Source: Escherichia coli (GTDB lineage Bacteria; Pseudomonadota; Gammaproteobacteria; Enterobacterales; Enterobacteriaceae). Taken from it: a stretch of DNA of 64,000 bases. A program made the position numbers and the translations under genes. The notes below the pieces were generated by a model that made no database searches, was not told where the DNA came from, and saw only the letters and a list, made by a program, of their open reading frames with translations. Position 1 is the stretch's first letter. Each line of letters opens with the position of its first letter. This document shows positions 1 to 64,000 of the stretch, in pieces. The stretch lies in the NCBI GenBank assembly GCA_025336725.1, contig GCA_025336725.1_3647.1; one strand, 5' to 3'.

Positions 1-342
1 CACGTTCTCTTCAATATCTCCGCTATAGACACTTTTAATGAACGTCAGGATCTCTTTTTCACCATTAGACTGATTGCGACAGCAACGAGGGCATCCTTGT
101 CCTTTCCCGTAATGGAATTCAGGACGCTGCATGAAGATATTCCCACACTCTTTGTGGCGCATCATCATAGGCGTTGAGGCGTTCACATAAGAGTCTTCAA
201 AATACTCATAATCCCCACCATGAACTTCTACACATCTCTCAACTATTTCTTGGAAGCTAGGAACTTTTTTCACAGAAACAGACCTTGCTGCGCAAGTCTT
301 GCACCCTTGCCCAGATAAATGCTTGCTGGGTTTCTGATACAT
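1..342 (-). CDS. Zn-ribbon repeat protein, partial (runs off window start)
   Basis: Minus-strand frame from ATG near 342 encodes ...VHGGDYEYF...CGNIF-QRPEFHYGKGQGCPRC, the same repeat module as ORF 430..729; not in the ORF track because truncated. Confidence 0.35.
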   Translation of the reverse strand, partial: MYQKPSKHLSGQGCKTCAARSVSVKKVPSFQEIVERCVEVHGGDYEYFEDSYVNASTPMMMRHKECGNIFMQRPEFHYGKGQGCPRCCRNQSNGEKEILTFIKSVYSGDIEENV

Positions 343-429
343 TATTCTTCCGCACGTTTTGCAATGAATCTCAACCTTATCCCAGAGGTCTTGCTTACTA
401 CATGGCTATGACCATACTTTTCAGCATTT

Positions 430-729
430 TCAAGGATATCTTTTTAATACCTTTTTGATCCACTCCTCGGTAGTGCACCTGTTACCACGCTCATGTGGGA
501 ATTTCTTACCCTTTCTTGATTTTGCAGATCTCTCAGCTCCACAAACAGGGCATCCTCTTTTTAGATTTATATGGTTATCAGGTGTCTGGTTGAAGTGGTT
601 ACCGCAGGTATTGCAGACTATTTCTACCTTATCTTTGCATGTTTTGTATTCTATAAGAGAATAATCGTACTTATCTCCGTGAACCCTACGAGCTTTTTCG
701 ATAAACCTTTCTGCACTCAATTTAGCCAT
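430..729 (-). CDS. Zn-ribbon repeat protein (VHGDKYDYS...CNTCG...GCPVCG module)
   Basis: 99-aa track ORF; RBS AAGGAGGAG before ATG at 729; Cys-x2-Cys ... Gly-Cys-Pro-x-Cys zinc-ribbon signature. Confidence 0.45.
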   Translation of the reverse strand: MAKLSAERFIEKARRVHGDKYDYSLIEYKTCKDKVEIVCNTCGNHFNQTPDNHINLKRGCPVCGAERSAKSRKGKKFPHERGNRCTTEEWIKKVLKRYP

Positions 730-789
730 AACTGTCTCCTCCTTTATTGTAGGATACTAAAAACAAACAAATATGTCAAAACCCTAAAA

Positions 790-818
790 GCAAAAAAGCC
801 CCACCCGAAGGTGAGGCT
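790..818 (-). terminator. Intrinsic terminator after tail tube gene
   Basis: Minus-strand hairpin AGCCTCACC-ttcg-GGTGGGGCT followed by TTTTTTG. Confidence 0.55.
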
Positions 819-835
819 TATACTAAAGTGTGCCC

Positions 836-1309
836 TTAGATAATACCTGCAAGACCTGCGAGGCCAGTGAGAGCACCAGTGATGTTGTCACGGTTGAGCC
901 ATGCATCCAGAATACCGATATCCCAGTCCAGTTGACCTACTTCGGTTCCGTAAGTCAGGTCAGGCTGTTTCTGGATCCAACCGATTGTAGAAATACCAGG
1001 GCCTTGGCTACCTTCCAGCAGAACCGGGAAGAATACCAGACCAGTAATCGATGCCTGTTTCTGCCAGTCGGAAAGGTAGGCGTTCCATACAGAAGTGTTC
1101 TGCAAAGATACAGTCATAACACCGGATTGGTTACGAGACAGAGCCGCAGACATTTCGCCATCCACACCAACGTGAGGGTAGATGTTGTCTTCATTTCTTG
1201 AAACAACGATCTTGGTGTCAGCAGCGAAGCCAGTGACACGCTGCTGCATCAGATACAGTTTGACCTTTTTAGGGTCATACGCATAAGGAGTTAAAATTTG
1301 AGTTTCCAT
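836..1309 (-). CDS. Tail tube protein (putative)
   Basis: 157-aa ORF immediately downstream of the sheath-sized gene on the same strand, the canonical sheath-tube order; no motif check possible. Confidence 0.5.
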   Translation of the reverse strand: METQILTPYAYDPKKVKLYLMQQRVTGFAADTKIVVSRNEDNIYPHVGVDGEMSAALSRNQSGVMTVSLQNTSVWNAYLSDWQKQASITGLVFFPVLLEGSQGPGISTIGWIQKQPDLTYGTEVGQLDWDIGILDAWLNRDNITGALTGLAGLAGII

Positions 1310-1319
1310 CTAGTATTCC

Positions 1320-2696
1320 TTATTCAGTCATTGCAACAGCATTGGTGGATTTAGAACCAACTTTGTCCAGAAGAACGTTGATCCGGATACGAACGAAGTG
1401 CAGAGCGTTGTTATACACCAGTTCTACTTTCACACCTTCCAGAACACGAGCAGCCAACTGGTTGGTCGGGATTTCTGCACGTTTTGGAACTGTAATGATC
1501 GGGTCGTAGAATACATTGTTGTCTTCGTCAAAACCTGTCAGGATAGCACCGTTCTTAATGCCCGTATTGATCGGGTTGTTCATCAGAACAGACTTGATAA
1601 CTGGCAGATCATCATCAGACATCTTCATGCTCAGGCCCATATTAGAGCGGCGGTGCATATATCCGAACATGGACTCTTCAGATCTAAACTTAATCCAGTG
1701 AGCGAAGCGGATAGCATCTGCATACTGACCAGAGGCACATTTACCTTCCCAGAAAGCACCAACACCGTTGATTGTTCTGTAGAAGTTAATGTTGTTCTCC
1801 CAAATCGCCATGCGCTGGGTCAATGTCAGTGATGGTGCAAGCACACCAGGCATCTGTTTTAAGTGTAAGCTGTCTCCGTAAGATGGATCGTTGGATGCCA
1901 TAGCACCGATAATACCGCCCTCTGGGAAGTCTTTGTCGGCGCGAGGGTCGTACATACCAACACTGTCATATTTTGCAGCTTTCAGTTTAGCGGCGATGTT
2001 GCTGTCTTTACCAGTTACATCTTCTGAAGTAGAGTAGACATGTAACTTGTAGTTAGCCTGAGCCCACTTAGCACACGCCTCAATGTCTGTGTGGTCTTCA
2101 TGACACAGGAAGTACCAATTGTCCCGCTCAGCATTGATCTTGTCAATTACTGTAGAAGGTTTTTCAGCATTGGCGATATTTTTGATTGTATAGTTACCAG
2201 TATGATAACCAACAGTGCAGTCACCAGTGATGGTGAGAACACCTTCAGAAGCCTCTACAGTGATATCGTTCAAGCTATCATCTGCTTCAATTTTAGTCTT
2301 CATTGACTCTGCAATCTGAGTTGCACCTGTTCCACCAGAAACAGGGACTATCAAGGCAGTATTGTAGTCACCTTTTGCAATAGTCATTACGACATCGGTA
2401 TCAGCTGCAGCAGCAATGCCTTTGAAATCTACAGTGGTTTTTTCTTTGGCTTGTCTGCCGATCATAACATATTGTGGAGGGAATACACCACCAAAAGCTT
2501 TTGCTGCAAACTCATATGCTGCAGAGCCTTGTGCGAAACCATCTTCCACCATCTGGTCCAGCTCAGCATATACGCGAGCTCGCTCAGTAAAGTTATTGTG
2601 GATAGCGATGAACAGGGGAGTTTCGAAACCTACAGTGTCAATAGGCTGGGTTCCGAGGTTAACTGTAACATCTACCACTTTATCTAAATATGGCAT
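1320..2696 (-). CDS. Contractile tail sheath protein (putative)
   Basis: 458-aa ORF, sheath-like size and position between head-completion genes and tube gene. Confidence 0.6.
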   Translation of the reverse strand: MPYLDKVVDVTVNLGTQPIDTVGFETPLFIAIHNNFTERARVYAELDQMVEDGFAQGSAAYEFAAKAFGGVFPPQYVMIGRQAKEKTTVDFKGIAAAADTDVVMTIAKGDYNTALIVPVSGGTGATQIAESMKTKIEADDSLNDITVEASEGVLTITGDCTVGYHTGNYTIKNIANAEKPSTVIDKINAERDNWYFLCHEDHTDIEACAKWAQANYKLHVYSTSEDVTGKDSNIAAKLKAAKYDSVGMYDPRADKDFPEGGIIGAMASNDPSYGDSLHLKQMPGVLAPSLTLTQRMAIWENNINFYRTINGVGAFWEGKCASGQYADAIRFAHWIKFRSEESMFGYMHRRSNMGLSMKMSDDDLPVIKSVLMNNPINTGIKNGAILTGFDEDNNVFYDPIITVPKRAEIPTNQLAARVLEGVKVELVYNNALHFVRIRINVLLDKVGSKSTNAVAMTE

Positions 2697-2768
2697 TTGT
2701 TTCCTCTTAATATCTGTGCACGGATATCAAACACGCAGTGTAATCATTACACTACACAATTATAACGA

Positions 2769-3320
2769 TTACTGACCGCTGTCTGTAACCGCTTGACCAG
2801 CATCGGGTGAAGGGAAATGTGTGGTTACTTCAGCCTTTATTCCCTGGAGATCTTCAAAAGCCCCAATGTCTGTCTCAACAAACCTTACGTTAAATGTCAA
2901 CATTACAGTGGCTCTATTTTCATACGTCTGCTTATTCAACGGCACCCTTTGAGGTGAGATTGTTGAATTGTTAGAGTAGGCAAAGCACGATCCCAGAGGG
3001 AAATACTTGTCATAAAACATTGGGAGATTTATTGCTTGCAGCACTCTACTCAGTGCAGCATATGCCCTGCCACGATAAGCTGTTAACAGATAAGTAACAG
3101 TGTAACTATGGGTGACGTAAGCATTACCCTCCGCATCTTGAAACTCATTGTCTTCCCAAGTGGTAGGATTGATCGCCAATGTTTGTAAAAGTACAAACTC
3201 ACCTTCCGGCTTCGGTATGGTAGAACTTTCTGCCAGAACCACAGTTCTTCCTGTAGCAACCTTGACGAGTTTAGCAATAGTGGTTTCAAGATCAGAAAAA
3301 ACTTTTTCGAAAGCTTCCAT
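2769..3320 (-). CDS. Hypothetical virion protein (tail completion/neck region)
   Basis: 183-aa track ORF packed between head and tail genes. Confidence 0.3.
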   Translation of the reverse strand: MEAFEKVFSDLETTIAKLVKVATGRTVVLAESSTIPKPEGEFVLLQTLAINPTTWEDNEFQDAEGNAYVTHSYTVTYLLTAYRGRAYAALSRVLQAINLPMFYDKYFPLGSCFAYSNNSTISPQRVPLNKQTYENRATVMLTFNVRFVETDIGAFEDLQGIKAEVTTHFPSPDAGQAVTDSGQ

Positions 3321-3745
3321 TAGTTTTCTCCTTCAGGCTCTTCTACCACAAAAAATCTATATCTTCCCCCACCAGACGTGATATATGCATCACACTTTAA
3401 AACGGTAAACCATTTCAAGTCACCGCGGATGTCAGGCAGTTGAATTTGATCAGCCATTGCATACGTTCCTTCATCCGGACTATACAACTTGGTTGATGAG
3501 TAAACTGTAAAAGCCTCATACTGTCTGTCACCCTCAGGGTTTATTTGAGAGGAGTAATCTTTAGCTGCCCTTCCTGTCAACGGCTGCACAACACACTCTA
3601 AGACATCAAACTCTTCATATTCAAGTTCTAACCCCTCGTTAGCAAAAGGCCCACCAATTGTTTTGTTATACACTCTGTGGCGACCTTTGAATGTTTTACG
3701 AGGTATTAGCCTGTTCTTTCCTATCAGCCTATAACCTGCTGCCAC
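3320..3745 (-). CDS. Hypothetical virion protein (neck/tail terminator region)
   Basis: 141-aa track ORF, start/stop adjacency with neighbours. Confidence 0.3.
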   Translation of the reverse strand: MAAGYRLIGKNRLIPRKTFKGRHRVYNKTIGGPFANEGLELEYEEFDVLECVVQPLTGRAAKDYSSQINPEGDRQYEAFTVYSSTKLYSPDEGTYAMADQIQLPDIRGDLKWFTVLKCDAYITSGGGRYRFFVVEEPEGEN

Positions 3746-3754
3746 TCAACCCCC

Positions 3755-4231
3755 TTATTTTTGCTGTCCAATTTTAAAGGTTGCAGATTCAAGCAGCACA
3801 TCGTAATGCCGCATAGCTTCGTTGAAGCCCTTCTCTTGTGCCCACTGCTCACTAACCGTAGGATTACTAAACTGCCCCGCCTCAATAACAAACTGGATAG
3901 CTTTAGCCCCTGTATCCCCCATCTGCTTAAGAATAGCCTCTGCACTTGATCCTCTAGCCATAGCTCTCAACAATTTTTCTGTCAAGGTCTGCAGTTGCGT
4001 GCTGTGAAATGCAAAGGCCGTCTCCATGAAATTGCGAACAGGCAGCCCGTTCCAACCGAAGTTGTGAATAGCTGCCAATGTTGCCATATTTAAGCCTGAC
4101 GGGTGAGGTTCATCATAAAAGCCGTAGGTTATTGTTTTGCTTTCTAGTTTCACAAGGTCTTTGTAAAAGCGATCTAAACGCTTTAGGTTGAACCTGGTTT
4201 GACATCTAACCTTTAGCATTATATTCCTCAC
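3755..4231 (-). CDS. Hypothetical head-tail joining protein
   Basis: 158-aa track ORF in head-completion position. Confidence 0.3.
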   Translation of the reverse strand: MRNIMLKVRCQTRFNLKRLDRFYKDLVKLESKTITYGFYDEPHPSGLNMATLAAIHNFGWNGLPVRNFMETAFAFHSTQLQTLTEKLLRAMARGSSAEAILKQMGDTGAKAIQFVIEAGQFSNPTVSEQWAQEKGFNEAMRHYDVLLESATFKIGQQK

Positions 4232-4272
4232 TAATGTATTTTACCACAAAGATACATCAAAAGCAACAATTT

Positions 4273-4950
4273 TTAAAAACTGCGTTTGCGTCTTGGGTGG
4301 CGAGGAGGTTGGTTATTTAGACCACTGATAGGTGTAATCCCCTGGACATCGAACGGTCCGTTGCTGTTTTCATTAAATTTAACCCGAATTCCTTCATCTA
4401 CACGAACACCCCCAATGATAATCATTCTGCTGTAAGCATCTAGCTCAGAATCTACATAGTCTGGGTTTGCCAGCAACCAATCAAGGAAATCTTTCCATTG
4501 GGCGTAGGAAGATCCACCACGAATCTCTATGGTCTCATCACCTATTTTTTCCAGACGGGAAGTTATACTTGCATTACCGCTGGACACTTCCTGCATCATC
4601 AGCCACCGCACAAGCTGCACAAGCACATTGTACTTAAGTAGGGGAAGCTTATCAGGGTCTGCCGGATAATTTAATTTCAACTTTTCCATGTCAAGGAATG
4701 TTTTAATTACCTCATCAGGGAGGGTTTCCTCATCAACATTGCCAAGCAACAACCTCATAATATTAATAAGAGGTTGGTCTGGATCAGGTTCCGGAGGTAC
4801 AGGATCTTCTTTTGGTGGTTCTTCTGGGGTATCGACTACACCATCATGGTTAGGCGGGGACGGGATAATCTCTTCATCTTCATACCATGCCATTTGAAAA
4901 TACCTCGTAAAAATAAAGCCCCATTCCTGATTTGGAAGGGGCCTTAACAA
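4273..4950 (-). CDS. Hypothetical virion protein
   Basis: Track ORF uses TTG at 4950; likely true start is ATG at 4893 (MAWYEDEE...); proline/acidic-rich N-terminus. Confidence 0.3.
   Translation of the reverse strand: MLRPLPNQEWGFIFTRYFQMAWYEDEEIIPSPPNHDGVVDTPEEPPKEDPVPPEPDPDQPLINIMRLLLGNVDEETLPDEVIKTFLDMEKLKLNYPADPDKLPLLKYNVLVQLVRWLMMQEVSSGNASITSRLEKIGDETIEIRGGSSYAQWKDFLDWLLANPDYVDSELDAYSRMIIIGGVRVDEGIRVKFNENSNGPFDVQGITPISGLNNQPPRHPRRKRSF
4917..4942 (-). terminator. Weak hairpin plus T-tract between two head-completion genes
   Basis: GCCCC/GGGGC stem with a long loop, followed on minus strand by TTTATTTT. Confidence 0.25.
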
Positions 4951-4952
4951 AA

Positions 4953-5768
4953 TTATGCCAGTGCAGCCTCAAAATCTTTCATCATATTTTGGAAAGTTTT
5001 TGCCTTACTTAAGGTAACACCGTGCTCTTTAGCGAAGGTTTGGAGTGCATCTTTTGAACCACTTTTGTCATCTTCGTTGTTAAGAGCTGCGGCCTGTTTA
5101 AGGATTTCATCCTTATTCTCAACAGCTGCAGATGCGAAAGAGGCTACAGTCACATCTTGTGGATCTGCTACAGGACCTTCACCGTCACCCTCAAGAGGTG
5201 GTTCCGGAACTTCAGGTTCAGGCTCTGGGGCCACTGTAGAGGTCAGCCCAAGATTTACAACCTGAGAGCGTTTCTTAGGCCATTCGATGGTGAAAGTTTG
5301 GGTATCTTCTTCATAAACAATGTTGCATTGCTCATCGTTTATGGTCACTTTCTTAGGCATACCTTCAGGGTCCCACAGATGGCCCTCTGCAACGGAAACT
5401 TGGAAAGCAGCATCTACTTCTTTAAATACTGACGGGGTGAGTGTGATATTGACATCCCCACTTTGCAGTGTTAAAGTGCTTTCATCAAGGTTTTCTGTGA
5501 AGAACAGAAGAATAACACCCATACGGATAGTTGAAATACCAGTATCAATTGGCAGGCCTGTGTGTTTTGCAATCTTCTGGAAGAAGTCTACAATCGTTCT
5601 ACATGGATAGTGAACACTGCCAATAACGAATTCTGTTGGGGGCAGCAGAGCTGATAAACCAACATTGATTTCTGGATTGTATTGTGCTAAAAATTGATAA
5701 AAACTTAATTGATTGTTGAAAACTCTTAATAGAGGATCATACTCAACTGGATATACGGCTCTCTTCAC
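4953..5768 (-). CDS. Hypothetical virion protein
   Basis: 271-aa track ORF directly downstream of the major capsid terminator. Confidence 0.3.
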   Translation of the reverse strand: MKRAVYPVEYDPLLRVFNNQLSFYQFLAQYNPEINVGLSALLPPTEFVIGSVHYPCRTIVDFFQKIAKHTGLPIDTGISTIRMGVILLFFTENLDESTLTLQSGDVNITLTPSVFKEVDAAFQVSVAEGHLWDPEGMPKKVTINDEQCNIVYEEDTQTFTIEWPKKRSQVVNLGLTSTVAPEPEPEVPEPPLEGDGEGPVADPQDVTVASFASAAVENKDEILKQAAALNNEDDKSGSKDALQTFAKEHGVTLSKAKTFQNMMKDFEAALA

Positions 5769-5789
5769 GGGACACTCCTGTTAAACCCT

Positions 5790-5824
5790 AATAAAATAAA
5801 AAAGGGGGGGAGAACCCCTCCCCA
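5790..5824 (-). terminator. Intrinsic terminator after major capsid gene
   Basis: Minus-strand GGGGAGGGG-ttct-CCCCCCC hairpin followed by TTTTTTTATTTT. Confidence 0.6.
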
Positions 5825-5847
5825 TATGGGATGAATCACCTTAGTGA

Positions 5848-6858
5848 TTAGCCACCGTTTTTCAGAGTTACTTTAACAACCAGCTCTGGACGGGTGTTAA
5901 CTGCCAGCATAGAAGTTTCAGATTCAATCTTCTCTTCACGCAGGTATGCAGAGTGTTTATACCACATATACAGTTCCTGTGCTGGGGTATTTGCTTCGTT
6001 AACATCGTCTGCCGGAGCAAAGTGCAGCTGGAACATCTGATCAATACCCATCGGCAGAATGCGAGCTTCTTTCGTAGGAATATTGCCAGAGATATCTTCG
6101 ATAAAGGTGATACCTTTATGCTCAAACACACGGTATACGCTGTCTTGACCGCCAGCACCAAGACGGCGACGCAGAGGTTCCTGAGCAGAGCCGTAATAGG
6201 TGTATGCCAGTTCTACCAGAGGGTGATGGGTAATAGCACTGAAGAACTCCGGTGAGCACAGAGCTACAATACGATAGCCAGCTGCGTTATCGCCAGCTTG
6301 CAGCGCGATGTGCAGACGAGCTTCTTCCAGAACCTCCATCGGATCCTGATCTGCTTTTGCAGGGTCGATCTCAACAGATTTCTGAGACACACCCCACAGA
6401 GTGTAGTAGTCATACTGACAAGTTGTGTCGCCAGGTGCATAGGATTTACCCAGAATAGCCTGGAACAGCGCTTTCTCACGCAGTGCTTCATGAGAAACAC
6501 GGATACGGCGAACAACGCGGGTTACTACGTCCTGAACAGTTTTCGGAGCATCAGGGGTGAAGTAACGACGGAAGTTCTGAACATCTGCGGCAGTGATGCC
6601 TTTATCCAGAGGGAAGAACGGGATGTTCAGGTTTTTAACCTGGGCACGTTCACTACCAACGTAGTTACGCTCACCACCACGACGGCGTGCCGGAATGTCG
6701 GTTACAACTTCATCAACACGCTCGATCTGAGCAATTGTTGAGGTGCCGAGACGGGTTTCGAACAGATCCATACCAGTGATCAGTCGGAATTGGCGCGGAA
6801 CAAGGTCCAGAGTAGCACCTAAATCAACAATGCCAAATTCATCTTTACGAGTAATCAT
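5848..6858 (-). CDS. Major capsid protein (putative, HK97-fold)
   Basis: 336-aa ORF downstream of scaffold and decoration-like genes and followed by a strong terminator; typical capsid size. Confidence 0.6.
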   Translation of the reverse strand: MITRKDEFGIVDLGATLDLVPRQFRLITGMDLFETRLGTSTIAQIERVDEVVTDIPARRRGGERNYVGSERAQVKNLNIPFFPLDKGITAADVQNFRRYFTPDAPKTVQDVVTRVVRRIRVSHEALREKALFQAILGKSYAPGDTTCQYDYYTLWGVSQKSVEIDPAKADQDPMEVLEEARLHIALQAGDNAAGYRIVALCSPEFFSAITHHPLVELAYTYYGSAQEPLRRRLGAGGQDSVYRVFEHKGITFIEDISGNIPTKEARILPMGIDQMFQLHFAPADDVNEANTPAQELYMWYKHSAYLREEKIESETSMLAVNTRPELVVKVTLKNGG

Positions 6859-6908
6859 TTATTTCTCCAAAGTAAAACTTAAATATTTCCCGAACAATTT
6901 AGGGCTTA

Positions 6909-7295
6909 TTATTCACCAATAGTCTGGACGTGAACTTTGTTACCTAAAGCTTCCAACTTATCCAGAATTCTTTGGTCTGCTTTAGCTCCGTCTGCACCTA
7001 ACAGCATATCTTTTGCAAAGGTAACACCGTGGACGGCAACAACCAGGTTATAGGACTGACCCACTTCTAATGGTTTTGCAAGATGAACTTTTCCTGCATC
7101 TTTGACAAGAGCACGGTCAACAAGAACGCCGTACACATCAGAACCGTCTGCGTTAGCGATAGTCCCAGTTTTTGTTACAACAGTGCCAGCGTGGTGATGC
7201 TCTGTCAGTGTTACCTTGATCTCTTTAAAATTGTAGCCAGCATCGCTAGAATCAACTTTGCCGAGCACGATATCAGAATATTGAGCGGTAATCAT
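6909..7295 (-). CDS. Head decoration-like protein (putative)
   Basis: 128-aa ORF between scaffold and capsid genes (lambda D-like position). Confidence 0.35.
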   Translation of the reverse strand: MITAQYSDIVLGKVDSSDAGYNFKEIKVTLTEHHHAGTVVTKTGTIANADGSDVYGVLVDRALVKDAGKVHLAKPLEVGQSYNLVVAVHGVTFAKDMLLGADGAKADQRILDKLEALGNKVHVQTIGE

Positions 7296-7315
7296 TTATT
7301 TCCCCCGTTAATGTC

Positions 7316-7789
7316 TTATTTGTTAGATTCTGCACGTGCACGAGCAAGTGCTTTTGCAACGTTTTCAGCAAGAATTTCTTCTGCGGATTTTGCAATATCA
7401 TCCACAACAGGTTCGCCATCATTACCATGTTCAGTGGTGGCAAACTCTTCTTTGGTTTTATGCACCTCTGCTTCCAGCTCTTCAATTTTTGCTTGAGCTT
7501 TCTCCAGCATAGCTACGATAGGTTCGTTAGCTTTTTCCAGCATGAAGTCAACCAGGGTTGCATGATCTTCTTCACCAACAAAGCTTAAAGCTTGAGCTTT
7601 AGCCAGCATTTTAGCTTTTTCAACTTCAACCTGGGCCTTGATGATTTCTTCAGCTTTACTCTGGGTTGCTTTCAGCTCTTCTACTTGCTTCAGCAGATCC
7701 AGATACTCTTTAGTTTTGGTTACGTCCACCGGATTCTCCTCGGTATTTGCGGATTTTGCAACATCATCCACCTCGGTAGTTTTATCCAC
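7316..7789 (-). CDS. Scaffolding protein (putative)
   Basis: 157-aa acidic, Ala/Glu/Lys-rich predicted coiled coil, upstream of capsid gene. Confidence 0.45.
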   Translation of the reverse strand: MDKTTEVDDVAKSANTEENPVDVTKTKEYLDLLKQVEELKATQSKAEEIIKAQVEVEKAKMLAKAQALSFVGEEDHATLVDFMLEKANEPIVAMLEKAQAKIEELEAEVHKTKEEFATTEHGNDGEPVVDDIAKSAEEILAENVAKALARARAESNK

Positions 7790-7809
7790 CTCAGCAGGTT
7801 CCTGTCTAC

Positions 7810-8295
7810 TTAACAGATCAGGTTCCCTTCTTTATCGAAGAGATCAGCGGTTACTTGTTCAAAAATCTGTTGTGTTTTTAACGAACTGCTCTGATCTACC
7901 ACGTTAAGCTGCTTGCCTTCTTTTGCAGCTTTATGAATGGTCACGTTATCACAACGCTCTTCCAGCCATGCAATGCAAGACTCTGCGTCAGCTTGCGCCC
8001 ATTCCCAATCAGGATGCTCTTTAGCCCAAGCTTCCTCTTCAATCTCAAAACCAAGCATGTGTGCGAGTGCTTTGGCATCGTCATACCACATATCGAAGAA
8101 ACGACGCAGGTATTCTTCAAAACTCAGCTCCACAGTAACTTGGCGAAGTGCCTTAACAATATCGTCTGTTAACTGCTCAGGCTGAAGATCACTCTTCATC
8201 AAAAGAGATACAGGTCTGTTGTTAGCGCTATAGCCTTGCGCCTTATGGCACAGGGCAATCCCCTTCTCTTTAATAGTGATTGTTTTTTCAGACAT
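7810..8295 (-). CDS. Hypothetical head morphogenesis protein
   Basis: 161-aa track ORF between portal and scaffold. Confidence 0.3.
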   Translation of the reverse strand: MSEKTITIKEKGIALCHKAQGYSANNRPVSLLMKSDLQPEQLTDDIVKALRQVTVELSFEEYLRRFFDMWYDDAKALAHMLGFEIEEEAWAKEHPDWEWAQADAESCIAWLEERCDNVTIHKAAKEGKQLNVVDQSSSLKTQQIFEQVTADLFDKEGNLIC

Positions 8296-8870
8296 TATTC
8301 ATTGCCCTCTTCTACAACACTGATCCCGAAATTTACATTGGTAATTTCGCCCGTCTCTTCATCAACATTACCTGTTGCCTGAATGCTTAGGCCACCAACA
8401 ATGCCAGCCTTCTTAGCTTCCCATAATTCAGGATTATTGTATTTAACTTTAGCAACCCAAGAGCCAGCCTTGATGACCTGCTCAGTACCAATTACTACAA
8501 CATCAAACTCTTCTTGAATCCACGTCTTTTCAATAGTGAAAGCATCTGTAGAGGTCAAGTGAAAAAGGTTTTCAGAAACTAGGCCTGCGGCGTATGCTGC
8601 GTCCCAATTATCTTTAGCCTTTTTGATAGTGTCTTTACTCATCCACTCACCGTGAGCATCTTTAGTGTCAGGTTCGTAGATGATTTCGTAGGAAATCATT
8701 TCTTCCTGTGGCATCTTATTCCCCATGTGGATTATTTTATCACGCCAAAGGAGGTTTTGCAACCCCCTGTGTTGATAATTTTTAATTTTCCATGTTAGAT
8801 ATGGAATTATCTCTGGTTGATGACATCTTAGAAGTGCCGTTGCCAGTGGATCCTGCAGCCATACCATCAC
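8295..8870 (-). CDS. Hypothetical head morphogenesis protein
   Basis: Track ORF overlaps portal 3' end; true start probably the internal Met (MPQEEMISYE...). Confidence 0.3.
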   Translation of the reverse strand: MMVWLQDPLATALLRCHQPEIIPYLTWKIKNYQHRGLQNLLWRDKIIHMGNKMPQEEMISYEIIYEPDTKDAHGEWMSKDTIKKAKDNWDAAYAAGLVSENLFHLTSTDAFTIEKTWIQEEFDVVVIGTEQVIKAGSWVAKVKYNNPELWEAKKAGIVGGLSIQATGNVDEETGEITNVNFGISVVEEGNE

Positions 8871-10338
8871 CAGCTCTACTGATGTCCTGGCCCAAGAGTT
8901 TCATTAGCTCTTCCTGATCCATGTCCTCGTCAAATCTTTCATCAAACCCGCCTACTTCAAGAATCTTATTAATTACTGCAGGAGTTTTTGGCAAGTAACC
9001 TACAGCACCGATCCTCTGGACAAACTTGGAGAAGCTCTCCATGTCCACTTCTTCAATCAGACCGGGTTTCAGTTTAGGCATATCATCATCTTCAAGGATG
9101 ATACCATTCAATGCCAGAAGCTGTGGAATAAGATCTTTATTGAAGGCCTCAGTGATAATATCTATATCACGCTGAACAAAATGCCCATGGATAGACTGTT
9201 TTGACTCAGACAGGGAGAAGGATCCAACGTTATCGTTACCGAGGTTAATAAATCCAGCACCGAAACGGTCAAGAATCGCCTTCTTACGGGCATCAATCAA
9301 ATCTTTAGTTGAATACTGCTTACCCATGCCGTCAACACCCTTCAGGGTCATGGAGTAAAGCTCTTTACCAGACTTATCTCTATCAGACGGAAGTATAAAG
9401 AAACTTTGCTCCCCACTGTGGGCATTTGCTGCGTCAAGCATAAGATCTGCAACCATTCTCCCTTCCATTGAATTCGGGTCAATACTGGCCTTGTTCAGAA
9501 TATTGGAAGGAATTTTCAGCTCAAGCACACCACCAAGGTCTTTGGAGCAGCCAACAACCTCAAGGTTTTCAATCAGAACTTTCTCACGGAAAGATCTGTA
9601 GCAACCTATCATCGGTGACACACCTGCAGGATTAGACTCTGTTCCTGACAAGGTCATGAGCATAAGCTTCTTGGCAGGGATGAAAATTTCAGGCTCATTA
9701 AAGCCTTTTGAAGGCATTGCAGCAAGAGGACCAGCCCAGCGTGCATTCTGCGTGTTTAGAAATGCATTAGGTGATTGATAAATACCTGTCAGTGTTCTAC
9801 TATTCTTGTCAAAGACAAACGGCTCTGATCTGGACAAACTGGCCTGAGGTCGGAATGCAATTTTATCAATAAGAAGCATCCCGGCATATTTACCTTCTTT
9901 CTCTCTGCGGTATACTTTCTCAAACAGTGAAAAACCATACTCGTTAAAGGTAGCTGCGCTTCTTGCAATATCTCGAAGAGTTTGCTGGTTTGCCAAATTA
10001 CGCAAAGAATACTCTATAAGCTCGGCAGCTTTCCTAGAGTCTTCACTTTTAACATTATAAAGGATCTTAAAATCATTAAATGCTTTCGTGATGAAAACAT
10101 ATTTTGTATCTAAGGCAGTAGCAACTGTGGAATCACATTTCATAGTCTCCACTGTGGCAATCAGCTGAGGCCAACGCAATTCCTCAACCATCATAGATTG
10201 TGATTCTGCCATAATTTGGGAAAGTGCGCCAGAACCGATCTCACTCATACGAACATTATGAGTTGGTGCGCCTGCGTTCCCAGATTTATTCACAGTTTTG
10301 GCTGTGGCGTTGTGTTTCCTGCGGTTCTTTTTGGACAC
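8782..10338 (-). CDS. Portal protein (putative)
   Basis: 518-aa ORF immediately downstream of the large terminase on the same strand. Confidence 0.6.
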   Translation of the reverse strand: MSKKNRRKHNATAKTVNKSGNAGAPTHNVRMSEIGSGALSQIMAESQSMMVEELRWPQLIATVETMKCDSTVATALDTKYVFITKAFNDFKILYNVKSEDSRKAAELIEYSLRNLANQQTLRDIARSAATFNEYGFSLFEKVYRREKEGKYAGMLLIDKIAFRPQASLSRSEPFVFDKNSRTLTGIYQSPNAFLNTQNARWAGPLAAMPSKGFNEPEIFIPAKKLMLMTLSGTESNPAGVSPMIGCYRSFREKVLIENLEVVGCSKDLGGVLELKIPSNILNKASIDPNSMEGRMVADLMLDAANAHSGEQSFFILPSDRDKSGKELYSMTLKGVDGMGKQYSTKDLIDARKKAILDRFGAGFINLGNDNVGSFSLSESKQSIHGHFVQRDIDIITEAFNKDLIPQLLALNGIILEDDDMPKLKPGLIEEVDMESFSKFVQRIGAVGYLPKTPAVINKILEVGGFDERFDEDMDQEELMKLLGQDISRAGDGMAAGSTGNGTSKMSSTRDNSISNMEN

Positions 10339-10440
10339 AAGCTTTACCCCTCAAAACAGTATAACAAAATAGCCCTCGTGTCAGAGGGCTAGTATCTCCG
10401 ATTACTCTATTCTACCACATCTAATTAAGATTGGCAACAC

Positions 10441-11583
10441 TTAGATAAAACGCTTGAACATAGAGGGTGATGAGATTGATGGAATCACACAAGGCAGCGC
10501 TACCTCCTCTTTCTCCAGGAAATTAATCGCAGAAGCTACACAGTCGGCCCAGTCGTCTTTTCTGTTAAATGTTGATCTTTCCCCGTTGAATTTTTCAAGT
10601 TCAGTCAGAAATGCTTCCAGAGTATCAGGATGAAAACTGGATTTTACAATCCTCACCATCCCTTGTTGGGCAAGATTGGCAAAAGGTGAGAACCTTGTCA
10701 GTTTAGATTTGTTGGAAGGCATTGGGTCTTCTTCAACCCTGAACCCTTCGGCGAGCAAGGATCTGGATGAGGTTAAGAACTCACTCTTACCTGCCTGACC
10801 AGGGTCCACAGAAAATACGATTATGCAATCATCTCCATCAAACTGCGCCTGTTTTCTGATGATCACATCTCGTTCCCCAGCCTTTTTACAGAACTTGCCT
10901 TCCAGACCTGTGGAATACCTCCCGTCATCCACGTTCTCAGGACAATAGTCCCCAGATAGGTAATAAAAGCCGTCGCTATCTTTACTTACCTTAACACTGG
11001 CGGTAAAGTCAGGAAATTTATTACCGGAAGTTCTCTCGGTTCCTGCCTTATCCCATGCCCTGCAAGATACTGATCCAAGAGGTACTCTATCGGCATCACG
11101 AAGGAAAGATCTTTGGAAATAGTTTGCACCCTCAGGTTTGGCAAACCAGTTGCCATGAAGAAGCTGGGCTTTTTCCAGCTCTGGCAGACCTTCAAGGAAA
11201 GCAAGGTATTCTGGGTTGTCTCTCAGGCATACAGGATTATCGAAAATTGTTGCGCCTATAAACGAGAATGACAACGGTCTTGGCTTGATTTCCACACCTA
11301 GTCCATTGACCGTAGTGTATTTCTCTATTAACTCCTCTTTAGAGTCTCCCCAGATAAACTCACCGTCGCGTCGGATAAAATATCTTTTCTTACCACATTT
11401 CTCCGGATCTGGATACCCTTCATCGTCCAACCACCACCTAACCAGTTTGGCAAGCATGTGTTCTGAGTCGGGGTTACAACTGATAACCATTCTTGATGGA
11501 TACTTTGACTGAGATCGCAGACGAGACATCAAATAGTCTATCTGCTCCCATTCGAATTGCGTGCCTTCATCGAAGCAAACCAT
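10441..11583 (-). CDS. terL: Large terminase, Walker B and nuclease segment
   Basis: Begins MVCFDEGTQF (Walker B hhhhDE); same frame as 11611..11988, separated from it by a single TAA at 11608-11610. Confidence 0.75.
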   Translation of the reverse strand: MVCFDEGTQFEWEQIDYLMSRLRSQSKYPSRMVISCNPDSEHMLAKLVRWWLDDEGYPDPEKCGKKRYFIRRDGEFIWGDSKEELIEKYTTVNGLGVEIKPRPLSFSFIGATIFDNPVCLRDNPEYLAFLEGLPELEKAQLLHGNWFAKPEGANYFQRSFLRDADRVPLGSVSCRAWDKAGTERTSGNKFPDFTASVKVSKDSDGFYYLSGDYCPENVDDGRYSTGLEGKFCKKAGERDVIIRKQAQFDGDDCIIVFSVDPGQAGKSEFLTSSRSLLAEGFRVEEDPMPSNKSKLTRFSPFANLAQQGMVRIVKSSFHPDTLEAFLTELEKFNGERSTFNRKDDWADCVASAINFLEKEEVALPCVIPSISSPSMFKRFI

Positions 11584-11610
11584 GGTGTATTCAAGTCCTT
11601 GATGGTTAGT

Positions 11611-11988
11611 TTATCTTGGACATACTCCATGTGGCAGTATTTTACAACGGCCTCCTTTTTTGCTCCTGTCCCACTTGCCAGTGCTCGGATCAAACCGTGG
11701 AAAAATAAACTTATGATCCTTCTCTCTGAACTTTGGTTTAATGTTTTCAGGCAGATCACTGTAAATAGCTACTGCTTTAGGCCATAGCCCACCCTCACCT
11801 TCCAACTGTGGAGTTGTTCTTCGGAACATAACCACAGAGCTGTGTGGGTCATCAATAATTTTAAGTGGCATTAGCTGCAAGAGGAACGACTTGCCAGAAC
11901 CGGCTGCACCTCCGATCACCAAAATATCTGCATCGTTCTCAAGGATCATCTTCTGCTTTTCAGAACACGGTCCGTAAATCTTAGACAT
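11611..11988 (-). CDS. terL: Large terminase, N-terminal ATPase segment
   Basis: Walker A GGAAGSGKS; ends at an in-frame TAA 8 codons before the downstream segment. Confidence 0.75.
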   Translation of the reverse strand: MSKIYGPCSEKQKMILENDADILVIGGAAGSGKSFLLQLMPLKIIDDPHSSVVMFRRTTPQLEGEGGLWPKAVAIYSDLPENIKPKFREKDHKFIFPRFDPSTGKWDRSKKGGRCKILPHGVCPR

Positions 11989-12275
11989 TAACCTCTCTCC
12001 TTTGGAAACAGTGTTCTTATATAGTCTTGCAAAATGATCAATTTAGCTCTATCATTACTACAAGACAGGTTATTATCCCTCATAATGCCAGAATTCACCG
12101 CATCTGGCGCACCTTTCTTCAAAGGGATAGCTTTAGCAGGTGGTTTCATAGCACCCTCGGGAGGTTTAACAATCAACCTTCCTACATCAGGAGGGTCAAT
12201 CTTATATTCTTTTTCGACACTTGTCGCACATCCGCACAGCAGTAAGCAAGCAACTAACAATACGGTGGCTCTCAT
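11988..12275 (-). CDS. o-spanin (outer-membrane lipoprotein, Rz1-like)
   Basis: 95 aa; signal peptide with lipobox-like LLLCGC; Pro-rich; 4-nt overlap with upstream i-spanin. Confidence 0.5.
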   Translation of the reverse strand: MRATVLLVACLLLCGCATSVEKEYKIDPPDVGRLIVKPPEGAMKPPAKAIPLKKGAPDAVNSGIMRDNNLSCSNDRAKLIILQDYIRTLFPKERG

Positions 12276-12670
12276 CTACCCTCCTGATTTATACTCTCAT
12301 TATAAATCTCTATAAGCTGATCAGGGAGTGTTGACTTCTTACCCTCAGGAGACTGGAGGTAAATAATCTGCTTTTCTTTACCTGCCTTCTCAGCTATACT
12401 TAATTTATCCTGCAGGTCAGAAAGGGATTTTTCAAGGTTTTTAACCTCCTCTGCGTGACCCATTTTAATCCTGTCCGCTTGCTTTTGTTGCTGATCAAGG
12501 ATCCGTTCCCACTTCAACTCTGTTGCTGTCACACCTTCCTGGTAAGCAGTGTCAAGCTTAGAATTAAACCAATATACGGCACCAAGATAGGCTATACCAA
12601 GAGTTGCTGCAAAAACTAAACCTTTTATGACCCCTTTATACCTGCCCAGTCCTGTTAAAACTGAAATCAT
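12272..12670 (-). CDS. i-spanin (Rz-like)
   Basis: N-terminal transmembrane helix then coiled coil; start refined to the Met preceded by GGAG (track ORF extends to 12706). Confidence 0.5.
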   Translation of the reverse strand: MISVLTGLGRYKGVIKGLVFAATLGIAYLGAVYWFNSKLDTAYQEGVTATELKWERILDQQQKQADRIKMGHAEEVKNLEKSLSDLQDKLSIAEKAGKEKQIIYLQSPEGKKSTLPDQLIEIYNESINQEGR

Positions 12671-12775
12671 TTTACGGCTCCAGAAACGAAAAAACCCCGC
12701 AGCCATACAGCTAACGGGGCGGGTTAAAATTGAGTAACCTAAATAGATCGAAACTAACTAAAAGGAGACTAATAC

Positions 12776-13045
12776 TTATCGAGGCACTCGGTGGATGATT
12801 CTAACAGTAACTGCATTCTCATTCATCAAGTAAGCATCCACATCTCTGTAAATATAAAACTTCTGCTCGCTATCAACAACACAAGCTACTGCCCCTTCAG
12901 AGTTGTCTTCAAAGAAGACCACTACTGCATCGCAGCTTAGTTCATGATACGACTCTCGAAGATTTACAGCAAGAGGGTTGAAATCGTCACGAAAATCTAC
13001 AGTATGGGTTGGATTTACACGTTCTACAATTTTAAGTGTATACAT
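12776..13045 (-). CDS. Hypothetical protein
   Basis: Track ORF 12776..13201 trimmed to Met 53 because the upstream extension overlaps tRNA-Pro. Confidence 0.35.
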   Translation of the reverse strand: MYTLKIVERVNPTHTVDFRDDFNPLAVNLRESYHELSCDAVVVFFEDNSEGAVACVVDSEQKFYIYRDVDAYLMNENAVTVRIIHRVPR

Positions 13046-13088
13046 TTTTAGGATTCCTTTTGTATATATGTTTAAGGTATGGTGAAAT

Positions 13089-13165
13089 TGGTCTCCACGG
13101 AGTGATTCGAACACTCGACCTCCTGATCCCAAATCAGGCGCTCTACCAAGCTGAGCTACGCGGAG
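13089..13165 (-). tRNA. tRNA-Pro (anticodon TGG)
   Basis: Hand-folded cloverleaf: acceptor CTCCGCG/CGTGGAG, anticodon stem CCTGA/TCAGG with loop TTTGGGA, T-loop TTCGAAT, encoded CCA. Confidence 0.65.
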
Positions 13166-13174
13166 TTTATAATT

Positions 13175-13249
13175 TGGTGGCCCTGGGTGGAATTGAACCA
13201 CCGTCTGGCGATTATGAGTCGCTTGCTTGAACCTTCCAGCTACAGGGCC
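13175..13249 (-). tRNA. tRNA-Met (anticodon CAT; could be Ile-lysidine)
   Basis: Acceptor GGCCCTG/CAGGGCC, anticodon loop CTCATAA, T-loop TTCAATT, encoded CCA. Confidence 0.6.
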
Positions 13250-13250
13250 A

Positions 13251-13326
13251 TGGTGCTGATGGCAGGACTCGAACCTGCAACCTATTGATTACAAATCAAT
13301 TGCACTACCAATTGTGCTACATCAGC
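13251..13326 (-). tRNA. tRNA-Thr (anticodon TGT)
   Basis: Acceptor GCTGATG/CATCAGC, anticodon stem ATTGA/TCAAT with loop TTTGTAA, T-arm GCAGG-TTCGAGT-CCTGC, CCA. Confidence 0.6.
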
Positions 13327-13331
13327 AAAAA

Positions 13332-13430
13332 GGTGCTAGGCGATGGAATCGAACCACCTATGTATTCAACGACTACTTCGTCTATTTTCAGGATTAAAAA
13401 TCCTCGCCCTTGCCAAAGGGCCTACCTAGC
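13332..13430 (-). tRNA. Atypical tRNA-like element (~99 nt), identity unresolved
   Basis: Good acceptor (GCTAGGT/GCCTAGC), D-arm and T-arm (GGTGG-TTCGATT-CCATC); only plausible anticodon hairpin AGGA-TTTTTAA-TCCT (TTT) plus a ~30-nt variable region with its own hairpin. Confidence 0.4.
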
Positions 13431-13528
13431 ATATTATGCGAATCATGCTGCTAGTCGGCGATGACGACTGTAACATTTGTTAATCCGGTTCTGCTTCCGG
13501 AGCTCGCTTAATTTCATGATCCACGATC

Positions 13529-13618
13529 TGGCAGAGAGTAATGGAATCGAACCATCATCGAGGATATCTCAACGGGACGGTTTTCAAGACCGCTTGAGCA
13601 CCATGCTCCCTACTCTCT
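13529..13618 (-). tRNA. tRNA-Ser (anticodon TGA), long variable arm
   Basis: Acceptor AGAGAGT/ACTCTCT, anticodon stem GCGGT/ACCGT with loop CTTGAAA, ~20-nt variable arm, T-loop TTCGATT, CCA. Confidence 0.6.
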
Positions 13619-13730
13619 TTTTATAAACAACACTGATAATGACACTGATTTTCGAACAGTTAGTGACTAGTATAAACGACGATAAACATCAATGTCATTA
13701 TCTATGTTATTTATCACAAATATGTAATTT

Positions 13731-13817
13731 TGGTGGGGAGTGATGGAGTCGAACCACCCGAGTCGCAATGACAATAGATTTACAGTCTACACCGCTACCC
13801 CTACGGTATAACTCCCC
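13731..13817 (-). tRNA. tRNA-Tyr (anticodon GTA), long variable arm
   Basis: Acceptor GGGGAGT/ACTCCCC, anticodon stem GTAGA/TCTAT with loop CTGTAAA, ~15-nt variable arm, T-loop TTCGACT, CCA. Confidence 0.6.
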
Positions 13818-13821
13818 GATT

Positions 13822-13896
13822 TGGCACCCCGTACTGGACTCGAACCAGTGTCAACGGCTTAGAAGGCCGCTGCTTTATCCACTAAGCTAACAGGGC
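13822..13896 (-). tRNA. tRNA-Arg (anticodon TCT)
   Basis: Anticodon stem GCGGC/GCCGT with loop CTTCTAA, T-loop TTCGAGT, CCA; acceptor contains G-U wobbles. Confidence 0.55.
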
Positions 13897-13954
13897 ACTG
13901 GGTGGCTTTCTTTTACACCTGAGCCGCCAGAAAAGGTGGGAGACCATGTTTATA

Positions 13955-13983
13955 ATATTACACTGTTAAGCAAAGTTTGTCAA
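13955..13983 (-). promoter_or_regulatory. Sigma70-type promoter for the tRNA operon
   Basis: Minus strand TTGACA - 17 nt - TAATAT about 50 nt upstream of tRNA-Arg. Confidence 0.55.
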
Positions 13984-13992
13984 GAAAATATT

Positions 13993-14187
13993 TTAACTGT
14001 TGCTAACAGGCTGTATTTCGGTGGTAAACGGCATAAAAGGTGCTGGTTTTTCAGCCTCTTCTACTACCACCTCTTCTTCCTCTTCACCAAACATCTCATC
14101 ATATTCTTCCTGCATTCTGTCTGCCTTGTCAAGGACATACTCTGCAATGCTTTGACGAATATTTTGTTTGGTTTTCGGATCCAACAT
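13993..14187 (-). CDS. Hypothetical protein, 3' portion (5' end lost in assembly gap)
   Basis: Acidic C-terminal ORF segment running into the N-run. Confidence 0.3.
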   Translation of the reverse strand: MLDPKTKQNIRQSIAEYVLDKADRMQEEYDEMFGEEEEEVVVEEAEKPAPFMPFTTEIQPVSNS

Positions 14188-14288
14188 CNNNNNNNNNNNN
14201 NNNNNNNNNNNNNNNNNNNNNNNNNNNNNNNNNNNNNNNNNNNNNNNNNNNNNNNNNNNNNNNNNNNNNNNNNNNNNNNNNNNNNNNN
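14188..14288. other. Assembly gap (run of N)
   Basis: About 100 consecutive N characters in the sequence. Confidence 0.95.
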
Positions 14289-14296
14289 AAACAACC

Positions 14297-14539
14297 TCAT
14301 TGTAAAGCACAAATAAATAAAACATACTTAATTTGTTTGTTATCGGGCTCAGGGTAGAAGTAGAAGATCTTGCTATCACCAATCTGAACACCACCATCCC
14401 AACAACATAAACCATAACCCGTATTCATACAAGCTAAGTCGTTGGCAAAATCTATTGCATCATCTAGTGCACGAAATTCACCTTCATCTTCTAAATAATC
14501 CTCATTCATGGAGCGGAAAACGAGCTTAACCTTAAACAT
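14297..14539 (-). CDS. Hypothetical protein (3' end may lie in the gap)
   Basis: 80-aa track ORF abutting the N-run. Confidence 0.3.
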   Translation of the reverse strand: MFKVKLVFRSMNEDYLEDEGEFRALDDAIDFANDLACMNTGYGLCCWDGGVQIGDSKIFYFYPEPDNKQIKYVLFICALQ

Positions 14540-14615
14540 AGCATTACCTGTAGACCTCGTAAGTTAAAATTGCATCACATCATATTGCAGATCTTATCAG
14601 GTAACACTGTTTTTG

Positions 14616-14804
14616 TCAACAGATTCCGGCCTTATCCTTCCTGTCTGCGTACTCTTTAATCGCAATCTCATCTGCATTGAGGGCCAAGCCTTCAAAGTAA
14701 TCCTCAAGCTCCTCGTCAATATCAGGAGACCAGCTCTTTTTCCTGTCAGTGTGAATTGCAGACTTGTTGAACTTATTACAGTTCTTTGCTACCGGATTGT
14801 TCAT
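14616..14804 (-). CDS. Hypothetical protein
   Basis: 62-aa track ORF, same orientation as neighbours. Confidence 0.3.
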   Translation of the reverse strand: MNNPVAKNCNKFNKSAIHTDRKKSWSPDIDEELEDYFEGLALNADEIAIKEYADRKDKAGIC

Positions 14805-14819
14805 TAGCTCTCCTCAGCG

Positions 14820-15392
14820 TTCATAGTAAATTTTATTTAACATTACCTCATTCTTTGCAGAAAGAATACCGAGATATGCATCACCGAACCTACCTGCAAC
14901 AACCTCTGCATGATACATCACTTCGTTAATATCGTCAAGAGTGATAACTGGATGACCGTATCTCTCTGAATATTGTCTTAGAGTGCGATGTAGAGAGTCG
15001 TCATCGTAGGCAGACTTTTTAATATCGCAAACACGACGAATAGCCTTGATGTCGAAAAACCCTGTGCGATACTAACCAAAGGAAAGTGTCTCATCAGTAT
15101 CAACATCTACATCAATACTAGCAAGAACCTTATCTACAAGATAGCTGTCATCCTTTGGACTAGCTTCCTTAGTGCGAATGTAGTTGCCATCTTTCCCTGG
15201 TGACAACTCCTTCTCATCACCAACTCGCATGTCATCGTTTGGCGGTGTTAACCACTTATCTGGATGCTTACGATCACGAGCGTCCGAATGATTGCGCTGG
15301 AAACCTGGCTTCCACTTGAAAGTTTTCCCCATCTGTTCTTCATCCTGATAACGTTTTGCAATCTTTTCTCGGTCATGTTTGCGTGAGCTCAT
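14820..15392 (-). CDS. Hypothetical protein, apparently frameshifted into two segments
   Basis: Track ORF 15072..15392 continues in another frame (YRTGFFDIKAIRRV...KIYYER, no start codon of its own) down to ~14820; shift sits near a TTTTT run. Confidence 0.3.
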
Positions 15393-15499
15393 AGCTGACT
15401 CCTCTTCAGGTTATAGAAAAACTCACTGTATCGCTTTGTAACAAGCTTTTCTATCAATCTGGTGTGATTGCCTTACCTAATGTAGTTCACACAGCTGTA

Positions 15500-15770
15500 G
15501 AGCGATTTAGAGGCCTTCTTGCCAGTTTCCACACATAAACTTTAAACAAACTCGCGCGGGAGACTCTCAACCGACTCCTTACGGCGCTTGCAAGCTTTCG
15601 TCGGCGGTCCACATTAGTGCTCGGCCTTTGGCCTGCGCTATAGCTTCGCTACCACACATGTGAACAGTCATGCATGTATGCACGCCTGTTATTGTGTGCA
15701 CTATGGAGGCCCGGCATCTCGCCCCTCATAGGCGAGTGCCAATGAAGGGCCGACACTATACCAGTAAGTA
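15500..15770. other. GC-rich, ORF-free, hairpin-dense segment (candidate structured RNA/leader)
   Basis: Multiple stems, e.g. GGCCC-GGCA-CTCGCC-loop-GGCGAG-TGCC-GGGCC (15708-15751), GGCC-ttt-GGCC, GCTTGCAAGC; no ORF of 60 aa or more. Confidence 0.3.
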
Positions 15771-15896
15771 ATAAATTTAAAACATAATACTTTAGATCTA
15801 GTATATTCTACATAAGTTAAGTATATGTACTTTAGTACCATAAGTACTAGATCTTTTATTTTTTATTATTTAGTTATTTTAGTTATATTCTTTATG

Positions 15897-15977
15897 TGTC
15901 CGTATCACGGACAGTTAGTGTCCGTATTACGGACAGATGTGTCCGCGTGGCGGACAGTAGTGTCCGTCTCACGGACA
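15897..15977. promoter_or_regulatory. Array of four palindromic operator-like sites TGTCCG-N5-CGGACA
   Basis: Perfect 6-bp inverted arms at ~15897, 15919, 15940, 15961 (21-22 bp phasing), intergenic. Confidence 0.6.
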
Positions 15978-16052
15978 GTTGGTAATCTTTGTGCTGTTGT
16001 GGACATAAAACATACATACCTTTATAATACAAATATTTAAGTTTTTACTGGT

Positions 16053-16403
16053 CTAACCAGTTGTCGACATGTGAATCACTTCTTCTGGTGGTAAAACTTT
16101 AGAAAATGTGCATCTTTTCCCTCTCCCTTGTGTGGAAGTTTCAACTATCCCAGCACACTCTAAAGTTCTAACGCATTCTGCTGCTTTCGTTTTCTTAATC
16201 CCTGTATCAGCTGCAATTTTCCTTGTGCTTGGTGTGAATCGTGAATTTCCTCCAAGCTTATACCAGTTGTGCAGATAGCAGTATACTACCTTGTCATACA
16301 GATCAAGAATAACCACCTCTCCTGTTGTAGTATTCAAAACTTTCGACAGAGAAAGTATCCCAAGCGGGACTTTAAGATAGGGCAGCTTATCCTCATCTTT
16401 CAT
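16053..16403 (-). CDS. Small DNA-binding-like protein (possible winged helix)
   Basis: 116-aa track ORF; segment RKIAADTGIKKTKAAECVRTLECAGIV resembles an HTH; adjacent to the palindrome array. Confidence 0.3.
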   Translation of the reverse strand: MKDEDKLPYLKVPLGILSLSKVLNTTTGEVVILDLYDKVVYCYLHNWYKLGGNSRFTPSTRKIAADTGIKKTKAAECVRTLECAGIVETSTQGRGKRCTFSKVLPPEEVIHMSTTG

Positions 16404-16450
16404 ATCTCCTGATTCTCCTTGTGTGGATATTTTCTTTAATATAGCAGGGA

Positions 16451-17005
16451 TTACTCCCTGCTGTCAATATCAAAACCCATTGCAAGGCCGTATGCCTCTT
16501 CTAGCGGTAACAGTCTCCCCCACACATCCCAACCAACATCCAACTGCCTGCCAAATAACTGTTGTGTGGTTCCGTGAGCATGACCAAACAGTTGAACTGA
16601 TCCGTGGGGCTTTCTGTTCCACGTTGCAAACTGGTAATGGCTCATACAGATCAGATTCTTGTTGTGGCGAAGCTCGTAATAATCTACAACCTCATGACAG
16701 AACTCTTTCATAATTCTGACAGTCGTCCTTGTGTCATGGTTACCACGAACAAGAATAATATGTCCGTTCAGCATATTTAGAATTTCAGGCAGTAAGTTGT
16801 TGATATTCTTATCCTTAGTGCATGCAATGTCTCCCAAGTGGAACACGGTGTCCCATGGTGACACAATTGAGTTCCACTTGTCTATGATCCCTGCATTCAT
16901 GCTATCAAGATCGTGGTTATACTGCGATCTGTGCTTTTGACAAGAATCGAACTCCATAACACGCTGGTGGAGAAAGTGTGTGTCACTTGTTATAAAATAT
17001 TTCAT
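16451..17005 (-). CDS. Calcineurin-like metallophosphoesterase
   Basis: Motifs SDTHF (DxH), GD, LVRGNHD (GNHD), GHAHG (GHxH). Confidence 0.75.
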   Translation of the reverse strand: MKYFITSDTHFLHQRVMEFDSCQKHRSQYNHDLDSMNAGIIDKWNSIVSPWDTVFHLGDIACTKDKNINNLLPEILNMLNGHIILVRGNHDTRTTVRIMKEFCHEVVDYYELRHNKNLICMSHYQFATWNRKPHGSVQLFGHAHGTTQQLFGRQLDVGWDVWGRLLPLEEAYGLAMGFDIDSRE

Positions 17006-17012
17006 ACTATCC

Positions 17013-17423
17013 TCATTTAAGTTTAATACAGTTTTTCAGTTCACGTTCCATACGATCCACAACCCTTTCTGGAACATTGTGGATACTTTTGTTACCGTGG
17101 CGATTCTCCACCACGATTACGGTGTAATTATACCCATTACGGATCGCCATGTCAATATACTCTTGCACATGCTTTTCTTTTGTGAATGTGTTGCTTACCA
17201 CGACACGGTCGTATCCCATACGCATCATATCTTCTATATTATCTTTGCACCATTTTGCAGCAAGTGTGACTTTACTTGCATCCCAGTTGTAATTTCCATC
17301 ATCGTCGTACCAGAACATGTCGTTCTCAAAATGTGGATACAGACCTTCTAAAGATAGCGCATTTGCCAGTGTTGATTTGCCAGACCCTGGTAGACCACGC
17401 ACGATATACAGCATTTTAGACAT
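17013..17423 (-). CDS. P-loop kinase (polynucleotide-kinase-like candidate)
   Basis: Walker A GLPGSGKST right after start; start refined to Met 34 with GGAGGG RBS (track ORF runs to 17522). Confidence 0.45.
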   Translation of the reverse strand: MSKMLYIVRGLPGSGKSTLANALSLEGLYPHFENDMFWYDDDGNYNWDASKVTLAAKWCKDNIEDMMRMGYDRVVVSNTFTKEKHVQEYIDMAIRNGYNYTVIVVENRHGNKSIHNVPERVVDRMERELKNCIKLK

Positions 17424-17502
17424 AGCGACCCTCCGTTTTAATTTTAACGACAGTATACCGTGTTCTTTTGAACATTTCAAGTGTTGACATGATGCTGTTT
17501 GT

Positions 17503-18459
17503 GTGGGAAGATTGTGTAACAAAATGACAAACGAGGAACGTATGATGAAGTATTTTAATGCAGATGATTTAGTGGATAAAGGTCTTGTAACCAGTCGGTA
17601 TTATCCAAATCTCGGATTAAAGATCTACAAATATGCCAGAAAAGTATTCTACAACAATTTATGGCATTTGTCTCCGCGTCTACTGGAGTGCCGAGGCATT
17701 GTTGTCGGTAACGAGGGGAATGTTGTGGCATGGCCCTTCACAAAAGTGTTTAACTTAGGAGAAAACTCCACCAACCTACCTGACAATAAGCTTGTGACGG
17801 CTGTAGAGAAAAAGAACGGGTTCCTTGGCGTGGTATCCTCTCATAAAGGTGAACTATTGTTCTCAACGACTGGGTCTCTTGATTCTCCATATTGTAACCT
17901 TGCAAAGGAAACCATCCAGGAGCAATGTGGCAATTTAGATCTTATCAAGAAGGTTATGGGCCATGAAAACATGACATTTATGTTTGAAATTTGTCACCCT
18001 TCAGACCCGCATATTGTTCATGAGGATCATGGTGCGTATTTGATAGGTTGTAGATACAATGATTCTGGAATAATGCTACCAGAAGCGGCTTTAGACGGTA
18101 TTGCCAAGTATCTTGGTGCAAAACGTCCTCACACTGTGCGTGAAATTCCGTTCAGCTATGCAAAAGAATTAGCTGCAGAAACAAGAGGTGAAGGGTATAT
18201 GATTCGTAAGCCTTACTACCCTTATGATCTGCAGCTGAAGATCAAGTCTCCATACTATTTGGCACGGAAGGCCGTAATGAGGGGTAAAGCTTGGAAGATT
18301 TGGGATGATGATATCTTTAAACGTGTTGACGAAGAGTTTTATGGCATGGTAAACTTCATTCGTAGCAATTACACAGAAGATGTGTGGAACTGCCTCCTGG
18401 AGCAAGAACGTCGTGAGATACTTGACTGCTATTTCCACAACGAGGACTATATGCAATGA
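17503..18459 (+). CDS. ATP-dependent RNA ligase-like nucleotidyltransferase
   Basis: Motif I EKKNGF (KxNG), motif IV GEGYMIRK, motif V LKIKSP; likely start at a downstream Met (17524 or 17542). Confidence 0.55.
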   Translation: MGRLCNKMTNEERMMKYFNADDLVDKGLVTSRYYPNLGLKIYKYARKVFYNNLWHLSPRLLECRGIVVGNEGNVVAWPFTKVFNLGENSTNLPDNKLVTAVEKKNGFLGVVSSHKGELLFSTTGSLDSPYCNLAKETIQEQCGNLDLIKKVMGHENMTFMFEICHPSDPHIVHEDHGAYLIGCRYNDSGIMLPEAALDGIAKYLGAKRPHTVREIPFSYAKELAAETRGEGYMIRKPYYPYDLQLKIKSPYYLARKAVMRGKAWKIWDDDIFKRVDEEFYGMVNFIRSNYTEDVWNCLLEQERREILDCYFHNEDYMQ

Positions 18460-18504
18460 AGAAGTGGAAAGTTCTTTTTAATCATTCCAGCTTAAGGGAG
18501 CTGT

Positions 18505-19113
18505 ATGAAACTTGTGCATGGTGTTGGTGTTAATGATGCAGACTATCCTGTCAGGGTTTTAGACAAGGATACCGGAAAGAGAATCATGTGTCCTTTTTAT
18601 ATGACATGGTCAAATATGCTAGGAAGGTGCTACCTTAAAAACAAGAAATTTGAAGCTTATGCTATGGTAGAAGTTTGTGAAGAATGGAAAATCTTCAGCA
18701 ACTTTAAGCGCTGGATGGAAAAACAAGATTGGCGGGATAAATTTTTAGATAAAGATATCCTGTTTGAAAATAATCTTATATACTGTCCAGAAGCGTGTAT
18801 TTTTGTTCCTCGTGAAATAAACAACTTCTTTGTAGCAAGGGTACCACAAAGAGGGGAGTGTTTGATGGGAGTAAGAAGAAAAGGCCCATCTTTTGCTGCC
18901 TATTGCAAAGATGGGGTTAATGACACACAGGTTTATCTTGGAACCTTTCCCACGCAGATTGAGGCACATATGAAATACTTGGAATGCAAACTGCAACTTC
19001 TTAGAGACTTGATTAGAACTGTAGATGACAGTAGGTTGCTATTAGGATTACGAAGAATTGAGAGTAAGATAGTTTTAGCTTTATCTTCAAAAACACCGAT
19101 AGAAAATTTTTAG
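18505..19113 (+). CDS. AP2-domain protein (homing-endonuclease-related DNA-binding protein?)
   Basis: C-terminal GVRRKGPSFAAYCKDG...YLGTFPTQIEAHMKY resembles an AP2/ERF-type domain; no HNH or GIY-YIG motif seen. Confidence 0.4.
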   Translation: MKLVHGVGVNDADYPVRVLDKDTGKRIMCPFYMTWSNMLGRCYLKNKKFEAYAMVEVCEEWKIFSNFKRWMEKQDWRDKFLDKDILFENNLIYCPEACIFVPREINNFFVARVPQRGECLMGVRRKGPSFAAYCKDGVNDTQVYLGTFPTQIEAHMKYLECKLQLLRDLIRTVDDSRLLLGLRRIESKIVLALSSKTPIENF

Positions 19114-19121
19114 AGGGATGT

Positions 19122-19469
19122 ATGAAAGTCTGGATAGATGATTTGCGTAACCCAGCTGATTACGGACAGGCAGATGCAGTTTGGTTTAAAACTTCACAAG
19201 AGGCTATGGAGTTTCTCAATACTCCTGCTAAAATGTATCGAAGAGTGACAGAGTGGTTTTTTGACCACGATTTGGGTGAAGACTCTGATCAAGACGGGTA
19301 TGCTGTTTTATTGCGCCTGGAAGAGCTATTTGTATTTGGCAAGCCACCTGTTGTTGACAACGTGAAGATTTTCGTGCATACTTCTAACCCATCAGCAGCT
19401 CGTAAATTTATGCTTGCTGCAGATTCGTTCAGAAAGTTTGGAATAGAGATCAAACAGAACATTTACTGA
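19122..19469 (+). CDS. Hypothetical protein
   Basis: 115-aa track ORF immediately upstream of Sir2 with a 9-nt gap. Confidence 0.35.
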   Translation: MKVWIDDLRNPADYGQADAVWFKTSQEAMEFLNTPAKMYRRVTEWFFDHDLGEDSDQDGYAVLLRLEELFVFGKPPVVDNVKIFVHTSNPSAARKFMLAADSFRKFGIEIKQNIY

Positions 19470-19477
19470 GGACACCT

Positions 19478-20239
19478 ATGCGACGACTGATTATTATCTC
19501 TGGTGCTGGCTTGAGTGCTGAATCCGGTATCCCCACCTTTCGATCTGGTAGCACTGCAATGTGGGAGAATTTCAGCATCGATGAGGTGTGTAACATCCAC
19601 ACCTTTGCCAAGAACTACTATAAGGTGCATGACTTTTACAATGCACGGCGTGTAGCTCTGGGTAGTGTTGAGCCCAATCTTGCACATCTCCGGATCGCCG
19701 AGTGGTATTCTCGCTGGTCTGGTCGTGTAATCAACCTGACCACCAATGTAGATGATTTGCTGGAGCGTGCTGGTGTAAAACATGAAGATATTTTACATGT
19801 CCACGGGTATTTGCCAGAAATAGTCTATGAGGACGATGAAGGAAGTAATGTCATTAAAGACGTTGGGTATTCGGAGGTAGATGCAGGAGAGTATATTTGG
19901 GTTAAGCCTAATGTGGTATTCTTCGGAGAAGTTGCTCCAAAGTACACAGACATGTATGACCTATTGACTTCTCTGACAAGCAATGATATGGTTATCCTTG
20001 TAGGGTGCTCAAACACAGTTATCAATTTTAACTGGGAGCTGTTCCCTGCCTGTAACAAGGGCACTAAGCTGTTGATTGTTAACAAATACGACTCACAGCA
20101 TTTGGAGGAGAATGGCATTTCACGTAGTGACATTTACCAGTATGAGGATCGCGGCATTCCTGTTTGGTTTAACGGGGCGGTTGACGCTTTCTCTGATAAA
20201 ACATTTATTGAAACTGTAGAAAACTTCATGGAACTTTAA
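19478..20239 (+). CDS. Sir2-family NAD-dependent protein (no zinc ribbon)
   Basis: Sirtuin signature GAGLSAESGIPTFR, TTNVD, catalytic HG; no CxxC pairs between HG and VVFFGE. Confidence 0.75.
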   Translation: MRRLIIISGAGLSAESGIPTFRSGSTAMWENFSIDEVCNIHTFAKNYYKVHDFYNARRVALGSVEPNLAHLRIAEWYSRWSGRVINLTTNVDDLLERAGVKHEDILHVHGYLPEIVYEDDEGSNVIKDVGYSEVDAGEYIWVKPNVVFFGEVAPKYTDMYDLLTSLTSNDMVILVGCSNTVINFNWELFPACNKGTKLLIVNKYDSQHLEENGISRSDIYQYEDRGIPVWFNGAVDAFSDKTFIETVENFMEL

Positions 20240-20252
20240 AAGGAGACCTTTA

Positions 20253-20966
20253 ATGCTGAATACTAAGTTAATTGACAATCTGGAAAAACTGTCCCAACCT
20301 GAAAACTACCTTTGGTCTGCCAACTGGGTGGAAAACTGGAACCGTGTGGCAGCTAAAGTGAAAAAATCATACACACCATTCGAATTACAGCTTAGCTTCA
20401 TTGAGGAAGAGTTTAATGAAGTTCTGGAAGAGCTGGAGAAAGGTGATGGTGGAGATCATCTGCTAAAAGAGGCCTGCGATCTTCATGTTGTTACAAGCTA
20501 TGCCGCTTATCTTGTTAATGATAATCATGAAAAGTGGTCAAACCTGTTTGATAATCCGCGAGGTCTTAAGTTTAAGATCGGTGAGTTCTATGACACACTG
20601 ATCGCTGCGAAAAACACCTCCAAGCAAAAAGCTTCTGCTTACCGCCTGGCGGAGTTGTCAACAGCTTTGCTATTCCAGCTTCGCGGTGATGTGTGCGGGA
20701 TGATGCGGAAGGTTCTCAAATCTAATGACAGCAAGTTTGCACGGGTCAACCATCTACGGTATTCACACGGTGCCAGTGCAGATATGCCTGCTGAACAACT
20801 CGTAGAGTTAGAGATTAAAGATCTTGAGCGACGCTTCGATGGTCGATATGAAGGTTTTGTTGCTAAAGAAGAATTCTACAACGGTAATAAGGTTATCATC
20901 TTCCTTGACAGCAAAGGTAAGATCATGAAGCCTTCAAGCTTCAAGGATGTAACAGAGTATATTTAA
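20253..20966 (+). CDS. MazG-like nucleotide pyrophosphohydrolase domain protein (putative)
   Basis: EEEFNEVLEELEKGD...KEACDL resembles the MazG acidic motif; C-terminal half unknown. Confidence 0.4.
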   Translation: MLNTKLIDNLEKLSQPENYLWSANWVENWNRVAAKVKKSYTPFELQLSFIEEEFNEVLEELEKGDGGDHLLKEACDLHVVTSYAAYLVNDNHEKWSNLFDNPRGLKFKIGEFYDTLIAAKNTSKQKASAYRLAELSTALLFQLRGDVCGMMRKVLKSNDSKFARVNHLRYSHGASADMPAEQLVELEIKDLERRFDGRYEGFVAKEEFYNGNKVIIFLDSKGKIMKPSSFKDVTEYI

Positions 20967-21029
20967 CAACATAGCCGGGGTTACCCGGCTTTACCTGTTG
21001 TGGAAAGTAGTAAAGTGAGGTAGTTAGTT

Positions 21030-21338
21030 ATGTACAAGCACTCCAGGTATCTTGAAAACGATGCTGTGTTTGGGGATCAGATGAAAGAATTGGTTAAACT
21101 TATAGGCAGGATAGAGGATAAGTTTGACACTAAGATCTACATCGACAGCAAGGTCTTCAACCACAAAATATGGACAAATGTGTGTGTTGGACTACATGGG
21201 GATAGAGATGTAGTAAATTTAGTTGTAATTAAGTTCATAGTGTGGCAGAATAAGACTATAAGTTATTACGATCCACATCTGCTTGTTTACCCGATAAAAG
21301 ATCTATTAGAGAAGGAGGACTGCAATGCCATTATTTAA
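21030..21338 (+). CDS. Hypothetical protein
   Basis: 102-aa track ORF. Confidence 0.3.
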   Translation: MYKHSRYLENDAVFGDQMKELVKLIGRIEDKFDTKIYIDSKVFNHKIWTNVCVGLHGDRDVVNLVVIKFIVWQNKTISYYDPHLLVYPIKDLLEKEDCNAII

Positions 21339-21591
21339 TCTTGCTAAACCTGTAGAAGCACACCAGTTTGATGGAAGCTCTTCCTCAGCATCTGATCTGC
21401 AACGGTGGATTGATACAGGTGAGTTTACATCGTCACCTGTTCGGACCAGAGATATTCGTCGCATGTGTGAGCTTGTCGAGCGTTTGGTAACCTGGTCTTT
21501 TACAGGGGATTGGTTAGTTGACTTTATGGGAGACTGGCTGGTAATGAGTAAAGAAGAAATGTTTAAAATTTTTAAGGAGGAGACTGAGTAA
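21325..21591 (+). CDS. Hypothetical protein
   Basis: 88-aa track ORF. Confidence 0.3.
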   Translation: MPLFNLAKPVEAHQFDGSSSSASDLQRWIDTGEFTSSPVRTRDIRRMCELVERLVTWSFTGDWLVDFMGDWLVMSKEEMFKIFKEETE

Positions 21592-22892
21592 TGCATCAAA
21601 TCAAAACACCCCTGTACGCACTAAACAAAGATGGCAGTTACCAGCAGTGGAAAGTATTCACAGATGGTGAAAAGGTTATCGTAGAGTTTGGCAAGCTTGG
21701 CGGTAAATTGCAGTATAAAGAAACAGTATGCACGCCTAAGAACGTAGGTCGATCCAACGAGACTACAGCTGAGCAACAGGCCGAGCTGGAAGCGATCAGT
21801 AAGTGGGAAAAACAAGTTCGCCTGGGGTATGTTGAGAATATGGAAAATTGCGAGCAGGGTGTTGACCTTTTACCCATGCTGGTGCATGACTACCTGAAGC
21901 GTGGCAAGGCACTTAAATTACCTTGCTGGATCTTGCGTAAGTTAGATGGCCTTCGTCTGCTTGTTGTTTTCCAAAATGGTGAGCCTAAATTTATTTCCCG
22001 TGGTAATAAGTCCTACCCTATTCAAGGAAAGCTTTTAGAGCAACTTCGTTCTTTCCATTCTACCACTGGGATTAAACAACTTGATGGGGAACTATACATT
22101 CATGGTCTTCCTTTGCAGAAAATAGTGTCTCTTGCTAAACGGTGGCGCACACAGGAAGAGATTCAGGCCGAGATCGATAAAGACTACGAGGCAGATAAAA
22201 AACGCCGTCATGCCGCAATTAAGGCAGGCTTATCAACATACAAAAACTTCAATAAGGTAGATATTCCTGTTGATGTTGAGCCTGTTCGTGATGATTTGCG
22301 TTACGGAGGGTATTGTAGCTATGACTTAGAGTATCATATTTTCGACATCCCTAGCGACAAGGTATGGTGGGATCCGGAAACAGAATCTGGACGCTGTAAG
22401 GATCTTATGGATGCAGAAAATACCATTACCACTCTGATGCTTGACCATATCAAGGTTGTTGACGCAGAACTTGCGTACACAGTTGATCATTGCGAAGAAT
22501 CTGTTGGTGTATTCATGTCCGAAGGGTATGAAGGCACTATCATGCGTAACTTCTGTGGTAAATATGAATACGGTCAGCGAACATCTGAAGCGTTGAAATG
22601 GAAAAAATTCAACGACACGGAAGCCAAAGTGGTGGATGTAGAAAAGGATAAGAACGATGAGGGTGTTCTTGTCTGTGTTGACAAGGAAGGTGTTGTTGTT
22701 AAAATGAAGATGAAAGGGACGCACGAGGAGCGTAGTTATGACCGGATGCTGGAGTTGATTGGTAAGTTTGTGACTTTTAAATATCAGGCGCGAACAGAGG
22801 ATAACAACTTCCAGTTCCCGGTGGCTATATGCGTCCGAAATGTTAACCAGACACTTGGGAGGTGCTGGAATAATATAGGGTTTAGTAGGTAA
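21591..22892 (+). CDS. ATP-dependent DNA ligase
   Basis: Motif I KLDGLR, motif IV EGTIMR, motif V LKWKKF. Confidence 0.75.
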   Translation: MHQIKTPLYALNKDGSYQQWKVFTDGEKVIVEFGKLGGKLQYKETVCTPKNVGRSNETTAEQQAELEAISKWEKQVRLGYVENMENCEQGVDLLPMLVHDYLKRGKALKLPCWILRKLDGLRLLVVFQNGEPKFISRGNKSYPIQGKLLEQLRSFHSTTGIKQLDGELYIHGLPLQKIVSLAKRWRTQEEIQAEIDKDYEADKKRRHAAIKAGLSTYKNFNKVDIPVDVEPVRDDLRYGGYCSYDLEYHIFDIPSDKVWWDPETESGRCKDLMDAENTITTLMLDHIKVVDAELAYTVDHCEESVGVFMSEGYEGTIMRNFCGKYEYGQRTSEALKWKKFNDTEAKVVDVEKDKNDEGVLVCVDKEGVVVKMKMKGTHEERSYDRMLELIGKFVTFKYQARTEDNNFQFPVAICVRNVNQTLGRCWNNIGFSR

Positions 22893-23022
22893 CGGGGGTC
22901 AATTGAATGATGGTTTTTCAATTGTCTCCTGCATATGCCCTGATATTCTCACTGTGCAACATAACCATGCTGTGCAGTGTTGTTGATCGGGTTCGTTATG
23001 AGTGAACTGGAGAGTATGGAAA

Positions 23023-23511
23023 ATGAAACTTGATAAAAATGTTCAACGAAAAGCTTTCTTGGATATGATCGCATATTCAGAAGGCACAGATAATGGTAGA
23101 CAACCTACCAAGGATCGGGGATACGATGTCATAGTTGGTGGCAAGCTGTTTAGCGATTACAGCAAGCATCCAGGTGTGTACGTTAAGCTAAATTCTAAAC
23201 TTACCTCCTCTGCCGCTGGTCGTTACCAAGTTTTGGAGAAGTTTGCTAAACACTATATGAAGCAGTTAGGATTGCCAGATTTTGGCCCTGACAGTCAGGA
23301 TAAGATTGCCTTACAGCTAATCCGTGAGTGCAAGGCACTTGATGATATTGATGAAGGGCGTATTCATCAGGCCATTTATAAATGCCGCAGCCGCTGGGCA
23401 AGCTTCCCACCACCACCAGGGGCTGGAAAGCTGTACAATCAGCGAGCAGAAAGTATAGACAAGATGCTGGAGATCTTTAAGAAGGCAGGTGGAGTTGTTA
23501 CAGATGAGTAA
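23023..23511 (+). CDS. Endolysin, lambda R-like lytic transglycosylase
   Basis: QRKAFLDMIAYSEGTDNGRQ...GYDVIVGG...FSDYSKHP closely matches lambda R as I recall it; start refined to ATG after GGAGAG. Confidence 0.8.
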   Translation: MKLDKNVQRKAFLDMIAYSEGTDNGRQPTKDRGYDVIVGGKLFSDYSKHPGVYVKLNSKLTSSAAGRYQVLEKFAKHYMKQLGLPDFGPDSQDKIALQLIRECKALDDIDEGRIHQAIYKCRSRWASFPPPPGAGKLYNQRAESIDKMLEIFKKAGGVVTDE

Positions 23512-24187
23512 CGGGATTGACTGGTGGAGTGTCTTTAGATACGATACAGGCACTGGAAGGTTGTTTTGGAAGTCCCCACCAAAAAACAAACCTCAACTGA
23601 TGGGAAAGGAGGCTGGATGTACTAACATGGACGGGTACAGGGATATAATCTATCGCGGCGTGCATTACTACAGGCATAGATTGGTGTGGGAGATGCATTA
23701 TGGACCAATTCCAGAAGGGTACGAAGTTGATCACATAAAGCCACTTTTCTATTCCGATGGTGTTGCTGATGACAGGATAGAAAACCTACAGCTGTTAACA
23801 CCAGAAGAAAACGCAAAAAAGGCGGCAGATGACGGATGCCTGGCACGCAAGATACCTAAATCTAACACTGGACACTTGGGTGTATATTTTCATGCTAGAA
23901 CTGGAAGGTATGCTGCTTTTGGTAAGGTAGGTCATTACTATAAGAAAGACCTAGGAGAATACGATACCTTAGAAGAGGCCCTTGCTGCTCAAAAGTCTTT
24001 TGAAAGTGGCACGTTTGTCAGGGAATATCGTGGACAGCCTTTAGGGAGGGATAAATCTAGAGGTGTCAGATTTGAAGCAGATAGGGGCAAATGGAAAGTA
24101 ACTTTCAGAGGAAAAACGATAGGCAGGTTTGACACCAAAGAGTCTGCTGAAGCGTGTTACGCAAAGGCTCTTGCTGAAAGATTGTAA
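23489..24187 (+). CDS. HNH homing endonuclease with AP2 domains
   Basis: HNH core VDHIKP...NLQLLTPEEN followed by two AP2-like repeats (GVYFHARTGRYAAFG..., GVRFEADRGKWKVTF...). Confidence 0.7.
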   Translation: MELLQMSNGIDWWSVFRYDTGTGRLFWKSPPKNKPQLMGKEAGCTNMDGYRDIIYRGVHYYRHRLVWEMHYGPIPEGYEVDHIKPLFYSDGVADDRIENLQLLTPEENAKKAADDGCLARKIPKSNTGHLGVYFHARTGRYAAFGKVGHYYKKDLGEYDTLEEALAAQKSFESGTFVREYRGQPLGRDKSRGVRFEADRGKWKVTFRGKTIGRFDTKESAEACYAKALAERL

Positions 24188-24255
24188 CAGTATCATTGAC
24201 ATGACCACACGGACGTGGTATTGTTTCCTCATAAAATATTAAGGAGGGTTTAACC

Positions 24256-24462
24256 ATGAAAGATTTTCTGTTGGCAATTTTGTTCATGGTAGCATGTTTG
24301 GCCTGTGGTGTCGTATTTGCAGGTGAAACAGCGTACCTTGTCGATGTATATCGAGACAATGGTAAACGTATTTGCCTTTATGAAACAAGCCAAGGTGAAC
24401 TCTATGAGCTTGTGAAACAAGGCGAGGCAGGTTCCTGTCCTCGCACCCATTTCTTTGAATGA
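24256..24462 (+). CDS. Small secreted or membrane-anchored protein
   Basis: 68 aa with N-terminal hydrophobic segment LLAILFMVACLACGVVFA. Confidence 0.35.
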   Translation: MKDFLLAILFMVACLACGVVFAGETAYLVDVYRDNGKRICLYETSQGELYELVKQGEAGSCPRTHFFE

Positions 24463-24474
24463 GCGGGGGATTAC

Positions 24475-24937
24475 GTGGAAGACGGTCGTTTAATGAAGTC
24501 TGAACGCAGGCTTATTGTGCAGCTGATCCCAGAAACAGCTTGGTATAATAACCTACGAAACGCTGTGAAGAAGAGCGAGTGGGATAAGATCCGTAAGAAG
24601 TGCTACAGAGAGGCCAACTACACTTGTGAGGTGTGTGGCGGTAAAGGTAGCAAACACCCAGAATTAGTGTCATGAACTTTACACTTTCGAAGGGGGTGAT
24701 CGGCTTGTAGGACTGATAGCGTTGTGCCCAGACTGTCACACATCGGTGCATCCAGGGTTAGCAAATATCCGTGGAAAGTATGCTCAGGCAGTTAATCAGT
24801 TGGCTAAGGTGAATAAGATCACCAAGGGTATGGCAGAGGCCTATTACCGAGACTGCTTTGCAGAGTGGCGTGAGCTTAGTAAAGTTCCAGAATGGAAGAC
24901 TGACTTTTCGTGGATAGAGGGTTACCTTGATGGCTAA
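24475..24937 (+). CDS. HNH-like zinc-finger nuclease, apparently frameshifted
   Basis: CEVCGGKG...HPELV in one frame continues as CHELYTFEGGDRLVGLIALCPDCHTSVH in the adjacent frame (~24655). Confidence 0.4.
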
Positions 24938-25220
24938 GAAACCTGCAAAAGAGAAATTTGATAAGACAGCTTTTGTATTCGATACACCTTTGGACGATAT
25001 CATCAGAGGTATGCAAGCCTTGTATCGGAAGTCTGAATCTGAGCAGTTGTCGGAATCAGAGCTTTACTGGTTGGGTTGGTGGGAGCTTAATCTGCCTAAA
25101 GCTGAAAGCTCTAATCTAAAAATCGTTAAAACGTGTGCCCAAGAAAATGCTGCACTTGGGATTTACCACAAAAGAAAAAGATCAACAAAAAGCTCTCCAA
25201 GAAAGACTAAAAAGTCTTGA
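24927..25220 (+). CDS. Hypothetical protein
   Basis: 97-aa track ORF, basic C-terminus. Confidence 0.3.
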   Translation: MMAKKPAKEKFDKTAFVFDTPLDDIIRGMQALYRKSESEQLSESELYWLGWWELNLPKAESSNLKIVKTCAQENAALGIYHKRKRSTKSSPRKTKKS

Positions 25221-25279
25221 CAAAAGTGTTATTAATCTGATATTATCGGTCAGATACATATAAACTAGGAGAACTAGAT

Positions 25280-25588
25280 ATGCTTAAAATTTTTATTGTT
25301 GAAGATAAAGATATTGTCCAGTTGTATGCAAACGAGAATCATAAAGGTATGATTCTGAAGAAGGCAAGCAACCTTCATGAAAACACAATTCAACCTGGTG
25401 ATGTAATTAAGATCTGTGGTTATATGATGCCAGACTCCTTGATGAAAATAACCCACCACTGGGGGTCTAATCCGTTCCTTTTTGAAAAGTATTGGGATGT
25501 TGAATCACTTATTGCAGAGAGTGATGATGCATTCCATTACAGCATCCAACCATCTTGCAGAATAACTAACAGGAGGGTCTTTGAGTAG
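25280..25588 (+). CDS. Hypothetical protein
   Basis: 102-aa track ORF. Confidence 0.3.
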   Translation: MLKIFIVEDKDIVQLYANENHKGMILKKASNLHENTIQPGDVIKICGYMMPDSLMKITHHWGSNPFLFEKYWDVESLIAESDDAFHYSIQPSCRITNRRVFE

Positions 25589-26720
25589 AGAATATCCACT
25601 TATTGAGTCCATAGATTGTCTGGCTGATCTTCTTGAACCTGACGCTATAGTTTATTATGACTTCGATCAGGTTGCGTATCAAGCTGCAGCAAGTTGTGAA
25701 AAAAGGACAATTGAGGTAACACACAAAGCCTCCGGACGTAAGAAGATGTTTAAAACACGAACAGAGTTCTGGGGGCGGCAGAAGAACACCGTTGGTGGTT
25801 GGTTAAAAGCTGAGAATACCAACCGTGAAGCTGCATGTAAAAAGGCTGGCAAGGAGTTTATTCCGTGGACACGAGAAGATTTCGATGTCTTGGATATCCA
25901 AACACCTGATCCTGTAGAGAACTGCTTGCACACAATTAAGTGTAAAGCTAATGCAGTTCTTAATTATCTTGGTATTCCTGAAGATCGGTGCGTGGGGGTA
26001 CTTGGAGGCACAGGTAATTTCAGACTAGATCTTCCCATGCCGGAAAGATATAAAGCCAACCGTAACAATACTCTTCGACCACTGCTGCTTGGAGATGCAA
26101 GACAGTATCTCCAAAAGCAGTATAATGCTCAAGTGATCAACGGTATCGAGGCTGACGACTGGTTAGCTATCCAGCAATTTGAAGGTTGGAACCACTACCA
26201 AAAAACAGGTAAGTTCAACAAGTTTATTATCTCTATTGATAAGGACCAAAGAACACTACCGGGGCTTGTGTTCGATCCCATGCGAAACGATAAGGGAGAT
26301 TTTGTAAGGGAAACCCCTATGCTGATCGATAACGGTATGGGGAACATCTTCATGAAGCCTAATGGAGAGGTTGGTGGTTACGGAATGCTGTTCTTCGGAT
26401 ACCAAATGCTGTGTGGTGACTCTGCTGACAACATCAAGCCGTATCAAGGACTTATCGGTAAGGGTAAGTTCGGGGATGCCTCAGCATTCTACCTGCTGTC
26501 TCAGTGCAGCACTCCAAAGGAGATGTGGGTGGCTATTATTGATCAGTACAAGAAGTGGTTCCCGAAAGGTGTTGTTAAGTATACTGACTTCAATGGTATT
26601 GATCGTAGAATTTCCGTAGGTCAATGGATGAGTATAATTTTTGACTGTTTGTATATGAAGCGAACATTCAATGATCAAACAAAACTTGTTAACGTTCTTA
26701 GAAATGTTGGAGCAATTTGA
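25581..26720 (+). CDS. 5'-3' exonuclease / flap endonuclease (RNase H-like, FEN family)
   Basis: Hallmark GIEADDWLA (GxEADD) plus an acidic-residue pattern typical of FEN nucleases. Confidence 0.7.
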   Translation: MSREYPLIESIDCLADLLEPDAIVYYDFDQVAYQAAASCEKRTIEVTHKASGRKKMFKTRTEFWGRQKNTVGGWLKAENTNREAACKKAGKEFIPWTREDFDVLDIQTPDPVENCLHTIKCKANAVLNYLGIPEDRCVGVLGGTGNFRLDLPMPERYKANRNNTLRPLLLGDARQYLQKQYNAQVINGIEADDWLAIQQFEGWNHYQKTGKFNKFIISIDKDQRTLPGLVFDPMRNDKGDFVRETPMLIDNGMGNIFMKPNGEVGGYGMLFFGYQMLCGDSADNIKPYQGLIGKGKFGDASAFYLLSQCSTPKEMWVAIIDQYKKWFPKGVVKYTDFNGIDRRISVGQWMSIIFDCLYMKRTFNDQTKLVNVLRNVGAI

Positions 26721-27052
26721 TGACTAAAAATGCTGTAGATAACGCAATTATGGAAGCTGTTTTTGAGGATGACCATACAACAGGGACACTTAAAACAAAA
26801 AACACATTCGTTGTTGCCACAGGTATGTGGCGGTTGTATGAAGATGACACCATTTCATACATCCTGTACACGGATGATTACGCAGATGACCGTGTATGGT
26901 CTGCTGTTTTAAAAGAGGATTGTGAGCTGATTGATGGCGAGCGGTTATGCATGTTCACCAGTGTGGAAACCGATGTTAAGCTTTGCTCTCTCGTCTTGTT
27001 CAAAGATAAGGCTTATGCTCCTGATGAAGGAGAGGAGGATAAGGAAGCATGA
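26717..27052 (+). CDS. Hypothetical acidic protein
   Basis: 111-aa track ORF. Confidence 0.3.
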   Translation: MMTKNAVDNAIMEAVFEDDHTTGTLKTKNTFVVATGMWRLYEDDTISYILYTDDYADDRVWSAVLKEDCELIDGERLCMFTSVETDVKLCSLVLFKDKAYAPDEGEEDKEA

Positions 27053-27676
27053 GAGAGCGTCTATTATCCATAGACCAGTCGTTGACACACACAGCTTGTG
27101 TTGTATGGGACGATGGAAAGCCTGTTCATAAGGTTGTATTACGAACTCAAAGCTCATCTGCAAAAGAGAAGAAACCAGGGACGGTTTCTTTTGCAACAGC
27201 TGCTGAGCGTATTGACTGGATCTGCAAACAGGTCAGATATTATATCCACACGCACGGAGTTGACACCGTGGTTATGGAAGGGCTTTCCTTTGGATCACGC
27301 GGGGATGCCACACGTGAACTGGCGGGTTGTTTTACGGTCTCGAAGTATGCTTTGGGATGCTTTAGCAGATTGTGAAAATGACGGCCTGTTTAAGGTCCAC
27401 ACAGTAACACCGACAACCGCCAAAAAGTTTGCTCGTAGTCATCTTCCTGAAGAACTTGCTTTTGAGGAGAAGAAAAAGCTTGACAAAAAGACAGGTAAAG
27501 AGCATACTGTGAAGAAACCTGTTACGATGGATAAAAAGTTAATGGTTAAGGCCTGTGAAGTATCTGAACCAGGGTTTCTGGATGGGATCAATTTAAGATA
27601 CAAGGTAAGGCCGATCTGCAGATGCCTACGGATAGGCAGGGCGCATCTGGAGGGATTATCGCAAAGCGTAAAATAA
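27049..27676 (+). CDS. RNase H-fold nuclease (RuvC/YqgF-like resolvase candidate), apparently frameshifted
   Basis: SIDQSLTHTA...VVMEG in the first frame; continues in a second frame after ~27340 (near TGTTTTA). Confidence 0.3.
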
Positions 27677-28231
27677 GAAAGAAAGCTGTCAAAGCTCCCG
27701 TTCATAGCGGGTGGCTAAAAGATTCTAAGGACATAGCCAACTTTCGGAAAGAATTGTCAGAAGAGCAGGATGGCCTTGATCCGATCTTGTGCGAGCCACT
27801 TCGTAAGCCTTGTTTAGATCATGATCATCTGACTGGTCGTTGCAGAGGTGTTTTGTCCCAATGCACTAATACCTTTGAAAGATATGTGCTTAAATACTGG
27901 ATGAAATACTGTAGCGAGTATCAGGTGCAGTTTATCAGAGGCGTTGCGCCGGATGGCTGACTATCTGGAGAAAGACTACAGCGACTTCCCGCTCCACAAA
28001 AACTACAGAGACGATATGACAAAGTTCTTGAGGAGATGCTCTAAAGCCACAATTATTGCACGAGCAGAATCGGATCTCGATCTTGTCATTAATCCAGAGT
28101 ACACTAAGCATGAGGCTATTGAAGCCTACATGCAGGAGTTCATAAAGAAAACTGAGGAGAGAGACTTCTATGGGGATGAAAAAGGTATTCAATCCTTGCG
28201 ATTCAGTTCTGATCAGGATGAAATACCGTAA
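27622..28231 (+). CDS. Endonuclease VII-like resolvase, apparently frameshifted
   Basis: CLDHDHLTGRCRGVL...CTN resembles the T4 gp49 core; C-terminal part (ADYLEKDY...) lies in the next frame from ~27950. Confidence 0.5.
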
Positions 28232-28391
28232 CTGGAAAGGTGTTGTTGCAGATCGCCGCGTTACTGAACCTAATTTATGGTTTGGTTCTACAGAGTATCA
28301 TAAAGAAGAGCAGTGGTTGATGCATGCCTTTGATGTAGACAAGGGCGAATATCGTGACTTCGCTTTAAAAGACATTCTTCAGTTTTACTAA
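28170..28391 (+). CDS. Hypothetical protein
   Basis: 73-aa track ORF. Confidence 0.3.
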   Translation: MGMKKVFNPCDSVLIRMKYRNWKGVVADRRVTEPNLWFGSTEYHKEEQWLMHAFDVDKGEYRDFALKDILQFY

Positions 28392-28403
28392 GGAATCTTA
28401 ACG

Positions 28404-29387
28404 ATGATGACAAAGTTAACTCTTGAGCAAATTTTAACACTAAAGCAACAGGGATACACTAATAGACAAATTGCTCGTGAATTTTTAGGCCGTGAGTCAC
28501 GTGAGAGCTGGATCCGACTACAGCTTAAACGTGCACAAGAGAATATGTCAGAGATTGTAGGAGAAGCAACGGAGCGCTTCCTTGAAGAGCACAAAGGCGC
28601 TAAAGTTTGGGTGTATGATACAGAGACATCCCCAACAAACGGCTGGTTCTTTGGGCACTATAAGACCAACATTCAAACCTGTGGTATTGAAGTTATGCCT
28701 TATATGCTAACTTTCGCAGGTAAGTGGTTAGACAGCCCTAGTGTGGTTGACTGCGCTCTTCCCGATTACAAAATGTGGAATGAGGATATTCACAATGATC
28801 TCGAATTGATTCAGGATTTGTGGTATTATCTGGATAAATGTGATGTCGCAGTAGCCCACAATTCAGGTTTTGACTGTGGGTGGGCCAACCAACGATTTGC
28901 ATTTCACGGGTTGCCGCCAACAAGCCCATACAAAGAGGTTGACACCCTCAAAATGATCAAGAAGGCATTCCGTTTGAATGCAAACACTTTGGAGTATGCA
29001 TGCAAATACTTCCAACTTGCCAGACAGAAACTGATTGACCACACATTTGAAATGTGGATCAAGTGTGTTCACGGTGATCTTGAGGCGTTTAAACAGATGC
29101 GGGAGTACAATGTTGGTGATATCCTATCTCTGGAAGGCCTGTATTTGCTGGCTCGTCCGTTTGCTAAGCAGCACCCCAACATGTCATTGTACTACCAGGA
29201 CGAGGAGCCAAAAGTTCGTTGCCCACGCTGTGGTGGAGAACACCTTCACGAGGAAGAAGCTTTGGCGTATACTCAATTGAGTGCATTTAAAACATACCGC
29301 TGCGAAGGTTGTGGATCTGTTGTTCGTGATCGTAACAACATCCGTACCAGAGAAGAAATGAAAAACACCCTGATTCAGATAGTCTAA
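28404..29387 (+). CDS. DnaQ-like 3'-5' exonuclease with N-terminal HTH
   Basis: Exo motifs VYDTETS (DxE), HNSGFDCGW, YNVGDILSLEGLY; N-terminal TNRQIAREF helix-turn-helix; C-terminal CxxC...CxxC. Confidence 0.65.
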   Translation: MMTKLTLEQILTLKQQGYTNRQIAREFLGRESRESWIRLQLKRAQENMSEIVGEATERFLEEHKGAKVWVYDTETSPTNGWFFGHYKTNIQTCGIEVMPYMLTFAGKWLDSPSVVDCALPDYKMWNEDIHNDLELIQDLWYYLDKCDVAVAHNSGFDCGWANQRFAFHGLPPTSPYKEVDTLKMIKKAFRLNANTLEYACKYFQLARQKLIDHTFEMWIKCVHGDLEAFKQMREYNVGDILSLEGLYLLARPFAKQHPNMSLYYQDEEPKVRCPRCGGEHLHEEEALAYTQLSAFKTYRCEGCGSVVRDRNNIRTREEMKNTLIQIV

Positions 29388-29396
29388 CAATTATAG

Positions 29397-29430
29397 GGAG
29401 GCTTGCGCCTCCCTTTTCATTTTGGAGGCA
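29397..29430 (+). terminator. Intrinsic terminator after exonuclease gene
   Basis: GGGAGGC-ttgc-GCCTCCC hairpin followed by TTTTCATTTT. Confidence 0.55.
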
Positions 29431-29432
29431 CT

Positions 29433-30251
29433 TTGAGCAAGAAAGAGTCCAACGACAAATATTACACAAACCCTGAGTATGCAGAATACCTTGTTGGTAA
29501 AGTAAAAGATAAGTATGGGAATTGTGCATACGTTGAGCCTTCTGCTGGAAGGGGTTCTTTTTCAAAACTATTTTCAGAGATACTGTCGTACGATTTAGTA
29601 CCAGATCCTGAATTTGAAGGACCAACACCGTGCATTCAGGCAAACTTCTTGGAGGTGTATCCCAAGGCAGATGTCTTCATAGGTAACCCACCATTTGGCA
29701 AGAATTCATCCTTAGCTTGCAAATTCTTTAACCATTGTGCATCATTGCTGGAGATTGGAGGAGCTATAGCCTTCATCTTGCCACGGACATTTGAAAAAAT
29801 ATTTTTTGCAAACAAACTTAACCTGTCGATGCACATTGTCTACAGCGAAAGGTGCCCTAAGAACTCGTTTTTACTTAATGGCAAACCTTATGACGTGCCA
29901 TGTGTTTTCCAAATTTGGGAGAAAAAGGCGTGCAATAGGGATCCTGTAGAGGTTGGAGAGAATAAGTTATTTTCTTTTAGCACTCCAGATGACTACGACT
30001 TCTGTGTAAGACGTGTTGGGTATAATGCTGGAAAAGTATTGGAGGAGGATGACCCAAAATCTGAAGAATCAACATATTTCATAAAATCTTTAGTTGACGG
30101 TGTTGACAGAGTGTTTGCTGAATGCTATTCTTCCTTTCAAGAAGAAGCAGGTAAGACTGCCGGAATGAAGAGTATAGGTAAGAAAGAACTACAATACATT
30201 TTGGAGACTAGGTATGATCAAAAGCATAGACTTGACCAAAGAACTTACTGA
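29433..30251 (+). CDS. N6-adenine DNA methyltransferase (putative)
   Basis: Motif I-like VEPSAGRGSF and motif IV IGNPPFG; start moved to TTG after GGAGG because the track N-terminus overlaps the terminator hairpin. Confidence 0.6.
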   Translation: MSKKESNDKYYTNPEYAEYLVGKVKDKYGNCAYVEPSAGRGSFSKLFSEILSYDLVPDPEFEGPTPCIQANFLEVYPKADVFIGNPPFGKNSSLACKFFNHCASLLEIGGAIAFILPRTFEKIFFANKLNLSMHIVYSERCPKNSFLLNGKPYDVPCVFQIWEKKACNRDPVEVGENKLFSFSTPDDYDFCVRRVGYNAGKVLEEDDPKSEESTYFIKSLVDGVDRVFAECYSSFQEEAGKTAGMKSIGKKELQYILETRYDQKHRLDQRTY

Positions 30252-30672
30252 TGCAAAAGCTTTTGGTGAGACAGCGGTACAAAGGGGGCAGGCGATGGGA
30301 CTGGCACTACCTTTCGTCTTAAAAGAGCACTTTACAGATTTTCAACTTATCAAGGGTGATAAGGGAATGCTTATTCTGGAGCATAAGTTGAGTAAGAAAC
30401 GCTACAAAGTTGTTTTTAATTCTAAAGCCCCAACAAAACTAGGATTCAGAACTTACAATCTCAACCCATCCTACACCAAGGGTGTTGGAAGGGTAGAACA
30501 ACAACATTTCAGTGCCAGAGCTTCTTTAGCCCCTTTGATGCTAAATTTCTCAGGGGTGGCTTTAGGATACCTTGATAAGAAAAGAGTTCTTCATGTTCGT
30601 TTCACAGACTTTGTAACGCTTTTAGCTAACAACGAGGTTGATGAAAAGGGACGTGTAAAAACAAACTTCTAA
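30214..30672 (+). CDS. Hypothetical protein
   Basis: 152-aa track ORF. Confidence 0.3.
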   Translation: MIKSIDLTKELTDAKAFGETAVQRGQAMGLALPFVLKEHFTDFQLIKGDKGMLILEHKLSKKRYKVVFNSKAPTKLGFRTYNLNPSYTKGVGRVEQQHFSARASLAPLMLNFSGVALGYLDKKRVLHVRFTDFVTLLANNEVDEKGRVKTNF

Positions 30673-30687
30673 TAACGCATAGTATGA

Positions 30688-30891
30688 TTGGAGGCCACAA
30701 TGACACTAAAGTTAACAATTCCAGACAGCTTTTCAGAAAACTTTATCCCAGAAATGATGGATAAGATGCGATCATTGCTTGATCAGATCGAGGAAGCTGT
30801 TTGGGAAGACGATGCTGTAGTGGCTAACGAGCTGGTAGATAAGTGTAAAAGTATTATTGATGCAGTTGAAGAATACCACGGAGGTTTTTGA
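30688..30891 (+). CDS. Hypothetical acidic protein
   Basis: 67-aa track ORF. Confidence 0.3.
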   Translation: MEATMTLKLTIPDSFSENFIPEMMDKMRSLLDQIEEAVWEDDAVVANELVDKCKSIIDAVEEYHGGF

Positions 30892-32459
30892 TGGATATTA
30901 TTGTTCTTAATGCACCACCGTGCTGCGTCCCGAGTGGTACAGAGTTCCTCACCAAATCCGGGTGGAAAAGTATAGAAGATTTTGATAATGATTTCGTGGC
31001 GGTGTGCGATAAATTTGGGGCAATGCATTGGGAGATACCTGAATTTATTGAAGGCAATACTCCAGTTTTTGAAAAGGGCGTTTTTGCCACATGGTCTATG
31101 GTTTTAACACCTAACCACAAAGTTCTGTATGAAAACAGAAGAGGATCAAGAATTGCTAGAGAGTGGTCAGAGATAACTTTGGAATCCAAAACTGGCTACG
31201 ATGGATATATACCTGCCACCTTCCATCAAGAGTCTGGAGAGGATGTGGACGATTTTGACCTGCTTAGAGTTGCAATCCTAGCAGACTCTTCTGAGGTTAA
31301 AAACCGAGAAGGTGTGTTAATGTTTAATATTAAAAAGGACCGTAAAAAGGAGAGGCTGCGATACTTATTTAAAAGAACTGGAGTAACCTTTTCCGAAAAA
31401 GAGTTTGAGAGTATGCCTGGTTACACCCGTTTTTTCATTCACAACAGCCCTTTCATGAAGAAAGATGGTATACCTAGCCACTGGTGGAATCTCTCTTCCA
31501 AGGCCAGTGAAAAACTACTAAACGAGATGCTGAAATGGGATGGGTGCGAGAAATACAAATCTTTCTCAACCACTTCTAAAGAGGAGGCAGATCTATTTCA
31601 GCTTTTAGCAGCAAAATGTGGGAGAAAGGCCAAAATTGAAATAGATAACTACAAAAGGGAGTGTGATGAAGAGAGCAGAACTCGTAGCGTTTGCTATGCG
31701 GTAAAAATTCTAAAGTCAGACTCTTATTCGATGCGTAAAAGTGGCGGATATGATAATCCCGATAAAGCTTTTCAACCTTACAAAGAGGAGTTACCTGGGG
31801 GTAAGTGTTACTGCTTTACCACAACAACCGGATTTTGGGTGGCAAGACAAAACGGTATGGTGTTTTTAACAGGTAACAGTGGAAAAGACCATATTGCAGA
31901 TCTCTTGTTGGAAGCTATTCCTAACTCACACCACCGTGAGGTTAAGGAGATGCTATTCAGTGTGGCAATTAAGGCAGCTGGTGTAACTCCTCAGCTCTGG
32001 AATGCACTTTATGACCGCCACTACAAAGAAGAGCCTTGCCCTTTCTTAATGATAGACGGCAAGCATGTTTCTCCGCGAGAATGGATGATCCATTGTAGTG
32101 AAAATCTGATTAAACCTATCTTTGGTGAAGATGCTTTCGGTAAAGCCGCAGTCGCATCTTTGAAGAAAGATTTCCCTGAAGGTAAAGGGGTTATTGTTTA
32201 CTCCGATGGTGGATTCAAAGAGGAGCTGGCATGCCTTAGTGAGTACGCATACAGCACAGGTGGAGATCTGTTGTTGTTCCGTATTCACCGTGTCGGATAT
32301 GACTGGGGAAATGATTCCAGAACCTATCTAAGTCTGGAAAAGAACGGAATAAAAGGGATTGAGTTTGATGTTGTAAACCCTGAAGGTGCACCTTGGGAAT
32401 GTGCATCGGAGATTGTGTGCAAGTATATTGATGCTAAAGAGGCACAAGAAGAATGTTAA
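30891..32459 (+). CDS. dNMP kinase (T4 gp1-like) interrupted by an intein
   Basis: Extein MDIIVLNAPPC + SGKDHIADLL... gives a P-loop of the T4 gp1 type (RSGKDT); extein C-terminus resembles dNMP kinase. Confidence 0.6.
   Translation: MDIIVLNAPPCCVPSGTEFLTKSGWKSIEDFDNDFVAVCDKFGAMHWEIPEFIEGNTPVFEKGVFATWSMVLTPNHKVLYENRRGSRIAREWSEITLESKTGYDGYIPATFHQESGEDVDDFDLLRVAILADSSEVKNREGVLMFNIKKDRKKERLRYLFKRTGVTFSEKEFESMPGYTRFFIHNSPFMKKDGIPSHWWNLSSKASEKLLNEMLKWDGCEKYKSFSTTSKEEADLFQLLAAKCGRKAKIEIDNYKRECDEESRTRSVCYAVKILKSDSYSMRKSGGYDNPDKAFQPYKEELPGGKCYCFTTTTGFWVARQNGMVFLTGNSGKDHIADLLLEAIPNSHHREVKEMLFSVAIKAAGVTPQLWNALYDRHYKEEPCPFLMIDGKHVSPREWMIHCSENLIKPIFGEDAFGKAAVASLKKDFPEGKGVIVYSDGGFKEELACLSEYAYSTGGDLLLFRIHRVGYDWGNDSRTYLSLEKNGIKGIEFDVVNPEGAPWECASEIVCKYIDAKEAQEEC
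30924..31877 (+). mobile_element. Intein (318 aa) with homing-endonuclease-like insert
   Basis: Block A CVPSGTEF, block B TPNH (TxxH), C-terminal FLTGN followed by +1 Ser; central LAGLIDADG-like LLRVAILADSSE. Confidence 0.6.
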
Positions 32460-33046
32460 TCGGAATTGATGTAGATTTGACACTGGTAGATTCAGGAACA
32501 GCATGGTGGGAGTGGTTGGAGCGTTTGTATGGTCCAGCCAGTAAGACAGTCGCTAAACCTTCTAACGGACTGATGTATTACGATCTGTCAAAGTATTGGC
32601 CTGATCGCCCCAAAGAAAACATCATAGGGCCTTTTGATTTTTGGAGTGACCCGTTCCTCTACGACTTTCTTAAGCCTGAAGAGGGGGCTATTGAGGTTAT
32701 GAAAGATTTGGTGGCTCGTGGTCACAAGCTTGCATTTATCTCGGTATGCAAGAAAGGTCACCTTGCATCTAAATCAAGGTTCTTAAAGCGTTGGACCAGT
32801 GATTTTATGGATCTTGACGATCACACCCAGGGCCACGGCTTCTACGCCACACATTTCAAAGGAAATGTGGCTGTAGATGTTATAATTGACGACAGGCATG
32901 AATACCTAAACCAATTCGCTTCACGACCTGAAGTTATTAAAATCCTAAAAGATACGCCTTATGAGCAATTCGAGGAGTTAAAGGTCAGTGTTGACTATAC
33001 CGCTAATAGCTGGTATAAAATAGGAAAGTTTTTAGAAGGTATTTGA
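32453..33046 (+). CDS. HAD-family 5'(3')-deoxyribonucleotidase-like hydrolase
   Basis: N-terminal IGIDVDLTLVDS (DxD nucleophile motif). Confidence 0.55.
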   Translation: MLIGIDVDLTLVDSGTAWWEWLERLYGPASKTVAKPSNGLMYYDLSKYWPDRPKENIIGPFDFWSDPFLYDFLKPEEGAIEVMKDLVARGHKLAFISVCKKGHLASKSRFLKRWTSDFMDLDDHTQGHGFYATHFKGNVAVDVIIDDRHEYLNQFASRPEVIKILKDTPYEQFEELKVSVDYTANSWYKIGKFLEGI

Positions 33047-33047
33047 A

Positions 33048-33248
33048 ATGGGCAGATGTTCTAAAGGTGGCGATCCTGTAGTCAGATACGGTGACTGGCT
33101 AGAGGTGTATGATCTGGGAGGTAAGCTGGTGTATGCCTCCAGGATCACCCAAGACATGTGCTCCGATATGTTCAACAGATACCTTGCATTTAAGGCCAAC
33201 ATAAACCCAGACGAAATTTCCAAAATTAAAACAAGGAGAGCTAAATAA
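33048..33248 (+). CDS. Hypothetical protein
   Basis: 66-aa track ORF. Confidence 0.3.
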   Translation: MGRCSKGGDPVVRYGDWLEVYDLGGKLVYASRITQDMCSDMFNRYLAFKANINPDEISKIKTRRAK

Positions 33249-34231
33249 TGCTAAAACTGTGCACTGCAAAGATCATTGCTGACAGCATTTCCGAGAAAGG
33301 TAAGCGCATCACCACTTTTGAGCTAGAGTATCCTCGAATTATTCACTCAGAGCTTATGACGCATCGAGTATTCAGCCGAAACGCCATGTCTTCCCGTGCA
33401 GTTCCTGTCGGCAAGATGCTGCAACAGATTGTGGAGAATCCTGCAATGCCAGTTCGCTTCGGTGCAAATAAGCGAGGGATGGAAGATGGTGGGGAACACG
33501 ATCAAAAGATCCGTGTAGAGTACACTGACATGGAGTTAACTCCTGAAGAATTTTGGAAAGAAGCTGCAAAAAACGCCGCTTGGCATGCAGAGAAGTTCGC
33601 ACTTGCTGGTTACCATAAGCAAGTATGTAACCGCTTAGTGGAGCCTTTTCAACGCATGAAAACAGTTGTAACAAGCACCGAGTGGAATAATTTTTTCCAC
33701 CTCCGTTGCTGGCACGATGCGGATCCTACGATTCAGATGTTGGCTAATTGTATGTGGGAAGCTCTTGTGAATAGCACCCCTGAGATCCTTAAACCAGGTC
33801 AATGGCACACCCCATATGTAGAGCACGTTTATTTGGACGGAGAGTTTAACTACGCTGTACGTGACACAGAAGGAAAGCTCTGCATCCTCGATACTAAAGA
33901 AGCTCTGTCTATCAGTGCTAGTTGCTGTGCACAAGTATCTTATCGAAATATTGACAGCACGTTTGAAAAGGCAGACAGTGTGGCTAAAAAATTGATTGGT
34001 GGGGATCGTATTCATGCAAGCCCTTACGAGCACCAGGCAACACCTATGGATCACGATAACGCAATGGAACGTTTAAACTACTATCTATCTTCATGTGAAA
34101 TCACACAAGACAGCTGTGTTTGGCAGGAAGGTGTAACCCATCAAGACCGTGATGGTAAATTCTGGTCTGCCAACTTTTGTGGGTGGGTTCAGCACAGACA
34201 ACTGCTTAATAACCACTTCGTGAAAGGTTAA
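33248..34231 (+). CDS. thyX: Flavin-dependent thymidylate synthase ThyX
   Basis: ThyX-like signature ELMTHRVFSRNAMSSRA (HR...SxR). Confidence 0.65.
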   Translation: MLKLCTAKIIADSISEKGKRITTFELEYPRIIHSELMTHRVFSRNAMSSRAVPVGKMLQQIVENPAMPVRFGANKRGMEDGGEHDQKIRVEYTDMELTPEEFWKEAAKNAAWHAEKFALAGYHKQVCNRLVEPFQRMKTVVTSTEWNNFFHLRCWHDADPTIQMLANCMWEALVNSTPEILKPGQWHTPYVEHVYLDGEFNYAVRDTEGKLCILDTKEALSISASCCAQVSYRNIDSTFEKADSVAKKLIGGDRIHASPYEHQATPMDHDNAMERLNYYLSSCEITQDSCVWQEGVTHQDRDGKFWSANFCGWVQHRQLLNNHFVKG

Positions 34232-34290
34232 TCCTATCACAGCGATAGGTAACTTCTGTGTTGACTAATACTATCAGATAATCTATAATA

Positions 34291-34791
34291 ATGGCTCACT
34301 TTGTTGGTGAGCCAGAAATGGAGACAGATATGAGTAATGTTATGATTCCTAAAAAGACATTTATTTCAGTTACTTTAGATTTTCTATCTACCGTTCCCGG
34401 GTTTAACGTTCGCACACGAAACGGTCTCCGAGCTGCACTCTTTGCCATAGGGTTTGATTTAAAAAGTATTGATGTTCTTCGTGGAAAAAACGTTCGATGC
34501 AGAAATAAGCCAACACATTATCGAAAGACAGATGTATTTGCTGGTGTCATGCGTGCAGACTTTAGATACCCACAAATGTATAACGGTGTAGATATTTTAG
34601 ATGTAGATAAAGCACCCGGTGAGGCAATGCTTGTTCAAGATCTTCCGTATGATATCCCTGTAGAGGATCGTGTTAATGTAAGAAAGTATACAAAACAATC
34701 TGAAAAGGCTGAAGATATTCATATTGTTGATGAACCTTTCAATTTTGAAGATCTGCATCGCCTGGAAAAATTATTCGGTATTGAAAGCTAA
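34291..34791 (+). CDS. Hypothetical protein
   Basis: 166-aa track ORF. Confidence 0.3.
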   Translation: MAHFVGEPEMETDMSNVMIPKKTFISVTLDFLSTVPGFNVRTRNGLRAALFAIGFDLKSIDVLRGKNVRCRNKPTHYRKTDVFAGVMRADFRYPQMYNGVDILDVDKAPGEAMLVQDLPYDIPVEDRVNVRKYTKQSEKAEDIHIVDEPFNFEDLHRLEKLFGIES

Positions 34792-35032
34792 GGTGGTGAA
34801 GATGAGTCATAACTCCAAGTGGAAGGATCTTGGTTTTGCAAGTCGGGCAGAATATGTTGGTTGGCTTTGGTTCAACGGTCTGACAAACGATATTAAAATG
34901 TATGATGATGTTTATTATGACGAGTATACAGGTAAAATTATAAATATCTCTGTAGAAGAGGATACCTTTACTCGGCAAGATACTGATACCTGCCTTGATA
35001 AATACGTGGATGAAGTGGAGGAAGCAAATTGA
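34724..35032 (+). CDS. Hypothetical protein
   Basis: Track ORF; likely start is the internal Met (MSHNSKWKDL...) around 34801. Confidence 0.3.
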   Translation: MLMNLSILKICIAWKNYSVLKAKVVKMSHNSKWKDLGFASRAEYVGWLWFNGLTNDIKMYDDVYYDEYTGKIINISVEEDTFTRQDTDTCLDKYVDEVEEAN

Positions 35033-37344
35033 TCACCAAAGTAATTAAAAGTAACGGATGTGAAGTTGAATTCGATCCAGAACGTTTAAATAAGGCAGCT
35101 ATTTTCGGTGACGACGGTAACGGCAATTGGTCACATATTGCAATGGATGCATACAAACGTCTGTATGATGGATGCACAACCAAAGAAGTTAACCAAGCTA
35201 TTATAGATTCATGTGTTAGCCGTAAAGACGAAGCACATTCCCGTATGGCTGGTCGTGTTCTTATTGGTCAGATCTATAAAGAGGCTTTTGGAGGGTTTAC
35301 AAAGATCCCTTCCTTACCATCATTCTACAATACCATGGTTGAGAAAGGGTATTGGGAGGATATGGGTTATAGCTTTACTGAGTTAAACACTTTAAACACT
35401 GTTATTGATCACAGTAAAGATCTCGGTTATGGCTATGCAGTCCTTAAACAGTTTCGTGACAAATACGGGATCAAGGATACTCTTAAAGACACCCTGTTTG
35501 AATCTCCCCAGATGATGTTTATGGGGATAGCAATGGCTGTAATGAAGAATATGCCTAAAGAACGCCGTATTAACGATGTTGTAAAATTATACACTTATCT
35601 GTCAGACTTAAAGATCAATGCCCCGACACCGTACTTAAACGGTCTACGCACAGGCAAGACAGGGTATGCATCTTGTTGCGTAATAAAAGCTGACGATACA
35701 GCAAAGTCTATTGGTGTGGCACGTGAAGTTGCTTACACAATGACGGTTAACCAAGCAGGCATTGGCTACTATTTATCGTCAAGATCTGCAGGTGATGGTG
35801 TTCGTGGTAACACGATTAAACATATGGGAAAGCTCCCATATTATCGTGGTATTGATGCTGGGGTTAAGGAGAATAGACAACAATCCCGTGGTGGTTCGGC
35901 AACAGTGTCATTCCTTGCACTGGATCCTCAGATTGATGAGCTAATCCGTTTGAGAAACCCTATGACTGTTGCTTCAAAAAGAATCAACACTATGGATTAT
36001 TCCATAGGTATTAATAGGTCGTTTATCAACCGTGTGGCTAAAAATTTAGATTGGATGCTTGTTTCTTATAAGCACGCACCTCAGCTGCATGAAGGCATCT
36101 TCACCATGTCTATGGAGGAGTTTGATGCAGAGGTTGATCGGATCGCTAAAGATGACAGTATTCCTAAAACATGGATCCGTGCTAGAGATCTTGCTGCTGA
36201 ACTTATCACGCAGCGTACTGAGGTAGGAAGACTGTATGTATACTGGACAGACGAGATGAATAGGCATACACCTTTTAAAGATGTAATCTATTCAAGCAAC
36301 CTGTGTGCAGAGATAGCCCTTCCGACAAAAGGCTATTCAGATATGCGTAATATCTTCAAGTATGATGCTGATGATGGTGAGGTTGCATTGTGCTTCCTAT
36401 CATCTCTTGTAGCTGGGAGGGTTACCCCAGAGGAGTATGAGGACGTTGCATACTACACGGTGCTTATGATTGACAATGTTATGGAAATCATGACATATCC
36501 GTATGAAAATATGGAGAGCACTGTTAAAAAACGCAGATCCATCGGGGTTGGCCTTACCAATGTTGCACATTTTATTGCCAGCCACAAGGTTACTTACGGA
36601 TCTCCTGAAAGTAAACAGCTTGTTCACGATCTTGCAGAACTCCACAGCTACAGCTTGCATAAGGCAAGTTTACGGTTGGCAAAAGAGCGTGGTGTCTGCG
36701 AGTGGATGCATAAAACAAAATATCCAGAAGGTTGGTTACCAATCGACACCTATAACAAAGAGGTCGATAGCGTGGTGAAAGATCCTTCTCTTAAACAGGA
36801 TTGGGAAGGGTTACGTAAAGAAATAATTGAAAATGGTGGGCTACGTAATAGCGTTCTTGAAGCATATATGCCTAATGAAAGCTCTTCGCTGGCAACAAAC
36901 ACCACTAACGGGGTTTATCCTGTCCGTGAGCACATTATCTTTAAAAAGTCGCCACAAGGGCAGGTGCTGTTTATCGTTCCTGACTATGATGAGTTGAAAG
37001 AGTATTACACTTCGGCTTGGGACGTTGATACTAACGACATGATCGATATGTATGCTGTGATTCAAAAATTCACAGGTCAGGCAATCAGCGCGGATTTATA
37101 CATCGACTACACCAAGTTGAAAGATGGTAAAATTTCAATGAAGGAGCAGCTGGGTTACCTTATCCGTGCTACTAAATTCGGGATGAAGACATGGTATTAT
37201 TTAAACTCCAGGGTTGGTGCTGGTGACTCCTTGGCAGAGGAACTTCATGCCAAGAAACAGGCTGAAGATGAAACCAGAAAGAACTATCCTTTGATTGCAG
37301 ATAGTTCAGTTGAAGATCCGTATTGCGAAAGCTGTGCACTATAA
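35029..37344 (+). CDS. nrdA: Ribonucleotide reductase class Ia large subunit
   Basis: 771 aa, NrdA-typical length, followed by NrdB-like and glutaredoxin genes. Confidence 0.7.
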   Translation: MITKVIKSNGCEVEFDPERLNKAAIFGDDGNGNWSHIAMDAYKRLYDGCTTKEVNQAIIDSCVSRKDEAHSRMAGRVLIGQIYKEAFGGFTKIPSLPSFYNTMVEKGYWEDMGYSFTELNTLNTVIDHSKDLGYGYAVLKQFRDKYGIKDTLKDTLFESPQMMFMGIAMAVMKNMPKERRINDVVKLYTYLSDLKINAPTPYLNGLRTGKTGYASCCVIKADDTAKSIGVAREVAYTMTVNQAGIGYYLSSRSAGDGVRGNTIKHMGKLPYYRGIDAGVKENRQQSRGGSATVSFLALDPQIDELIRLRNPMTVASKRINTMDYSIGINRSFINRVAKNLDWMLVSYKHAPQLHEGIFTMSMEEFDAEVDRIAKDDSIPKTWIRARDLAAELITQRTEVGRLYVYWTDEMNRHTPFKDVIYSSNLCAEIALPTKGYSDMRNIFKYDADDGEVALCFLSSLVAGRVTPEEYEDVAYYTVLMIDNVMEIMTYPYENMESTVKKRRSIGVGLTNVAHFIASHKVTYGSPESKQLVHDLAELHSYSLHKASLRLAKERGVCEWMHKTKYPEGWLPIDTYNKEVDSVVKDPSLKQDWEGLRKEIIENGGLRNSVLEAYMPNESSSLATNTTNGVYPVREHIIFKKSPQGQVLFIVPDYDELKEYYTSAWDVDTNDMIDMYAVIQKFTGQAISADLYIDYTKLKDGKISMKEQLGYLIRATKFGMKTWYYLNSRVGAGDSLAEELHAKKQAEDETRKNYPLIADSSVEDPYCESCAL

Positions 37345-37349
37345 TTTTA

Positions 37350-37371
37350 AAGGGGCTTCGGCCCCATTTTA
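37350..37371 (+). terminator. Hairpin plus T-tract between nrdA and nrdB (attenuator-like)
   Basis: GGGGC-ttcg-GCCCC followed by ATTTT. Confidence 0.45.
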
Positions 37372-37382
37372 GAGGTAGAATA

Positions 37383-38470
37383 ATGGCTGTATTTAATGCT
37401 GAGAACACCGCTCATAAAACTGGTGACTATCCGCTGTTTCTGGGACAGCAAATGGGCATGTACGACTCTATCAACAAAAAATATCCACAACTGTTTGAAC
37501 TATACAAAAAACAAAAAGAGCAAGATTGGGCAGAGGATGAAGTGGATTTGTCGCAATCTATTTCAGATTTTGTAACATGCTCTAAGTCAACTTATGACGT
37601 GATGGTGCAGACCTTGATGTGGCAATGGGAGGCTGATAGCGTTGCGGCAAGATCGATTATCTGCCTCTTTTCACCATTCATCACTAATAGCGAGCTTTTC
37701 ACTCTACTGATGAAACAGTCAGAGATTGAAGTTCTTCACGCACTAACCTACTCAGAGATTGTTAGACAATGCCTCCCTAATGCTCGTGAGATTATAGAAG
37801 AGATTCAGGAAAACCAAAACGTTCTGAGCAGATCTGGCGTTATTGTCAAATACATGCAAGAGCTTGAGATTATTGGTGCAAAATACCGACTGGATCCTTC
37901 TAGTGTTGAAGAAGATATTGTGCGGAAATGCATTCTTAGAGCGCTTTTGCACTTTTAGCTCTGGAAAGTATTGAGTTTGTGCAAGTTTTGCATATACTTT
38001 CGCAGTAGCTGAACAGGGTATTTTTTGTTCAGGTAGCGCAGCTTGTTCAAAAAATCATGCTTGACGAAATGCTGCACTCGAAAGGTGATTTTGCCATCAT
38101 TGATATCCTGCTTAATGATCCAGCATGGGAGAAAAGCTTCCTTGAGATAAAAGGGGAGTTAAAAGAGATTCTTGATGAAGTACGAACCAAAGAGTACGGT
38201 TGGAGCGACTATATTTTCAGCGAAGGAAGAGCGATTATAGGTCTTAACTCACCGTTGCTTAAAGAATGGGTTGACTATAACTGTTCACCGATTTATGATT
38301 ACTACGACATCGACAAAGACTTTGTGCCGCCAACAAAGGACCCGCTACCGTTTATGCAGGTGTGGATGAAACCTTCATTGCAACAGACGGCGAACCAAGA
38401 AATGTCGAACACTGACTACCGCGTCAACACAACTGTTAACGACGCTGAAGAAGAAATTTGGGAGTTTTAA
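37383..38470 (+). CDS. nrdB: Ribonucleotide reductase small subunit, disrupted by about three frameshifts
   Basis: N-part has ExxH-Y (EIEVLHALTY); the SFAxxFAxAE and DEMLH motifs appear in different frames within 37940-38060, each switch at a T-run. Confidence 0.65.
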
Positions 38471-38473
38471 TAT

Positions 38474-38752
38474 ATGAGCTGCGAAAAATCTTTTTTCATC
38501 ATCATTTACGGTAAGGATAACTGCCCACATTGTGTAAGAGCAAAAGAATTTGCAGTCAGTAAAGGCATACCTTTCGTATACAAGACGCTAGGTGAGGGAT
38601 ACACAAAAGAAGAGCTTATCGAGAAGTGTAGCCCATTTGTTCCCAGAACGTTGCCTCAGATCTTCTTGGAAAGCAACCTTAACAGTATCCACATAGGAGG
38701 TGCTGACGATTTCATCTCTTTTGTTAAGAATGGTTTTGGAGAGAAAAAGTGA
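38474..38752 (+). CDS. Glutaredoxin (NrdH-like)
   Basis: 92 aa with CPHC redox motif near the N-terminus. Confidence 0.65.
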   Translation: MSCEKSFFIIIYGKDNCPHCVRAKEFAVSKGIPFVYKTLGEGYTKEELIEKCSPFVPRTLPQIFLESNLNSIHIGGADDFISFVKNGFGEKK

Positions 38753-41378
38753 AAGTTGTAAAACGGGACGGTAGAGAAGAGTTTTATAACGGAATCAAGG
38801 TGATCAAGGCGGCAGAGTCCGCCTTACTTGAGTCTGGGCATACTGAAGAAGAAGCTTACCGGATTGCCTGCGCGGTTAATGAAGTTGTTGCCAACAATCT
38901 GCCAACCGACCAGTGCACGATCTCTGTAAAAAATATCCATATCCTTGTTGAAGATGCTCTTATGGATATGGGTTTAAAATGTGCAGCCAGAGAATACATC
39001 CAGTATAGACAGACAAGAGATAATAACAGAGAGGCAGGTGGAAAACTGCTTGCAGATATTAGTGGCTTTTTGGATCGTACTTGTGATGAATTTACAAAAG
39101 AAAACGCAAATAAGCCTACTAATCATGTACACACTCATCGTGACCTGCTTGCAGGAATCCTTAGCAAACACCTTGCATCAACACAGATCCTGCCAGATCG
39201 TGTCTCAGAAGAGCACAACAAGGGCTTCATCCATGTGCATGATCTTGACTACTTGATCAGTCCGTTAACAAACTGTTGTTTGGTAAATTATCCGGATATG
39301 CTGGAAAACGGATTCAACATTGGTAACGCCCATGTCAGCAAGCCTAAGTCAATAGGGGTTGCAACAACAATCCTTAGCCAAATCTCTAGTGCAGTAGCTA
39401 GTGCTCAATATGGTGGTCAGACTATGAGCCATATTGATCATTATTTGGCACAGTATGCTGAAGCCACCTATGAGAAGAACCTTAAATTTTGTCAGGAGCA
39501 TTGGTTGCCGGATGCTGAAGGCGTTGCAATGCAGATGACTGATAAAGACGTGTTTGACAGTATGCAGACGTTGCTTTATCAAATCAACACGTTAACTTCT
39601 GTCAACGGTTAACAAACTGGCCGTTTTAAAACTCTGCTAACCTCAGTATGAGGGGTCAGCTGATTGCTGGCTAACGGGGAACGCTAAGGCGAAAGCTATG
39701 CCAATCCCGTGACTAGCTTCACAAGGAGTGAGGCGGTTGTAACGACTAACCTTTTGGTGTAGGGATTATGGAAGATTCCGAAACGCAGAGGTCTGATTAA
39801 GAATCACATGGTGTGATTTCAGGCAAGAGATAGTCTGGCCTTGTGGAAACATAAGGGTGGGGACCGCAAACCCCTTTTATCACATTAAGTTTAGGACTTG
39901 ATACCTCGGTCTTTGGTAGAATGATTACCAAAAACTATTTGAAAGTTCACAAAATGGGTCTTGGTGAAGAACGGATCACACCTGTGTTCCCTAAAGTATT
40001 GTTCTTCCTAGAAGAGGGTGTCAACATGAGCCCTGAGGATCCTAACTATGATTTGAAACGATTAGCTCTGGAATGCTCTGCAGAGCGGATTTATCCTGAC
40101 TTTGTTTCTGTTCCGCTAAATCGTAAGGTGACAGGTTCTACAGATGGCAAAGTAACGAGCATGGGTAAACTATAACTGCTCATGTAAAATCTATCTAAAC
40201 GGGGAAACTCCAGAACGGACAATCCCGTGCTAAATGTTCTTTTGAACTAAATGCCTAACGACTAACCGTGATGAATGTAGCGGTGTAGGGTGTAAGCCGA
40301 TGACACTCGAAATGGTAGACACACTAAGTGTGAAGATATAGTCTGATCTGCATGGGAACATGCAGCAGCACTTAAAGGTGCGGGGGTGGACTTGCGAACC
40401 ACCCTGAACATAATGTGTAGAAGTTTCTTATCGAAATATAGCGACCCTGTAACAGGCGAGGAGAAATACCTTGGCAGATTTAACTTAGGTGTTGTTAGCC
40501 TTAACCTACCAATGATTGCGGCAAAAGCTAAGACGGAAGGTGTTGATTTCTTTACCGTTCTAGACGAATATCTGGATTTGGCATATGAAGCTCACCTTGT
40601 AAGGGTTAACCGTCTGAAAGGCACTAAGGCAGGTCAGAACCCCATCATGTGGTGTGAAGGCGCTCTTGCTCGCTTGGATCCTGAAGAGAGTATTGATAAA
40701 CTCTTCTATGACGGGTACGCTTCCATCAGTATTGGGTATATTGGTGTGTATGAAACCTGTCAGATTTTGGGTAGAGAGGGAGACAAGGCTTTAGCTCTTG
40801 GAATCCTTCAGCACATGAAAGATGCTTGTGAGCGATATAAGAAGGAAAGTGGTCTGGCATTCAGCTTGTACGGCACTCCTTCTGAAAGCTTGTGCTACAA
40901 AGCTGCAACCTGTCTGGATCGTGAATATCCTGAGGTATTGAAGCACGAGCATGAATATATCACCAACAGTTTCCACCAACCAGTATGGATCAATAGTTCA
41001 CCTTTTGATAAGTGGAAGTATGAAGAAGGTTTTGCTATGATCTCCTCTGGCGGCAACATTGGATACATAGAGACACCTAACCTGAAAAACAACCTGGATG
41101 CTTTAGAGGCTCTTGTTGACTTCGGGTATAAACACATTATGTATTTTGGTATTAACCAGCCAGTGGATAAATGTCTTAAGTGTGGATTCTCTGGTGAGTT
41201 CAGTGCAACAGCTAAAGGGTTCTGCTGCCCTGCGTGCGGATGCCACGATGAACAATATATCTCAGTGATCCGAAGAGTGTCTGGCTATCTCTCCAGCCCG
41301 AACAGTAGGCCGTATAACACAGGTAAACAAGCAGAGGTTATCGAGCGAGTTAAGCACTACGGAAGTTGTGGCTGCTGA
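38749..41378 (+). CDS. nrdD: Anaerobic ribonucleotide reductase, three exons
   Basis: Exon1 38749..39609, exon2 ~39867..40166 (GPQTPF...DTS...GRMIT...PEDPNYDL), exon3 40416..41378 (CRSFL, RVSGYL glycyl-radical motif, CxxC...CxxC). Confidence 0.7.
39610..39866 (+). mobile_element. Group I intron 1 in nrdD (ORF-less, ~257 nt)
   Basis: Exon ends in T, intron begins with TAA stop and ends in G; contains AAGAGATAGTCTGG resembling the group I core; exon reading frame restored after removal. Confidence 0.5.
40167..40415 (+). mobile_element. Group I intron 2 in nrdD (ORF-less, ~249 nt)
   Basis: 5' exon ends ATGGGT, intron ends in G before TGT AGA (CRSFL); contains AAGATATAGTC, the conserved group I core element. 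Confidence 0.6.
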
Positions 41379-41440
41379 TACTTGACAAAAGCCACAAGGA
41401 TGTGGCATATTGTTGGTACACAGTAAACTAGGAGGTGCAG

Positions 41441-41560
41441 TATGTCTACAGGTATTTATAAAATTTGCAAGTGCGGTTGCCATTGTAATCTTCGTTGGTG
41501 CAAGGCGCTGGATGATTTTATTTGGTATTGCCCTGAATGTGGTGCGGAGTATCTATGAAC
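41441..41560 (+). CDS. Small Cys-rich zinc-ribbon protein (39 aa), not in ORF track
   Basis: ATG preceded by AGGAGGTG; MSTGIYKICKCGCHC...WYCPECGAEYL. Confidence 0.35.
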
Positions 41561-42028
41561 ATTGCCGGATACACAGAAATATCTTACACCGAAGGGCCAG
41601 GTATTAGAACTGCCTTGTGGGTATCTGGGTGCCCACACGCTTGCCCTGGTTGCTTTAATCAGGCATTTTGGTCAAAAGATAAGGGAAGAGAGTTCACCGA
41701 GGAAGACTTGCAAAAAATCTTGTCAGATTTGGACAACCCGTCTGTGTGCGGTATCTCTCTGCTGGGTGGAGAACCCTTGGCATACTATAATGAGCCGGGT
41801 ATTATTAGCCTGATGGAGAAAATTAAGGAAAAATTTGGTGACAAGAAAACTATTCTTGTGTATACTGGGTTCACATTTGACCATATCTCTAGTGATGTTC
41901 TTAAACTGGCTGATATCATCATTGATGGTAAGTATATAAAAGATTTGCCAACCAAGAAACCGTTCCGAGGAAGCGATAACCAAAGAATGTTTAAAAAAGT
42001 AGCAGGTGGGTGGGTTCAGGTAGACTAA
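41555..42028 (+). CDS. nrdG: Anaerobic RNR activating enzyme (radical SAM)
   Basis: Cys cluster GCPHACPGC near the N-terminus; start refined to MNIAGYTEIS. Confidence 0.65.
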   Translation: MNIAGYTEISYTEGPGIRTALWVSGCPHACPGCFNQAFWSKDKGREFTEEDLQKILSDLDNPSVCGISLLGGEPLAYYNEPGIISLMEKIKEKFGDKKTILVYTGFTFDHISSDVLKLADIIIDGKYIKDLPTKKPFRGSDNQRMFKKVAGGWVQVD

Positions 42029-42031
42029 TTG

Positions 42032-42061
42032 TTGACAAAGCTTTGTTTAGACGGGTATAAT
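42032..42061 (+). promoter_or_regulatory. Sigma70-type promoter
   Basis: TTGACA - 18 nt - TATAAT. Confidence 0.5.
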
Positions 42062-42092
42062 TATCGTAAAATGAAAGCAGAGGAGGTGCCAA

Positions 42093-42206
42093 ATGGCTAA
42101 AAAGGCCTTGAAGAAGGCGTATAAAAAAGAGATTGCGCTTGAGCTTAAGAAAAAACACAAGCGTGAAAAGAAACATCATGAGGATGAAGAGGGGGTGCAA
42201 CAGTGA
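42093..42206 (+). CDS. Small basic protein (37 aa), not in ORF track
   Basis: ATG after GAGGAGGTG; Lys-rich MAKKALKKAYKKEIALELKKKHKREKK. Confidence 0.3.
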   Translation: MAKKALKKAYKKEIALELKKKHKREKKHHEDEEGVQQ

Positions 42207-42553
42207 CACAAGAACGTATTGATTTGGCTAATAAGTTTGTAGATCTCATTTTGCCACGGTTAGTTACTCAACATGCTGACGCTATTTCTACTAATCTCGA
42301 TGGCTTACGCCTAATGCTGAATCGCACAGATGACCCTCGTATTCGGGCCGATTTAGAAGCCTCTGCCAACAAACTGGAAAAGTTCTTGCAAGTAGACACG
42401 CAAGAAGCCTTACACAATATTATGGTGGAAGGTTTCTCTAAAGAATTTACCGTTAAAGAGCTTAAGGAGCTGATCCACCAAGAAGAGATGAATATCCGAG
42501 TTCAGGCTGTTGCAAGCAGCATGGAAGCGGCTATCGAAAAACTGTTGCAATAA
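42203..42553 (+). CDS. Hypothetical protein
   Basis: 116-aa track ORF. Confidence 0.3.
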   Translation: MTQERIDLANKFVDLILPRLVTQHADAISTNLDGLRLMLNRTDDPRIRADLEASANKLEKFLQVDTQEALHNIMVEGFSKEFTVKELKELIHQEEMNIRVQAVASSMEAAIEKLLQ

Positions 42554-42591
42554 AAGTTCCAGACACATCTCAATCTGAAAGGAGTCCCACT

Positions 42592-43380
42592 ATGGGTCGA
42601 GCTAAAGAAACAAAACGCATGCGTGATGAAGCCAGAGAGGCTCGTAAATCTGATCGCCTGCGTAAGGCTGCTGAGAAATTTGCTGACGAACGAGAGCACA
42701 CCGCTCCAGCTCTCCGACCAATGAATAAAAAGCAGCAAAAGTATCTTGATTATCTAGGGTCACGTAAGATTATTATTGTAAACGGTGTGTTTGGGTCTGG
42801 TAAGACATTCATGGCATCTGCATATGCAGGTGATCTTCTGCGTAAGAACGAGATTGATAAGATCATTGTTGCACGCCCTTACGTTCAGACAGGAAAGACT
42901 TCAGGATTTAAACCCGGAAATGCAATGCAGAAACTGTGGCCCTATCTTCGGAGTATGATGGACACGATTTGTCGTCGTGTTGGCAAAGGTGCTTTTGCAG
43001 CAATGCTGGGAGACGGTCAGAACAGCCGTATCGAGATTTGTGAAGTTGAAAGTATTCGTGGTCGTAGTTTCGATGAACGATGCTTTGTCCTAATTGACGA
43101 GGCACAGCAAACTAACCCTGAAGAAATGTTGTCAATTATCACAAGGATTTCCGATCAGGCCACCCTTGTAATTATGGGGGACAATAGCCAACGAGACATT
43201 CCTGGTAAATCTGGCCTTGCATGGGTGACAGATTTCTTTACACGACATCCAGATCCTGAAGTTGGGATGATTAGCTTTGATAGTCCTGACGATGTTGTTC
43301 GTTCTGGACTGGGTCGTCAGATTGCACTCAATCTTATTGAGGACCGTGCAAACCGTATTTGGACTCCTGTTTCCGAGTAA
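42592..43380 (+). CDS. phoH: PhoH-like ATPase
   Basis: Walker A GVFGSGKT, Walker B VLIDEAQ. Confidence 0.7.
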   Translation: MGRAKETKRMRDEAREARKSDRLRKAAEKFADEREHTAPALRPMNKKQQKYLDYLGSRKIIIVNGVFGSGKTFMASAYAGDLLRKNEIDKIIVARPYVQTGKTSGFKPGNAMQKLWPYLRSMMDTICRRVGKGAFAAMLGDGQNSRIEICEVESIRGRSFDERCFVLIDEAQQTNPEEMLSIITRISDQATLVIMGDNSQRDIPGKSGLAWVTDFFTRHPDPEVGMISFDSPDDVVRSGLGRQIALNLIEDRANRIWTPVSE

Positions 43381-43424
43381 CATATAAGGGTGGTTATTCC
43401 ACCCTTGAATATCTAAAACACTTG

Positions 43425-43453
43425 TTGACAAACAGACAAGCTTTAGGTATTAT
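43425..43453 (+). promoter_or_regulatory. Sigma70-type promoter
   Basis: TTGACA - 17 nt - TATTAT, preceded by hairpin GGGTGG-ttatt-CCACCC. Confidence 0.5.
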
Positions 43454-43481
43454 TGCCTGACAAAACGAGGAGAAGAACAGT

Positions 43482-43793
43482 ATGGCTACGATACAAGAGA
43501 GATTGAATAAAATCTACTGCCTGTTTGTCTATAACGGCGAGACAATTTTGGCAAATAAAGGATACAAGAATGTGTGGATTAAGGACAGCGGTGGTAATAT
43601 AATCAACTTGGCTCTACTACGTGAGCGAAGACACCGATTCTTCACTGAGTCTCGTGTTATTGAAAGCAACACCTTTTACAGAACAGGTGATAAAGTAATT
43701 GTTGACAATGACACGTGGTATGTGGTAGACTGGCAATCGTTGACCTGTGATGCTTCTGACAATTGCAAGTATTCCATGGTAATTGCCAAATAA
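43482..43793 (+). CDS. Hypothetical protein
   Basis: 103-aa track ORF. Confidence 0.3.
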   Translation: MATIQERLNKIYCLFVYNGETILANKGYKNVWIKDSGGNIINLALLRERRHRFFTESRVIESNTFYRTGDKVIVDNDTWYVVDWQSLTCDASDNCKYSMVIAK

Positions 43794-43854
43794 AGGCAAA
43801 CGAGAATCAGGTTTAAATAAATCGCTTTTAATTTTCCAACATTAAGGACCTCAC

Positions 43855-44901
43855 ATGAATTTAACACCTCGCAGCACCATGGTACACGGCATGAAAGAAA
43901 AACAGAACGGCTTCGAACCGATGAGTAATAAAATGTTTGGTATGCCGGGTGGTATTATGGAAACATACAGCTACCCAACACCTGTTGTTGACCACGTTCT
44001 TTATATCGACGATTTGGAAGATCTACAAGACCATATGTCTCGTCTGCAGACGATCCGTATGGCTCAGCCGGAAGAAAGCATTCGGGTGATCATCAATAGC
44101 CCTGGTGGTTGCGTGCACATTGCAATGGCATATCTGCAGGCATTCCGCGAGTCTCAGGCAAGCGTTGTTGTACATGCTGAAGGGATGTGCTGCTCTGCTG
44201 GAACAATCTTATGGCTGGGTTGCAAAGAACGCACCGTGGCTCCAGATACTGAGTTTATGTTCCACTACTACCAAGGTGGCACTTATGGCAACGGTGTGAA
44301 CATGAATACTCAGGTCAGCTACTGGAAAAAACGTTTCGAACGTCTGATCGAAAAATACTACGGTGGGGTGCTGACAGAAGATGAGATCGCATCCATCACG
44401 GCTGGTGGAGAAGTGTGGTTGGACGGAGAGGAGCTGGCAGCTAGAACTGGAGCTATCATTCTGGACGATGAAAATATTCAGCGTATCCAGAACGGGCAGA
44501 AACCGAAAAAGCTCCTGGCAAAAGGTGATGAAGGGGTATTAGGTGAAGCAGGTCTGCCAGAGATTCACCAGTGCACCTCCCTGGACGAACTGGTTCATGC
44601 TGTTGAGTCTGCAAAAGCAGGTGGTGCGAAAGACGATGTTCACACTGTGTTCCTGAATCTGCAGATGGAAAGTGGTGAGACCGTCCGGATCGGCCTCGGA
44701 GAGATTACCTCAGAAGATCTGCAGCGATTCTCTGTGGTAGAGCTTCAGGACATTTTGTCCCAATTGAAAACCACCCTGAACGGCGGCGAAGAAGTTCAGG
44801 TGAAAGATAAGACCCGTAAGCGTCTGGTGGACAATATTATTAAAACAGCAAAAGAGCTCAATGAAAAAATCCTGGGCGCAGGAATTGTCGAAGAAGCTTA
44901 A
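43855..44901 (+). CDS. ClpP-like serine protease with ~150-aa C-terminal extension
   Basis: INSPGG, GMCCSAGT (Ser), FMFHYYQGG (His), VWLDGEE (Asp) match the ClpP fold and triad. Confidence 0.55.
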   Translation: MNLTPRSTMVHGMKEKQNGFEPMSNKMFGMPGGIMETYSYPTPVVDHVLYIDDLEDLQDHMSRLQTIRMAQPEESIRVIINSPGGCVHIAMAYLQAFRESQASVVVHAEGMCCSAGTILWLGCKERTVAPDTEFMFHYYQGGTYGNGVNMNTQVSYWKKRFERLIEKYYGGVLTEDEIASITAGGEVWLDGEELAARTGAIILDDENIQRIQNGQKPKKLLAKGDEGVLGEAGLPEIHQCTSLDELVHAVESAKAGGAKDDVHTVFLNLQMESGETVRIGLGEITSEDLQRFSVVELQDILSQLKTTLNGGEEVQVKDKTRKRLVDNIIKTAKELNEKILGAGIVEEA

Positions 44902-44913
44902 ACATTAATTCCA

Positions 44914-44935
44914 AAGCCCTCTTCGGAGGGCTTTT
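44914..44935 (+). terminator. Intrinsic terminator
   Basis: AGCCCTC-ttcg-GAGGGCT followed by TTT. Confidence 0.5.
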
Positions 44936-44952
44936 ATGATCTGGAGATTTGC

Positions 44953-45486
44953 ATGACTTGTGCTAGAAAACCTGATGAACAACGTAACGCTTACGATGAG
45001 TATGTGACACCGGAGTGGTGTGCAGAAGGGCTGTATGACCTTATTCCGTTCCCAGAAGACTGGACATACTTAGAGCCTTGCAGGAATAGCGCTTCAGGTG
45101 TGTTCTACTCCCGTATGCCGTTAGGATCTGCATGGGGAGAAATTCAAGAAGGTGTTGACTATCTGAATACAGAATACAACCATGTTGACTGTATTATCAC
45201 CAACCCGCCGTACAGCCTGGCTCGTGAGTTTGTGGACAAGGCGTTGAAAGATGCCGACGTAGTTATTATGCTTTTGCGTCTTAATTTTCTGGAAAGCAAG
45301 GCCAGATTTGAATGGTGGCTTGATAATGCACCTACCACTGTGATCACAATATCTAAGCGTCCGTCATTCCAATCCAATGGTAGAACGGATGGGCAGGCAT
45401 ATGCATATTTTGTATGGGACAAGAAAAACCGTCTAGACTTGCCGCCATTTATGTGGTTGGCACCACCAGAGGCAGACTTGAAATGA
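44953..45486 (+). CDS. Small phage-type N6-adenine DNA methyltransferase
   Basis: 177 aa with catalytic motif IITNPPYS. Confidence 0.6.
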   Translation: MTCARKPDEQRNAYDEYVTPEWCAEGLYDLIPFPEDWTYLEPCRNSASGVFYSRMPLGSAWGEIQEGVDYLNTEYNHVDCIITNPPYSLAREFVDKALKDADVVIMLLRLNFLESKARFEWWLDNAPTTVITISKRPSFQSNGRTDGQAYAYFVWDKKNRLDLPPFMWLAPPEADLK

Positions 45487-45767
45487 AAATGAGTGCTAAG
45501 GACAAGTTGCACCAGTTAGCGCTAAAACGTCCTGTAACGCTTCCTGACGAGCTTAACTCTATTTATGATGCGATTGTAGGGGAGATACAAAATAAAGCGT
45601 TAGCAGGCTTTCTGGGATGCGGATTTTCGATAAATCTTCCATCGCACCTCTCAGACTACTTCCCACACATCGTTGGGGATTTGAGGGCAGGAGGTCTGCA
45701 GGTGGATGTTGTTGGCATCTCTCCGGAGAAAAATAACACGGTTGCCTACTTGACAGTAACTTGGTAG
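45483..45767 (+). CDS. Hypothetical protein
   Basis: Track ORF 45414..45767 trimmed to ATG overlapping the upstream stop. Confidence 0.3.
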   Translation: MKMSAKDKLHQLALKRPVTLPDELNSIYDAIVGEIQNKALAGFLGCGFSINLPSHLSDYFPHIVGDLRAGGLQVDVVGISPEKNNTVAYLTVTW

Positions 45768-46028
45768 TTGTGTATTGTTGTTATCAACAAGGGGGTCATT
45801 TATGTATGTCATTTTCAATTTACTCAAGACAGGCGAAACACTACACAGAGATTCTGATCACTCAGAAAAAATCTGTAGAAGGTGAGGGAATATCATCATA
45901 AATGCGTCCAGATCGGGTTTTTGATAGGCTTATTGCTATGATCCCTCTTGAGAAGTATACCCTCTGACAGGTCATAGGGATGCTTGGGATTTAATTGATT
46001 ACATAGATTCATTTAAGGAGCCTAGTGT

Positions 46029-46427
46029 ATGAAGATTGAGATCACTAAAGAAGGTAAGAAAGTGTCTGGCGATTATGCAACAGTAATTCGGGATGTAATG
46101 TTTGAAGTAGCCCAGACTGGTACTTCTAAGGTTGGTCAAACGGTAAGTGTGCAAGGTAATATTGCCGCAGGTGAAAAGATAATCATCGTGATCAAAGGAC
46201 AAGACCCTGTGGAAGGAACAGTGGGCCGAGGAGGCTACCTGTGCATTTCTGAAGAACCGCGTATGCTGGTTGCTGATAACTCCACAGGTAAAAAGCGGGT
46301 ATGTAACACGGACGAGGTGATGATTATCTATCCAGTCAACCAAGATGATCCGGCAACATGGATTGTGGGAAATGAAATCTTCTCTTTAGAAGAGTTATCC
46401 TTCCCAGCTCCGCGCTCTGTTCAGTAA
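46029..46427 (+). CDS. Hypothetical protein (MKIEIT-type N-terminus)
   Basis: 132-aa track ORF. Confidence 0.35.
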   Translation: MKIEITKEGKKVSGDYATVIRDVMFEVAQTGTSKVGQTVSVQGNIAAGEKIIIVIKGQDPVEGTVGRGGYLCISEEPRMLVADNSTGKKRVCNTDEVMIIYPVNQDDPATWIVGNEIFSLEELSFPAPRSVQ

Positions 46428-46466
46428 TAATTTATCTTACCAGGGACGGTAGAAGTAGGAGGTAGC

Positions 46467-46700
46467 ATGAAAGTTAAATTTCTTACAGATTTAGGATACC
46501 CTTCCTTGGTTGACTGCATCGGTAAAATTGTGGAAGCAAAACGGCTATCTGCAAACGATAATGTTGTCATGGTTAAGGGAAAAGATTTATTAGCTGCAGG
46601 TGCAGAGTCTGGCAGGATCTCTCCTGACTATACGTATTACCTGTCTTTAAGTAATCTACCAGAACGAGGCGGCAAAGGCCTTGAAGTTGTAGAGGAGTGA
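46467..46700 (+). CDS. Small paralog-family protein (MKVKxLD...DLLAAGA)
   Basis: 77 aa; shares N-terminus and LIAAGA core with 50029 and 50243 ORFs. Confidence 0.4.
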   Translation: MKVKFLTDLGYPSLVDCIGKIVEAKRLSANDNVVMVKGKDLLAAGAESGRISPDYTYYLSLSNLPERGGKGLEVVEE

Positions 46701-47230
46701 CAGGTATGCTTCTGATTAACTGGGAATACCTCTATGGGGACAAAGATCCTGTTGCGTTTGTTGATCGTAGATGGAGATATACTGAAGAACAACTGGCTGC
46801 AAAAAATTTAACTGCAAAACGCAGAAAGATCATCCAGTGCAAGTATAAATACGCACAGTTTGCTGCAAAAGTGTCTCCACAAATCGAGAGCTTTGTGCTT
46901 AAATTGTATGACGAGTACCTCAAATTCAAATTGGATTTTGTACAGGTATACCGTGCACAGATACGGCCAGATACCAGCATTTGTAGATGGAAGGTTGTTT
47001 GTGACGGTAAAGATTTGCCACTCAGCTTGACAATTGAGCAGCGTTGGGGGTATCATGAGTGCGGTCTGTATGAGACTTGGGATGTCATTGTAGATCCTGC
47101 TAAGTACCTGAACACAGAGGAGCTGGAATATATCAATAAGGTTATTCTAGATATGTTTTTCAACTACACTCGTGAAAACTCCGAGAAAGAACGAGATAAT
47201 TTTCTTGACACCATCAGCAACCATCTGTAG
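46697..47230 (+). CDS. Hypothetical protein
   Basis: 177-aa track ORF. Confidence 0.35.
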   Translation: MTGMLLINWEYLYGDKDPVAFVDRRWRYTEEQLAAKNLTAKRRKIIQCKYKYAQFAAKVSPQIESFVLKLYDEYLKFKLDFVQVYRAQIRPDTSICRWKVVCDGKDLPLSLTIEQRWGYHECGLYETWDVIVDPAKYLNTEELEYINKVILDMFFNYTRENSEKERDNFLDTISNHL

Positions 47231-47260
47231 TATATAATTTAACCTACAAAGGGAGAGCTA

Positions 47261-47497
47261 ATGAGTATAAATGTTGTGCTAATAGGTTACCTGGTAATAG
47301 CCGTTATAACAGCGGTATTCTTGACAGGTGTATGCATCGTGTCTAGACGAAGGGTGAAGTTTGATGATTTTATCACCATCATCACTGCTGCACCTTTTTG
47401 GCCTATTGTTATCTTCATCGTAATAATGTGCCTAGTTGATTACTACAAGAATATCCGTAAGGAGAAAAAGGGGAGTAGGGATGGAGACCGCACCTAA
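47261..47497 (+). CDS. Small membrane protein
   Basis: 78 aa with two predicted hydrophobic helices. Confidence 0.35.
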   Translation: MSINVVLIGYLVIAVITAVFLTGVCIVSRRRVKFDDFITIITAAPFWPIVIFIVIMCLVDYYKNIRKEKKGSRDGDRT

Positions 47498-47698
47498 AAC
47501 TGTTTATACTGTTCTTAAAGAGATTGCGTTCTACGCAGATCTTAGCCAGGCACCTTTATGGGAAAAGAGCATGTATTTAAAGTGGTGCGTTAATTTAGGG
47601 AGACCTTCCAGTGTTTCAAGACATGTTTATTGAGATGCTATCTGGGGTATTGTTACTGGTAGCCATCTTAGGTGGTGCAGTTCTGATGTATAAATATC

Positions 47699-47902
47699 TT
47701 GAAAAAGGAGACAGCAATGGCAAAAAATAAATCTTTAGAGCAGGCTGAAAACCTTCTCCACGAGCTGGTAAAGGAGTGGAAAGTTGAATACTCAGATTTT
47801 AATGCAAGAGAAGGTGAGGATTATTGGCCTACGGAGCGCTCAGAGGGGGAGTGGTATCAAGATTTTATAGAATGGTTATATCAGACGTGCGATGAGGGGT
47901 GA
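47699..47902 (+). CDS. Hypothetical acidic protein
   Basis: Track ORF; probable start MAKNKSLEQ near 47717 after AAAGGAGA. Confidence 0.3.
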   Translation: MKKETAMAKNKSLEQAENLLHELVKEWKVEYSDFNAREGEDYWPTERSEGEWYQDFIEWLYQTCDEG

Positions 47903-48309
47903 CGATGTTTGTTAAATATGTAAAAACGTGCCTCAACAGTCTTGGTAGAGAGCATTGGTACACACTGCTTGAAAAAGGAGAAATTTTAACAAAATCTGGA
48001 AAGATAACTTTGATACCTTTGGACGATAAAGATCCGTCACTACTTGTCATAGATGATTACGTTACAGGTGTGTCGTACGAGGTATCTGTAGAGAGGTTAA
48101 TACGCAGATCTGGAGGTCCTTATGACCGAAGAGAGTATGTTTTCGATTCCGTTACAGAGAAGGAAGATCCGTCCCTAATGTTTAGGATGGTGATCAGGGA
48201 TATGAAATCATCTATAAATAGGATCGTAAAGGACATTAGAAGGCCTTTTAGGGTAAAAGTTAAGAAGTTTTTGATTCTAAAAAGATCAACATACTCGCCG
48301 TTGTGCTAG
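47899..48309 (+). CDS. Hypothetical protein
   Basis: 136-aa track ORF. Confidence 0.3.
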   Translation: MTMFVKYVKTCLNSLGREHWYTLLEKGEILTKSGKITLIPLDDKDPSLLVIDDYVTGVSYEVSVERLIRRSGGPYDRREYVFDSVTEKEDPSLMFRMVIRDMKSSINRIVKDIRRPFRVKVKKFLILKRSTYSPLC

Positions 48310-48342
48310 GCGTAATTCAACTTCTGTTAATTTTGCACTATT

Positions 48343-48372
48343 TTGAACTGTTGTTTAAGTAATGTGTATTAT
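48343..48372 (+). promoter_or_regulatory. Sigma70-type promoter followed by a palindrome
   Basis: TTGAAC - 18 nt - TATTAT, then ATGGCACA-aagga-TGTGCCAT. Confidence 0.45.
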
Positions 48373-48422
48373 GGCACAAAGGATGTGCCATAATTAAATA
48401 AACTAAGAAAGAGGTAGAGAGA

Positions 48423-48770
48423 ATGTCAAAGATTAAATCGATATTAATGTGGGTGGCTGTTGTAGCTTTTGTAGGATACTGGACTTGGGAAACTGAATTA
48501 AAAGATATTGGGTATACCAGCCTTGAGAGCAAGGCGTGCATTGGCATAACCGATGCATTCAGGCAGAATGCTATGGATCACGAATGTGTCGATGCAGATA
48601 TAGATGAGAAACTGTCTAAGGACAAAGATTTTTACCATGGTCATGCCTTGCTTGATAGTGGTGACACTGTAGAATTCTGGTCGTGGTTCCGTGAAGATGG
48701 GACAATAAAGACAGCAGTAAAGATTTCCAACAAAGAGTTGATGCTGTTGCAGCAGAAGGAGGTGCAATGA
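48423..48770 (+). CDS. Secreted or membrane-anchored protein
   Basis: 115 aa, N-terminal hydrophobic segment ILMWVAVVAFVGYWTW. Confidence 0.35.
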   Translation: MSKIKSILMWVAVVAFVGYWTWETELKDIGYTSLESKACIGITDAFRQNAMDHECVDADIDEKLSKDKDFYHGHALLDSGDTVEFWSWFREDGTIKTAVKISNKELMLLQQKEVQ

Positions 48771-49054
48771 TCTGGATATCCTACGCTGATGGCACCATGC
48801 TGTATACTGCAGGTACTAGATATGAAGTTAAGGAGGACGATAAAAAATTTATCGTAAAAACATTTGACAAGGACGACAACCTTTTGCTAGAATTGACTTA
48901 CAAGGTTGGGGAGGTATCTAGCATCCAATTGGATTGCGGTCATAAAGATAACCCGCTCAAGAAACCTGGGGTAGGTAAATCTTCAGAAGAACGCCTGTCT
49001 CGTATTGCAGAAAGCGTTTCTGCACAAAAATCTAAGAAGGGGACTAGAAAATGA
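48767..49054 (+). CDS. Hypothetical protein
   Basis: 95-aa track ORF. Confidence 0.3.
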   Translation: MIWISYADGTMLYTAGTRYEVKEDDKKFIVKTFDKDDNLLLELTYKVGEVSSIQLDCGHKDNPLKKPGVGKSSEERLSRIAESVSAQKSKKGTRK

Positions 49055-49245
49055 AAAACTTACGTTTTAACACTTATTACTACAACACCTTGAATGATTT
49101 GTATTATATTGTTCGAAGTAAAAGTCCTGAAACAGTCCTATTCTGCCGCGAACCTTTCAAAGGGGAGGAAGTAGAGTCTGAGATGAATGTTAGCCATATT
49201 ACCTCTTTGTTGCTCTCAGGCGCAATGGAAGAAGCAATATTCTAA
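49051..49245 (+). CDS. Hypothetical protein
   Basis: 64-aa track ORF. Confidence 0.3.
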   Translation: MKNLRFNTYYYNTLNDLYYIVRSKSPETVLFCREPFKGEEVESEMNVSHITSLLLSGAMEEAIF

Positions 49246-49263
49246 ACCAGGCGGGAGGGTTTT

Positions 49264-49461
49264 ATGAAGCACTATTGCCTGTTTGGTAGGATGGGTGTAG
49301 ACTGTGATTGGGTTTTCTTAAAACTTGTCAGCATCCGAGAGTCAATCCCAGAAGAAGAGCAAGAAAGTGAGCTGATGGCATGGATCAACTATTACGGAAA
49401 CACTTTCAGGTATGTCAAAATGGAAGGGCTGCCAAGCGAGGCTGAAGATGAAACTGTTTGA
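49264..49461 (+). CDS. Hypothetical protein
   Basis: 65-aa track ORF. Confidence 0.3.
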   Translation: MKHYCLFGRMGVDCDWVFLKLVSIRESIPEEEQESELMAWINYYGNTFRYVKMEGLPSEAEDETV

Positions 49462-49732
49462 GTGGTTTAAAAAGTTTAAATACCGAGCCGTTGCTGTATC
49501 GAAATGGACCGTCCGCTGGGTGGACGATGATGGAACACAAATTCCAGGTGATCAGGATACCGGATACTGGGTTATGATGGAGAACGGATTTGGGAAAAGG
49601 AAGTTTAAATGTGTTGGTGCTCCTACTCTTTTAAATGTTAGAAGTGTGCCAGGGTACAGCACTATGGTTGTTTGGGAGCTATCCGGTGTTCCTCCTGCCA
49701 ATGTGCAATATCTGCCAAACCCAGAAAAATAA
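49412..49732 (+). CDS. Hypothetical protein
   Basis: 106-aa track ORF. Confidence 0.3.
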   Translation: MSKWKGCQARLKMKLFEWFKKFKYRAVAVSKWTVRWVDDDGTQIPGDQDTGYWVMMENGFGKRKFKCVGAPTLLNVRSVPGYSTMVVWELSGVPPANVQYLPNPEK

Positions 49733-49744
49733 AAGGAGAAGATA

Positions 49745-50029
49745 ATGAGCAAGGGTGTCAGTAACAGTGCTGCAGAGTTTAAAGTGATCTGTAAAGGAAC
49801 TTATTGGATAGTGAAACAGAAGGTGTACCTATTCGGTTTCATACCGTTTTGGCAGAGATTTTGCTGGGGAGCTAACGAGCTTAAGAGATACGCCACCAAG
49901 GCTATGGCACTTATTGGTATAGCTGAATACATTGCTGCCAGGGACAGAGAGGGGAAAACTTGTTACTACACTGCTGACGAGATTCGCAACAGTGTTTACG
50001 TTCCACAACCGCCCGATGGAGACCGCTGA
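49745..50029 (+). CDS. Hypothetical protein
   Basis: 94-aa track ORF. Confidence 0.3.
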   Translation: MSKGVSNSAAEFKVICKGTYWIVKQKVYLFGFIPFWQRFCWGANELKRYATKAMALIGIAEYIAARDREGKTCYYTADEIRNSVYVPQPPDGDR

Positions 50030-50253
50030 TGAAAGTGAAAGTTTTAGATTCAAACTTCTATATTGGTCAAGAGCCTTTAGTTGGAAAAGTATTTACCGCT
50101 ATCCCTAACGAAGATTATCCTGACCTTTTAAAAATAAAAGGATCAGATCTTATTGCCGCTGGCGCGTCTCAGGAGTACTTTGACAGTCAGTGGGCCTACA
50201 ACTTTGCCCTAGGGGAGGATGTGGAGGTAGTGGAGGACGATTATGAAGGTTAA
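50029..50253 (+). CDS. Small paralog-family protein (MKVKVLD...KGSDLIAAGA)
   Basis: 74 aa, paralog of 46467 and 50243 ORFs. Confidence 0.4.
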   Translation: MKVKVLDSNFYIGQEPLVGKVFTAIPNEDYPDLLKIKGSDLIAAGASQEYFDSQWAYNFALGEDVEVVEDDYEG

Positions 50254-50497
50254 AATTCTTGACTCTAACGTCTACTTGGGACAATCATTCCTGAAGGGAA
50301 AGGTAGTACCTGCTGTATACTTCGAAGGGTTGCCGTGGGATGATCCTGTGCGGCAAAATCACAGCTATGTAGGCCACAATGTGGTGTTCATTTTGGGATC
50401 AGACCTGATCGCGGCTGGTGCTCCGGAATATTATTTCGGAGAGGACTCGTATTATGCCTTTGGGTTAGGGTCAGATGCAGATATTTTAGAGCCGTGA
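50243..50497 (+). CDS. Small paralog-family protein (MKVKILD...GSDLIAAGA)
   Basis: 84 aa, paralog of 46467 and 50029 ORFs. Confidence 0.4.
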   Translation: MKVKILDSNVYLGQSFLKGKVVPAVYFEGLPWDDPVRQNHSYVGHNVVFILGSDLIAAGAPEYYFGEDSYYAFGLGSDADILEP

Positions 50498-50900
50498 TTG
50501 GGGACTGTTGTGAAAAATAAACTGTTCAAAGTTACAATGAAAATTCGCGGAGCTTGGAGCGTAAAGCAAGGGCGTATCCCGGAATTTGAAAAAGACTTCT
50601 ACGTAGTCTCCACCTCGGAGGCTGCATGCTGTGAGCTGGCTGTACTATGCAAGAACTGTCGAAGGATACCAGACTGGTGGCTATGACGGAGAAATTATAA
50701 GCAAGGGTGTAGAAGAAATTAATGTGTTGACAAGTGAAAAAGTTTTTGTTATAGTGCATCCAGATTCCAGAGTGAAGCATTACTGGAATGCCAGAACAAA
50801 AACTTGGACACCGTTTGCAGATTCTGCTACGCCACTTTTAAACCAGAAAGCTCTTGACTCTGCCCCAAGTTATGGGGTTGTTGAAGAAAAGCTAGACTGA
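50498..50900 (+). CDS. Hypothetical protein, apparently frameshifted; paralog of 52705..53100
   Basis: Two overlapping track ORFs; C-part VIVHPDSRVKHYWNARTKTWTP matches VMRHPHSNIAYYWDVLNNEWTP of the 52705 ORF. Confidence 0.35.
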
Positions 50901-51213
50901 AACAGTGAGGTACTAACATGATGGATTTAGTTCTGGACACTGATAACACCGGAGAGTTTAAAAAGGATGGTGTAACAAGCGTTGACCAATCCTTCTCTGC
51001 CAAGATTGACTCAAAATGGACCTACAAGTTTGATGGAGATCTCCGCAAATGACTAAGGAAGGTTGTAGATGCTGCAGCCATTTTGAACGCTCTGGATACG
51101 ACCCTGTGAATCCTTTGATCAAGGATCCTGTTGAGTTTGCAGAGTATGTTCGAAAAATGGCAGATCTTGCTGTAGATATTTTAGACACTATCGACAACAA
51201 GCTATAAAAACTG

Positions 51214-51242
51214 TTGACACAACGCTTCAGATTTAGTATCAT
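51214..51242 (+). promoter_or_regulatory. Sigma70-type promoter upstream of hpf-like gene
   Basis: TTGACA - 17 nt - TATCAT, then hairpin AGAGGG-tttggtt-CCCTCT. Confidence 0.45.
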
Positions 51243-51289
51243 TGTTTTCAAAGAGGGTTTGGTTCCCTCTTCTTTAAAAGGAACACGTT

Positions 51290-51607
51290 ATGCAAATTGA
51301 AATCACTGGCAACGTAGAAATCACTGAAGGTATGGTGTCTTTCATTTCCCACAAAATGTCTAAGCTGGAGCGTTTGCACCCCTCTGCCAACTATGCACGT
51401 GTGAGTGTAAAAGTTGAAAATGATCACCAGGAAGTTATGGCGTTCATTTTTGACACTTTCGGAAAAGAAGTTATTGCCAAAGCTAAAGGCAGTGATGCTT
51501 ACGAGGCAACTGACCGTATGGTAGATGTTGCAGCACGTCAGCTGGCTAAATGTGGTGGAAAGAAAGGTAAGGGGAAAGGCAAAGTAAAGATTGACTTTGG
51601 AGAATGA
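51290..51607 (+). CDS. hpf: Ribosome hibernation promoting factor-like protein (HPF/RaiA family)
   Basis: MQIEITGNVEITEGM...KLERL...VKVEN...AKGSDAYEATDRMVDVAARQLAK parallels E. coli HPF as I recall it. Confidence 0.65.
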   Translation: MQIEITGNVEITEGMVSFISHKMSKLERLHPSANYARVSVKVENDHQEVMAFIFDTFGKEVIAKAKGSDAYEATDRMVDVAARQLAKCGGKKGKGKGKVKIDFGE

Positions 51608-51743
51608 GGTGCTACAATGGATGTGATTAAGAAATTAGTCCCAAGTGTAGAGATTGCATGCTTTGAAATTATGTTTGCAATCGCAGTTGTAGTTAATGTG
51701 TTAGGTTACGGCTATTAATATCAAATATTGAGGAGACCTCTAA

Positions 51744-51974
51744 ATGAAAATTAAATTATTCAAAACTGAGCTGGCAGACAAAAACTGTGGACTGGTCGAA
51801 GGCATGATCGTTGAAGCACAACCAGTTGACTACATGAAGGTGGTTCGTGATGCCCTGGGTGAAGGTTTTGATCTGATGGAGCCAGCTCTGCGAGAAGATG
51901 TTATCGAGATGGCTAAAAAGCACACACCGGAAGGTTTGGTAGTGTTTGTTGCTCCGGTAATGGAGAGGAGTTGA
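51744..51974 (+). CDS. Small hypothetical protein (MKIKLF-type)
   Basis: 76-aa track ORF. Confidence 0.35.
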   Translation: MKIKLFKTELADKNCGLVEGMIVEAQPVDYMKVVRDALGEGFDLMEPALREDVIEMAKKHTPEGLVVFVAPVMERS

Positions 51975-52104
51975 TTGTAACTCCGGATGTGTATGAGGTT
52001 GTAGAAGAGTAATCCTGCTTGGGTTGGAATACTTTCCTCGACAAGAAAGGTTTATAATTATTTGTGGGAAAGGAATCCCCATCTCTTACCAGAGGTGATA
52101 CCAT

Positions 52105-52368
52105 ATGATTGTTTATTTTAAAACTTCAGGTGGATACCCTGATTCTCAAAGCTTGATTGGAAAAACGTGCACAGCATACTCGCCTCTTGATGAGGAGGTA
52201 AGCGGTATCCTACAAGATATGTATCGGATTGATCCCCAAGAAGCTTTTGATCAAAACCTTGTATTTGTCAAAGGCTCAGACATGAAGTCTTTGGGGGCAT
52301 TCCCTGAAGCAGATGATGATGCTGTTTATTCGTTTATGACACCTTTTGAAGCTATGATTGTGGGGTGA
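52105..52368 (+). CDS. Small hypothetical protein (distant member of the LIAAGA family)
   Basis: 87 aa; VFVKGSDMKSLGAF resembles the family core. Confidence 0.35.
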   Translation: MIVYFKTSGGYPDSQSLIGKTCTAYSPLDEEVSGILQDMYRIDPQEAFDQNLVFVKGSDMKSLGAFPEADDDAVYSFMTPFEAMIVG

Positions 52369-52705
52369 GAATATGAAAGTACGCTTTATTGGTGAAACAA
52401 TTCCTGTGCATCTCCGGTCTCCTGAAGACTCTGCAGATCTTGCATCTCAAAAGGCGAGAGGGTATGATAAGAAAGTGATCTCAAGCAATGTAGAGCTTGA
52501 GGCCACCAGTCTACCTGACCCGGCTGCATTCTTCAATCATTATGGCTACTATTTTAGCAATCTGATGAATATTGGTGAGCTTGTGTTTATTAGTGGTGGA
52601 GAGATAGTTAGCAAGCTTGGTGGAGATCCGGATATCTTTCATGAAACCTGCCCTTTTGCATTTGTGGTGGGTTCAGATGTGGAAGTTATTGAGGAGGTTC
52701 GGTAA
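52358..52705 (+). CDS. Small hypothetical protein
   Basis: 115-aa track ORF. Confidence 0.3.
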   Translation: MWGENMKVRFIGETIPVHLRSPEDSADLASQKARGYDKKVISSNVELEATSLPDPAAFFNHYGYYFSNLMNIGELVFISGGEIVSKLGGDPDIFHETCPFAFVVGSDVEVIEEVR

Positions 52706-53100
52706 TGGTAAGTCTATACCGTGTTGAGTATAGCTCGGATACTGTATACAACGTAAGAAGCAAAGATCGCAGTGATAGAGTGCAAGAAATGTATGTTCTT
52801 GCAGATAGTCCGTTATCTGCAGCGTTCAAGGCAGGAGCTCTTGCATCTCGTTGGAAATTTGAGGGTGGATCTTTCTATGAAGAAACCCTTGAAGATTCTG
52901 TTGTTATTTCTTCTGTAGAGGTTTCAACCGACTACGAAGGGAAAAAGTTCGTAATGCGGCACCCACACAGCAATATTGCGTACTACTGGGATGTTCTGAA
53001 CAATGAGTGGACCCCTGATCTTCAGAAGGCCACTGTTCTAACCCCATTCCTGGCAGATAAGTTCCCACCAGAAGGTAATTTATCTGCACTGTTTCAGTAA
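52705..53100 (+). CDS. Hypothetical protein, paralog of 50498..50900
   Basis: 131-aa track ORF. Confidence 0.35.
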   Translation: MVSLYRVEYSSDTVYNVRSKDRSDRVQEMYVLADSPLSAAFKAGALASRWKFEGGSFYEETLEDSVVISSVEVSTDYEGKKFVMRHPHSNIAYYWDVLNNEWTPDLQKATVLTPFLADKFPPEGNLSALFQ

Positions 53101-53118
53101 TTTTATGCCACACAGGTG

Positions 53119-53147
53119 TTGACAACACCAACCCTGTGTGCAATAAT
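53119..53147 (+). promoter_or_regulatory. Sigma70-type promoter embedded in an inverted repeat
   Basis: TTGACA - 17 nt - AATAAT; CACACAGG (53109-53116) and CCTGTGTG (53133-53140) flank the -35. Confidence 0.4.
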
Positions 53148-53176
53148 ACCTTCATCTTAACAAGATAGGAGACCGA

Positions 53177-53437
53177 TTGATGAAGATTAAATTGAAAAAC
53201 CTTGAAACGGCAGAGATTCAGGAAGGTGTTGATTTCCGTTCTAAAGATGGAGACATCCTAGAGGCGAATGTCCCGACATATAAGTTGATTAAAGGTTTTG
53301 GCAACGTTCCGGAGGAGGATATTACAGACATTCTTATGATGTTGATCCTTGACGGGACTGTGTTTGTAGGTGAAGGTGAGAACGCTATTGCAATCCCGAG
53401 ACATTTTTATGAAGTAGTTGACGAAGAGGTGCTGTAA
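53177..53437 (+). CDS. Small acidic hypothetical protein
   Basis: 86-aa track ORF. Confidence 0.35.
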   Translation: MMKIKLKNLETAEIQEGVDFRSKDGDILEANVPTYKLIKGFGNVPEEDITDILMMLILDGTVFVGEGENAIAIPRHFYEVVDEEVL

Positions 53438-53788
53438 ATGAAAGTAGAGATCACAGGTTTTGATATGAATGCGGTTCCGGAAGATATTTTAGCTAAACTC
53501 CCGGAAGGTTTTGGTAACGGTGTTGTGGTTGATGCTGTTCCTCCTACCAAAGACATTCTGCTGCAGTATGGTGTGGCAGAGGAAGATGTCGATAAAGTTC
53601 TTACAATGATGGCAATCGACCGTGTTGTCGTTGTTAAAGGTCTTGAAGGTTTTGATGACGATCCTCTGATTATTCGTGGTGATGACTATAGCATCATCGA
53701 CAACGAAGGCCAAGAGTTCTACGAACCTTCTGCTGAAGATGTTCTTAACTTACTACTGGAAGCAGGCACCGAAGAGGAGGAAGAATAA
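53438..53788 (+). CDS. Small acidic hypothetical protein
   Basis: 116-aa track ORF. Confidence 0.35.
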   Translation: MKVEITGFDMNAVPEDILAKLPEGFGNGVVVDAVPPTKDILLQYGVAEEDVDKVLTMMAIDRVVVVKGLEGFDDDPLIIRGDDYSIIDNEGQEFYEPSAEDVLNLLLEAGTEEEEE

Positions 53789-54138
53789 TGAAAATTGATC
53801 CGTTACTGAAGGCTCGTGCAGAAAAAGTATACACTGTCAAGCTGACCTCTCTGGTCCCTACTTGTCATCCGGATGTAGGTTGGCCTGAAGGCCTGGTAGA
53901 GGGGACTGTAACAGCTGCATACCTTCCTAACATCAAATACCTCATGGAGATCTTGGAGATGGATGAGGAAACGGCAGAACAGTTCCAGTTAGACATGAAG
54001 CAAAGTGGGACTCTGGTTATTCACGGGTGGTATAATACTAAAGATGCAGAAGACCCTCTGGTGACTTCTAATCTGGCATATGAAATCTTAGGGCCTTTGA
54101 ACCTGGGGAAGACTAATGAAAGATCTGGTTTAGATTAA
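53788..54138 (+). CDS. Hypothetical protein
   Basis: 116-aa track ORF. Confidence 0.3.
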   Translation: MKIDPLLKARAEKVYTVKLTSLVPTCHPDVGWPEGLVEGTVTAAYLPNIKYLMEILEMDEETAEQFQLDMKQSGTLVIHGWYNTKDAEDPLVTSNLAYEILGPLNLGKTNERSGLD

Positions 54139-54205
54139 GATTAAAGATACCAATGGAGAACTCAGCCATTTTGGAATTAATGATGGTGACGAGCTGATCG
54201 CACAC

Positions 54206-54403
54206 TTGCCTACCAAGGAAGTTGTAAGCAAAGCGGTTGCCGGAGAAGAAGCTGCAATGCAGGCTGCAGGTGTGGATGAAAACTATGTAGCTATGTGCAT
54301 GTGCCGAGATCAGGTTGTTCTGTATAAAGCGTATCGACCAAACGGAGCCACGGAGTGGCTTGTATTCCGACCAGATGGGTATGAAATCTTAGAGGCACTA
54401 TGA
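54206..54403 (+). CDS. Hypothetical protein
   Basis: 65-aa track ORF. Confidence 0.3.
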   Translation: MPTKEVVSKAVAGEEAAMQAAGVDENYVAMCMCRDQVVLYKAYRPNGATEWLVFRPDGYEILEAL

Positions 54404-54492
54404 TAAATCTTGCCAAGGTTGCAATGGTCCTGCTAATTATTTGCTGGTCAGTAACCTTAACACTGTGTCTTGTATTTCAGTAAGGTGCTTGT

Positions 54493-54756
54493 ATGAACAT
54501 CCTGATGTGGGGTGTAGCAGTGGCGTTTGTTGCATGTTTTTGCTGCTGGGTTGCGGTGAGGATTTCTGTAGCTACCCTTCGGAAGTTGGGGTTCTCAGAG
54601 TGGGATATTAATATCCTCTCTTTTCGCAATGAAACAATCTCAGCCGCCCTGCTCTGTAAGAAATTCAAGTGGGAACCTTGTGAGGTCATGAACTATCTAA
54701 GAACGGGTGATATACCTGAAAGATTTAAAAAAGTTCTTGACGGCAAGGATAAATGA
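54493..54756 (+). CDS. Small membrane protein
   Basis: 87 aa with N-terminal hydrophobic helix. Confidence 0.35.
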   Translation: MNILMWGVAVAFVACFCCWVAVRISVATLRKLGFSEWDINILSFRNETISAALLCKKFKWEPCEVMNYLRTGDIPERFKKVLDGKDK

Positions 54757-54845
54757 TAGTATAGTGACTAACAAGAGGTGAGGAATGACTGATTTTACTG
54801 AAGCTTTAATGATGGCCTTGTCTGTTTTAGCGCTATCGGTGTGTT

Positions 54846-55163
54846 TTGGTGCGTTATTCACATCTCTGGTTAAAGTTTTACATACCATATTATCACCCAA
54901 GGAGCACAGTAATGACGAAGATTGACTTAAATGCTGGCGACCATGTTGTTGTCAAATGCATCGGGGATTATCTTGGATTCACAATCGGCAATACTTACGA
55001 GGCAGTAGTGGCGAATGTTTATCATGATAAAGTCCTCAGTCTTGTATTTGACTGCGACGATGACGGAGATGACCGCTACGTCTGTGAGGTGCTGGCACGT
55101 GACGATAGTGAAGATCAGAAATTCCTGGTTATCGAACTGAACGGTATTTTTGTAGAACGTTAA
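54846..55163 (+). CDS. Hypothetical protein
   Basis: Track ORF; likely start at internal Met (MTKIDLNAGD). Confidence 0.3.
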   Translation: MVRYSHLWLKFYIPYYHPRSTVMTKIDLNAGDHVVVKCIGDYLGFTIGNTYEAVVANVYHDKVLSLVFDCDDDGDDRYVCEVLARDDSEDQKFLVIELNGIFVER

Positions 55164-55191
55164 TTTAAAACAATATAAGGAGACTCTTACT

Positions 55192-55497
55192 ATGGCTAAA
55201 TCTAAAGTTGAACTGTTCACCTCTCTTCCTTCTGACACTGCAGAGCGTGATCGCCTCCGTAAAACAATTGAAGAGCTGGTAGAACTTCAGCTTCAGATTA
55301 AAGATCTGAAAGATGCTATTAAGGATATCATCCTTGTTGAGAAGCAGGATCACCTGTATTCCCCTAAATTCATCAAATCTCTGGTGGCTACCGAGTTCGA
55401 TATTCGCTATGAGGCTGAAAAGCGTCGAGCTAAAATCGAAGAAGAGGTTGAACACATGTCTGAGGCAGACATTCTGTTCAAACGCTCTGTAGAATAA
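55192..55497 (+). CDS. Hypothetical coiled-coil protein
   Basis: 101-aa track ORF followed by a strong terminator. Confidence 0.35.
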   Translation: MAKSKVELFTSLPSDTAERDRLRKTIEELVELQLQIKDLKDAIKDIILVEKQDHLYSPKFIKSLVATEFDIRYEAEKRRAKIEEEVEHMSEADILFKRSVE

Positions 55498-55503
55498 TGA
55501 CAA

Positions 55504-55529
55504 AGAGGGGGCTTGGCCCCTCTTTTTTA
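55504..55529 (+). terminator. Intrinsic terminator
   Basis: AGAGGGG-gcttgg-CCCCTCT followed by TTTTTT. Confidence 0.65.
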
Positions 55530-55551
55530 CTATCTATGAAGGAGATTTGAG

Positions 55552-55878
55552 ATGGGTATGCCGATTACTGTAAAAGAATTGAATGAACGTGATGCAGGTG
55601 GGCTATGGCCTGCACGAAAAATACGCTGCGTCTATATGAAAGAGAATCTTGAACATCTTGATCAACAGATCAAGGTCGGCGATATTTTCGAGGTCTTCTA
55701 TTCCAATCGTCGCAACTGGGAAACCATTCAGCCTTCTGGTTTTGTTCTTGCCAAACTTGACACTGGAGAAGTGATTATCCCCGGGTTGAATATTGTCTTC
55801 GAAATTATCCAGGAGTGGGATCCGGACAAAATGAAATACGAAGAGTTGTTCGGTAAGGACATCATTAAACCTGTGTGA
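55552..55878 (+). CDS. Hypothetical protein
   Basis: 108-aa track ORF. Confidence 0.3.
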   Translation: MGMPITVKELNERDAGGLWPARKIRCVYMKENLEHLDQQIKVGDIFEVFYSNRRNWETIQPSGFVLAKLDTGEVIIPGLNIVFEIIQEWDPDKMKYEELFGKDIIKPV

Positions 55879-55886
55879 GGTGAATT

Positions 55887-56186
55887 ATGTCTACAAAGAC
55901 AGCTAAATACTCATACATGCCAGCCACCTCAGCAGAAATAGACTTCAGTTTTGATGTGTTTCCACTGTTTGAGGTAGTTCTGGCATACCCTACTGTATTA
56001 TCTGCTCCTGAATCACTTGTGCCTGTTAAATTGCAGAACGCCATGCATTCCATGCACTACAACAATAAATGTAGGCACAGATGGTGTCAAGACGAGGAAA
56101 AAGATCTGGAGAGTTTGAGAGATTTTGATAGCCACCTTTTGACAACTTTTAGCTACTCTAATCTTGATAAGCCCTCATGGGTATAG
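55887..56186 (+). CDS. Hypothetical protein
   Basis: 99-aa track ORF. Confidence 0.3.
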   Translation: MSTKTAKYSYMPATSAEIDFSFDVFPLFEVVLAYPTVLSAPESLVPVKLQNAMHSMHYNNKCRHRWCQDEEKDLESLRDFDSHLLTTFSYSNLDKPSWV

Positions 56187-56210
56187 CAAAATATAGAATT
56201 TAAGGCACCT

Positions 56211-56239
56211 AGGACGCTCTGTGGCGTCCTTTTCTTTAT
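56211..56239 (+). terminator. Intrinsic terminator
   Basis: AGGACGC-tctgtg-GCGTCCT followed by TTTCTTTAT. Confidence 0.55.
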
Positions 56240-56398
56240 CTGATGCACGATTGCATATCTTAGATAGTTAATCTCACCACAGAGCGTTTAAGAGCTTCCT
56301 GCACACAATTATCTTTTTCGAGCGTAGCGAGAACGCACGTCCGTTTTGACCCAAATCACCATACGCTCGGATTTTAACCAACCCTCGCGGCGTTTCTG

Positions 56399-56427
56399 TT
56401 GACACATTACCGCTCCTGTGATAGTAT
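56399..56427 (+). promoter_or_regulatory. Sigma70-type promoter
   Basis: TTGACA - 17 nt - TAGTAT, upstream of two small unlisted ORFs (33-aa hydrophobic peptide, 52-aa acidic protein). Confidence 0.4.
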
Positions 56428-56821
56428 CCACACATCGTTTGGAGAATATGGAATACACAATTAAAACATTGTCAGAGGTTTTGGTGGTGATCCTGATGAT
56501 CATCACGTCCATAGCGGCTGTTGCCGGAATACTAACGGGTGGAACATGACCAACACACATGCATCTGAAGAGACATCTGAAGAAGTGACCGTAGAGGAAA
56601 ACTTAGACCCTGAGGCTGATGACCTGACGTGGGAAGACATCTTAGACATCTGGTTCTCTATCCTGCCTGAGCACGAAGAGTTCAGAGGTGGCAGACTATG
56701 AAGCACCGAGCCCACATAAGTTTATCATGCTAAAGCATGGCCTGAAGAGGCAAACGTATATAAATTCCTGCGCATTGGAACGTATAACCCTGTTCACACT
56801 CTCATTCCCAGAGGAGATTTC

Positions 56822-57037
56822 ATGAAGATAGAAATATTTGGTGGAGCTGACAACACTCGTGGCCTGATTTACCTTGAATTTGATGAATCTTACCTCCCAG
56901 AGGTGTTAAACATGGACGCTATTGCAGAATCCCTTAATGTAGACCCTAAAGATCTCTACTCAGGTGCTGAAATTGATGGTTGGGAAGAGACTATGAACAT
57001 TGATTTCAGTGAATCAGGTGATGAACCTCTGGACTGA
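56822..57037 (+). CDS. Small acidic hypothetical protein (MKIEIF-type)
   Basis: 71-aa track ORF, last plus-strand gene before the ORF-poor region. Confidence 0.35.
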   Translation: MKIEIFGGADNTRGLIYLEFDESYLPEVLNMDAIAESLNVDPKDLYSGAEIDGWEETMNIDFSESGDEPLD

Positions 57038-57385
57038 CACACAATTAGCTGCTCAGCTAAGGTTCTGTAGGCACCTATAACATCTTCCAACTAAATTTCC
57101 TACCAACACAGTTACTTACCTACCACACATGACTGTTTGCTTGTTTAGTGAGCAGTCATCCCTTGACATTCTTGCCTATCATGATAAAATTAAGTTCTTC
57201 TCTTTTCTTTTACCGAGTAATTCGGGTTTTCTGTTCTCTTCGGTTTGAAGGGGTATGGAGATACACCTGAGTGAACAGGGTGAACAACCGAACATTTGGC
57301 TATGGCATTAGCATGGCGAAGCGGACGGGTGACGAAAGAGGGGCCGGAGGACACCAGTCACTGCCATATAGTATATGGGTGATAA

Positions 57386-57927
57386 CCTGAAGAGTCTGAA
57401 TAAGTGTTTAAGTACCAGTCAGAGGAAAGGGTGAATGGTAGACGAAGGGGGAGGGGGGTTTCTTATATCTTTAATTTGTATACTTTATATACACTTGTAA
57501 ACCAATTCAATTGTAATTTGTTTACCACACAAAGTGGATAGAGACAAATATCACCTATTAAACTTGAATTATTTATAGAAAATACCACAACACCTCTTAA
57601 GTCTTTGATTTTACACACAAATCTTACAAATATCCTACCTCCATATTTAACATACTTGTAACATACTCCATATCCTACCTGCCTGATCAATTTTACTCCC
57701 ATCACATCCCCACATTCCCCTGTCTGTATTACTCCCCGCCCCGCTTGGGAGTCCTGTCATATCTGGCTTTCCGGCAAATATCACACCCACAAATATCATC
57801 ACCTGAAGAGGGTTTCATCCCATAGTATATACCTTGCCTGAAGAGCGCTTCATACACCACCTAAATTTTTTAATTGACCCCTCCCCGCCGCCGGAGAGGT
57901 TGGCTTTTCCCACACAGGCCTGAAGAG
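57386..57927 (+). repeat. Four same-strand copies of CCTGAAGAG
   Basis: Copies at ~57386, 57802, 57837, 57919; two preceded by ATAGTATAT. Confidence 0.5.
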
Positions 57928-58464
57928 TCAGCCAGAAATATCTCAAGGGGTCCGGTTATGCCACGATTCTGTGCTTGTCCTACAGGAGTGCTGCCCTGTC
58001 AGGAGCCGGTAGCGACTGGAGTGCTGCCAGGCGGACGGAATGGGAATACTTCTCATTCTTATAACGATTCTCAAATATCATGGCAGTGAGGCAAATTAAT
58101 AGGCCAGGCCGTTCACACAGTGGCACAACATTTGCAACCTATCTTGGGTGGGGGAATGAGAATACCTATCATTGTGAGAATAGTTATCATTACGGGCAAT
58201 TTAACATAATACCCATTATGCGCACCACTGGCGATACATACAGGGATTGATAACATGTGACACTGTTTACGCATATAACAATTGCATTTCTTACTATTTG
58301 TGGGGGATATAGTTAGCAGCCAATAGATTAGATATTAACCTGCAGCTATCCAGCCATTTAGACGTCTAAACGCCCACACAACAAGGATTATACATACATT
58401 CCTGAATGTAAACAGGGCCGCAAAAATGCTACCATACCAGATTGTAAATTTTTCATGCAGCACT

Positions 58465-58560
58465 TGACAAAGAGGAGAAAAACTTGTCTGACATGCTGTG
58501 ACATAATGGTGACATACTGGGCATGCTGTGACACAACTGACACGATTGACATAATTGACA
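58465..58560 (+). repeat. Phased array of TGACA(T) motifs
   Basis: Eight TGACA at ~58465, 58489, 58499, 58510, 58529, 58538, 58547, 58556; last four 9 bp apart; GCATGCTGTGACA occurs twice. Confidence 0.5.
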
Positions 58561-58683
58561 TGCATGACTGTTTACGCTCTCACTATTCCCGCTATTACTA
58601 TTCACTCCCTTTACTGTTTACATTTCCAATAATCTACATGCATAATAGTTTACATAGCTAACTATTTACACAGAGATGATAAG

Positions 58684-58924
58684 CCATGACATTCGTTTGC
58701 ATGACAATAATCACACTGATTATAATTAGCATGACATAATATAAAAGCAGGGCAACTATTAGAAGATCTATAGTTGCCTTGCTTATTATGTCATGATTAA
58801 CTGAATATAAGGCAACTATGATCTGATTAATAGTTTGCAGACAAACTATCACGGGGGTGATGGTTACTGCTTTTATATTATGTCGCGACTCCGTCGCGCC
58901 ATGCCATTCGTTTGCATAGTTGCC
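58684..58924. repeat. Direct repeat plus long imperfect palindrome
   Basis: CCATG(A/C)CATTCGTTTGCAT at ~58684 and ~58899; inverted arms CATGACATAATA...GGCAACTAT / ATAGTTGCC...ATTATGTCATG about an AGATCT centre (~58730-58795). Confidence 0.5.
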
Positions 58925-59530
58925 TTATTGTTACAGGTAAAACAATTGCATTGTTAATTGTTTCTTATCTTTTTCTTAGTCATCTAATGATTTCAGTCAG
59001 GACAGTAATGTACAGTAACCATTAGACGACTAAAGATTTCTCTGTTTATGATAACTCACCGTGATAATTTCGGACGGTTTACGAAAAATGTTGACACCCT
59101 GGCTGATTTATGTTATGCAGTTTACACGAATAATTATTTTATGCAGGTATTGACTATTCCGTTATTCTGTGGTTGGAATAAATACTTAGCAGGCTATAGA
59201 ATGGTGAACGTACGTAAATTCTGAGATTTGGCGGCTATAGTTATACTCGATTTTTCACGTAGAACACGGCTTTGTGGTTGTGTAAGTGTATGACTTATAA
59301 AGATTTTTAGTTATTGACAAGATATTGAAGATGTGCATCAGGTTAAATTTTGTGCAATAGCGGCATTACGTGCAATTTTGGGAGAGAAAACGGGTAAAAA
59401 TGGCATTGCTACCACATAATGAAAGATTATGCAATAGTTATTTTATATGTATATTTGTACAGTGTGCGGGATTGATGGCTCGTCAATTATTCCACTTGCC
59501 AGGCGGGGCCGTTGTGGTAGGAAGAGAGCA

Positions 59531-59559
59531 GACAAAAAGAAAGGGGCTTAGTGGGCCCC
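59531..59559 (-). terminator. Intrinsic terminator for the minus-strand block
   Basis: Minus-strand GGGGC-ccactaa-GCCCC followed by TTTCTTTTTGT. Confidence 0.45.
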
Positions 59560-59714
59560 TTGATAATTCAGTTAAAAAATTATAATGATTCGTATATTTC
59601 AAAAATCCGATTTGCCAGGCGTCGTTACGGAATCTAAATTTTTCTTCACGTTTGATCATAAGATCTTTATAGCCGTATTTCCTTAAGCACTTCATTAACT
59701 TTATGGCGGCATAC

Positions 59715-60002
59715 TTACATTATCTTGAGCGTCACCAATAAACTTGTTGCTATGTGGTGCATTGCTTTAATTTCTTCTTCCAGGACCAGGGCAACTACGC
59801 GGACCGGATCAAGCTGATATGCGGTAACATCAATGCGGCATTGTAGACGGCTTTTAACGTCTGCCACCGGATATACTGCAACCTCTTCCCCGTCAACATT
59901 GACGATAATTAGTTTACCATCGATTTCGAATCCTTTCGCCGCCGGACCGTGACAAAAAGCGTTATCAAAACTGTATGCCGGATTATCAGATTCAATGTTC
60001 AT
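59715..60002 (-). CDS. Hypothetical protein
   Basis: 95-aa track ORF. Confidence 0.3.
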   Translation of the reverse strand: MNIESDNPAYSFDNAFCHGPAAKGFEIDGKLIIVNVDGEEVAVYPVADVKSRLQCRIDVTAYQLDPVRVVALVLEEEIKAMHHIATSLLVTLKIM

Positions 60003-60156
60003 GGCGTTTTTACCTCTCAGTTAATTTTCTTACAGCTTCCCTTCAAAAAAGAATATATCAAAACTGCCGATCCCTGTCAACCAGGGATAGCATAATTTTT
60101 ATGTGATCAAGGGGCTGTTTGCCCCTGACCATGTAACTTGTTGTATTATTTATTGC

Positions 60157-60405
60157 TCATCCAGCTTTCCCAAGCTGCCTGATAATCTGCCTCACTGCGG
60201 CGGATCTCTTCTTGCTCTTCAAGCCGGATCTCTTCTTCAAAGGTAAAGGATATCGGATTTTTGGTCTGGCGTAACATCCAATCATCTTTTTTACGGGTAA
60301 AGATCTTATATGCTTTCTCGCAAACCTCCTTTTTACTACCTTTTTGGACTTCAGCGCTTTGTAGGCCATGTACTGAACTAGTTTGAGCTGATCAAGGCGT
60401 TTCAT
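60157..60405 (-). CDS. Small basic hypothetical protein
   Basis: 82 aa, Lys/Arg-rich. Confidence 0.3.
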   Translation of the reverse strand: MKRLDQLKLVQYMAYKALKSKKVVKRRFARKHIRSLPVKKMIGCYARPKIRYPLPLKKRSGLKSKKRSAAVRQIIRQLGKAG

Positions 60406-60470
60406 GATGTTTTCCCTCTTTATGGGGTTCTGGTTTGGTGGGCCTTTTGGCCCGCAGTGTCATTATCTTA

Positions 60471-60740
60471 TTACTTACGGCGGCAAAATTCAAGTGTTTT
60501 AATTGATAATCTTCCTCGGCCTGATACAACCGCCTCAATCATTTCGTTGGCATTGTTGAAGCCATACCCTTGAGCGAACTCATCCGCGCCACCTTCGTGA
60601 TCATGTTCTGCATTCATCGCTTCCACAAAATGGAATTCCAGGGTTATTGAGATAAGGCTTGATGTTCCGTCCTCTTTTTCGATGAGATCCCAAATAGCGT
60701 TAAAACGTGATTCGACTTCTTGGTTAATCCAGCTTGACAC
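60471..60740 (-). CDS. Hypothetical acidic protein
   Basis: 89-aa track ORF. Confidence 0.3.
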   Translation of the reverse strand: MSSWINQEVESRFNAIWDLIEKEDGTSSLISITLEFHFVEAMNAEHDHEGGADEFAQGYGFNNANEMIEAVVSGRGRLSIKTLEFCRRK

Positions 60741-61162
60741 GGCGTTTTCCTCTCTTCTGGTTGTTGTGTGGACACTTTTGCCCCTTCAAGATAAATGTTA
60801 CCTAACCACGGCAGATGTCAACTGTTTTTATAGTTTTTATATAACGGGCACCCTACGTGGGTGTCTCCCCGTCGCCAGGTGCCACCCGTGAGATAAGTAT
60901 AACAAAAAACAGGACCATTGCAAGCCCTGTTTATTGTCTTAAAACCAGTTGCCAACCGTTTCCAATAGATCACTGCCTATCAGGACAACACTGATCAGCA
61001 CATACCTAACCATAAAGGGAAAGATCGCCAACATTGCCGCCACGATCCCTATGGTAATAATTATCTTTCTCATGTTTTCTATTCTCTTTCTGTTGCGTTC
61101 AAGGCGGTCACCGCCGCCTGCTTATGCTTTGTTAGTCAAGGGGGCGTACGGTATAGATTAAA

Positions 61163-61387
61163 CTATGCTGTACGCTCAACTATGACAACGGTTTGAGGGA
61201 TCTCACCTTCCACCACTATCAAGGCTTTTTTCTGCGTAATGGATATTTTTACCCGCTTCAGCGTGGCGGTAAAGTCTTTCATTTCGTCACGTGGTGTTTT
61301 AGTGCAATGCCAGATCTCAGGCTTACCTATTTGCAAGCCGCGTAAAAATTCCGTTTTCCCTGTTTTGTTCGTGATCATTTGTTTCAC
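61163..61387 (-). CDS. Hypothetical protein
   Basis: 74-aa track ORF. Confidence 0.3.
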   Translation of the reverse strand: MKQMITNKTGKTEFLRGLQIGKPEIWHCTKTPRDEMKDFTATLKRVKISITQKKALIVVEGEIPQTVVIVERTA

Positions 61388-61388
61388 C

Positions 61389-61598
61389 TTACCCGATACC
61401 GTGGGAAGATAGGATCATGTTAGCCATAGTTGCAACCACTCCAACCGATAATGCCAGGCCAACTACTACAACCGTGAAAATTTTTTCTAACATGATTCCA
61501 CCATCATTAATGGGCGTTGCCTTATTGCCCCGCCCTATGTCGTACACTTTACCAGATCCGCGCCAGGTGTCAACAATTATTTTTAACCGTCTGTACAT
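61389..61598 (-). CDS. Small membrane protein (putative)
   Basis: 69 aa with hydrophobic segment VVVVGLALSVGVVATMANMIL; competing plus-strand ORF judged less likely. Confidence 0.25.
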   Translation of the reverse strand: MYRRLKIIVDTWRGSGKVYDIGRGNKATPINDGGIMLEKIFTVVVVGLALSVGVVATMANMILSSHGIG

Positions 61599-61664
61599 TC
61601 TGAAATTGTCAAGGTTTTTGATAAAACAATGGAATTGAGAGTTTTCCCATCTTCTGATCCTCTG

Positions 61665-61928
61665 TTAGCATATGATAGCGATCACGCCGCCACAAATAAA
61701 AGGTAAATCAAAACGGTCTAACCTGCAAGCTATTTTTAAACGAAAGGCAACATAAAAGAAAAGTTGCAAACAATCGATCATTGTGTTAGCTGTTGAAACG
61801 CTGCCAGCATTAAACATCGCCCCGCCCACGGCGTTAAACGTTGCGTTACTCACGAAAGCGAAAAGGCAAGCGATCACGGTGGCGATCATAATGTTGCGTT
61901 TTGTCAATTTGTAGATGATGTTTTTCAT
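61665..61928 (-). CDS. Small membrane protein (putative)
   Basis: 87 aa with N-terminal hydrophobic helix. Confidence 0.3.
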   Translation of the reverse strand: MKNIIYKLTKRNIMIATVIACLFAFVSNATFNAVGGAMFNAGSVSTANTMIDCLQLFFYVAFRLKIACRLDRFDLPFICGGVIAIIC

Positions 61929-61992
61929 TCTGTCATGTTGGCGGCAGCGATGCCGCCTTATGTATTATGCTTTGTTAGATTGTTGTTTGTTG

Positions 61993-62226
61993 TCAACTAT
62001 TTTCAAAAAATTTTTCTGCTGTAATATTTTTCCCGGTAGGGTTCGCTACTTTCAAAATTTTATCATGCACTGGACGCCCAAAAGAATAAGCGCCGTACAC
62101 AGTGCACCAATAATCGCCGTCAGGCTGTACTATTACCGCCGCATAGGGTACGCCTTTTTCGTTTTTGCTGACAAAATAGATCACATTGCCATTAATAGCC
62201 TCAGCGCGTTTAATTTGTTCCATCAT
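61993..62226 (-). CDS. Hypothetical protein
   Basis: 77-aa track ORF. Confidence 0.3.
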   Translation of the reverse strand: MMEQIKRAEAINGNVIYFVSKNEKGVPYAAVIVQPDGDYWCTVYGAYSFGRPVHDKILKVANPTGKNITAEKFFENS

Positions 62227-62289
62227 GATGATTCACCTATCTTTATTTTTTCATAGTTTCAGGAGGGGCCTTTTTCGGCCCCGCCAGGC

Positions 62290-62589
62290 TTATTTATTGA
62301 TGGCGTGCAGCGGGAAAGGTACGCCAGGTTGATAGATAACTTTTACAACCTCATCAGGGCAAAAAAAGTTACAAAATTCACCCTGATAAGCCTCATCCTC
62401 TTTTAATTCTTCATCAACATACTGGAAAAAGTAGTCGATGCTTGGATAATCCTGACCGGGATTATAGTCGACCATTGTCAGGACTAGTTCAAGATCGTTG
62501 CGTAGGATATGCATACCCGCTTTTAAGTATTTTGCTTCCATTTCTACTACATCGCCAACAGTAACAATAGCCATGATTTTAACTCCCAT
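62290..62589 (-). CDS. Hypothetical protein
   Basis: 99-aa track ORF. Confidence 0.3.
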   Translation of the reverse strand: MGVKIMAIVTVGDVVEMEAKYLKAGMHILRNDLELVLTMVDYNPGQDYPSIDYFFQYVDEELKEDEAYQGEFCNFFCPDEVVKVIYQPGVPFPLHAINK

Positions 62590-62797
62590 CTATCCGGTTA
62601 ATGATTGGGGGCCGCCCCCTGATAAGTCTTATTATCCATATTGTCGGACTTGATGCAAGTACTTTTTAAAAATTTTTTAAACGCCTTGGGGGCCGCTGTA
62701 GCGCTAAAATAAAAAAGGCCATGCAACCGCATAGCCTTTGTGTGATTATATCGCTGCAGGCCCTGCCATGGGCCTTATTTTGCATCATTTGCCGGAA

Positions 62798-63118
62798 TTA
62801 TTCAGAGAAAACATCGTTCACAATAGCGATCACAATGCCGCCCACCTTGTCACGGTCAACAATGCACAAATCACCATAGATCATGTGGTAGTCTGGATGA
62901 TCTTTCACGGAATAGTCAATGAGTGTTTTCTTATCATCCAGCTTTTTAACTTCCACAGTCATTGTAATAAAATGATCGTTAAAGGCACTATTGCGGAAGA
63001 TCATTACCTGGCCGCCTTGACATCCAGTGATCTCAACTTCCACGCCGTCTACGATCTGACCATCAAAGAAATAAAGATTATTGGCGGGCATAAACATGAT
63101 CATTGCTCCTTTTTGCAC
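62798..63118 (-). CDS. Hypothetical protein
   Basis: 106-aa track ORF; the overlapping plus-strand ORF looks like a shadow. Confidence 0.3.
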   Translation of the reverse strand: MQKGAMIMFMPANNLYFFDGQIVDGVEVEITGCQGGQVMIFRNSAFNDHFITMTVEVKKLDDKKTLIDYSVKDHPDYHMIYGDLCIVDRDKVGGIVIAIVNDVFSE

Positions 63119-63189
63119 TGATTATTTTAGCAGGGTTTAAATTTACTTTATTTGATGGCCCTGGGGTCAAGGCCATCTAAAAATAAATT

Positions 63190-63390
63190 TTACAGGCCTA
63201 CGATCTCTTTAATTCGTTTTACTGCTGCCTCAGCGCCTTGAGGGTAAAAATTATGGTAACCAATTACGCGGGTAATACTGATCGCCGCCTGATGATCTTC
63301 ATAATACCCCTTGAATATTTCTTGACCATCAACCAGCACAGCGATTTTTTCTTCTTTTTTGAAATTAATAACGCGGATATTGTTGCTCAT
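63190..63390 (-). CDS. Hypothetical protein
   Basis: 66-aa track ORF. Confidence 0.3.
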   Translation of the reverse strand: MSNNIRVINFKKEEKIAVLVDGQEIFKGYYEDHQAAISITRVIGYHNFYPQGAEAAVKRIKEIVGL

Positions 63391-63674
63391 TTTGTTTCTC
63401 CTTTTGGAACTTTGTCTGTGTGGTGGGGAGTGTCTCCCCGTTGATTGTTATTATCCATATCCCGGACCGGATTGCAACACCCCGGAAGAAAAATTTTTTG
63501 AAAAAAGTCAGGCCCCCAGGGATCGGGGCCGTTATCAGGTACGTACGGCGATAAAATACATCCCTACGCCTAACAATATTTCAAGGGCGATAATCTCAAG
63601 CCATACCATAACGCGGCGCGCCTTATCGGTGCTGGGCTTATCCTTGAGTGTCATCGTCTCCCCCTTTCCTTCTG

Positions 63675-63914
63675 TTAGCAGTGACGTGGTTTACAATGGC
63701 CCCCAGGAGTATTATCGCCACGCACATTACGAGAAAAATTATTTCTGTCGTTGTTCGATCCATTGTTATAAAATTCCTCAAGATCAGGCCTAAAAGTAAA
63801 TTTTTCGTTATTGAATCCATCACGCCAGGCGGCTGGCCTCAAATCTTCACTAAATGGATTAATTAACGTGGTATTATTTAAACGGCTGGCCCACATATTT
63901 TCTATTCCTCTCAA
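63675..63914 (-). CDS. Hypothetical protein
   Basis: 79-aa track ORF. Confidence 0.25.
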   Translation of the reverse strand: MRGIENMWASRLNNTTLINPFSEDLRPAAWRDGFNNEKFTFRPDLEEFYNNGSNNDRNNFSRNVRGDNTPGGHCKPRHC

Positions 63915-64000
63915 ATAAGCGATCCGCCTCAGTTAAACAAATCTCATGGGCGTGATCTCTGGTTTTAGCTTCATCAAAAACCTGTTGTGCAAGGCTGCAA

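Follow-up and report, generated by a model that had tools for sequence, protein, structure and literature searches.

A metallophosphoesterase, a polynucleotide-kinase-clade kinase and an Rnl1-family ligase as a probable RNA healing-and-sealing set in a Vequintavirus-like phage

The repair of nicked tRNA by T4 Pnkp and Rnl1 is established (summarised in PMC12445682). These phage-encoded enzymes, which counter the anticodon nuclease PrrC, heal both RNA ends and then seal them, and T4 Pnkp carries its phosphatase on the same chain as the kinase, as a DxDxT/HAD domain. In the Pnkp-Hen1 system of Clostridium thermocellum the kinase, metallophosphoesterase (MPE) and ligase lie in a single polypeptide, Pnkp, and the binuclear MPE of this enzyme and of lambda phosphatase heals ends as a 2',3'-cyclic phosphodiesterase and phosphatase (PMC2190708). 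In the Pnkp1-Rnl-Hen1 system of Capnocytophaga gingivalis a healing enzyme cooperates with a ligase that is a polypeptide of its own (PMC4411300), and in fungi and plants a LIG-KIN-CPD protein, Trl1, is accompanied by Tpt1. The closest described arrangement is the sirtuin-linked RNA-repair neighbourhood designated 'type 2' by Iyer, Burroughs, Anantharaman and Aravind (2022, Viruses 14:1977; PMC9503650), with Escherichia phage V5 as its prototype and Proteus phage Mydo as another carrier. [quoted passage not shown]

At the DNA level the window analysed here, i.e., the whole stretch of 64,000 nucleotides, shows ~91-97% identity to genomes of Vequintavirus phages (among them FV3 and V18), and by sequence it is assigned to a Vequintavirus, an rV5-like E. 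coli phage. All six components of the V5-type set are found at 16451-20966, in the same phage genus as the prototype, with the addition of an HNH endonuclease gene between ligase and cREC. The trio of MPE, kinase and ligase is not new: it has been predicted in the literature for phage V5 and is routinely annotated, the names RNA ligase, polynucleotide kinase and phosphoesterase being already in use in GenBank records of relatives. The suggestion made in a preliminary description of the locus, that the arrangement is uncharacterised, does not stand, since Iyer et al. had presented it as a predicted RNA-repair system. No measured activity for any member of the three phage families was found in literature searches.

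We consider it probable, at about 0.7, that the trio is a phage RNA healing-and-sealing kit for cut tRNA or other RNA; from computed protein identities, intact catalytic residues, folds, linkage and fusion we infer its substrates, step order and biological role. The chemistries would be the three of C. thermocellum Pnkp, binuclear MPE included, and the kinase domains are structurally similar, but the trio is encoded by three separate genes, its MPE falls in another clade and its ligase is Rnl1-like, not of the Pnkp C-terminal type. Separate polypeptides are shared with C. gingivalis, whereas Pnkp1 there is bacterial, T4-Pnkp-like with a fused T4-type phosphatase, and needs Hen1; the trio is phage-encoded, and the ORFs scanned from 16053 to 22892 include no gene for Hen1 or another methyltransferase.

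Three ORFs occupy 16451-18459, as the preliminary description had it, and all the motifs named there are present, each at a position that is invariant in the alignment of its family. The MPE gene (16451-17005, minus strand, 184 aa) and the kinase gene (17013-17423, minus strand, 136 aa) are co-directional with 7 nt between them, and the ligase gene (17524-18459, plus strand, 311 aa) is divergent from them over a spacer of 100 bp (17424-17523) whose sequence was read directly. The kinase is taken to start at the ATG of MSKMLYIV and the ligase at ATG 17524, as in relatives; an upstream TTG at 17522 for the kinase was rejected because homologues and the HMD-6 annotation use the ATG, as was a GTG at 17503 for the ligase, relatives of which start at the ATG. 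On the minus strand upstream of the kinase, at 17480-17452, lies a sigma-70-like match, TTGAAA-17-TATACT, a putative promoter by consensus match only, and the record of phage Gotham has a promoter predicted at the site equivalent to this spacer. The surroundings are early or DNA-metabolism genes, not tail genes. The preliminary description was right that the trio is real and drew its extent too narrowly: the cluster runs on past the ligase into cREC, Sir2 and MazG-like genes at 19122-20966.

Linkage was assessed in a sample of 60 viral ligase loci, non-redundant at 90% ligase identity, with neighbours counted within 6 kb of the ligase; their ligases are 36-49% identical to the window ligase, except that of L007 (88%). 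Among these 60 loci, which are not fully independent because related phages share synteny by descent, a kinase is found in 53, an MPE likewise in 53, and both together in 48. The trio is very common in phages, and the near-universal partners of the ligase are the MPE and the kinase, not the sirtuin (Sir2 in 9/60 loci, MazG-like genes in 9/60, cREC in 7/60). This count is new here, and it differs in outlook from the V5-type description, which was sirtuin-centred and had the phosphoesterase as 'occasional'. Gene orders differ among loci (MPE-LIG-KIN, KIN-LIG-MPE and LIG-MPE-KIN), start and stop codons of neighbouring trio genes often overlap in the viral loci, and kinase-centred look-ups independently recovered an adjoining ligase or MPE. 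Three locus clusters encode a kinase::ligase fusion, confirmed with Pfam. Cultured carriers outside the genus include the phi92-like phage PD114 and Pseudomonas phage PAK_P1. The conserved linkage together with the fusions indicates that kinase, MPE and ligase belong to one pathway.

The Pfam searches proposed in the preliminary description placed all three proteins, with scores well outside what chance would give: the ligase in PF09511 (RNA_lig_T4_1; 1.5e-14, 54.9 bits against a gathering score of 28.3), the kinase in AAA_33 (1.4e-10), and the MPE in PF00149 (9e-5, 23.4 bits with a cut-off of 21.5) as well as PF12850 (5.7e-6). The ligase also matches phrog_562 (7e-66), and it scores about 39 bits (39.4) on the NCBIfam RnlA equivalog TIGR02308, for which the cut-off is 242; having passed the Pfam gathering score and missed this cut-off, it is a member of the Rnl1 family and not an RnlA equivalog. 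The score of 39 against 242 bits is in itself an observation that counts against the healing-and-sealing reading.

In the ligase the nucleotidyl-transferase motifs I (which holds the lysine nucleophile), III, IV and V, in this order K96xN98G99, E155, E223G224 (in EGYMIRK) and K239xK241 (in LKIK), are invariant in 27-29 homologues. Its R57, K74, F76, K96, N98 and G99 align with R54, K75, F77, K99, D101 and G102 of T4 Rnl1, and its E155, E223, G224, K239 and K241 with E159, E227, G228, K240 and K242. In the HMMER alignment the N-terminal ECRG...PFTKVFN, in which R57, K74 and F76 are invariant, lies against T4 ECRG...PMEKFFN; Arg54, Lys75 and Phe77 of T4 Rnl1, upstream of motif I, are reportedly essential according to mutagenesis by the Shuman laboratory. 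The preliminary description had raised placement as a DNA ligase or capping enzyme as the outcome that would tell against RNA repair, and the protein sits elsewhere. The ligase profile matches T4 Rnl1 (2c5u) at 3e-13, and the top Foldseek matches of its AF2 model (pLDDT 91) are T4 Rnl1 9do4 and 2c5u (E 2.5e-12 to 6e-12, i.e., of the order of 1e-12; TMq 0.63), with DNA ligases behind at 1e-5 to 1e-2. Fungal Trl1-LIG (6n0t, 8rbj, 9qw7) follows at E~1e-11, and Rnl3 is also among the top matches. These sequence and model data predict an Rnl1-family enzyme that seals in an ATP-dependent manner.

The likeness to T4 Rnl1, in family and catalytic residues, is less clear at the C-terminus. Residues ~255-374 of T4 Rnl1, a protein of 374 aa, form its C-terminal tRNA-specificity domain; the HMMER match of the window ligase (311 aa) stops at motif V, after which ~70 residues of helices (243-311) stand against ~120 in T4. 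Because this domain is much shorter than that of T4 Rnl1, tRNA specificity cannot be assumed for the window ligase, and this too counts against the healing-and-sealing reading.

Relatives of the ligase carry the name 'RNA ligase and tail fiber protein attachment catalyst' (phrog_562 and GenBank), transferred from T4 gp63, whose second activity is tail-fibre attachment. This invites the view that the protein is mainly an attachment factor, with the kinase and MPE as unrelated enzymes of nucleotide metabolism. We regard this as very improbable: the name is inherited by homology, all nucleotidyl-transferase catalytic residues are invariant across the ligase family, which argues for selection on ligase chemistry, the conserved linkage and the kinase fusion point to one pathway, and the cluster lies among early genes away from those of the tail.

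The kinase matches phrog_2071 (3.5e-57) and phrog_505, 'polynucleotide kinase' (5e-10), and its family alignment has the P-loop G9-L-P-G-S-G-K15-S-T17 and invariant D34, N77TFT80 and R107, of which D34 aligns with the catalytic Asp35 of T4 Pnk. Over its full length the family profile matches only polynucleotide or tRNA kinases (Pnkp1, T4 Pnk, CthPnk and PSTK), with a match also to a Mucorales RNA 5'-OH kinase; the best E-value among solved proteins covering most of the profile is that of Pnkp1 (4xrp, 5e-5). The AF2 model (pLDDT 86.5) has the T4 Pnk kinase domain as its top Foldseek matches (TM 0.78-0.81; TMq range for T4 Pnk 0.75-0.81), with CthPnk (4gp7, 4jst) at 0.74-0.78 and PSTK at 0.71-0.75, as against 0.52-0.62 for gluconate kinases, 0.51-0.53 for APS kinase, 0.45 for shikimate kinase and 0.43-0.52 for adenylate and UMP-CMP kinases. 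Membership of the dNMP/adenylate kinase family, the other outcome that the preliminary description had set against its reading, is thus not what profile and fold indicate; they point to a P-loop kinase of the PNK clade, predicted to be an RNA 5'-OH kinase.

This kinase shares its fold with T4 Pnk and differs from it in other respects. It is a standalone protein of 136 aa, i.e., a kinase domain only, with no C-terminal HAD/DxDxT 3'-phosphatase domain, and names like '3'-phosphatase, 5'-polynucleotide kinase' in GenBank over-annotate it. It also has no equivalent of T4 Pnk Arg38, which touches the acceptor nucleotide, the aligned position being W, F or H across the family, a point that counts against the healing-and-sealing reading. 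R107 (VENRH), in the lid region, is invariant, and its equivalence to T4 R122 or R126 is approximate only.

The third protein matches phrog_547, 'phosphoesterase' (3e-50), and has the motifs D8xH10, HLGD59, GN89H90D, H123 and GH142xH144, i.e., all five metal-binding motifs of a two-metal MPE (DxH, GD, GNH(D/E), H and GHxH), with D8, H10, D59, N89, H90, H123, H142 and H144 invariant among 25 aligned homologues. The activities are split into separate genes with a calcineurin-type and not a HAD-type phosphatase, just as the preliminary description had noted; in T4 Pnkp, by comparison, the phosphatase is fused to the kinase. When the family profile was compared with all PDB sequences, the nearest solved relative was Aquifex aq_1665 (1xm7, 5e-27), followed by GpdQ (2e-6) and then YfcE and a PdeM-like MPE, while neither lambda phosphatase nor the CthPnkp phosphatase appeared at E<=0.1. 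By sequence the protein is placed in an aq_1665/COG4186-like clade, outside that of lambda phosphatase and CthPnkp. The Aquifex protein is itself uncharacterised. The MPE is predicted to heal 2',3'-cyclic-phosphate or 3'-phosphate ends, with the linkage to kinase and ligase as support.

Weak matches to DNA-repair MPEs were also seen (PdeM, TIGR04123, 8e-4; 'Nuclease MPE' 6nvo, 0.008), and these, like the clade of the MPE, count against the healing-and-sealing reading. So does the ATP-dependent DNA ligase gene that accompanies the RNA ligase within 6 kb in 24/60 loci; in the window the DNA ligase gene occupies 21591-22892. Such ligase-associated DNA-damage MPEs, the nearby DNA ligase and the action of T4 Pnk on DNA 5'-OH ends as well (it has a structure with ssDNA) would fit a replication or repair module in which kinase and MPE heal DNA ends that the DNA ligase would join, or the Rnl1-like enzyme if it worked on DNA. 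We judge this improbable, as the tightly linked and sometimes fused partner of the kinase is an Rnl1-type RNA ligase and not a DNA ligase, the relatives of that ligase by sequence and fold are tRNA/RNA ligases, and 36/60 neighbourhoods have no DNA ligase gene.

Given the profiles and folds of kinase and ligase and the linkage of kinase and MPE (both in 48/60 loci), RNA healing-and-sealing is the best reading on what is computational evidence only, and the view of the preliminary description that kinase, phosphatase and ligase together make up this enzymology gains support from profiles, folds, linkage and fusions alike. The ends to be healed are of the kind produced by metal-independent anticodon nucleases, by HEPN RNases and by many toxins. 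First, the MPE would open and remove the 2',3'-cyclic or 3'-phosphate to give a 3'-OH, a chemistry shown for the MPE domain of C. thermocellum Pnkp and for lambda phosphatase; the small PNK-type kinase would then phosphorylate the 5'-OH; and the Rnl1-type ligase would self-adenylylate on Lys96, move the AMP to the 5'-phosphate and seal the nick. The sealed site would most plausibly be the tRNA anticodon loop, as with T4 Rnl1, and the phage could benefit by keeping translation going in the face of cleavage of tRNAs or other RNAs by a host defence or toxin.

The tRNA genes of the window might suggest a more domestic role. Between the end of the array, at 13896, and the MPE stop codon lie 2.55 kb, so the distance of about 2.5 kb given in the preliminary description stands; its count of seven genes does not, since ARAGORN calls six and, in place of the seventh, 13335-13430 has a tRNA-like element that stays below threshold. 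This setting, together with the tRNA genes of many other module-carrying phages, would suit housekeeping RNA processing in place of counter-defence, i.e., maturation or turnover of the phage tRNA-array transcript or salvage of RNAs cut by RNases of phage or host. We think it unlikely. Of the 60 representative ligase loci only 12 have a tRNA gene at all within 6 kb, i.e., the closeness of the cluster to tRNA genes is not conserved; no intron-containing tRNA was detected in the window's array; and, to our knowledge, bacterial tRNA maturation has no need of healing and sealing.

Beyond the ligase, the rightward run includes cREC (19122-19469, plus strand; 115 aa; PF20274 cREC_REC 1.2e-16, phrog_1479 1.7e-33), a cyclic-phosphate-processing receiver domain predicted to open cyclic phosphates (PMC7824862, PMC9503650), which is an accessory of a Vequintavirus-like subset. 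It is followed by a Sir2-family protein (19478-20239, plus strand; 253 aa; PF02146 3.8e-27, phrog_2162 2e-109) whose translation has the motifs GAGxS, TTNVD and HG and, as read directly, no Cys pairs after HG, and which has been proposed as an accessory acting like Tpt1/KptA (Iyer et al. 2022, PMC9503650). The run closes with the gene for a MazG-like nucleotide pyrophosphohydrolase (20253-20966, plus strand; 237 aa; phrog_671 6e-22) without a Pfam match. Just past its stop codon lies a GC-rich, terminator-like hairpin (AGCCGGGTAACCCCGGCT, 20973-20990), which is likely to end the ligase-cREC-Sir2-MazG transcription unit; the Gotham record has a terminator predicted at the equivalent position.

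The tight spacing of these three genes after the ligase, up to the hairpin, favours the published hypothesis in which the trio forms part of an NAD-dependent repair pathway built around the sirtuin and resembling that of fungal Trl1 and Tpt1 (Iyer et al. 2022). On this route cREC or the MPE would open the cyclic phosphate to a 2'-phosphate and 3'-OH and the kinase would phosphorylate the 5' end; the ligase would join the ends and leave a 2'-phosphate at the junction, which Sir2 would remove with NAD+, and cREC and MazG would process the resulting ADP-ribose cyclic phosphate. Sister clades (L008, L012, L013 and L016) have the order MPE-LIG-cREC-KIN-SIR2 with the kinase on the same strand as cREC and Sir2, and the ligase model matches fungal Trl1-LIG nearly as well as T4 Rnl1. 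As with Trl1, a kinase accompanies the ligase, in some phages fused to it, and an NAD-using enzyme is encoded close by; unlike the fungal and plant system, the phage set has no 2H cyclic phosphodiesterase, and it has a sirtuin as the NAD-using enzyme where the other has an ADP-ribosyltransferase of the Tpt1/KptA type. Sirtuin and cREC occur in far fewer ligase loci than the MPE and kinase together, so the core trio evidently works without them, and full removal of the phosphate by the MPE would make a 2'-phosphate route unnecessary. We also know of no sirtuin that acts as an RNA 2'-phosphotransferase. The sirtuin-centred route, a variant of the healing-and-sealing reading and not its contradiction, is rather doubtful; cREC, Sir2 and MazG-like genes may add an NAD-dependent way of handling 2'-phosphate ends (Iyer et al. 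2022).

A more far-reaching version is as tentative: that the Vequintavirus-like trio is wired to cREC and a zinc-less Sir2 for a Trl1/Tpt1-like route, the ligase sealing 2'-phosphate ends and the sirtuin removing the phosphate with NAD+, and, separately, that MPEs of the aq_1665/COG4186 type are an RNA 3'-end healing family. If true, the sirtuin fold would gain a new enzymatic activity (NAD+-dependent removal of a 2'-phosphate), cyclic phosphodiesterases would gain a new class in cREC, and this MPE type, with >7,000 clusters (50% identity) at E<=1e-30, would add a new family, and a very large one, to the enzymes that heal RNA 3' ends.

The gene between ligase and cREC, an HNH homing-endonuclease gene (18505-19113, plus strand; phrog_953 'HNH endonuclease', 1.7e-69), is an interruption and no functional part of the cluster. 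It is missing from this site in all 123 related phage records, and in HMD-6 the stop codon of the ligase gene overlaps with the start codon of cREC. Its DNA was found in one other record only, that of phage SKA64, at 87.6% identity.

The three genes that a preliminary description had read as a tRNA healing and sealing trio are real, and every motif it quoted was found, each as an invariant column of the family alignment concerned. They encode a metallophosphoesterase (MPE; 184 aa, ORF at 16451-17005, minus strand), a P-loop kinase (136 aa, 17013-17423, minus strand) whose start was placed at the ATG of MSKMLYIV in agreement with homologues and the HMD-6 record, and an RNA ligase (311 aa, ORF at 17524-18459, plus strand). 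The kinase and MPE genes run in the same direction with a gap of 7 nt, and the ligase gene diverges from them across a 100-bp spacer. The DNA of this region shares 97.5% identity with Vequintavirinae sp. EcoIv14a_Aya and ~91% with Escherichia phages FV3, V18, Gotham and HMD-6, as with over 100 further rV5-like phages; GenBank names in relatives are 'RNA ligase (1 and tail attachment protein)', 'polynucleotide kinase / ATPase' and 'phosphoesterase', and coverage of the 3.5-kb query was at most 77% in every related record. In the interval that separates the tRNA array from the repair genes, masked bases (N) at approximately 14170-14270 break open reading frames on either strand.

Comparison of the ligase, kinase and MPE with the PDB required family profiles rather than single sequences; as single queries, the ligase returned no matches and the kinase only P-loop noise. 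The ligase scores above the gathering threshold of Pfam RNA_lig_T4_1 but far under the NCBIfam RnlA equivalog cut-off, which places it in the Rnl1 family as a divergent member. Its homologues form ~1,700 protein clusters at 90% identity, almost all of ~300 aa, and it occurs in 669 deposited phage genomes, including phages of Escherichia, Pseudomonas, Vibrio, Klebsiella, Acinetobacter and Streptomyces. Searched with HMMER, the ligase profile matched T4 Rnl1 (2c5u; E=3e-13). T4 Rnl1 was also the best structural match of the AlphaFold2 model (pLDDT 91), followed by archaeal Rnl3 and fungal Trl1 ligase domains (E ~1e-12), with DNA ligases at 1e-5 to 1e-2. The 2c5u alignment puts the residues invariant in a 27-sequence ligase alignment (R57, K74, F76, K96, N98, G99, E155, E223, G224, K239 and K241) on T4 R54, K75, F77, K99, D101, G102, E159, E227, G228, K240 and K242, which we take to be the essential set of T4 Rnl1 from mutagenesis by the Shuman laboratory. 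The C-terminal helical region past motif V (~70 residues) is shorter than that of T4 Rnl1, so a T4-like tRNA specificity is not to be assumed.

The kinase belongs to a tight family whose members are standalone proteins (>2,300 clusters, ~130 aa, ~50% identical to the window kinase). Full-length matches of its profile among solved structures were polynucleotide or tRNA kinases only (Pnkp1 5e-5, T4 Pnk 1.5e-4, PSTK 5e-4, CthPnk 8e-4), whereas adenylate kinases align at the P-loop only. For the AF2 model (pLDDT 86.5), the kinase domain of T4 Pnk gave the best superposition (TM 0.78-0.81), ahead of PSTK and CthPnk, with adenylate and UMP-CMP kinases at TM 0.43-0.52. Membership of a dNMP/adenylate kinase family, which the preliminary description had named as an outcome that would count against RNA repair, is thus not what was found: profile and superposition both favour a Pnk-type enzyme. 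An invariant D34 aligns with the general base Asp35 of T4 Pnk, and the position of T4 Arg38 is not conserved in the family. Since the kinase lacks a phosphatase domain, a database name like '3'-phosphatase 5'-polynucleotide kinase' credits it with more than it contains.

All five binuclear-metal motifs of the MPE are invariant in its family alignment. The nearest solved relative is Aquifex aq_1665, itself uncharacterised (profile 5e-27), with GpdQ next, and the profile matched neither lambda phosphatase nor the CthPnkp phosphatase domain among solved structures. The family is very large (7,403 clusters at 50% identity for E<=1e-30), and a search for fusions with the MPE profile against 1.84 billion representatives returned nearly exclusively standalone proteins of ~180-200 aa; no kinase or ligase domain was found in the eight longest matches with Pfam or, for P0334 and P0378, with the ligase profile. 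Binuclear MPEs in CthPnkp and lambda-Pase carry out RNA 3'-end healing chemistry (PMC2190708), and on this precedent and its gene context the MPE is predicted to be an RNA 3'-end healing enzyme.

The association of the three genes was assessed at 80 viral-contig loci with ligase homologues, where six-frame ORFs were searched by HMMs built from the family alignments; collapsing the loci at 90% ligase identity gave 60 clusters, and partners were counted within 6 kb of the ligase. A kinase is present in 53/60 clusters, an MPE likewise in 53/60, and both together in 48/60, while a DNA ligase is found in 24, a sirtuin in nine, MazG in nine and cREC in seven. The gene order differs between clusters (MPE-ligase-kinase, kinase-ligase-MPE, ligase-MPE-kinase), start and stop codons often overlap, and the kinase-MPE pair is inverted relative to the ligase only in the clade of the window, the genes being co-directional in all others of the 60 clusters. 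The modest new point of this analysis is that the ligase has its constant partners in an aq_1665-type MPE and a small PNK-like kinase, the sirtuin and cREC being lineage-restricted.

Kinase and ligase are fused in three of the 60 clusters, as proteins of 431-432 aa with Pfam AAA_33 at 16-115 and RNA_lig_T4_1 at 184-367 (homologous loci L041, 5530-6822; L046, 574-1872; L054, 5527-6825), and none of the three loci has an MPE homologue within 6 kb. Nearby lie, among others, a DNA ligase and a weak, sub-cut-off match to Pyr_excise (pyrimidine-dimer glycosylase), and ARAGORN made a tmRNA-like call at L054 12168-12570. A kinase-centred search of three metagenomic contigs recovered a ligase-kinase pair with an MPE two genes upstream (L003 and L005/L006) and a kinase-MPE pair (L002). 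The 285-aa protein upstream of the L002 kinase was considered as a ligase and rejected, as it is not a ligase homologue, leaving L002 as a kinase-MPE pair only. Cultured examples include the phi92-like phage PD114, in which the phosphoesterase, the ligase and a 134-aa protein are contiguous, and Pseudomonas phage PAK_P1.

Defences that cut RNA or tRNA (PrrC, RloC, HEPN and toxin RNases, Cas13) form a main branch of bacterial immunity, and to our knowledge T4 Pnkp with Rnl1 is the sole phage repair system worked out to date. The trio module is far commoner than the T4 version (669 genomes; ~1,700 ligase clusters), and among its carriers are phages of E. coli, Pseudomonas, Klebsiella and Acinetobacter that are candidates for therapy. 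To the limit of computation, the RNA-repair interpretation is supported by the identities of the three genes, their intact active sites, their folds and their linkage, all of which are established here; the substrates and a counter-defence role would follow by analogy with T4 Pnkp/Rnl1 and bacterial Pnkp. On that analogy, the MPE would take off a cyclic or 3'-phosphate, the kinase would phosphorylate the 5'-OH, and the Rnl1-like ligase would seal the nick. If the module works as predicted, it would decide which hosts and defences the carrier phages can overcome, and a function would be assigned to a very large uncharacterised metallophosphoesterase family.

The suggestion that this might be an undescribed arrangement is not supported, as the module is already known as a published prediction, in which the neighbourhood was proposed to clean up and ligate RNA ends (Iyer et al. 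2022, PMC9503650), and its genes are named in GenBank; it is not new as a discovery. A 2025 paper on the Pakpunavirus Adele likewise took a neighbouring kinase and ligase as tRNA repair, the kinase being without a 3'-phosphatase domain, and our full-text literature search found no biochemical or genetic study of the module.

In the window the gene cluster extends past the trio. The ligase is followed on the plus strand by a free-standing HNH endonuclease (18505-19113; phrog_953, 1.7e-69), a 'cyclic-phosphate processing receiver' protein, cREC (19122-19469; PF20274, 1.2e-16), defined in a 2021 jumbo-phage paper by the same group as Iyer et al. 2022 (PMC7824862), a Sir2-family protein (19478-20239; PF02146, 3.8e-27) and a MazG-like pyrophosphohydrolase (20253-20966; phrog_671, 6e-22). 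The genes from ligase to MazG are closely packed, and the run ends at a terminator-like hairpin (20973-20990), at the matching position of which the Gotham record has a predicted terminator; further on, at 21591-22892, lies an ATP-dependent DNA ligase. None of the 123 related phage records has the HNH gene that lies here between the ligase and cREC genes, and its DNA was found again only in phage SKA64 (87.6% identity). In HMD-6 the ligase stop overlaps the cREC start; the HNH gene looks like a recent homing-endonuclease insertion splitting the operon. As read from its translation, the Sir2-family protein has retained its GAGxS, TTNVD and HG motifs and is without the cysteine pairs of the usual sirtuin zinc site, which fits the 'distinct clade of sirtuins' of Iyer et al. 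2022 (PMC9503650). PADLOC gave no meaningful defence-system match for six proteins of the cluster.

The trio is presumably self-sufficient, since it is present in 48/60 loci, against only 7-9/60 with cREC or Sir2. In Vequintavirus-like phages the cREC, Sir2 and MazG genes would be an addition to it, possibly the NAD-dependent 2'-phosphate route of Iyer et al. 2022 (PMC9503650). At Pakpunavirus-like loci (L003 5879-6727; L005 6247-7080 and 8013-10399; PAK_P1, L088, 4326-6867) the ligase-kinase pair lies directly upstream of a PRPP-synthetase-like gene, and in L005 and PAK_P1 a nicotinamide/nicotinate phosphoribosyltransferase gene comes next; these two are the NAD+ reconstitution pathway genes noted as a pair in Pakpunaviruses by the Adele paper. 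With these genes beside the module in Pakpunavirus-like phages and a sirtuin in Vequintavirus-like phages, a link to NAD metabolism recurs in two forms.

The gene directly downstream of the MPE (16053-16403), likewise on the minus strand, encodes a small HTH protein, for which HTH_36 scores just over and DUF6945 just under the Pfam cut-off; it matches phrog_12838 'replication initiation protein' (1.3e-71) and is named 'putative transcriptional regulator' in GenBank relatives. Within the kinase gene, ~120 nt ahead of the MPE start codon, a perfect 12/12 match to the sigma-70 consensus (TTGACA-17-TATAAT; 17155-17127, minus strand) may serve the phosphoesterase as an internal promoter. Another strong match (11/12, extended TG; 16467-16438) lies ahead of the HTH gene; both sites are matches to the consensus only. 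For the ligase, the 100-bp spacer showed no convincing promoter of the sigma-70 type.

Proximity to the tRNA array, which had been part of the case for tRNA repair, did not hold as a conserved feature. The array (Pro, Met, Thr, Ser, Tyr, Arg; 13089-13896) ends 2.55 kb from the MPE gene, and a tRNA gene lies within 6 kb of the ligase in only 12/60 representative loci and is lacking there in most Vequintavirus-like relatives, so that adjacency is no evidence of function. Between tRNA-Thr and tRNA-Ser is a tRNA-like element (13335-13430, minus strand), probably the seventh tRNA of the preliminary description, which ARAGORN did not call in the window and called 'tRNA-??? (atcc)' at 270-367 of L007, a close relative with an 88% identical ligase. 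Its score with the Rfam tRNA-Sec model (29.5 bits, E=6.6e-4) falls short of the threshold. The element, which might be a pseudogene, a decoy or an unusual but working tRNA, forms a cloverleaf in which acceptor stem and T-arm are intact (GGUUCGAUUCC), with a variable region of ~30 nt and a fold z-score of -3.8 against shuffles; its odd anticodon arm is readable as a 4-bp stem with the loop UUUUUAA and a Lys-like UUU anticodon.

Follow-up and report, generated by a model that had tools for sequence, protein, structure and literature searches.

A zinc-less CobB-like sirtuin among RNA end-processing genes of an rV5-like Escherichia coli phage, with a possible role in RNA 2'-phosphate removal

The window, which is the whole stretch of 64,000 nucleotides that was analysed, contains three plus-strand open reading frames at 19122-19469, 19478-20239 and 20253-20966, all of which were confirmed as real and closely packed genes. 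They belong to the genome of a Vequintavirus (an rV5-like phage). Together with their surroundings, the relevant features are as follows:

13089..13896, minus strand: phage tRNA gene cluster (Pro, Met, Thr, Ser, Tyr, Arg), located with ARAGORN
16451..17005, minus strand: calcineurin-like metallophosphoesterase, 184 residues (Pfam Metallophos_2, 5.7e-6, and Metallophos, 9.1e-5; phrog_547, phosphoesterase, 3e-50)
17013..17423, minus strand: P-loop kinase, ~136 residues (Pfam AAA_33, 3.3e-10, and Zeta_toxin, 2.7e-5; phrog_2071, 6.5e-58; phrog_505, polynucleotide kinase, 1.1e-9)
17524..18459, plus strand: T4 Rnl1-type ATP-dependent RNA ligase, 311 residues from the annotated start (Pfam RNA_lig_T4_1, 1.5e-14; phrog_562, 7.2e-66)
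18505..19113, plus strand: HNH homing endonuclease, 202 residues (phrog_953, HNH endonuclease, 1.7e-69)
19122..19469, plus strand: cREC (cyclic-phosphate-processing receiver domain), 115 residues (Pfam PF20274 cREC_REC, 1.2e-16; phrog_1479, 1.7e-33)
19478..20239, plus strand: zinc-less class III (CobB/SIRT5-like) sirtuin of a single domain, 253 residues (Pfam SIR2, 3.8e-27; phrog_2162, 2.1e-109)
20253..20966, plus strand: all-alpha NTP pyrophosphohydrolase (MazG/HisE/dimeric-dUTPase superfamily), 237 residues (assigned from its metal-binding motif and fold)
20973..20990, no strand assigned: GC-rich perfect hairpin AGCCGGGGTTACCCGGCT, read directly from the sequence, 7 nt past the stop codon of the MazG-like gene
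21591..22892, plus strand: ATP-dependent DNA ligase (Pfam DNA_ligase_A_M, 3.1e-9, and DNA_ligase_OB_2, 5.3e-7)

The metallophosphoesterase and the P-loop kinase are encoded on one strand, and the ligase, cREC and the sirtuin on the other. As the initial annotation of this DNA had noted, the sirtuin is closely linked to its neighbours: it is separated by 8 nt from cREC (previously counted as 9 nt) and by 13 nt from the MazG-like gene. The same annotation had placed the RNA ligase cluster directly before the trio, but it is the HNH endonuclease that intervenes. Typical Vequintaviruses have a ligase gene that overlaps cREC directly, and the endonuclease is missing from this site in all ~120 matching Vequintavirinae records. 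Megablast similarity to the Vequintaviruses begins only at 19328, inside cREC, and between 18461 and 19390 the sequence shares 86% identity with Phapecoctavirus SKA64, which has the same endonuclease 8 nt upstream of cREC. The HNH gene is, therefore, an insertion between ligase and cREC that lies outside the ancestral module, and it has produced a chimeric cREC, the 5' ~70 codons of which are of a different, Phapecoctavirus-like type; correspondingly, the protein shares 71% identity with its Vequintavirus homologue, from which it diverges only in the N-terminal part.

The 115-residue product of the first gene, previously listed as an unknown protein, matches the Pfam cREC model over residues 1-97 with 61.6 bits (cut-off 27). 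It keeps the motifs WIDDLR (with D6-D7), FDHDLG and HTSNP, as judged by pairwise comparison with the homologue from phage 241Ecol014PP only. This domain was defined in PMC7824862; it is predicted to be a metal-independent cyclic phosphodiesterase and, according to both PMC9503650 and PMC7824862, is experimentally uncharacterised. Both cREC, adjoining an Rnl1-type ligase, and the metallophosphoesterase recur in Vequintavirus, Mydovirus-like phages and Phapecoctavirus; the latter enzyme is a candidate for healing RNA 2',3'-cyclic-phosphate or 3'-phosphate ends. The kinase, a candidate RNA 5'-OH kinase, was delimited by its annotated homologue, which begins MSKMLY (411 nt in 241Ecol014PP), since the mechanical reading frame extends to 17522. 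The ligase is 98% identical to the RNA ligase of 241Ecol014PP.

The central gene encodes a sirtuin, which the initial annotation had recognized from its NAD-binding signature and catalytic His-Gly: the Pfam SIR2 (PF02146) score is 95.8 bits (cut-off 24), and the motifs GAGLSAESGIPTFR (GAGxS/FR, NAD-binding), HVHG and VVFFGE are all present. It is 92-99% identical to Vequintavirus proteins in the phage database, where these are routinely annotated as Sir2. Across 59 relatives, the invariant residues include S16, G17, F21, R22, Y54, R57, N90, D92, H109, G110, F148, F149, E151, G176, S178 and N202. Of these, H109, N90 and D92 align with the HG and QNID motifs of SIRT5; thus, the catalytic His and Asn, whose possible loss had been raised at the outset, are both intact. 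Moreover, the sequence FYNARR aligns with FYHYRR of SIRT5 (Y102 and R105), such that Y54 and R57 correspond to the Tyr-x-x-Arg pair of class III enzymes. An AlphaFold2 model (mean pLDDT 89.9) recovers the sirtuin fold, and its best matches in the PDB are to E. coli CobB (Foldseek E 2e-18; TM 0.74-0.76 query-normalised and 0.79-0.85 target-normalised; 26-28% identity). The nearest sequences and structures are those of the class III deacylases CobB, SIRT5 and Sir2Af1; with CobB and SIRT5 it shares the Rossmann core, the GAGxS/FR motif, N90 and D92, the catalytic His and the FGE loop. The protein is a CobB-derived class III sirtuin in which the NAD-binding, catalytic and Tyr/Arg residues have all been kept, and it should consume NAD+.

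It differs from CobB and SIRT5 in several respects. Most obviously, there is no Cys4 zinc ribbon, as had been reported from the sequence: the 28 residues between HG and KPNVVFFGE contain no Cys, and this connection is ~53 residues long in SIRT5. In the model, a short β-hairpin at 110-128 stands in place of the ribbon. There is no conserved Cys column in this segment across the 59 diverse relatives, and it contains between zero and two Cys residues both in each of 75 Sir2 reading frames from related loci and, using a looser pattern, in 112 database homologs. To judge from these sequences, the zinc-less state is common to all of the relatives examined and does not represent a local defect. The Cys4 ribbon is a structural feature and, therefore, a protein that lacks it is still a sirtuin, albeit a variant one. 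Additionally, the Gln of the TQN motif is replaced by Thr in every member of the clade, an extension of ~50 residues is conserved at the C-terminus, and the clade is restricted to phages, its members including those of T5, rV5, phi92 and KVP40. The family is acidic (median pI 5.3, range 4.7-6.2), which we regard as atypical for an RNA-binding enzyme, and neither sequence nor fold revealed a new basic surface or an RNA-binding feature.

The product of the third gene has the MazG-like acidic motif that was ascribed to it at the outset, namely, E53-x-x-E56 followed by E73-x-x-D76, an ExxE...ExxD pair of metal-binding helices. Among 62 relatives, E53 and D76 are invariant, whereas E52 and E56 are conserved in at least 90%. 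A word-indexed search gave only 16 relatives and, therefore, an exhaustive profile search was used, which yielded 163 representatives. The protein itself has no Pfam match, and its relatives match only weakly at E ≤ 0.01 (PRA-PH in 43 of 62, MazG in 12 and dUTPase_2 in none); a search of PDB sequences with the family profile returned nothing even at E ≤ 10. The fold is that of an all-alpha NTP pyrophosphohydrolase, and is closest to the dimeric dUTPases (those of the S. aureus phages (Dut), C. jejuni and Leishmania), from which it is distinguished by an extra C-terminal β-hairpin that carries an invariant GKxxKP motif and by the lack of any dUTPase_2 match in the family.

The Sir2 clade is far more widespread than its neighbours, being found in 989 phage records, compared with 349 for cREC and 324 for the MazG-like protein. 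The neighbourhoods of 78 Sir2 loci were surveyed with about 6 kb of flanking sequence. A block of RNA ligase, kinase and metallophosphoesterase is present at 14 of these, and a further 29, which are T5-like, encode, at a distance of 0.8-1.3 kb downstream, a phosphatase of the HAD_SAK 'Swiss Army Knife RNA repair' type (PF18143, 4e-20 for the T5 protein); four more carry a metallophosphoesterase, and at 32 of the 78 none of the queried repair genes lies within 6 kb. A single-iteration phmmer survey had suggested that the T5-like sirtuins are without repair neighbours, but this was overturned when Pfam and jackhmmer searches revealed the HAD_SAK phosphatase. Overall, the survey supports a recurrent association of the clade with RNA-end phosphoesterases. 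In a jumbo phage, the sirtuin lies beside RlaP and Thg1-like RNA-repair genes. The direct neighbours in Sugarland, phi92 and KVP40 have only DUF matches or no Pfam match. NAMPT, an enzyme that recycles nicotinamide, is encoded immediately upstream of the sirtuin in another phage, a distant relative. The full annotation of a close relative's genome contains no NAD-salvage genes; the only related gene in it is for a macro-domain protein, ~87 kb away in that record.

Adjacency of the MazG-like gene to the sirtuin is seen in Vequintavirus only. In Mydovirus-like phages the two are ~3 kb apart, with the MazG-like gene beyond the DNA ligase; in Phapecoctavirus iGC_PHA_EC001 they are more than 25 kb apart; and in SKA64 the MazG-like gene is grouped with the DNA ligase and an exonuclease in a module that has no sirtuin. 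This shows the adjacency to be lineage-specific, such that the pyrophosphatase-sirtuin partnership suggested by the initial annotation is a weak one. The DNA ligase, which in the window belongs to a larger conserved block by synteny, is the companion of the MazG-like gene in other phage lineages. More probably, the MazG-like protein serves the nucleotide pool, as an enzyme of the dUTPase/dNTP pyrophosphatase type, and accompanies the DNA ligase; a partnership dedicated to the sirtuin is less likely.

The gene cluster is already known: it is annotated in rV5-like E. coli phages, and Iyer, Burroughs, Anantharaman and Aravind (2022, Viruses 14:1977, PMC9503650, section 3.7.3) described this same neighbourhood, centred on the sirtuin, in phage V5 and Proteus phage Mydo. 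[quoted passage not shown] These authors predicted the sirtuin to be KptA/Tpt1-like, removing the 2'-phosphate from RNA, and their functional model is a prediction only. On balance, with slightly less than even confidence, we likewise regard the trio as the downstream part of a conserved RNA end-healing and sealing cluster, in which the sirtuin would act in the manner of Tpt1/KptA in 2'-phosphate removal.

Following the model in PMC9503650, a host ribotoxin would cut tRNA or mRNA to leave a 2',3'-cyclic phosphate end, which cREC and/or the metallophosphoesterase would open or remove. The P-loop kinase would phosphorylate the 5'-OH and Rnl1 would seal the break. The residual 2'-phosphate could then be removed by the sirtuin with NAD+, yielding nicotinamide and ADP-ribose 1''-2'' cyclic phosphate, as with Tpt1/KptA, and the latter product might be degraded by cREC and by the macro-domain protein that is encoded elsewhere in the close relative's genome. 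The phage tRNAs, whose genes lie ~2.5 kb from the repair module and for which 241Ecol014PP is annotated with the same cluster, are plausible substrates on grounds of context only.

Like T4 Pnkp plus Rnl1, and like Clostridium thermocellum Pnkp, the cluster combines an Rnl1-type ligase with a phosphoesterase and a 5' kinase, all encoded near phage tRNA genes; here, though, the kinase and phosphatase are separate proteins, cREC and the sirtuin have been added, and the phosphatase is of the calcineurin type, as in the C. thermocellum enzyme, whereas that of T4 is of the HAD type. Tpt1/KptA, the proposed functional analogue, is NAD+-dependent, releases nicotinamide, forms a 1'',2''-cyclic ADP-ribose product and has a kinase, an RNA ligase and a cyclic phosphodiesterase as its partners. 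Its ADP-ribosyltransferase fold is unrelated to that of a Rossmann sirtuin, and the phage protein has no homology to it: the only Pfam match is to SIR2 and its structural neighbours are sirtuins. Any relation would be a functional analogy predicted from context. In both sirtuins and Tpt1, an oxygen of the substrate attacks C1'' of NAD+, and the 2''-OH of the ribose then attacks the substrate centre by way of a 1'',2''-cyclic species; we count this analogy in chemistry in favour of an RNA 2'-phosphate role. The Tyr/Arg pair of SIRT5 binds the carboxylate of succinyl-lysine, and, by analogy, the invariant Tyr54 and Arg57 of the phage enzyme seem well placed to bind a phosphate. More tentatively, and at clearly less than even confidence, we suggest that a CobB-derived sirtuin shed its zinc module and was recruited as an RNA 2'-phosphotransferase, with the Tyr/Arg pair re-used for the 2'-phosphate. 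The 2'-phosphotransferase idea has already been published as a prediction; the reading of the Tyr/Arg pair is our own.

Several observations speak for a repair function: the identities of the parts, the architecture and close spacing of the cluster, and the independent recurrence of the sirtuin beside RNA-end enzymes, to which can be added the RlaP/Thg1 set of the jumbo phage, the NAMPT neighbour, the tRNA genes and the prediction in PMC9503650. Against it, by both sequence and fold the protein looks like an ordinary lysine deacylase of an acidic family, the sirtuin is far commoner than either cREC or the MazG-like gene and often without the queried repair genes, it is distant from the MazG-like gene in iGC_PHA_EC001, and the repair module of SKA64 has no sirtuin. 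Furthermore, the metallophosphoesterase, the kinase and Rnl1 suffice by themselves for a T4-like pathway, at the end of which no 2'-phosphate remains. Alternatively, the enzyme may simply be a CobB-like protein lysine deacylase (a deacetylase, desuccinylase or demalonylase, possibly a lipoamidase) that remodels host or phage protein acylation during infection, its position in the repair cluster being coincidental or at most regulatory, for example, through deacylation of the repair enzymes. Such a role would fit the best matches being CobB, SIRT5 and Sir2Af1, the invariance of the catalytic residues and of a Tyr/Arg pair for recognizing acidic acyl groups, the acidity of the family, the presence of the sirtuin in ~640 more phage records than cREC, and the many loci at which no repair gene is close by. 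Nevertheless, a derived clade with a remodelled substrate cleft is marked out by the missing zinc module and by the Thr that invariably replaces the Gln of TQN; its members lie repeatedly and independently next to RNA-end phosphoesterases, and these are of three unrelated folds (cREC/metallophosphoesterase, HAD_SAK and RlaP-containing sets); and no context points to a target protein. We consider a deacylase possible, but rather unlikely.

The initial annotation had instead drawn an analogy with the NADase effectors of bacterial defence, and proposed that the sirtuin and the MazG-like pyrophosphatase manipulate NAD or nucleotide signals. Spelled out, the pair would deplete NAD+ or destroy nucleotide- or ADP-ribose-derived immune messengers, for example, to counter Thoeris, CBASS or Sir2-type systems. 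The phage protein does resemble the defence Sir2 NADases (ThsA, DSR1/2, Sir2-HerA and the short pAgo-associated Sir2) in its superfamily, its use of NAD+ and its lack of a zinc ribbon. Sirtuins consume NAD+, NAMPT adjoins the sirtuin in one distant relative, and cREC and all-alpha NTP pyrophosphatases have been discussed as possible degraders of such messengers (PMC9503650, PMC7824862). In contrast to the defence enzymes, however, it is encoded by a lytic phage, has no sensor or partner domain, and is closest in structure to CobB, with the class III Tyr/Arg pair invariant. No SLOG, HerA, pAgo or TIR domain is fused or adjacent to it, the neighbours being cREC, the NTP pyrophosphatase, the RNA ligase and the HNH endonuclease. 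A PADLOC scan gave only a partial match of 13.6 bits (E 0.0075) to an unrelated candidate model and, on the strength of this and of the fold search, we rejected a defence-type Sir2 NADase. As to signal manipulation, the MazG adjacency is not conserved and the fold of the MazG-like protein is indicative of dNTP hydrolysis of the dUTPase type, the annotation of the close relative lists no NAD-salvage genes, and wholesale burning of NAD+ would hurt the phage's own replication. We judge this explanation improbable; the gene context points to RNA end repair, the reading already given in PMC9503650, over nucleotide-signal manipulation.

Finally, the same repair and tRNA-gene context, and a catalytic set that is intact for acyl transfer to ADP-ribose, would also suit a sirtuin that deacylates RNA or aminoacyl-tRNA (ac4C, or N-acetyl-aminoacyl-tRNA from GNAT toxins) or ADP-ribosylates an RNA end or a translation protein, but this is purely speculative and highly improbable, as neither an acetyltransferase nor a reader was seen in association with the sirtuin, the substrate group suggested by the conserved Tyr/Arg pair is anionic rather than a neutral acetyl, and we know of no class III sirtuin for which such an activity is established.

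The trio itself adds nothing to what can be found in Iyer et al. (2022) and in the annotated genomes, and what is new lies in small details: the zinc loss in all relatives examined, the invariance of the Tyr/Arg pair, the dUTPase-like fold and loose linkage of the third gene, and the chimeric cREC made by the HNH endonuclease. The literature on phage sirtuins and the other cluster members that our searches returned was confined to comparative genomics, with no biochemical or genetic test, and we found no report in which any member of the phage Sir2 clade had been assayed; yet this clade is present in about 990 sequenced phages. If RNA 2'-phosphate removal were its function, this would represent a new substrate class for sirtuins and explain how tRNA repair is finished without Tpt1 in many phages. 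As a 2'-phosphotransferase, it would be the first sirtuin with a nucleic-acid phosphate as its target, and would stand in for Tpt1/KptA without being homologous to it; common phages such as T5 and rV5 might then have a plant- or yeast-type route, involving a 2'-phosphate junction, for mending tRNAs that anticodon nucleases of the host have cleaved. Were the enzyme a protein deacylase, it would imply phage control of host acylation.

With regard to transcription, terminator-like sites in the region number 7, against 5.2 ± 2.4 expected from shuffled sequence, and a promoter scan likewise gave no enrichment over shuffled sequence; therefore, no operon was defined from either. The hairpin at 20973..20990 coincides with a terminator-like match on the minus strand, and may be a transcript end or an RNA-stabilising element.

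A search of phage databases matched 19122-20966 at 93-99% nucleotide identity to ~120 Vequintavirinae genomes (rV5-like E. coli myoviruses), in which the middle gene is usually labelled Sir2-like NAD-dependent deacetylase; the window is thus a piece of a Vequintavirus genome. The three open reading frames described in the initial annotation do exist, on the plus strand and with gaps of 8 and 13 nt, and the region is laid out as follows:

13089-13896, minus strand: six phage tRNA genes (Pro-TGG, Met-CAT, Thr-TGT, Ser-TGA, Tyr-GTA, Arg-TCT)
Beside the P-loop kinase, opposite strand: calcineurin-like phosphoesterase
Divergent from the RNA ligase, opposite strand: P-loop kinase, polynucleotide kinase-related
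Upstream of cREC, plus strand: T4 Rnl1-type RNA ligase (RNA_lig_T4_1, 1.5e-14)
19122-19469, plus strand: cREC
19478-20239, plus strand: sirtuin (Sir2)
20253-20966, plus strand: MazG-like protein
21030-21338: small conserved ORF, 102 aa (phrog_7684)
21325-21591: small conserved ORF, 88 aa (phrog_14585)

The tRNA cluster lies ~2.5 kb from the phosphoesterase end of the repair genes; at the matching site of the closely related Vequintavirus 241Ecol014PP, only four tRNAs (Met, Thr, Ser and Arg) are annotated, as against six here. The sign of the GC skew reverses at ~18 kb and ~56 kb (2-kb windows), the former position corresponding to the region of divergent promoters that separates the kinase (minus strand) from the RNA ligase (plus strand); the 100-bp intergenic segment 17424-17523 has promoter-like sites on either strand.

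The 253-residue middle protein matches Pfam SIR2 (3.8e-27), with the motifs GAGLSAESGIPTFR, HVHG and VVFFGE. It had been described as zinc-less, and correctly so: the 28 residues that separate HG from KPNVVFFGE are free of cysteine, no cysteine column is conserved in this segment when 59 diverse relatives (down to ~50% identity) are aligned, and the segment contains 0-2 cysteines across 75 Sir2 ORFs from related loci, and likewise in 112 database homologs, albeit with a looser pattern. Alignment with SIRT5 locates the loss to the zinc-module region (~28 residues versus ~53 in SIRT5), and the AlphaFold2 model (mean pLDDT 89.9) has a β-hairpin at residues 110-128, where the ribbon would be. The loss is common to all relatives examined and is not peculiar to the window gene.

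The active site is intact. S16, G17, F21, R22, N90, D92, H109, G110, F148, F149, E151, G176, S178 and N202 are invariant among the 59 relatives, so the catalytic His and Asn are retained. Of the proteins with solved structures, SIRT5, E. coli CobB and Sir2Af1 match it best in sequence; the predicted model ranks CobB first (Foldseek 2e-18; TM 0.74-0.76 on query, 0.79-0.85 on target), followed by Sir2Af1 and SIRT5. The protein is a derived class III sirtuin, kin to the deacylases. Its FYNARR segment aligns to FYHYRR of SIRT5, in which, counting back from the catalytic His158, the Tyr and Arg are Tyr102 and Arg105. This is the pair by which SIRT5 recognizes the carboxylate of succinyl- or malonyl-lysine. 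Its phage counterparts, Y54 and R57, are invariant throughout the phage clade, all members of which also have Thr instead of Gln in the TQN motif.

The upstream 115-residue protein, initially regarded as unknown, is a cREC domain (PF20274, 61.6 bits; cut-off 27), a receiver-like family with a predicted role in opening the cyclic phosphates of RNA ends or of ADP-ribose derivatives (Iyer et al., 2021; PMC7824862). The trio is indeed close to the RNA-ligase cluster, but does not directly adjoin it, as a gene for a 202-residue HNH homing endonuclease separates ligase from cREC. In 241Ecol014PP, by contrast, ligase and cREC overlap, and all ~120 Vequintavirinae records lack an HNH insert at this junction. 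One block (18461-19390) comprises the HNH gene plus the initial ~90 cREC codons and has 86% identity to Phapecoctavirus SKA64, of a different subfamily, where the same HNH gene lies 8 nt upstream of cREC. The N-terminal part of the window cREC is divergent, whereas the final 53 residues hardly differ from the Vequintavirus type; the window cREC is therefore chimeric, apparently through homing with co-conversion of the flank.

The downstream 237-residue protein does carry the MazG-like acidic motif (E53xxE56...E73xxD76). It has no Pfam match itself; relatives are few, an exhaustive profile search yielding just 163 representatives, and among 62 aligned, 43 match PRA-PH and 12 MazG. The gene adjoins Sir2 only in Vequintavirus; elsewhere, it stands after DNA ligase and before an exonuclease. 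The annotation of the whole 241Ecol014PP genome lists no dUTPase. Given the non-conserved adjacency and a dUTPase-like fold, the protein is more likely to have a nucleotide-pool role than to be a dedicated sirtuin partner, which weakens the proposal of a pyrophosphatase partner. Seven nt past the stop codon is a perfect GC-rich hairpin, AGCCGGGGTTACCCGGCT (20973-20990), and after it comes a weak T-rich run; the hairpin may end a transcript or stabilize RNA. The 102- and 88-residue ORFs accompany the RNA-repair/DNA-ligase block in Vequintavirus and Mydovirus-like phages at differing positions, the former lying upstream of the phosphoesterase and the latter between DNA ligase and MazG in the Mydovirus-like phages.

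Sirtuins and Tpt1 share their chemistry: a substrate oxygen attacks C1'' of NAD+, and the ribose 2''-OH is used next. Removal of 2'-phosphate by a sirtuin is thus plausible, and, by analogy with carboxylate binding in SIRT5, the invariant Tyr/Arg pair may be able to accommodate a phosphate. For the phage V5 neighbourhood, a KptA-like sirtuin has been proposed to remove 2'-phosphates derived from 2',3'-cyclic phosphate ends, with phosphoesterases opening the cyclic phosphate or processing the ADP-ribose cyclic phosphate product (Iyer et al., 2022; PMC9503650). Here, cREC or the metallophosphoesterase would open the cyclic phosphate, Rnl1 would then seal the break, and the sirtuin would finally take off the 2'-phosphate at the expense of NAD. 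We tentatively favour such a role in RNA end repair, at somewhat short of an even chance.

In its support, genes for RNA-end phosphoesterases are repeatedly associated with this sirtuin clade, in four or more different architectures, which lends real weight to the published model. Among 78 Sir2 loci surveyed (~6 kb flank), 14 contain the Rnl/kinase/metallophosphoesterase/MazG/DNA-ligase block, 29, all T5-like, have, 0.8-1.3 kb downstream, a phosphatase of the HAD_SAK 'Swiss Army Knife RNA repair' type (PF18143; 4e-20 for T5 itself), and four more have a metallophosphoesterase. In a jumbo phage (L063, ~278-279 kb; 5721-7198), translational coupling joins a distant Sir2 relative to a DUF4326 protein on its upstream side and to a protein resembling nucleoside 2-deoxyribosyltransferase on its downstream side, while RlaP and Thg1-like genes for RNA repair lie close by on the other strand. 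This NAD/RNA-repair arrangement is unlike that of the window. In one other phage, NAMPT is immediately upstream of Sir2. Against the model, the sirtuin turns up by tblastn in 989 phage records (those of T5-like phages, Vequintavirinae, Mydovirus-like phages, phi92, 7-11, KVP40 and jumbo phages among them), far more than cREC (349) or the MazG-like protein (324), the latter two having nearly identical host and lineage profiles. Moreover, Sir2 is >25 kb from the MazG-like gene in Phapecoctavirus iGC_PHA_EC001 and is missing from the SKA64 repair module.

The main rival, an ordinary protein lysine deacylase, we consider rather unlikely; it draws on the closeness to CobB, the acidic nature of the sirtuin family (median pI 5.3) and the many Sir2 loci without repair genes (the surveyed types are absent from 32 of the 78). 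An NADase or signal-manipulating enzyme, as initially suggested, is improbable: PADLOC defence models give no credible match, and the nearest relatives in sequence and fold are CobB, SIRT5 and Sir2Af1, which discounts a defence-type NADase. Macro domains hydrolyse O-acyl-ADP-ribose and ADP-ribose-1''-phosphate, a range that could encompass the sirtuin product under the RNA-repair or the deacylase model; a stand-alone gene for such a domain is annotated outside the window in the close relative OR062943.1 (125324-125692).

The initial observation is real and accurate, although the cluster is already annotated, and its neighbourhood and likely role are in print. Despite the wide spread of the clade, we found no experimental work on any phage sirtuin in the literature, and in this lies the remaining value. 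Two further observations concern the related records. Eighteen 'Campylobacter phage' entries (host C. jejuni) are ~93% identical to the E. coli Vequintaviruses across 19122-20966 and appear to be mislabelled rV5-like phages or contamination with them. In OR062943.1 (17239-20168), the annotation splits nrdD (anaerobic ribonucleotide reductase) into three parts, with an HNH homing endonuclease interrupting the gene.

Follow-up and report, generated by a model that had tools for sequence, protein, structure and literature searches.

The locus described here lies in a 64,000-nt stretch of DNA from an Escherichia coli assembly (GCA_025336725.1), referred to below as the window. It consists of one uninterrupted open reading frame of 522 aa plus stop, in which a nucleotide kinase appears to be split by an intein (Table 1). 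Initiation at the ATG (30891) is more likely than at the alternative TTG (30888), and this ATG overlaps the TGA stop (30889-30891) of the upstream ORF. The window contains a single copy of the insert, whose GC content (0.40-0.42, compared with 0.39-0.45 in the flanks) bears no mark of foreign origin.

Table 1. Features of the split kinase gene and its predicted intein, in window coordinates; residues of the intein are numbered from its Cys1.
Feature	Coordinates	Strand	Basis or remarks
Shine-Dalgarno-like GGAGG	30880..30884	+	6 nt 5' of ATG; read from sequence
Precursor ORF, nucleotide kinase split by predicted intein	30891..32459	+	97.5% identity to JEP1_188; PHROG 139 on residues 329-517
N-extein MDIIVLNAPPC, 11 aa (beta-1 strand, Walker A first half)	30891..30923	+	Alignment with intein-free alleles
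Substitution cluster, upstream part	30912..30923	+	Four window-specific changes at -12, -9, -3 and -2 nt
Predicted intein, 318 aa / 954 nt (Cys1 to Asn318)	30924..31877	+	Presence/absence polymorphism, homologous inserts, AF2 model, Foldseek
Block A, CVPSGTEFLTKSGW, putative Cys1 nucleophile	30924..30965	+	C1, T6, E7 and W14 invariant in family alignment
Block B, MVLTPNH (Thr62, His65)	31098..31118	+	His B:10 in 161/161 family domains
LAGLIDADG motif 1, LLRVAILADSS (predicted catalytic Asp121)	31260..31292	+	A120 invariant
Conserved basic segment of endonuclease domain, IKKDRKKERL	31329..31358	+	K141 invariant, R144 nearly invariant
LAGLIDADG motif 2, LLNEMLKWDG (predicted catalytic Asp206)	31515..31544	+	E201, W205 and D206 invariant
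Blocks F and G, GKCYCFTTTTGFWVARQNGMVFLTGN (Cys297 F:4, Thr316 G:5, Gly317 G:6, Asn318 G:7)	31800..31877	+	
C-extein, 193 aa, from +1 Ser of SGKD (Walker A second half), then kinase body	31878..32456	+	
Substitution cluster, downstream part	31878..31892	+	Four synonymous window-specific changes at +6, +9, +12 and +15

The boundaries of the insert are fixed by comparison with uninterrupted copies of the gene. The surplus over intein-free alleles amounts to exactly 318 codons, and about 116 related Vequintavirus genomes that carry the same gene lack precisely this segment; among the phages compared, only JEP1 shares it. Homologues running through the region without a gap had been named in advance as grounds for refutation, and the proposed alignment gave the opposite outcome. 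In the Walker A loop, the insert separates position 4 from position 5 (APPC|SGKD). A start of the intein at Cys11, one residue earlier than the Cys12 of the precursor taken here as intein Cys1, was rejected because the empty alleles are shorter by exactly 318 codons and Walker A would lose one residue. The original prediction held that removal of some 318 aa would join NAPPC to SGKDHIADLL and recreate a P-loop. These boundaries prove exact and, as far as the sequence can tell, excision of the insert restores the Walker A loop at the kinase N-terminus: the predicted spliced product reads MDIIVLNAPPCSGKD, which is collinear with the intein-free NAPPSSGKD and with GPPGSGKD homologues. One detail departs from the original prediction: residue -1 is Cys in intein-bearing alleles (AGC to TGC) and Ser in intein-free alleles (NAPP-S-SGKD).

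The insert, which the Pfam and NCBIfam profiles miss, is a member of a large phage intein family located in P-loops. Neither the precursor nor the intein matched the Pfam and NCBIfam intein models (Hint, Intein_splicing, TIGR01443, TIGR01445) even at E <= 1, and Pfam LAGLIDADG_1/2/3 gave no match, so that the search with Hint and LAGLIDADG profiles suggested beforehand came back empty; the intein used as a lone query likewise found nothing among PDB sequences. A family profile of 14 sequences instead reaches a solved intein, AceL NrdHF (E = 1.8e-7). With the same profile the window ORF obtains E = 4e-113, a value that is not independent because the 14 sequences include the window's own intein. 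Inserts homologous to that of the window over its full length, at 28-31% identity, occur in RecD-like, PhoH, RtcB and DnaB-like genes, each with the pattern ...G|CVDxDTEF...TGN|[STC]GK, and this alignment from end to end with inserts of unrelated genes places it far beyond chance. With the whole 522-aa precursor as query against 1.84 billion representatives, 3707 relatives passed E <= 1e-3 and 1081 passed E <= 1e-10, counts in which intein and kinase relatives are mixed. Among the best 150 of the 3707, the majority align with the intein part and come from numerous different host proteins. That this family sits in P-loops agrees with the preference of inteins for such sites invoked in the original prediction. 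The closest parallels in this respect are the P-loop inteins of phage ATPases (mycobacteriophage TerL1-a/b; PhoH, DnaB-like, RecD-like), which are of the same family, lie likewise just before the Walker A [ST]GK and likewise interrupt the host gene where it is most conserved. The window host differs from theirs in being a small nucleotide kinase rather than a helicase, terminase or PhoH, and in being interrupted just 11 residues from its N-terminus.

Structure prediction points in the same direction. The AF2 model of the intein (pLDDT 85.6, pTM 0.86) has TliVMA (E = 6.5e-12), PI-SceI and PI-PfuI as its top Foldseek matches in the PDB, at probability 1.00, and its central domain matches I-DmoI and I-Tsp061I (E about 1e-4, target-normalised TM about 0.55). 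The model thus supports a predicted fold in which a HINT domain is split by a nested LAGLIDADG endonuclease, monomeric, two-motif and of the pseudo-dimeric alpha-beta-beta-alpha-beta-beta-alpha type. This is the arrangement of TliVMA, PI-SceI and PI-PfuI, although these share only 11-15% identity with the smaller window intein, have the canonical block-F Asp and penultimate His, and possess additional regions for DNA recognition.

The motifs named in the original prediction were all recovered: block A (CVPSGTEF) at 30924, block B (TPNH) as part of MVLTPNH, the LAGLIDADG-like segment as two motifs, and the C-terminal FLTGN followed by Ser as FLTGN|S at 31863-31880. In family terms, CVPSGTEFLTKSGW aligns with the consensus CVDxDTEFLTxxGW, and Cys1 is kept in 158 of the 161 domains in which the N-terminus is covered. 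The family profile aligns the block B region to the AceL NrdHF intein (6zgq). Within the endonuclease domain, every member of the family alignment has Asp or Glu at position 121, the first LAGLIDADG motif ends in Ser rather than Gly, and the Lys of IKKDRKKERL may be a DNA-binding or active-site residue. Y296, C297, F298, T316 and N318 are invariant in blocks F and G of the family alignment. The Cys at F:4, part of YCF here, occurs in 160/160 family domains, G:5 is Thr in 143 and Ser in 10 of 157, G:6 is Gly in 151/157, and G:7 is Asn without exception (157/157). Asn318 precedes the +1 Ser of SGKD, giving the C-terminal Asn plus nucleophile layout of inteins. Position B:12, Val67 in the window, is mostly Val, Ile or Met in the family and Trp in 1/161. 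The window intein lacks both the penultimate His (G:6) and the block-F His (F:13), and the block-F Asp is replaced by Cys297. Canonical class 1 inteins typically carry a penultimate His and a block-F Asp/His, though neither is obligatory. With both assisting His missing and the Asp replaced by Cys, the chemistry of the window intein is non-canonical. This pattern recurs in the AceL NrdHF intein and in the Bethlehem RDF intein, which is competent to splice.

Class 3 inteins are defined by having no nucleophile (Cys, Ser or Thr) at position 1 and usually carry Trp at B:12 (PMC7891396, PMC5050341). The window intein has the Cys F:4 and Thr G:5 of this class but retains a nucleophile at position 1, and because of this Cys1 and the lack of Trp at B:12 its filing as a class 3 intein was rejected. 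Splicing of class 3 type or by relay, in which Cys297 would be the obligate nucleophile forming a branched thioester and Cys1 would be dispensable or the first relay station, is a different proposition, conceivable but on balance improbable. The constancy of Cys F:4 and near-constancy of Thr G:5 across the family and the missing His at F:13 and G:6 speak for it, as does the likeness to AceL NrdHF-1-1 (PDB 6zgq), the best match among solved structures by sequence. That intein, which has the same two residues, likewise lacks His F:13, His G:6 and Trp B:12, and its contig was judged by the authors to be of probable phage origin (Hoffmann et al. 2020, PMC7891396). Its class 3 mechanism is proven; it differs from the window intein in starting with Ala where the window has Cys1, in being naturally split, in having no nested LAGLIDADG domain and in its host, an RNR subunit. 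Against such a pathway stand the class definition itself and the retention of Cys1 across the family, which argues for its use. Three members without Cys1, namely P0034 and P0069 (both Pro1) and P0095 (Gly1), yet keep Cys F:4, TGN and the +1 nucleophile, a combination favouring the alternative, but these could be decaying inteins. A further counterweight is the related intein in mycobacteriophage Bethlehem gp51 (RDF/phosphoesterase), which was classed as class 1 (PMC5050341). This intein is also phage-borne, about 317 aa long and equipped with a nested LAGLIDADG endonuclease. It shares Cys1 and Cys F:4 (in VWCL), and its C-terminus reads L-T-G-N|S, where Gly is penultimate. Complete splicing and a toxic endonuclease have been shown for it, and a restored His slows its splicing (Kelley et al. 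2016, PMC5050341). Its sequence similarity to the window intein is, however, weak (pairwise E = 7e-4), its block A reads CSWTNARAVT, and it interrupts a metallophosphoesterase rather than a P-loop. It may tentatively be suggested, as a possibility more doubtful than likely, that the window intein represents a large, mostly phage-borne lineage, sized here by the mixed count of 1081 precursor relatives, that is a mechanistic hybrid of classes 1 and 3, with Cys297 as a true catalytic nucleophile. The thioester would then pass in relay from Cys1 through Cys F:4 to Ser+1; alternatively, a class 3 pathway would operate with a redundant Cys1.

The protein interrupted by this intein resembles the dNMP kinase of phage T4, as had been proposed from the sequence. 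The profile of PHROG 139, a family annotated as dNMP kinase, matches over the whole spliced protein (E = 4.9e-43), and T4 gp1 dNMP kinase (1DEK) comes out on top of two independent fold searches (160 aligned residues) when the C-extein alone is modelled. The kinase ORF runs into that of a 5'(3')-deoxyribonucleotidase, with ThyX and RNR genes next to it. A nucleotide-metabolism neighbourhood and the N-terminal ...SGKD P-loop are both shared with gp1. A P-loop kinase of other specificity, acting for example on NMPs, polynucleotides or a small molecule, appears rather unlikely in the face of this profile match, fold ranking and gene neighbourhood. Such a kinase would nevertheless fit the lack of any Pfam family or PDB sequence match, the searches at this level, including profile searches of the spliced form, having returned only spurious hits (Argonaute, MORN). 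Identity to gp1 is 16%. At the Walker B/substrate loop, the window kinase and its family have SDGGF at the position where T4 gp1 presumably has PDTR. Several depositors label the protein merely 'P-loop NTPase'. The host protein is best regarded as a T4-gp1-like dNMP kinase, an assignment, and with it a putative substrate, that PHROG and fold similarity support rather than Pfam or PDB sequence matches.

Population and phylogenetic signatures support the mobility of the intein, as do its end-to-end homologues in the P-loops of unrelated phage genes. Beyond the two phages, kinases interrupted at the same site were found in metagenomes at least five more times. Eight substitutions fall within 28 nt of the insertion site (Table 1; binomial P about 5e-10), the background being about 1 per 100 nt. 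All four downstream changes are common to JEP1, with two more shared sites at +78 and +117, and in JEP1 the roughly 180 nt directly after the intein form a divergent tract. The flanking cluster is likely a tract of co-conversion or target immunity. Between the window and JEP1, divergence is lower in the intein (dS 0.11) than in the exteins (dS 0.58). The N-extein of the metagenomic P0001 is identical to that of the window (11/11), whereas P0008, its intein-free sister, matches P0001 at 7/11 N-extein positions and 90% elsewhere. Purifying selection is indicated by intein dN/dS values of 0.048 (window versus JEP1) and 0.08 (window versus P0001), and of 0.088 for the endonuclease domain alone. 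From these patterns the endonuclease is predicted to cleave the empty allele and to home.

The same data weigh against a degenerate, non-splicing intein, a decaying relic in a dead or dispensable kinase, which is very unlikely despite the non-canonical blocks F and G, the lack of a Pfam match and the prospect that the kinase is non-essential, given that the insert-bearing JEP1 grows well (PMC8425383). All family-invariant residues are intact, no frameshift or stop occurs in the three independent alleles (window, JEP1, P0001), and dN/dS stays at 0.05-0.09 across the HINT and endonuclease parts, where the window and JEP1 differ by 20 synonymous and 4 non-synonymous changes. The C-extein moreover is under strong constraint (omega = 0.03), which would be unexpected if an unspliced insert had permanently inactivated the gene. 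That the insert is no intein but a free-standing homing endonuclease gene fused in frame, or a group I/II intron that happens to be readable in frame, is extremely improbable: genomes of this phage group do abound in HNH and intron-borne endonucleases (PMC7344957), but the intron reading was rejected because a scan of 30500-32600 against Rfam turned up no intron, even at E <= 1, and HINT blocks A/B and F/G bracket the endonuclease domain, the whole model superposes on intein-endonuclease structures and the Cys...Asn|Ser boundaries are in frame in all homologues.

The preferred reading, to which a probability of about 85% is assigned, is that the insert is a full-length intein with a nested two-motif LAGLIDADG endonuclease in Walker A of a T4-gp1-like dNMP kinase from an rV5-like Vequintavirus. 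Translation would yield a 522-aa precursor unable to bind ATP, which is predicted to undergo protein splicing. Cys1, or the invariant block-F Cys297, would form a thioester to the N-extein and the acyl group would be handed to Ser+1, after which Asn318 would cyclise and an O-to-N shift would follow. The products would be a 204-aa kinase with an intact P-loop and a free endonuclease of 318 aa. During co-infection, the endonuclease would cut intein-less P-loop DNA at ...CCACCCAGC^AGTGGTAAGGAT..., and repair from the intein-bearing allele would copy the intein together with a short flanking stretch of extein.

The intein is real and of an ordinary kind, and its host gene is an intein site unreported in the literature searched: no paper there, the one on JEP1 included, describes a dNMP kinase or an rV5-like phage that harbours an intein. 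The belief that none had been reported for this enzyme thus holds for that literature, though the sequence is public and unannotated in JEP1 and in metagenomes. Pfam and NCBIfam miss the element, and deposited records call the precursor a 'hypothetical protein', so phage annotation could gain from the family profile. A small, fast, His-less phage intein with a +1 Ser could also serve protein engineering. With about 116 empty and 2 filled alleles in near-identical, easily cultured E. coli phages, the locus offers a clean natural experiment, in which mixed infection makes homing, the length of the co-conversion tract and the fitness cost of the intein directly testable. A nucleotide-salvage kinase joins the list of intein host proteins, and the position of the break, only 11 residues in, lends support to the rule that inteins take up residence where a gene is most conserved and catalytically indispensable. 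The combination of Cys1 with an invariant Cys F:4, T-G-N and no assisting His bears on whether class 3 inteins arose from class 1 or the reverse. Were the hybrid mechanism true, splicing, and hence the phage's dNTP supply, could be redox-conditional, as three cysteines (Cys-1, Cys1 and Cys297) would lie in the active site.

The window belongs to an rV5-like Escherichia coli myovirus (Vequintavirus), and over 100 Vequintavirus genomes match the 8-kb stretch around the intein gene at 96-97% identity. Approximately 20 GenBank 'Campylobacter phage' records (MG0656xx: C2, C5, C7, C9, C11, D1, A112b and others) are also ~97% identical to window positions 28000-36000; these phages probably infect E. 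coli and were co-isolated in Campylobacter enrichments, so that their recorded hosts may be wrong. The precursor ORF is uninterrupted, and its product (MDIIVLNAPPC-CVPSGTEF...MVLTPNH...LLRVAILADSS...LLNEMLKWDG...YCFTTTTGFWVARQNGMVFLTGN-SGKDHIADLL...) carries exactly the motifs listed in the original prediction. Translation likely starts at ATG 30891, which is preceded by GGAGG (30880-30884), overlaps the preceding gene's stop codon and encodes the Met from which homologues are annotated.

Coordinates of the intein, its host gene and the neighbouring nucleotide-metabolism genes
Feature	Position	Strand	Remarks
Precursor ORF	30888/30891-32459	+	Uninterrupted; 522-aa product
Intein	30924-31877	+	954 nt, Cys12-Asn329 of precursor; absent from JohannBauhin allele
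5'(3')-deoxyribonucleotidase/HAD gene	32453-33046	+	Start overlaps kinase stop (ATGTTAA)
ThyX	33248-34231	+	Downstream of kinase gene
Class I RNR large subunit	35029-37344	+	Downstream of kinase gene

That ~318 residues interrupt an otherwise collinear gene is confirmed by intein-free alleles, which lack exactly 318 residues. The 204-aa allele of phage JohannBauhin, annotated 'putative P-loop NTPase', aligns to precursor residues 1-10 and 330-522, with a single Ser in place of Cys11 and 318 further residues; this gap defines the extra segment. In the phage collection, 116 records match the 8-kb region in two pieces (~88% coverage) and thus lack the insert, so that alignment with intein-free homologues leaves a gap here rather than running collinearly. 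Among the relatives of this region in that collection, only JEP1 (MT740314) carries the insert, at 98.7% amino acid identity. The JEP1 precursor is annotated 'hypothetical protein' in the public record, and the paper on this phage makes no mention of the gene product (PMC8425383).

The insert is, as had been proposed from its motifs, a genuine intein; it is full-length and comprises a HINT domain and a two-motif LAGLIDADG homing endonuclease. Curated Pfam (Hint, LAGLIDADG) and NCBIfam profiles gave no intein or LAGLIDADG match in the insert; only a profile from a 14-sequence family alignment (A3) reached a solved intein, AceL NrdHF (6zgq, E = 1.8e-7). Invariant residues in this alignment include C1, T6, E7 and W14 of block A, H65 of block B (T-x-x-H), A120 of the first LAGLIDADG motif (followed by an acidic residue, Asp121 in the window and Glu in the metagenomic relatives P0002 and P0003), K141, E201, W205 and D206 of the second motif, Y296, C297 and F298 of block F, and R308, T316 and N318 of block G, where G317 is nearly so. 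An AlphaFold2 model built on A3 (mean pLDDT 85.6, pTM 0.86) has as its best PDB fold matches the endonuclease-containing inteins TliVMA (E = 6.5e-12), PI-SceI and PI-PfuI, and its central domain resembles the monomeric LAGLIDADG enzyme I-DmoI. The window holds one copy of the family, and Rfam detected no intron in the intein gene region.

Relatives of the insert are numerous. An exhaustive search with the whole 522-aa precursor, which mixes intein and kinase relatives, returned 3707 proteins at E <= 1e-3, of which 1081 reach E <= 1e-10; the majority of the 150 best-scoring ones align to the precursor's intein segment, in proteins of 400-1500 aa. Despite these 1081 representatives, Pfam-A and NCBIfam are blind to 30924-31877. 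In PHROGs, precursor residues 10-338 match a PhoH family (E = 1e-22) with a profile that evidently itself includes an intein. The insert alone identified by tblastn 164 further phage records, aligning over all 318 aa at 28-31% identity, in RecD-like, PhoH-like, RtcB and DnaB-like genes. Five of these matches, when translated, share an architecture in which the host P-loop is split as ...G/CVDADTEFLT...F.TGN/[ST]GK[ST] (slashes mark junctions), and the RtcB junction reads GVDIG/C...TGN/CGM. This RtcB site, in Corynebacterium phage Lederberg, is not a P-loop, and a more distant family member resides in an RNR small subunit (PF00268; P0007, 641 aa; REE/CFIEGTEVLT...FIAGN/CLHF); the lineage is thus not confined to P-loop sites.

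The host protein is probably a dNMP kinase-like nucleotide kinase, with dNMPs as putative substrates. Conceptual splicing gives a product that matches PHROG 139 'deoxynucleoside monophosphate kinase' from end to end (E = 4.9e-43). T4 gp1 dNMP kinase (1DEK) ranks first for the AlphaFold2 model of the C-extein (pLDDT 84) in each of two fold searches (probability 0.92 by Foldseek), in keeping with the original assignment; Pfam and PDB sequence searches gave no informative match. The kinase, deoxyribonucleotidase/HAD, ThyX and RNR genes form a compact nucleotide-metabolism module.

Most likely, the precursor would be translated with a split Walker A loop, presumably leaving it inactive, before self-excision of the intein, which would leave a kinase of 204 aa (...NAPPCSGKD...) and release the endonuclease. 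At the DNA level, the endonuclease would cut the empty P-loop sequence of a co-infecting relative, and recombinational repair would copy the intein with a short flanking tract into the cut allele. Judged from its residues, the splicing chemistry would be non-canonical: an invariant Cys (F:4) replaces the block-F Asp, both the block-F and penultimate His are absent, and the intein ends in T-G-N. Among the 163 family domains of 156 retrieved proteins (denominators vary by position), Cys1 occurs in 158/161, Cys at F:4 in 160/160, Thr at G:5 in 143/157, Gly at G:6 in 151/157 and Asn at G:7 in 157/157. These block F and G features are shared with class 3 inteins, particularly AceL NrdHF, a proven member lacking both His residues and Trp at B:12 (PMC7891396). 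By definition, however, class 3 inteins lack a nucleophile at position 1 (PMC7891396, PMC5050341); since the window intein has Cys1, it would formally belong to class 1, with blocks F and G resembling those of class 3. The distantly related Bethlehem RDF intein has the same combination (Cys1, Cys at F:4, L-T-G-N/S); its splicing in a reporter goes to completion, and a penultimate G-to-H change slows it (PMC5050341). Three relatives, two with Pro1 in terminase-like hosts (P0034, residues 41-361; P0069, residues 124-442) and one with Gly1 in a small kinase-like host (P0095, residues 13-327), lack Cys1 yet keep Cys at F:4, T-G-N and +1 Ser/Cys. They hint that the block-F Cys can serve as nucleophile in this lineage, and would be class 3 by the published definition, nested within a Cys1 family.

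Indirect signs point to an active, mobile element. The intein appears to be under purifying selection, with 20 synonymous and 4 non-synonymous differences from JEP1 (omega = 0.048) and an omega of 0.08 against metagenomic P0001 (HINT-N 0.077, endonuclease domain 0.088, HINT-C 0.013). It also appears younger than its exteins: the window and JEP1 inteins differ by a dS of 0.11, their exteins by 0.58, and identity to P0001 is 83% for the intein and 71% for the extein. Of 70 positions in ~7 kb that set the window apart from all four sampled empty alleles, 8 are found between -12 and +15 nt relative to the insertion point (binomial P ~5e-10); seven are synonymous, and the other turns AGC (Ser) at codon -1 into TGC (Cys). 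In JEP1, the ~180 nt directly 3' of the intein are only 83-86% identical to empty alleles before identity returns to 98%, and the intein-proximal sites of this tract are common to the window. P0001 derives from a distant Vequintavirinae-like contig (~68-72% nucleotide identity to vequintaviruses), and its N-extein is identical to that of the window (11/11); its intein-free sister P0008 agrees with P0001 at only 7/11 N-extein positions, against 90% over the remaining protein, which suggests that the N-extein was co-converted with the intein in a between-lineage transfer. Compared with all other vequintaviruses, the JEP1 kinase C-extein (3988-4566, against window 31878-32459) has a mosaic structure, with two 81-88% blocks (at 0-200 and 400-600 nt past the intein), 95-98% identity between them and a different C-terminus (...DAKEG), suggestive of more than one recombination event.

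The kinase P-loop appears to be a long-established insertion site. At least four other metagenomic kinases of the host family carry an intein at this position, P0001, P0002 and P0003 (the latter two GPPG/C...TGN/SGKD) and P0009 (NKPR/C...TGN/SGKG), and their inteins group with that of the window in an NJ tree. A kinase with T4-gp1-like motifs, P0022, has an intein at the same site (SGKAR/C...TGN/CGKD) that is placed elsewhere in the tree, which suggests an independent invasion. The Logan phage contig carrying P0002 (SRR25395476, 1-17551) is saturated with other selfish elements: an HNH gene separates the parts of DNA polymerase A, ThyX (658 aa) is about twice its normal length and so probably harbours an intein, two ORFs make up the RNR small subunit and the large subunit has a LAGLIDADG_3 domain. 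On the contig carrying P0001 (SRR10499703, 9250-12261), anaerobic RNR (NrdD) forms four consecutive ORFs with gaps of ~200-400 nt; introns or other intervening elements have probably broken up the gene.

P-loops of phage genes for replication, packaging and nucleotide metabolism are well-known sites of inteins with LAGLIDADG endonucleases. In certreviruses, of the same subfamily, inteins occur in a helicase and in RNR (PMC7344957). The dNMP kinase appears to be a new host gene; no intein in a dNMP kinase, as originally suspected, or in an rV5-like phage was described in the full-text literature searched, and given its partial coverage the intein is probably, not certainly, undescribed. The clean natural filled/empty polymorphism in culturable phages is a useful extra, as is membership of a lineage with hybrid class 1/3 features missed by curated profiles, and the undetected intein family represents a sensitivity gap in automated phage annotation.
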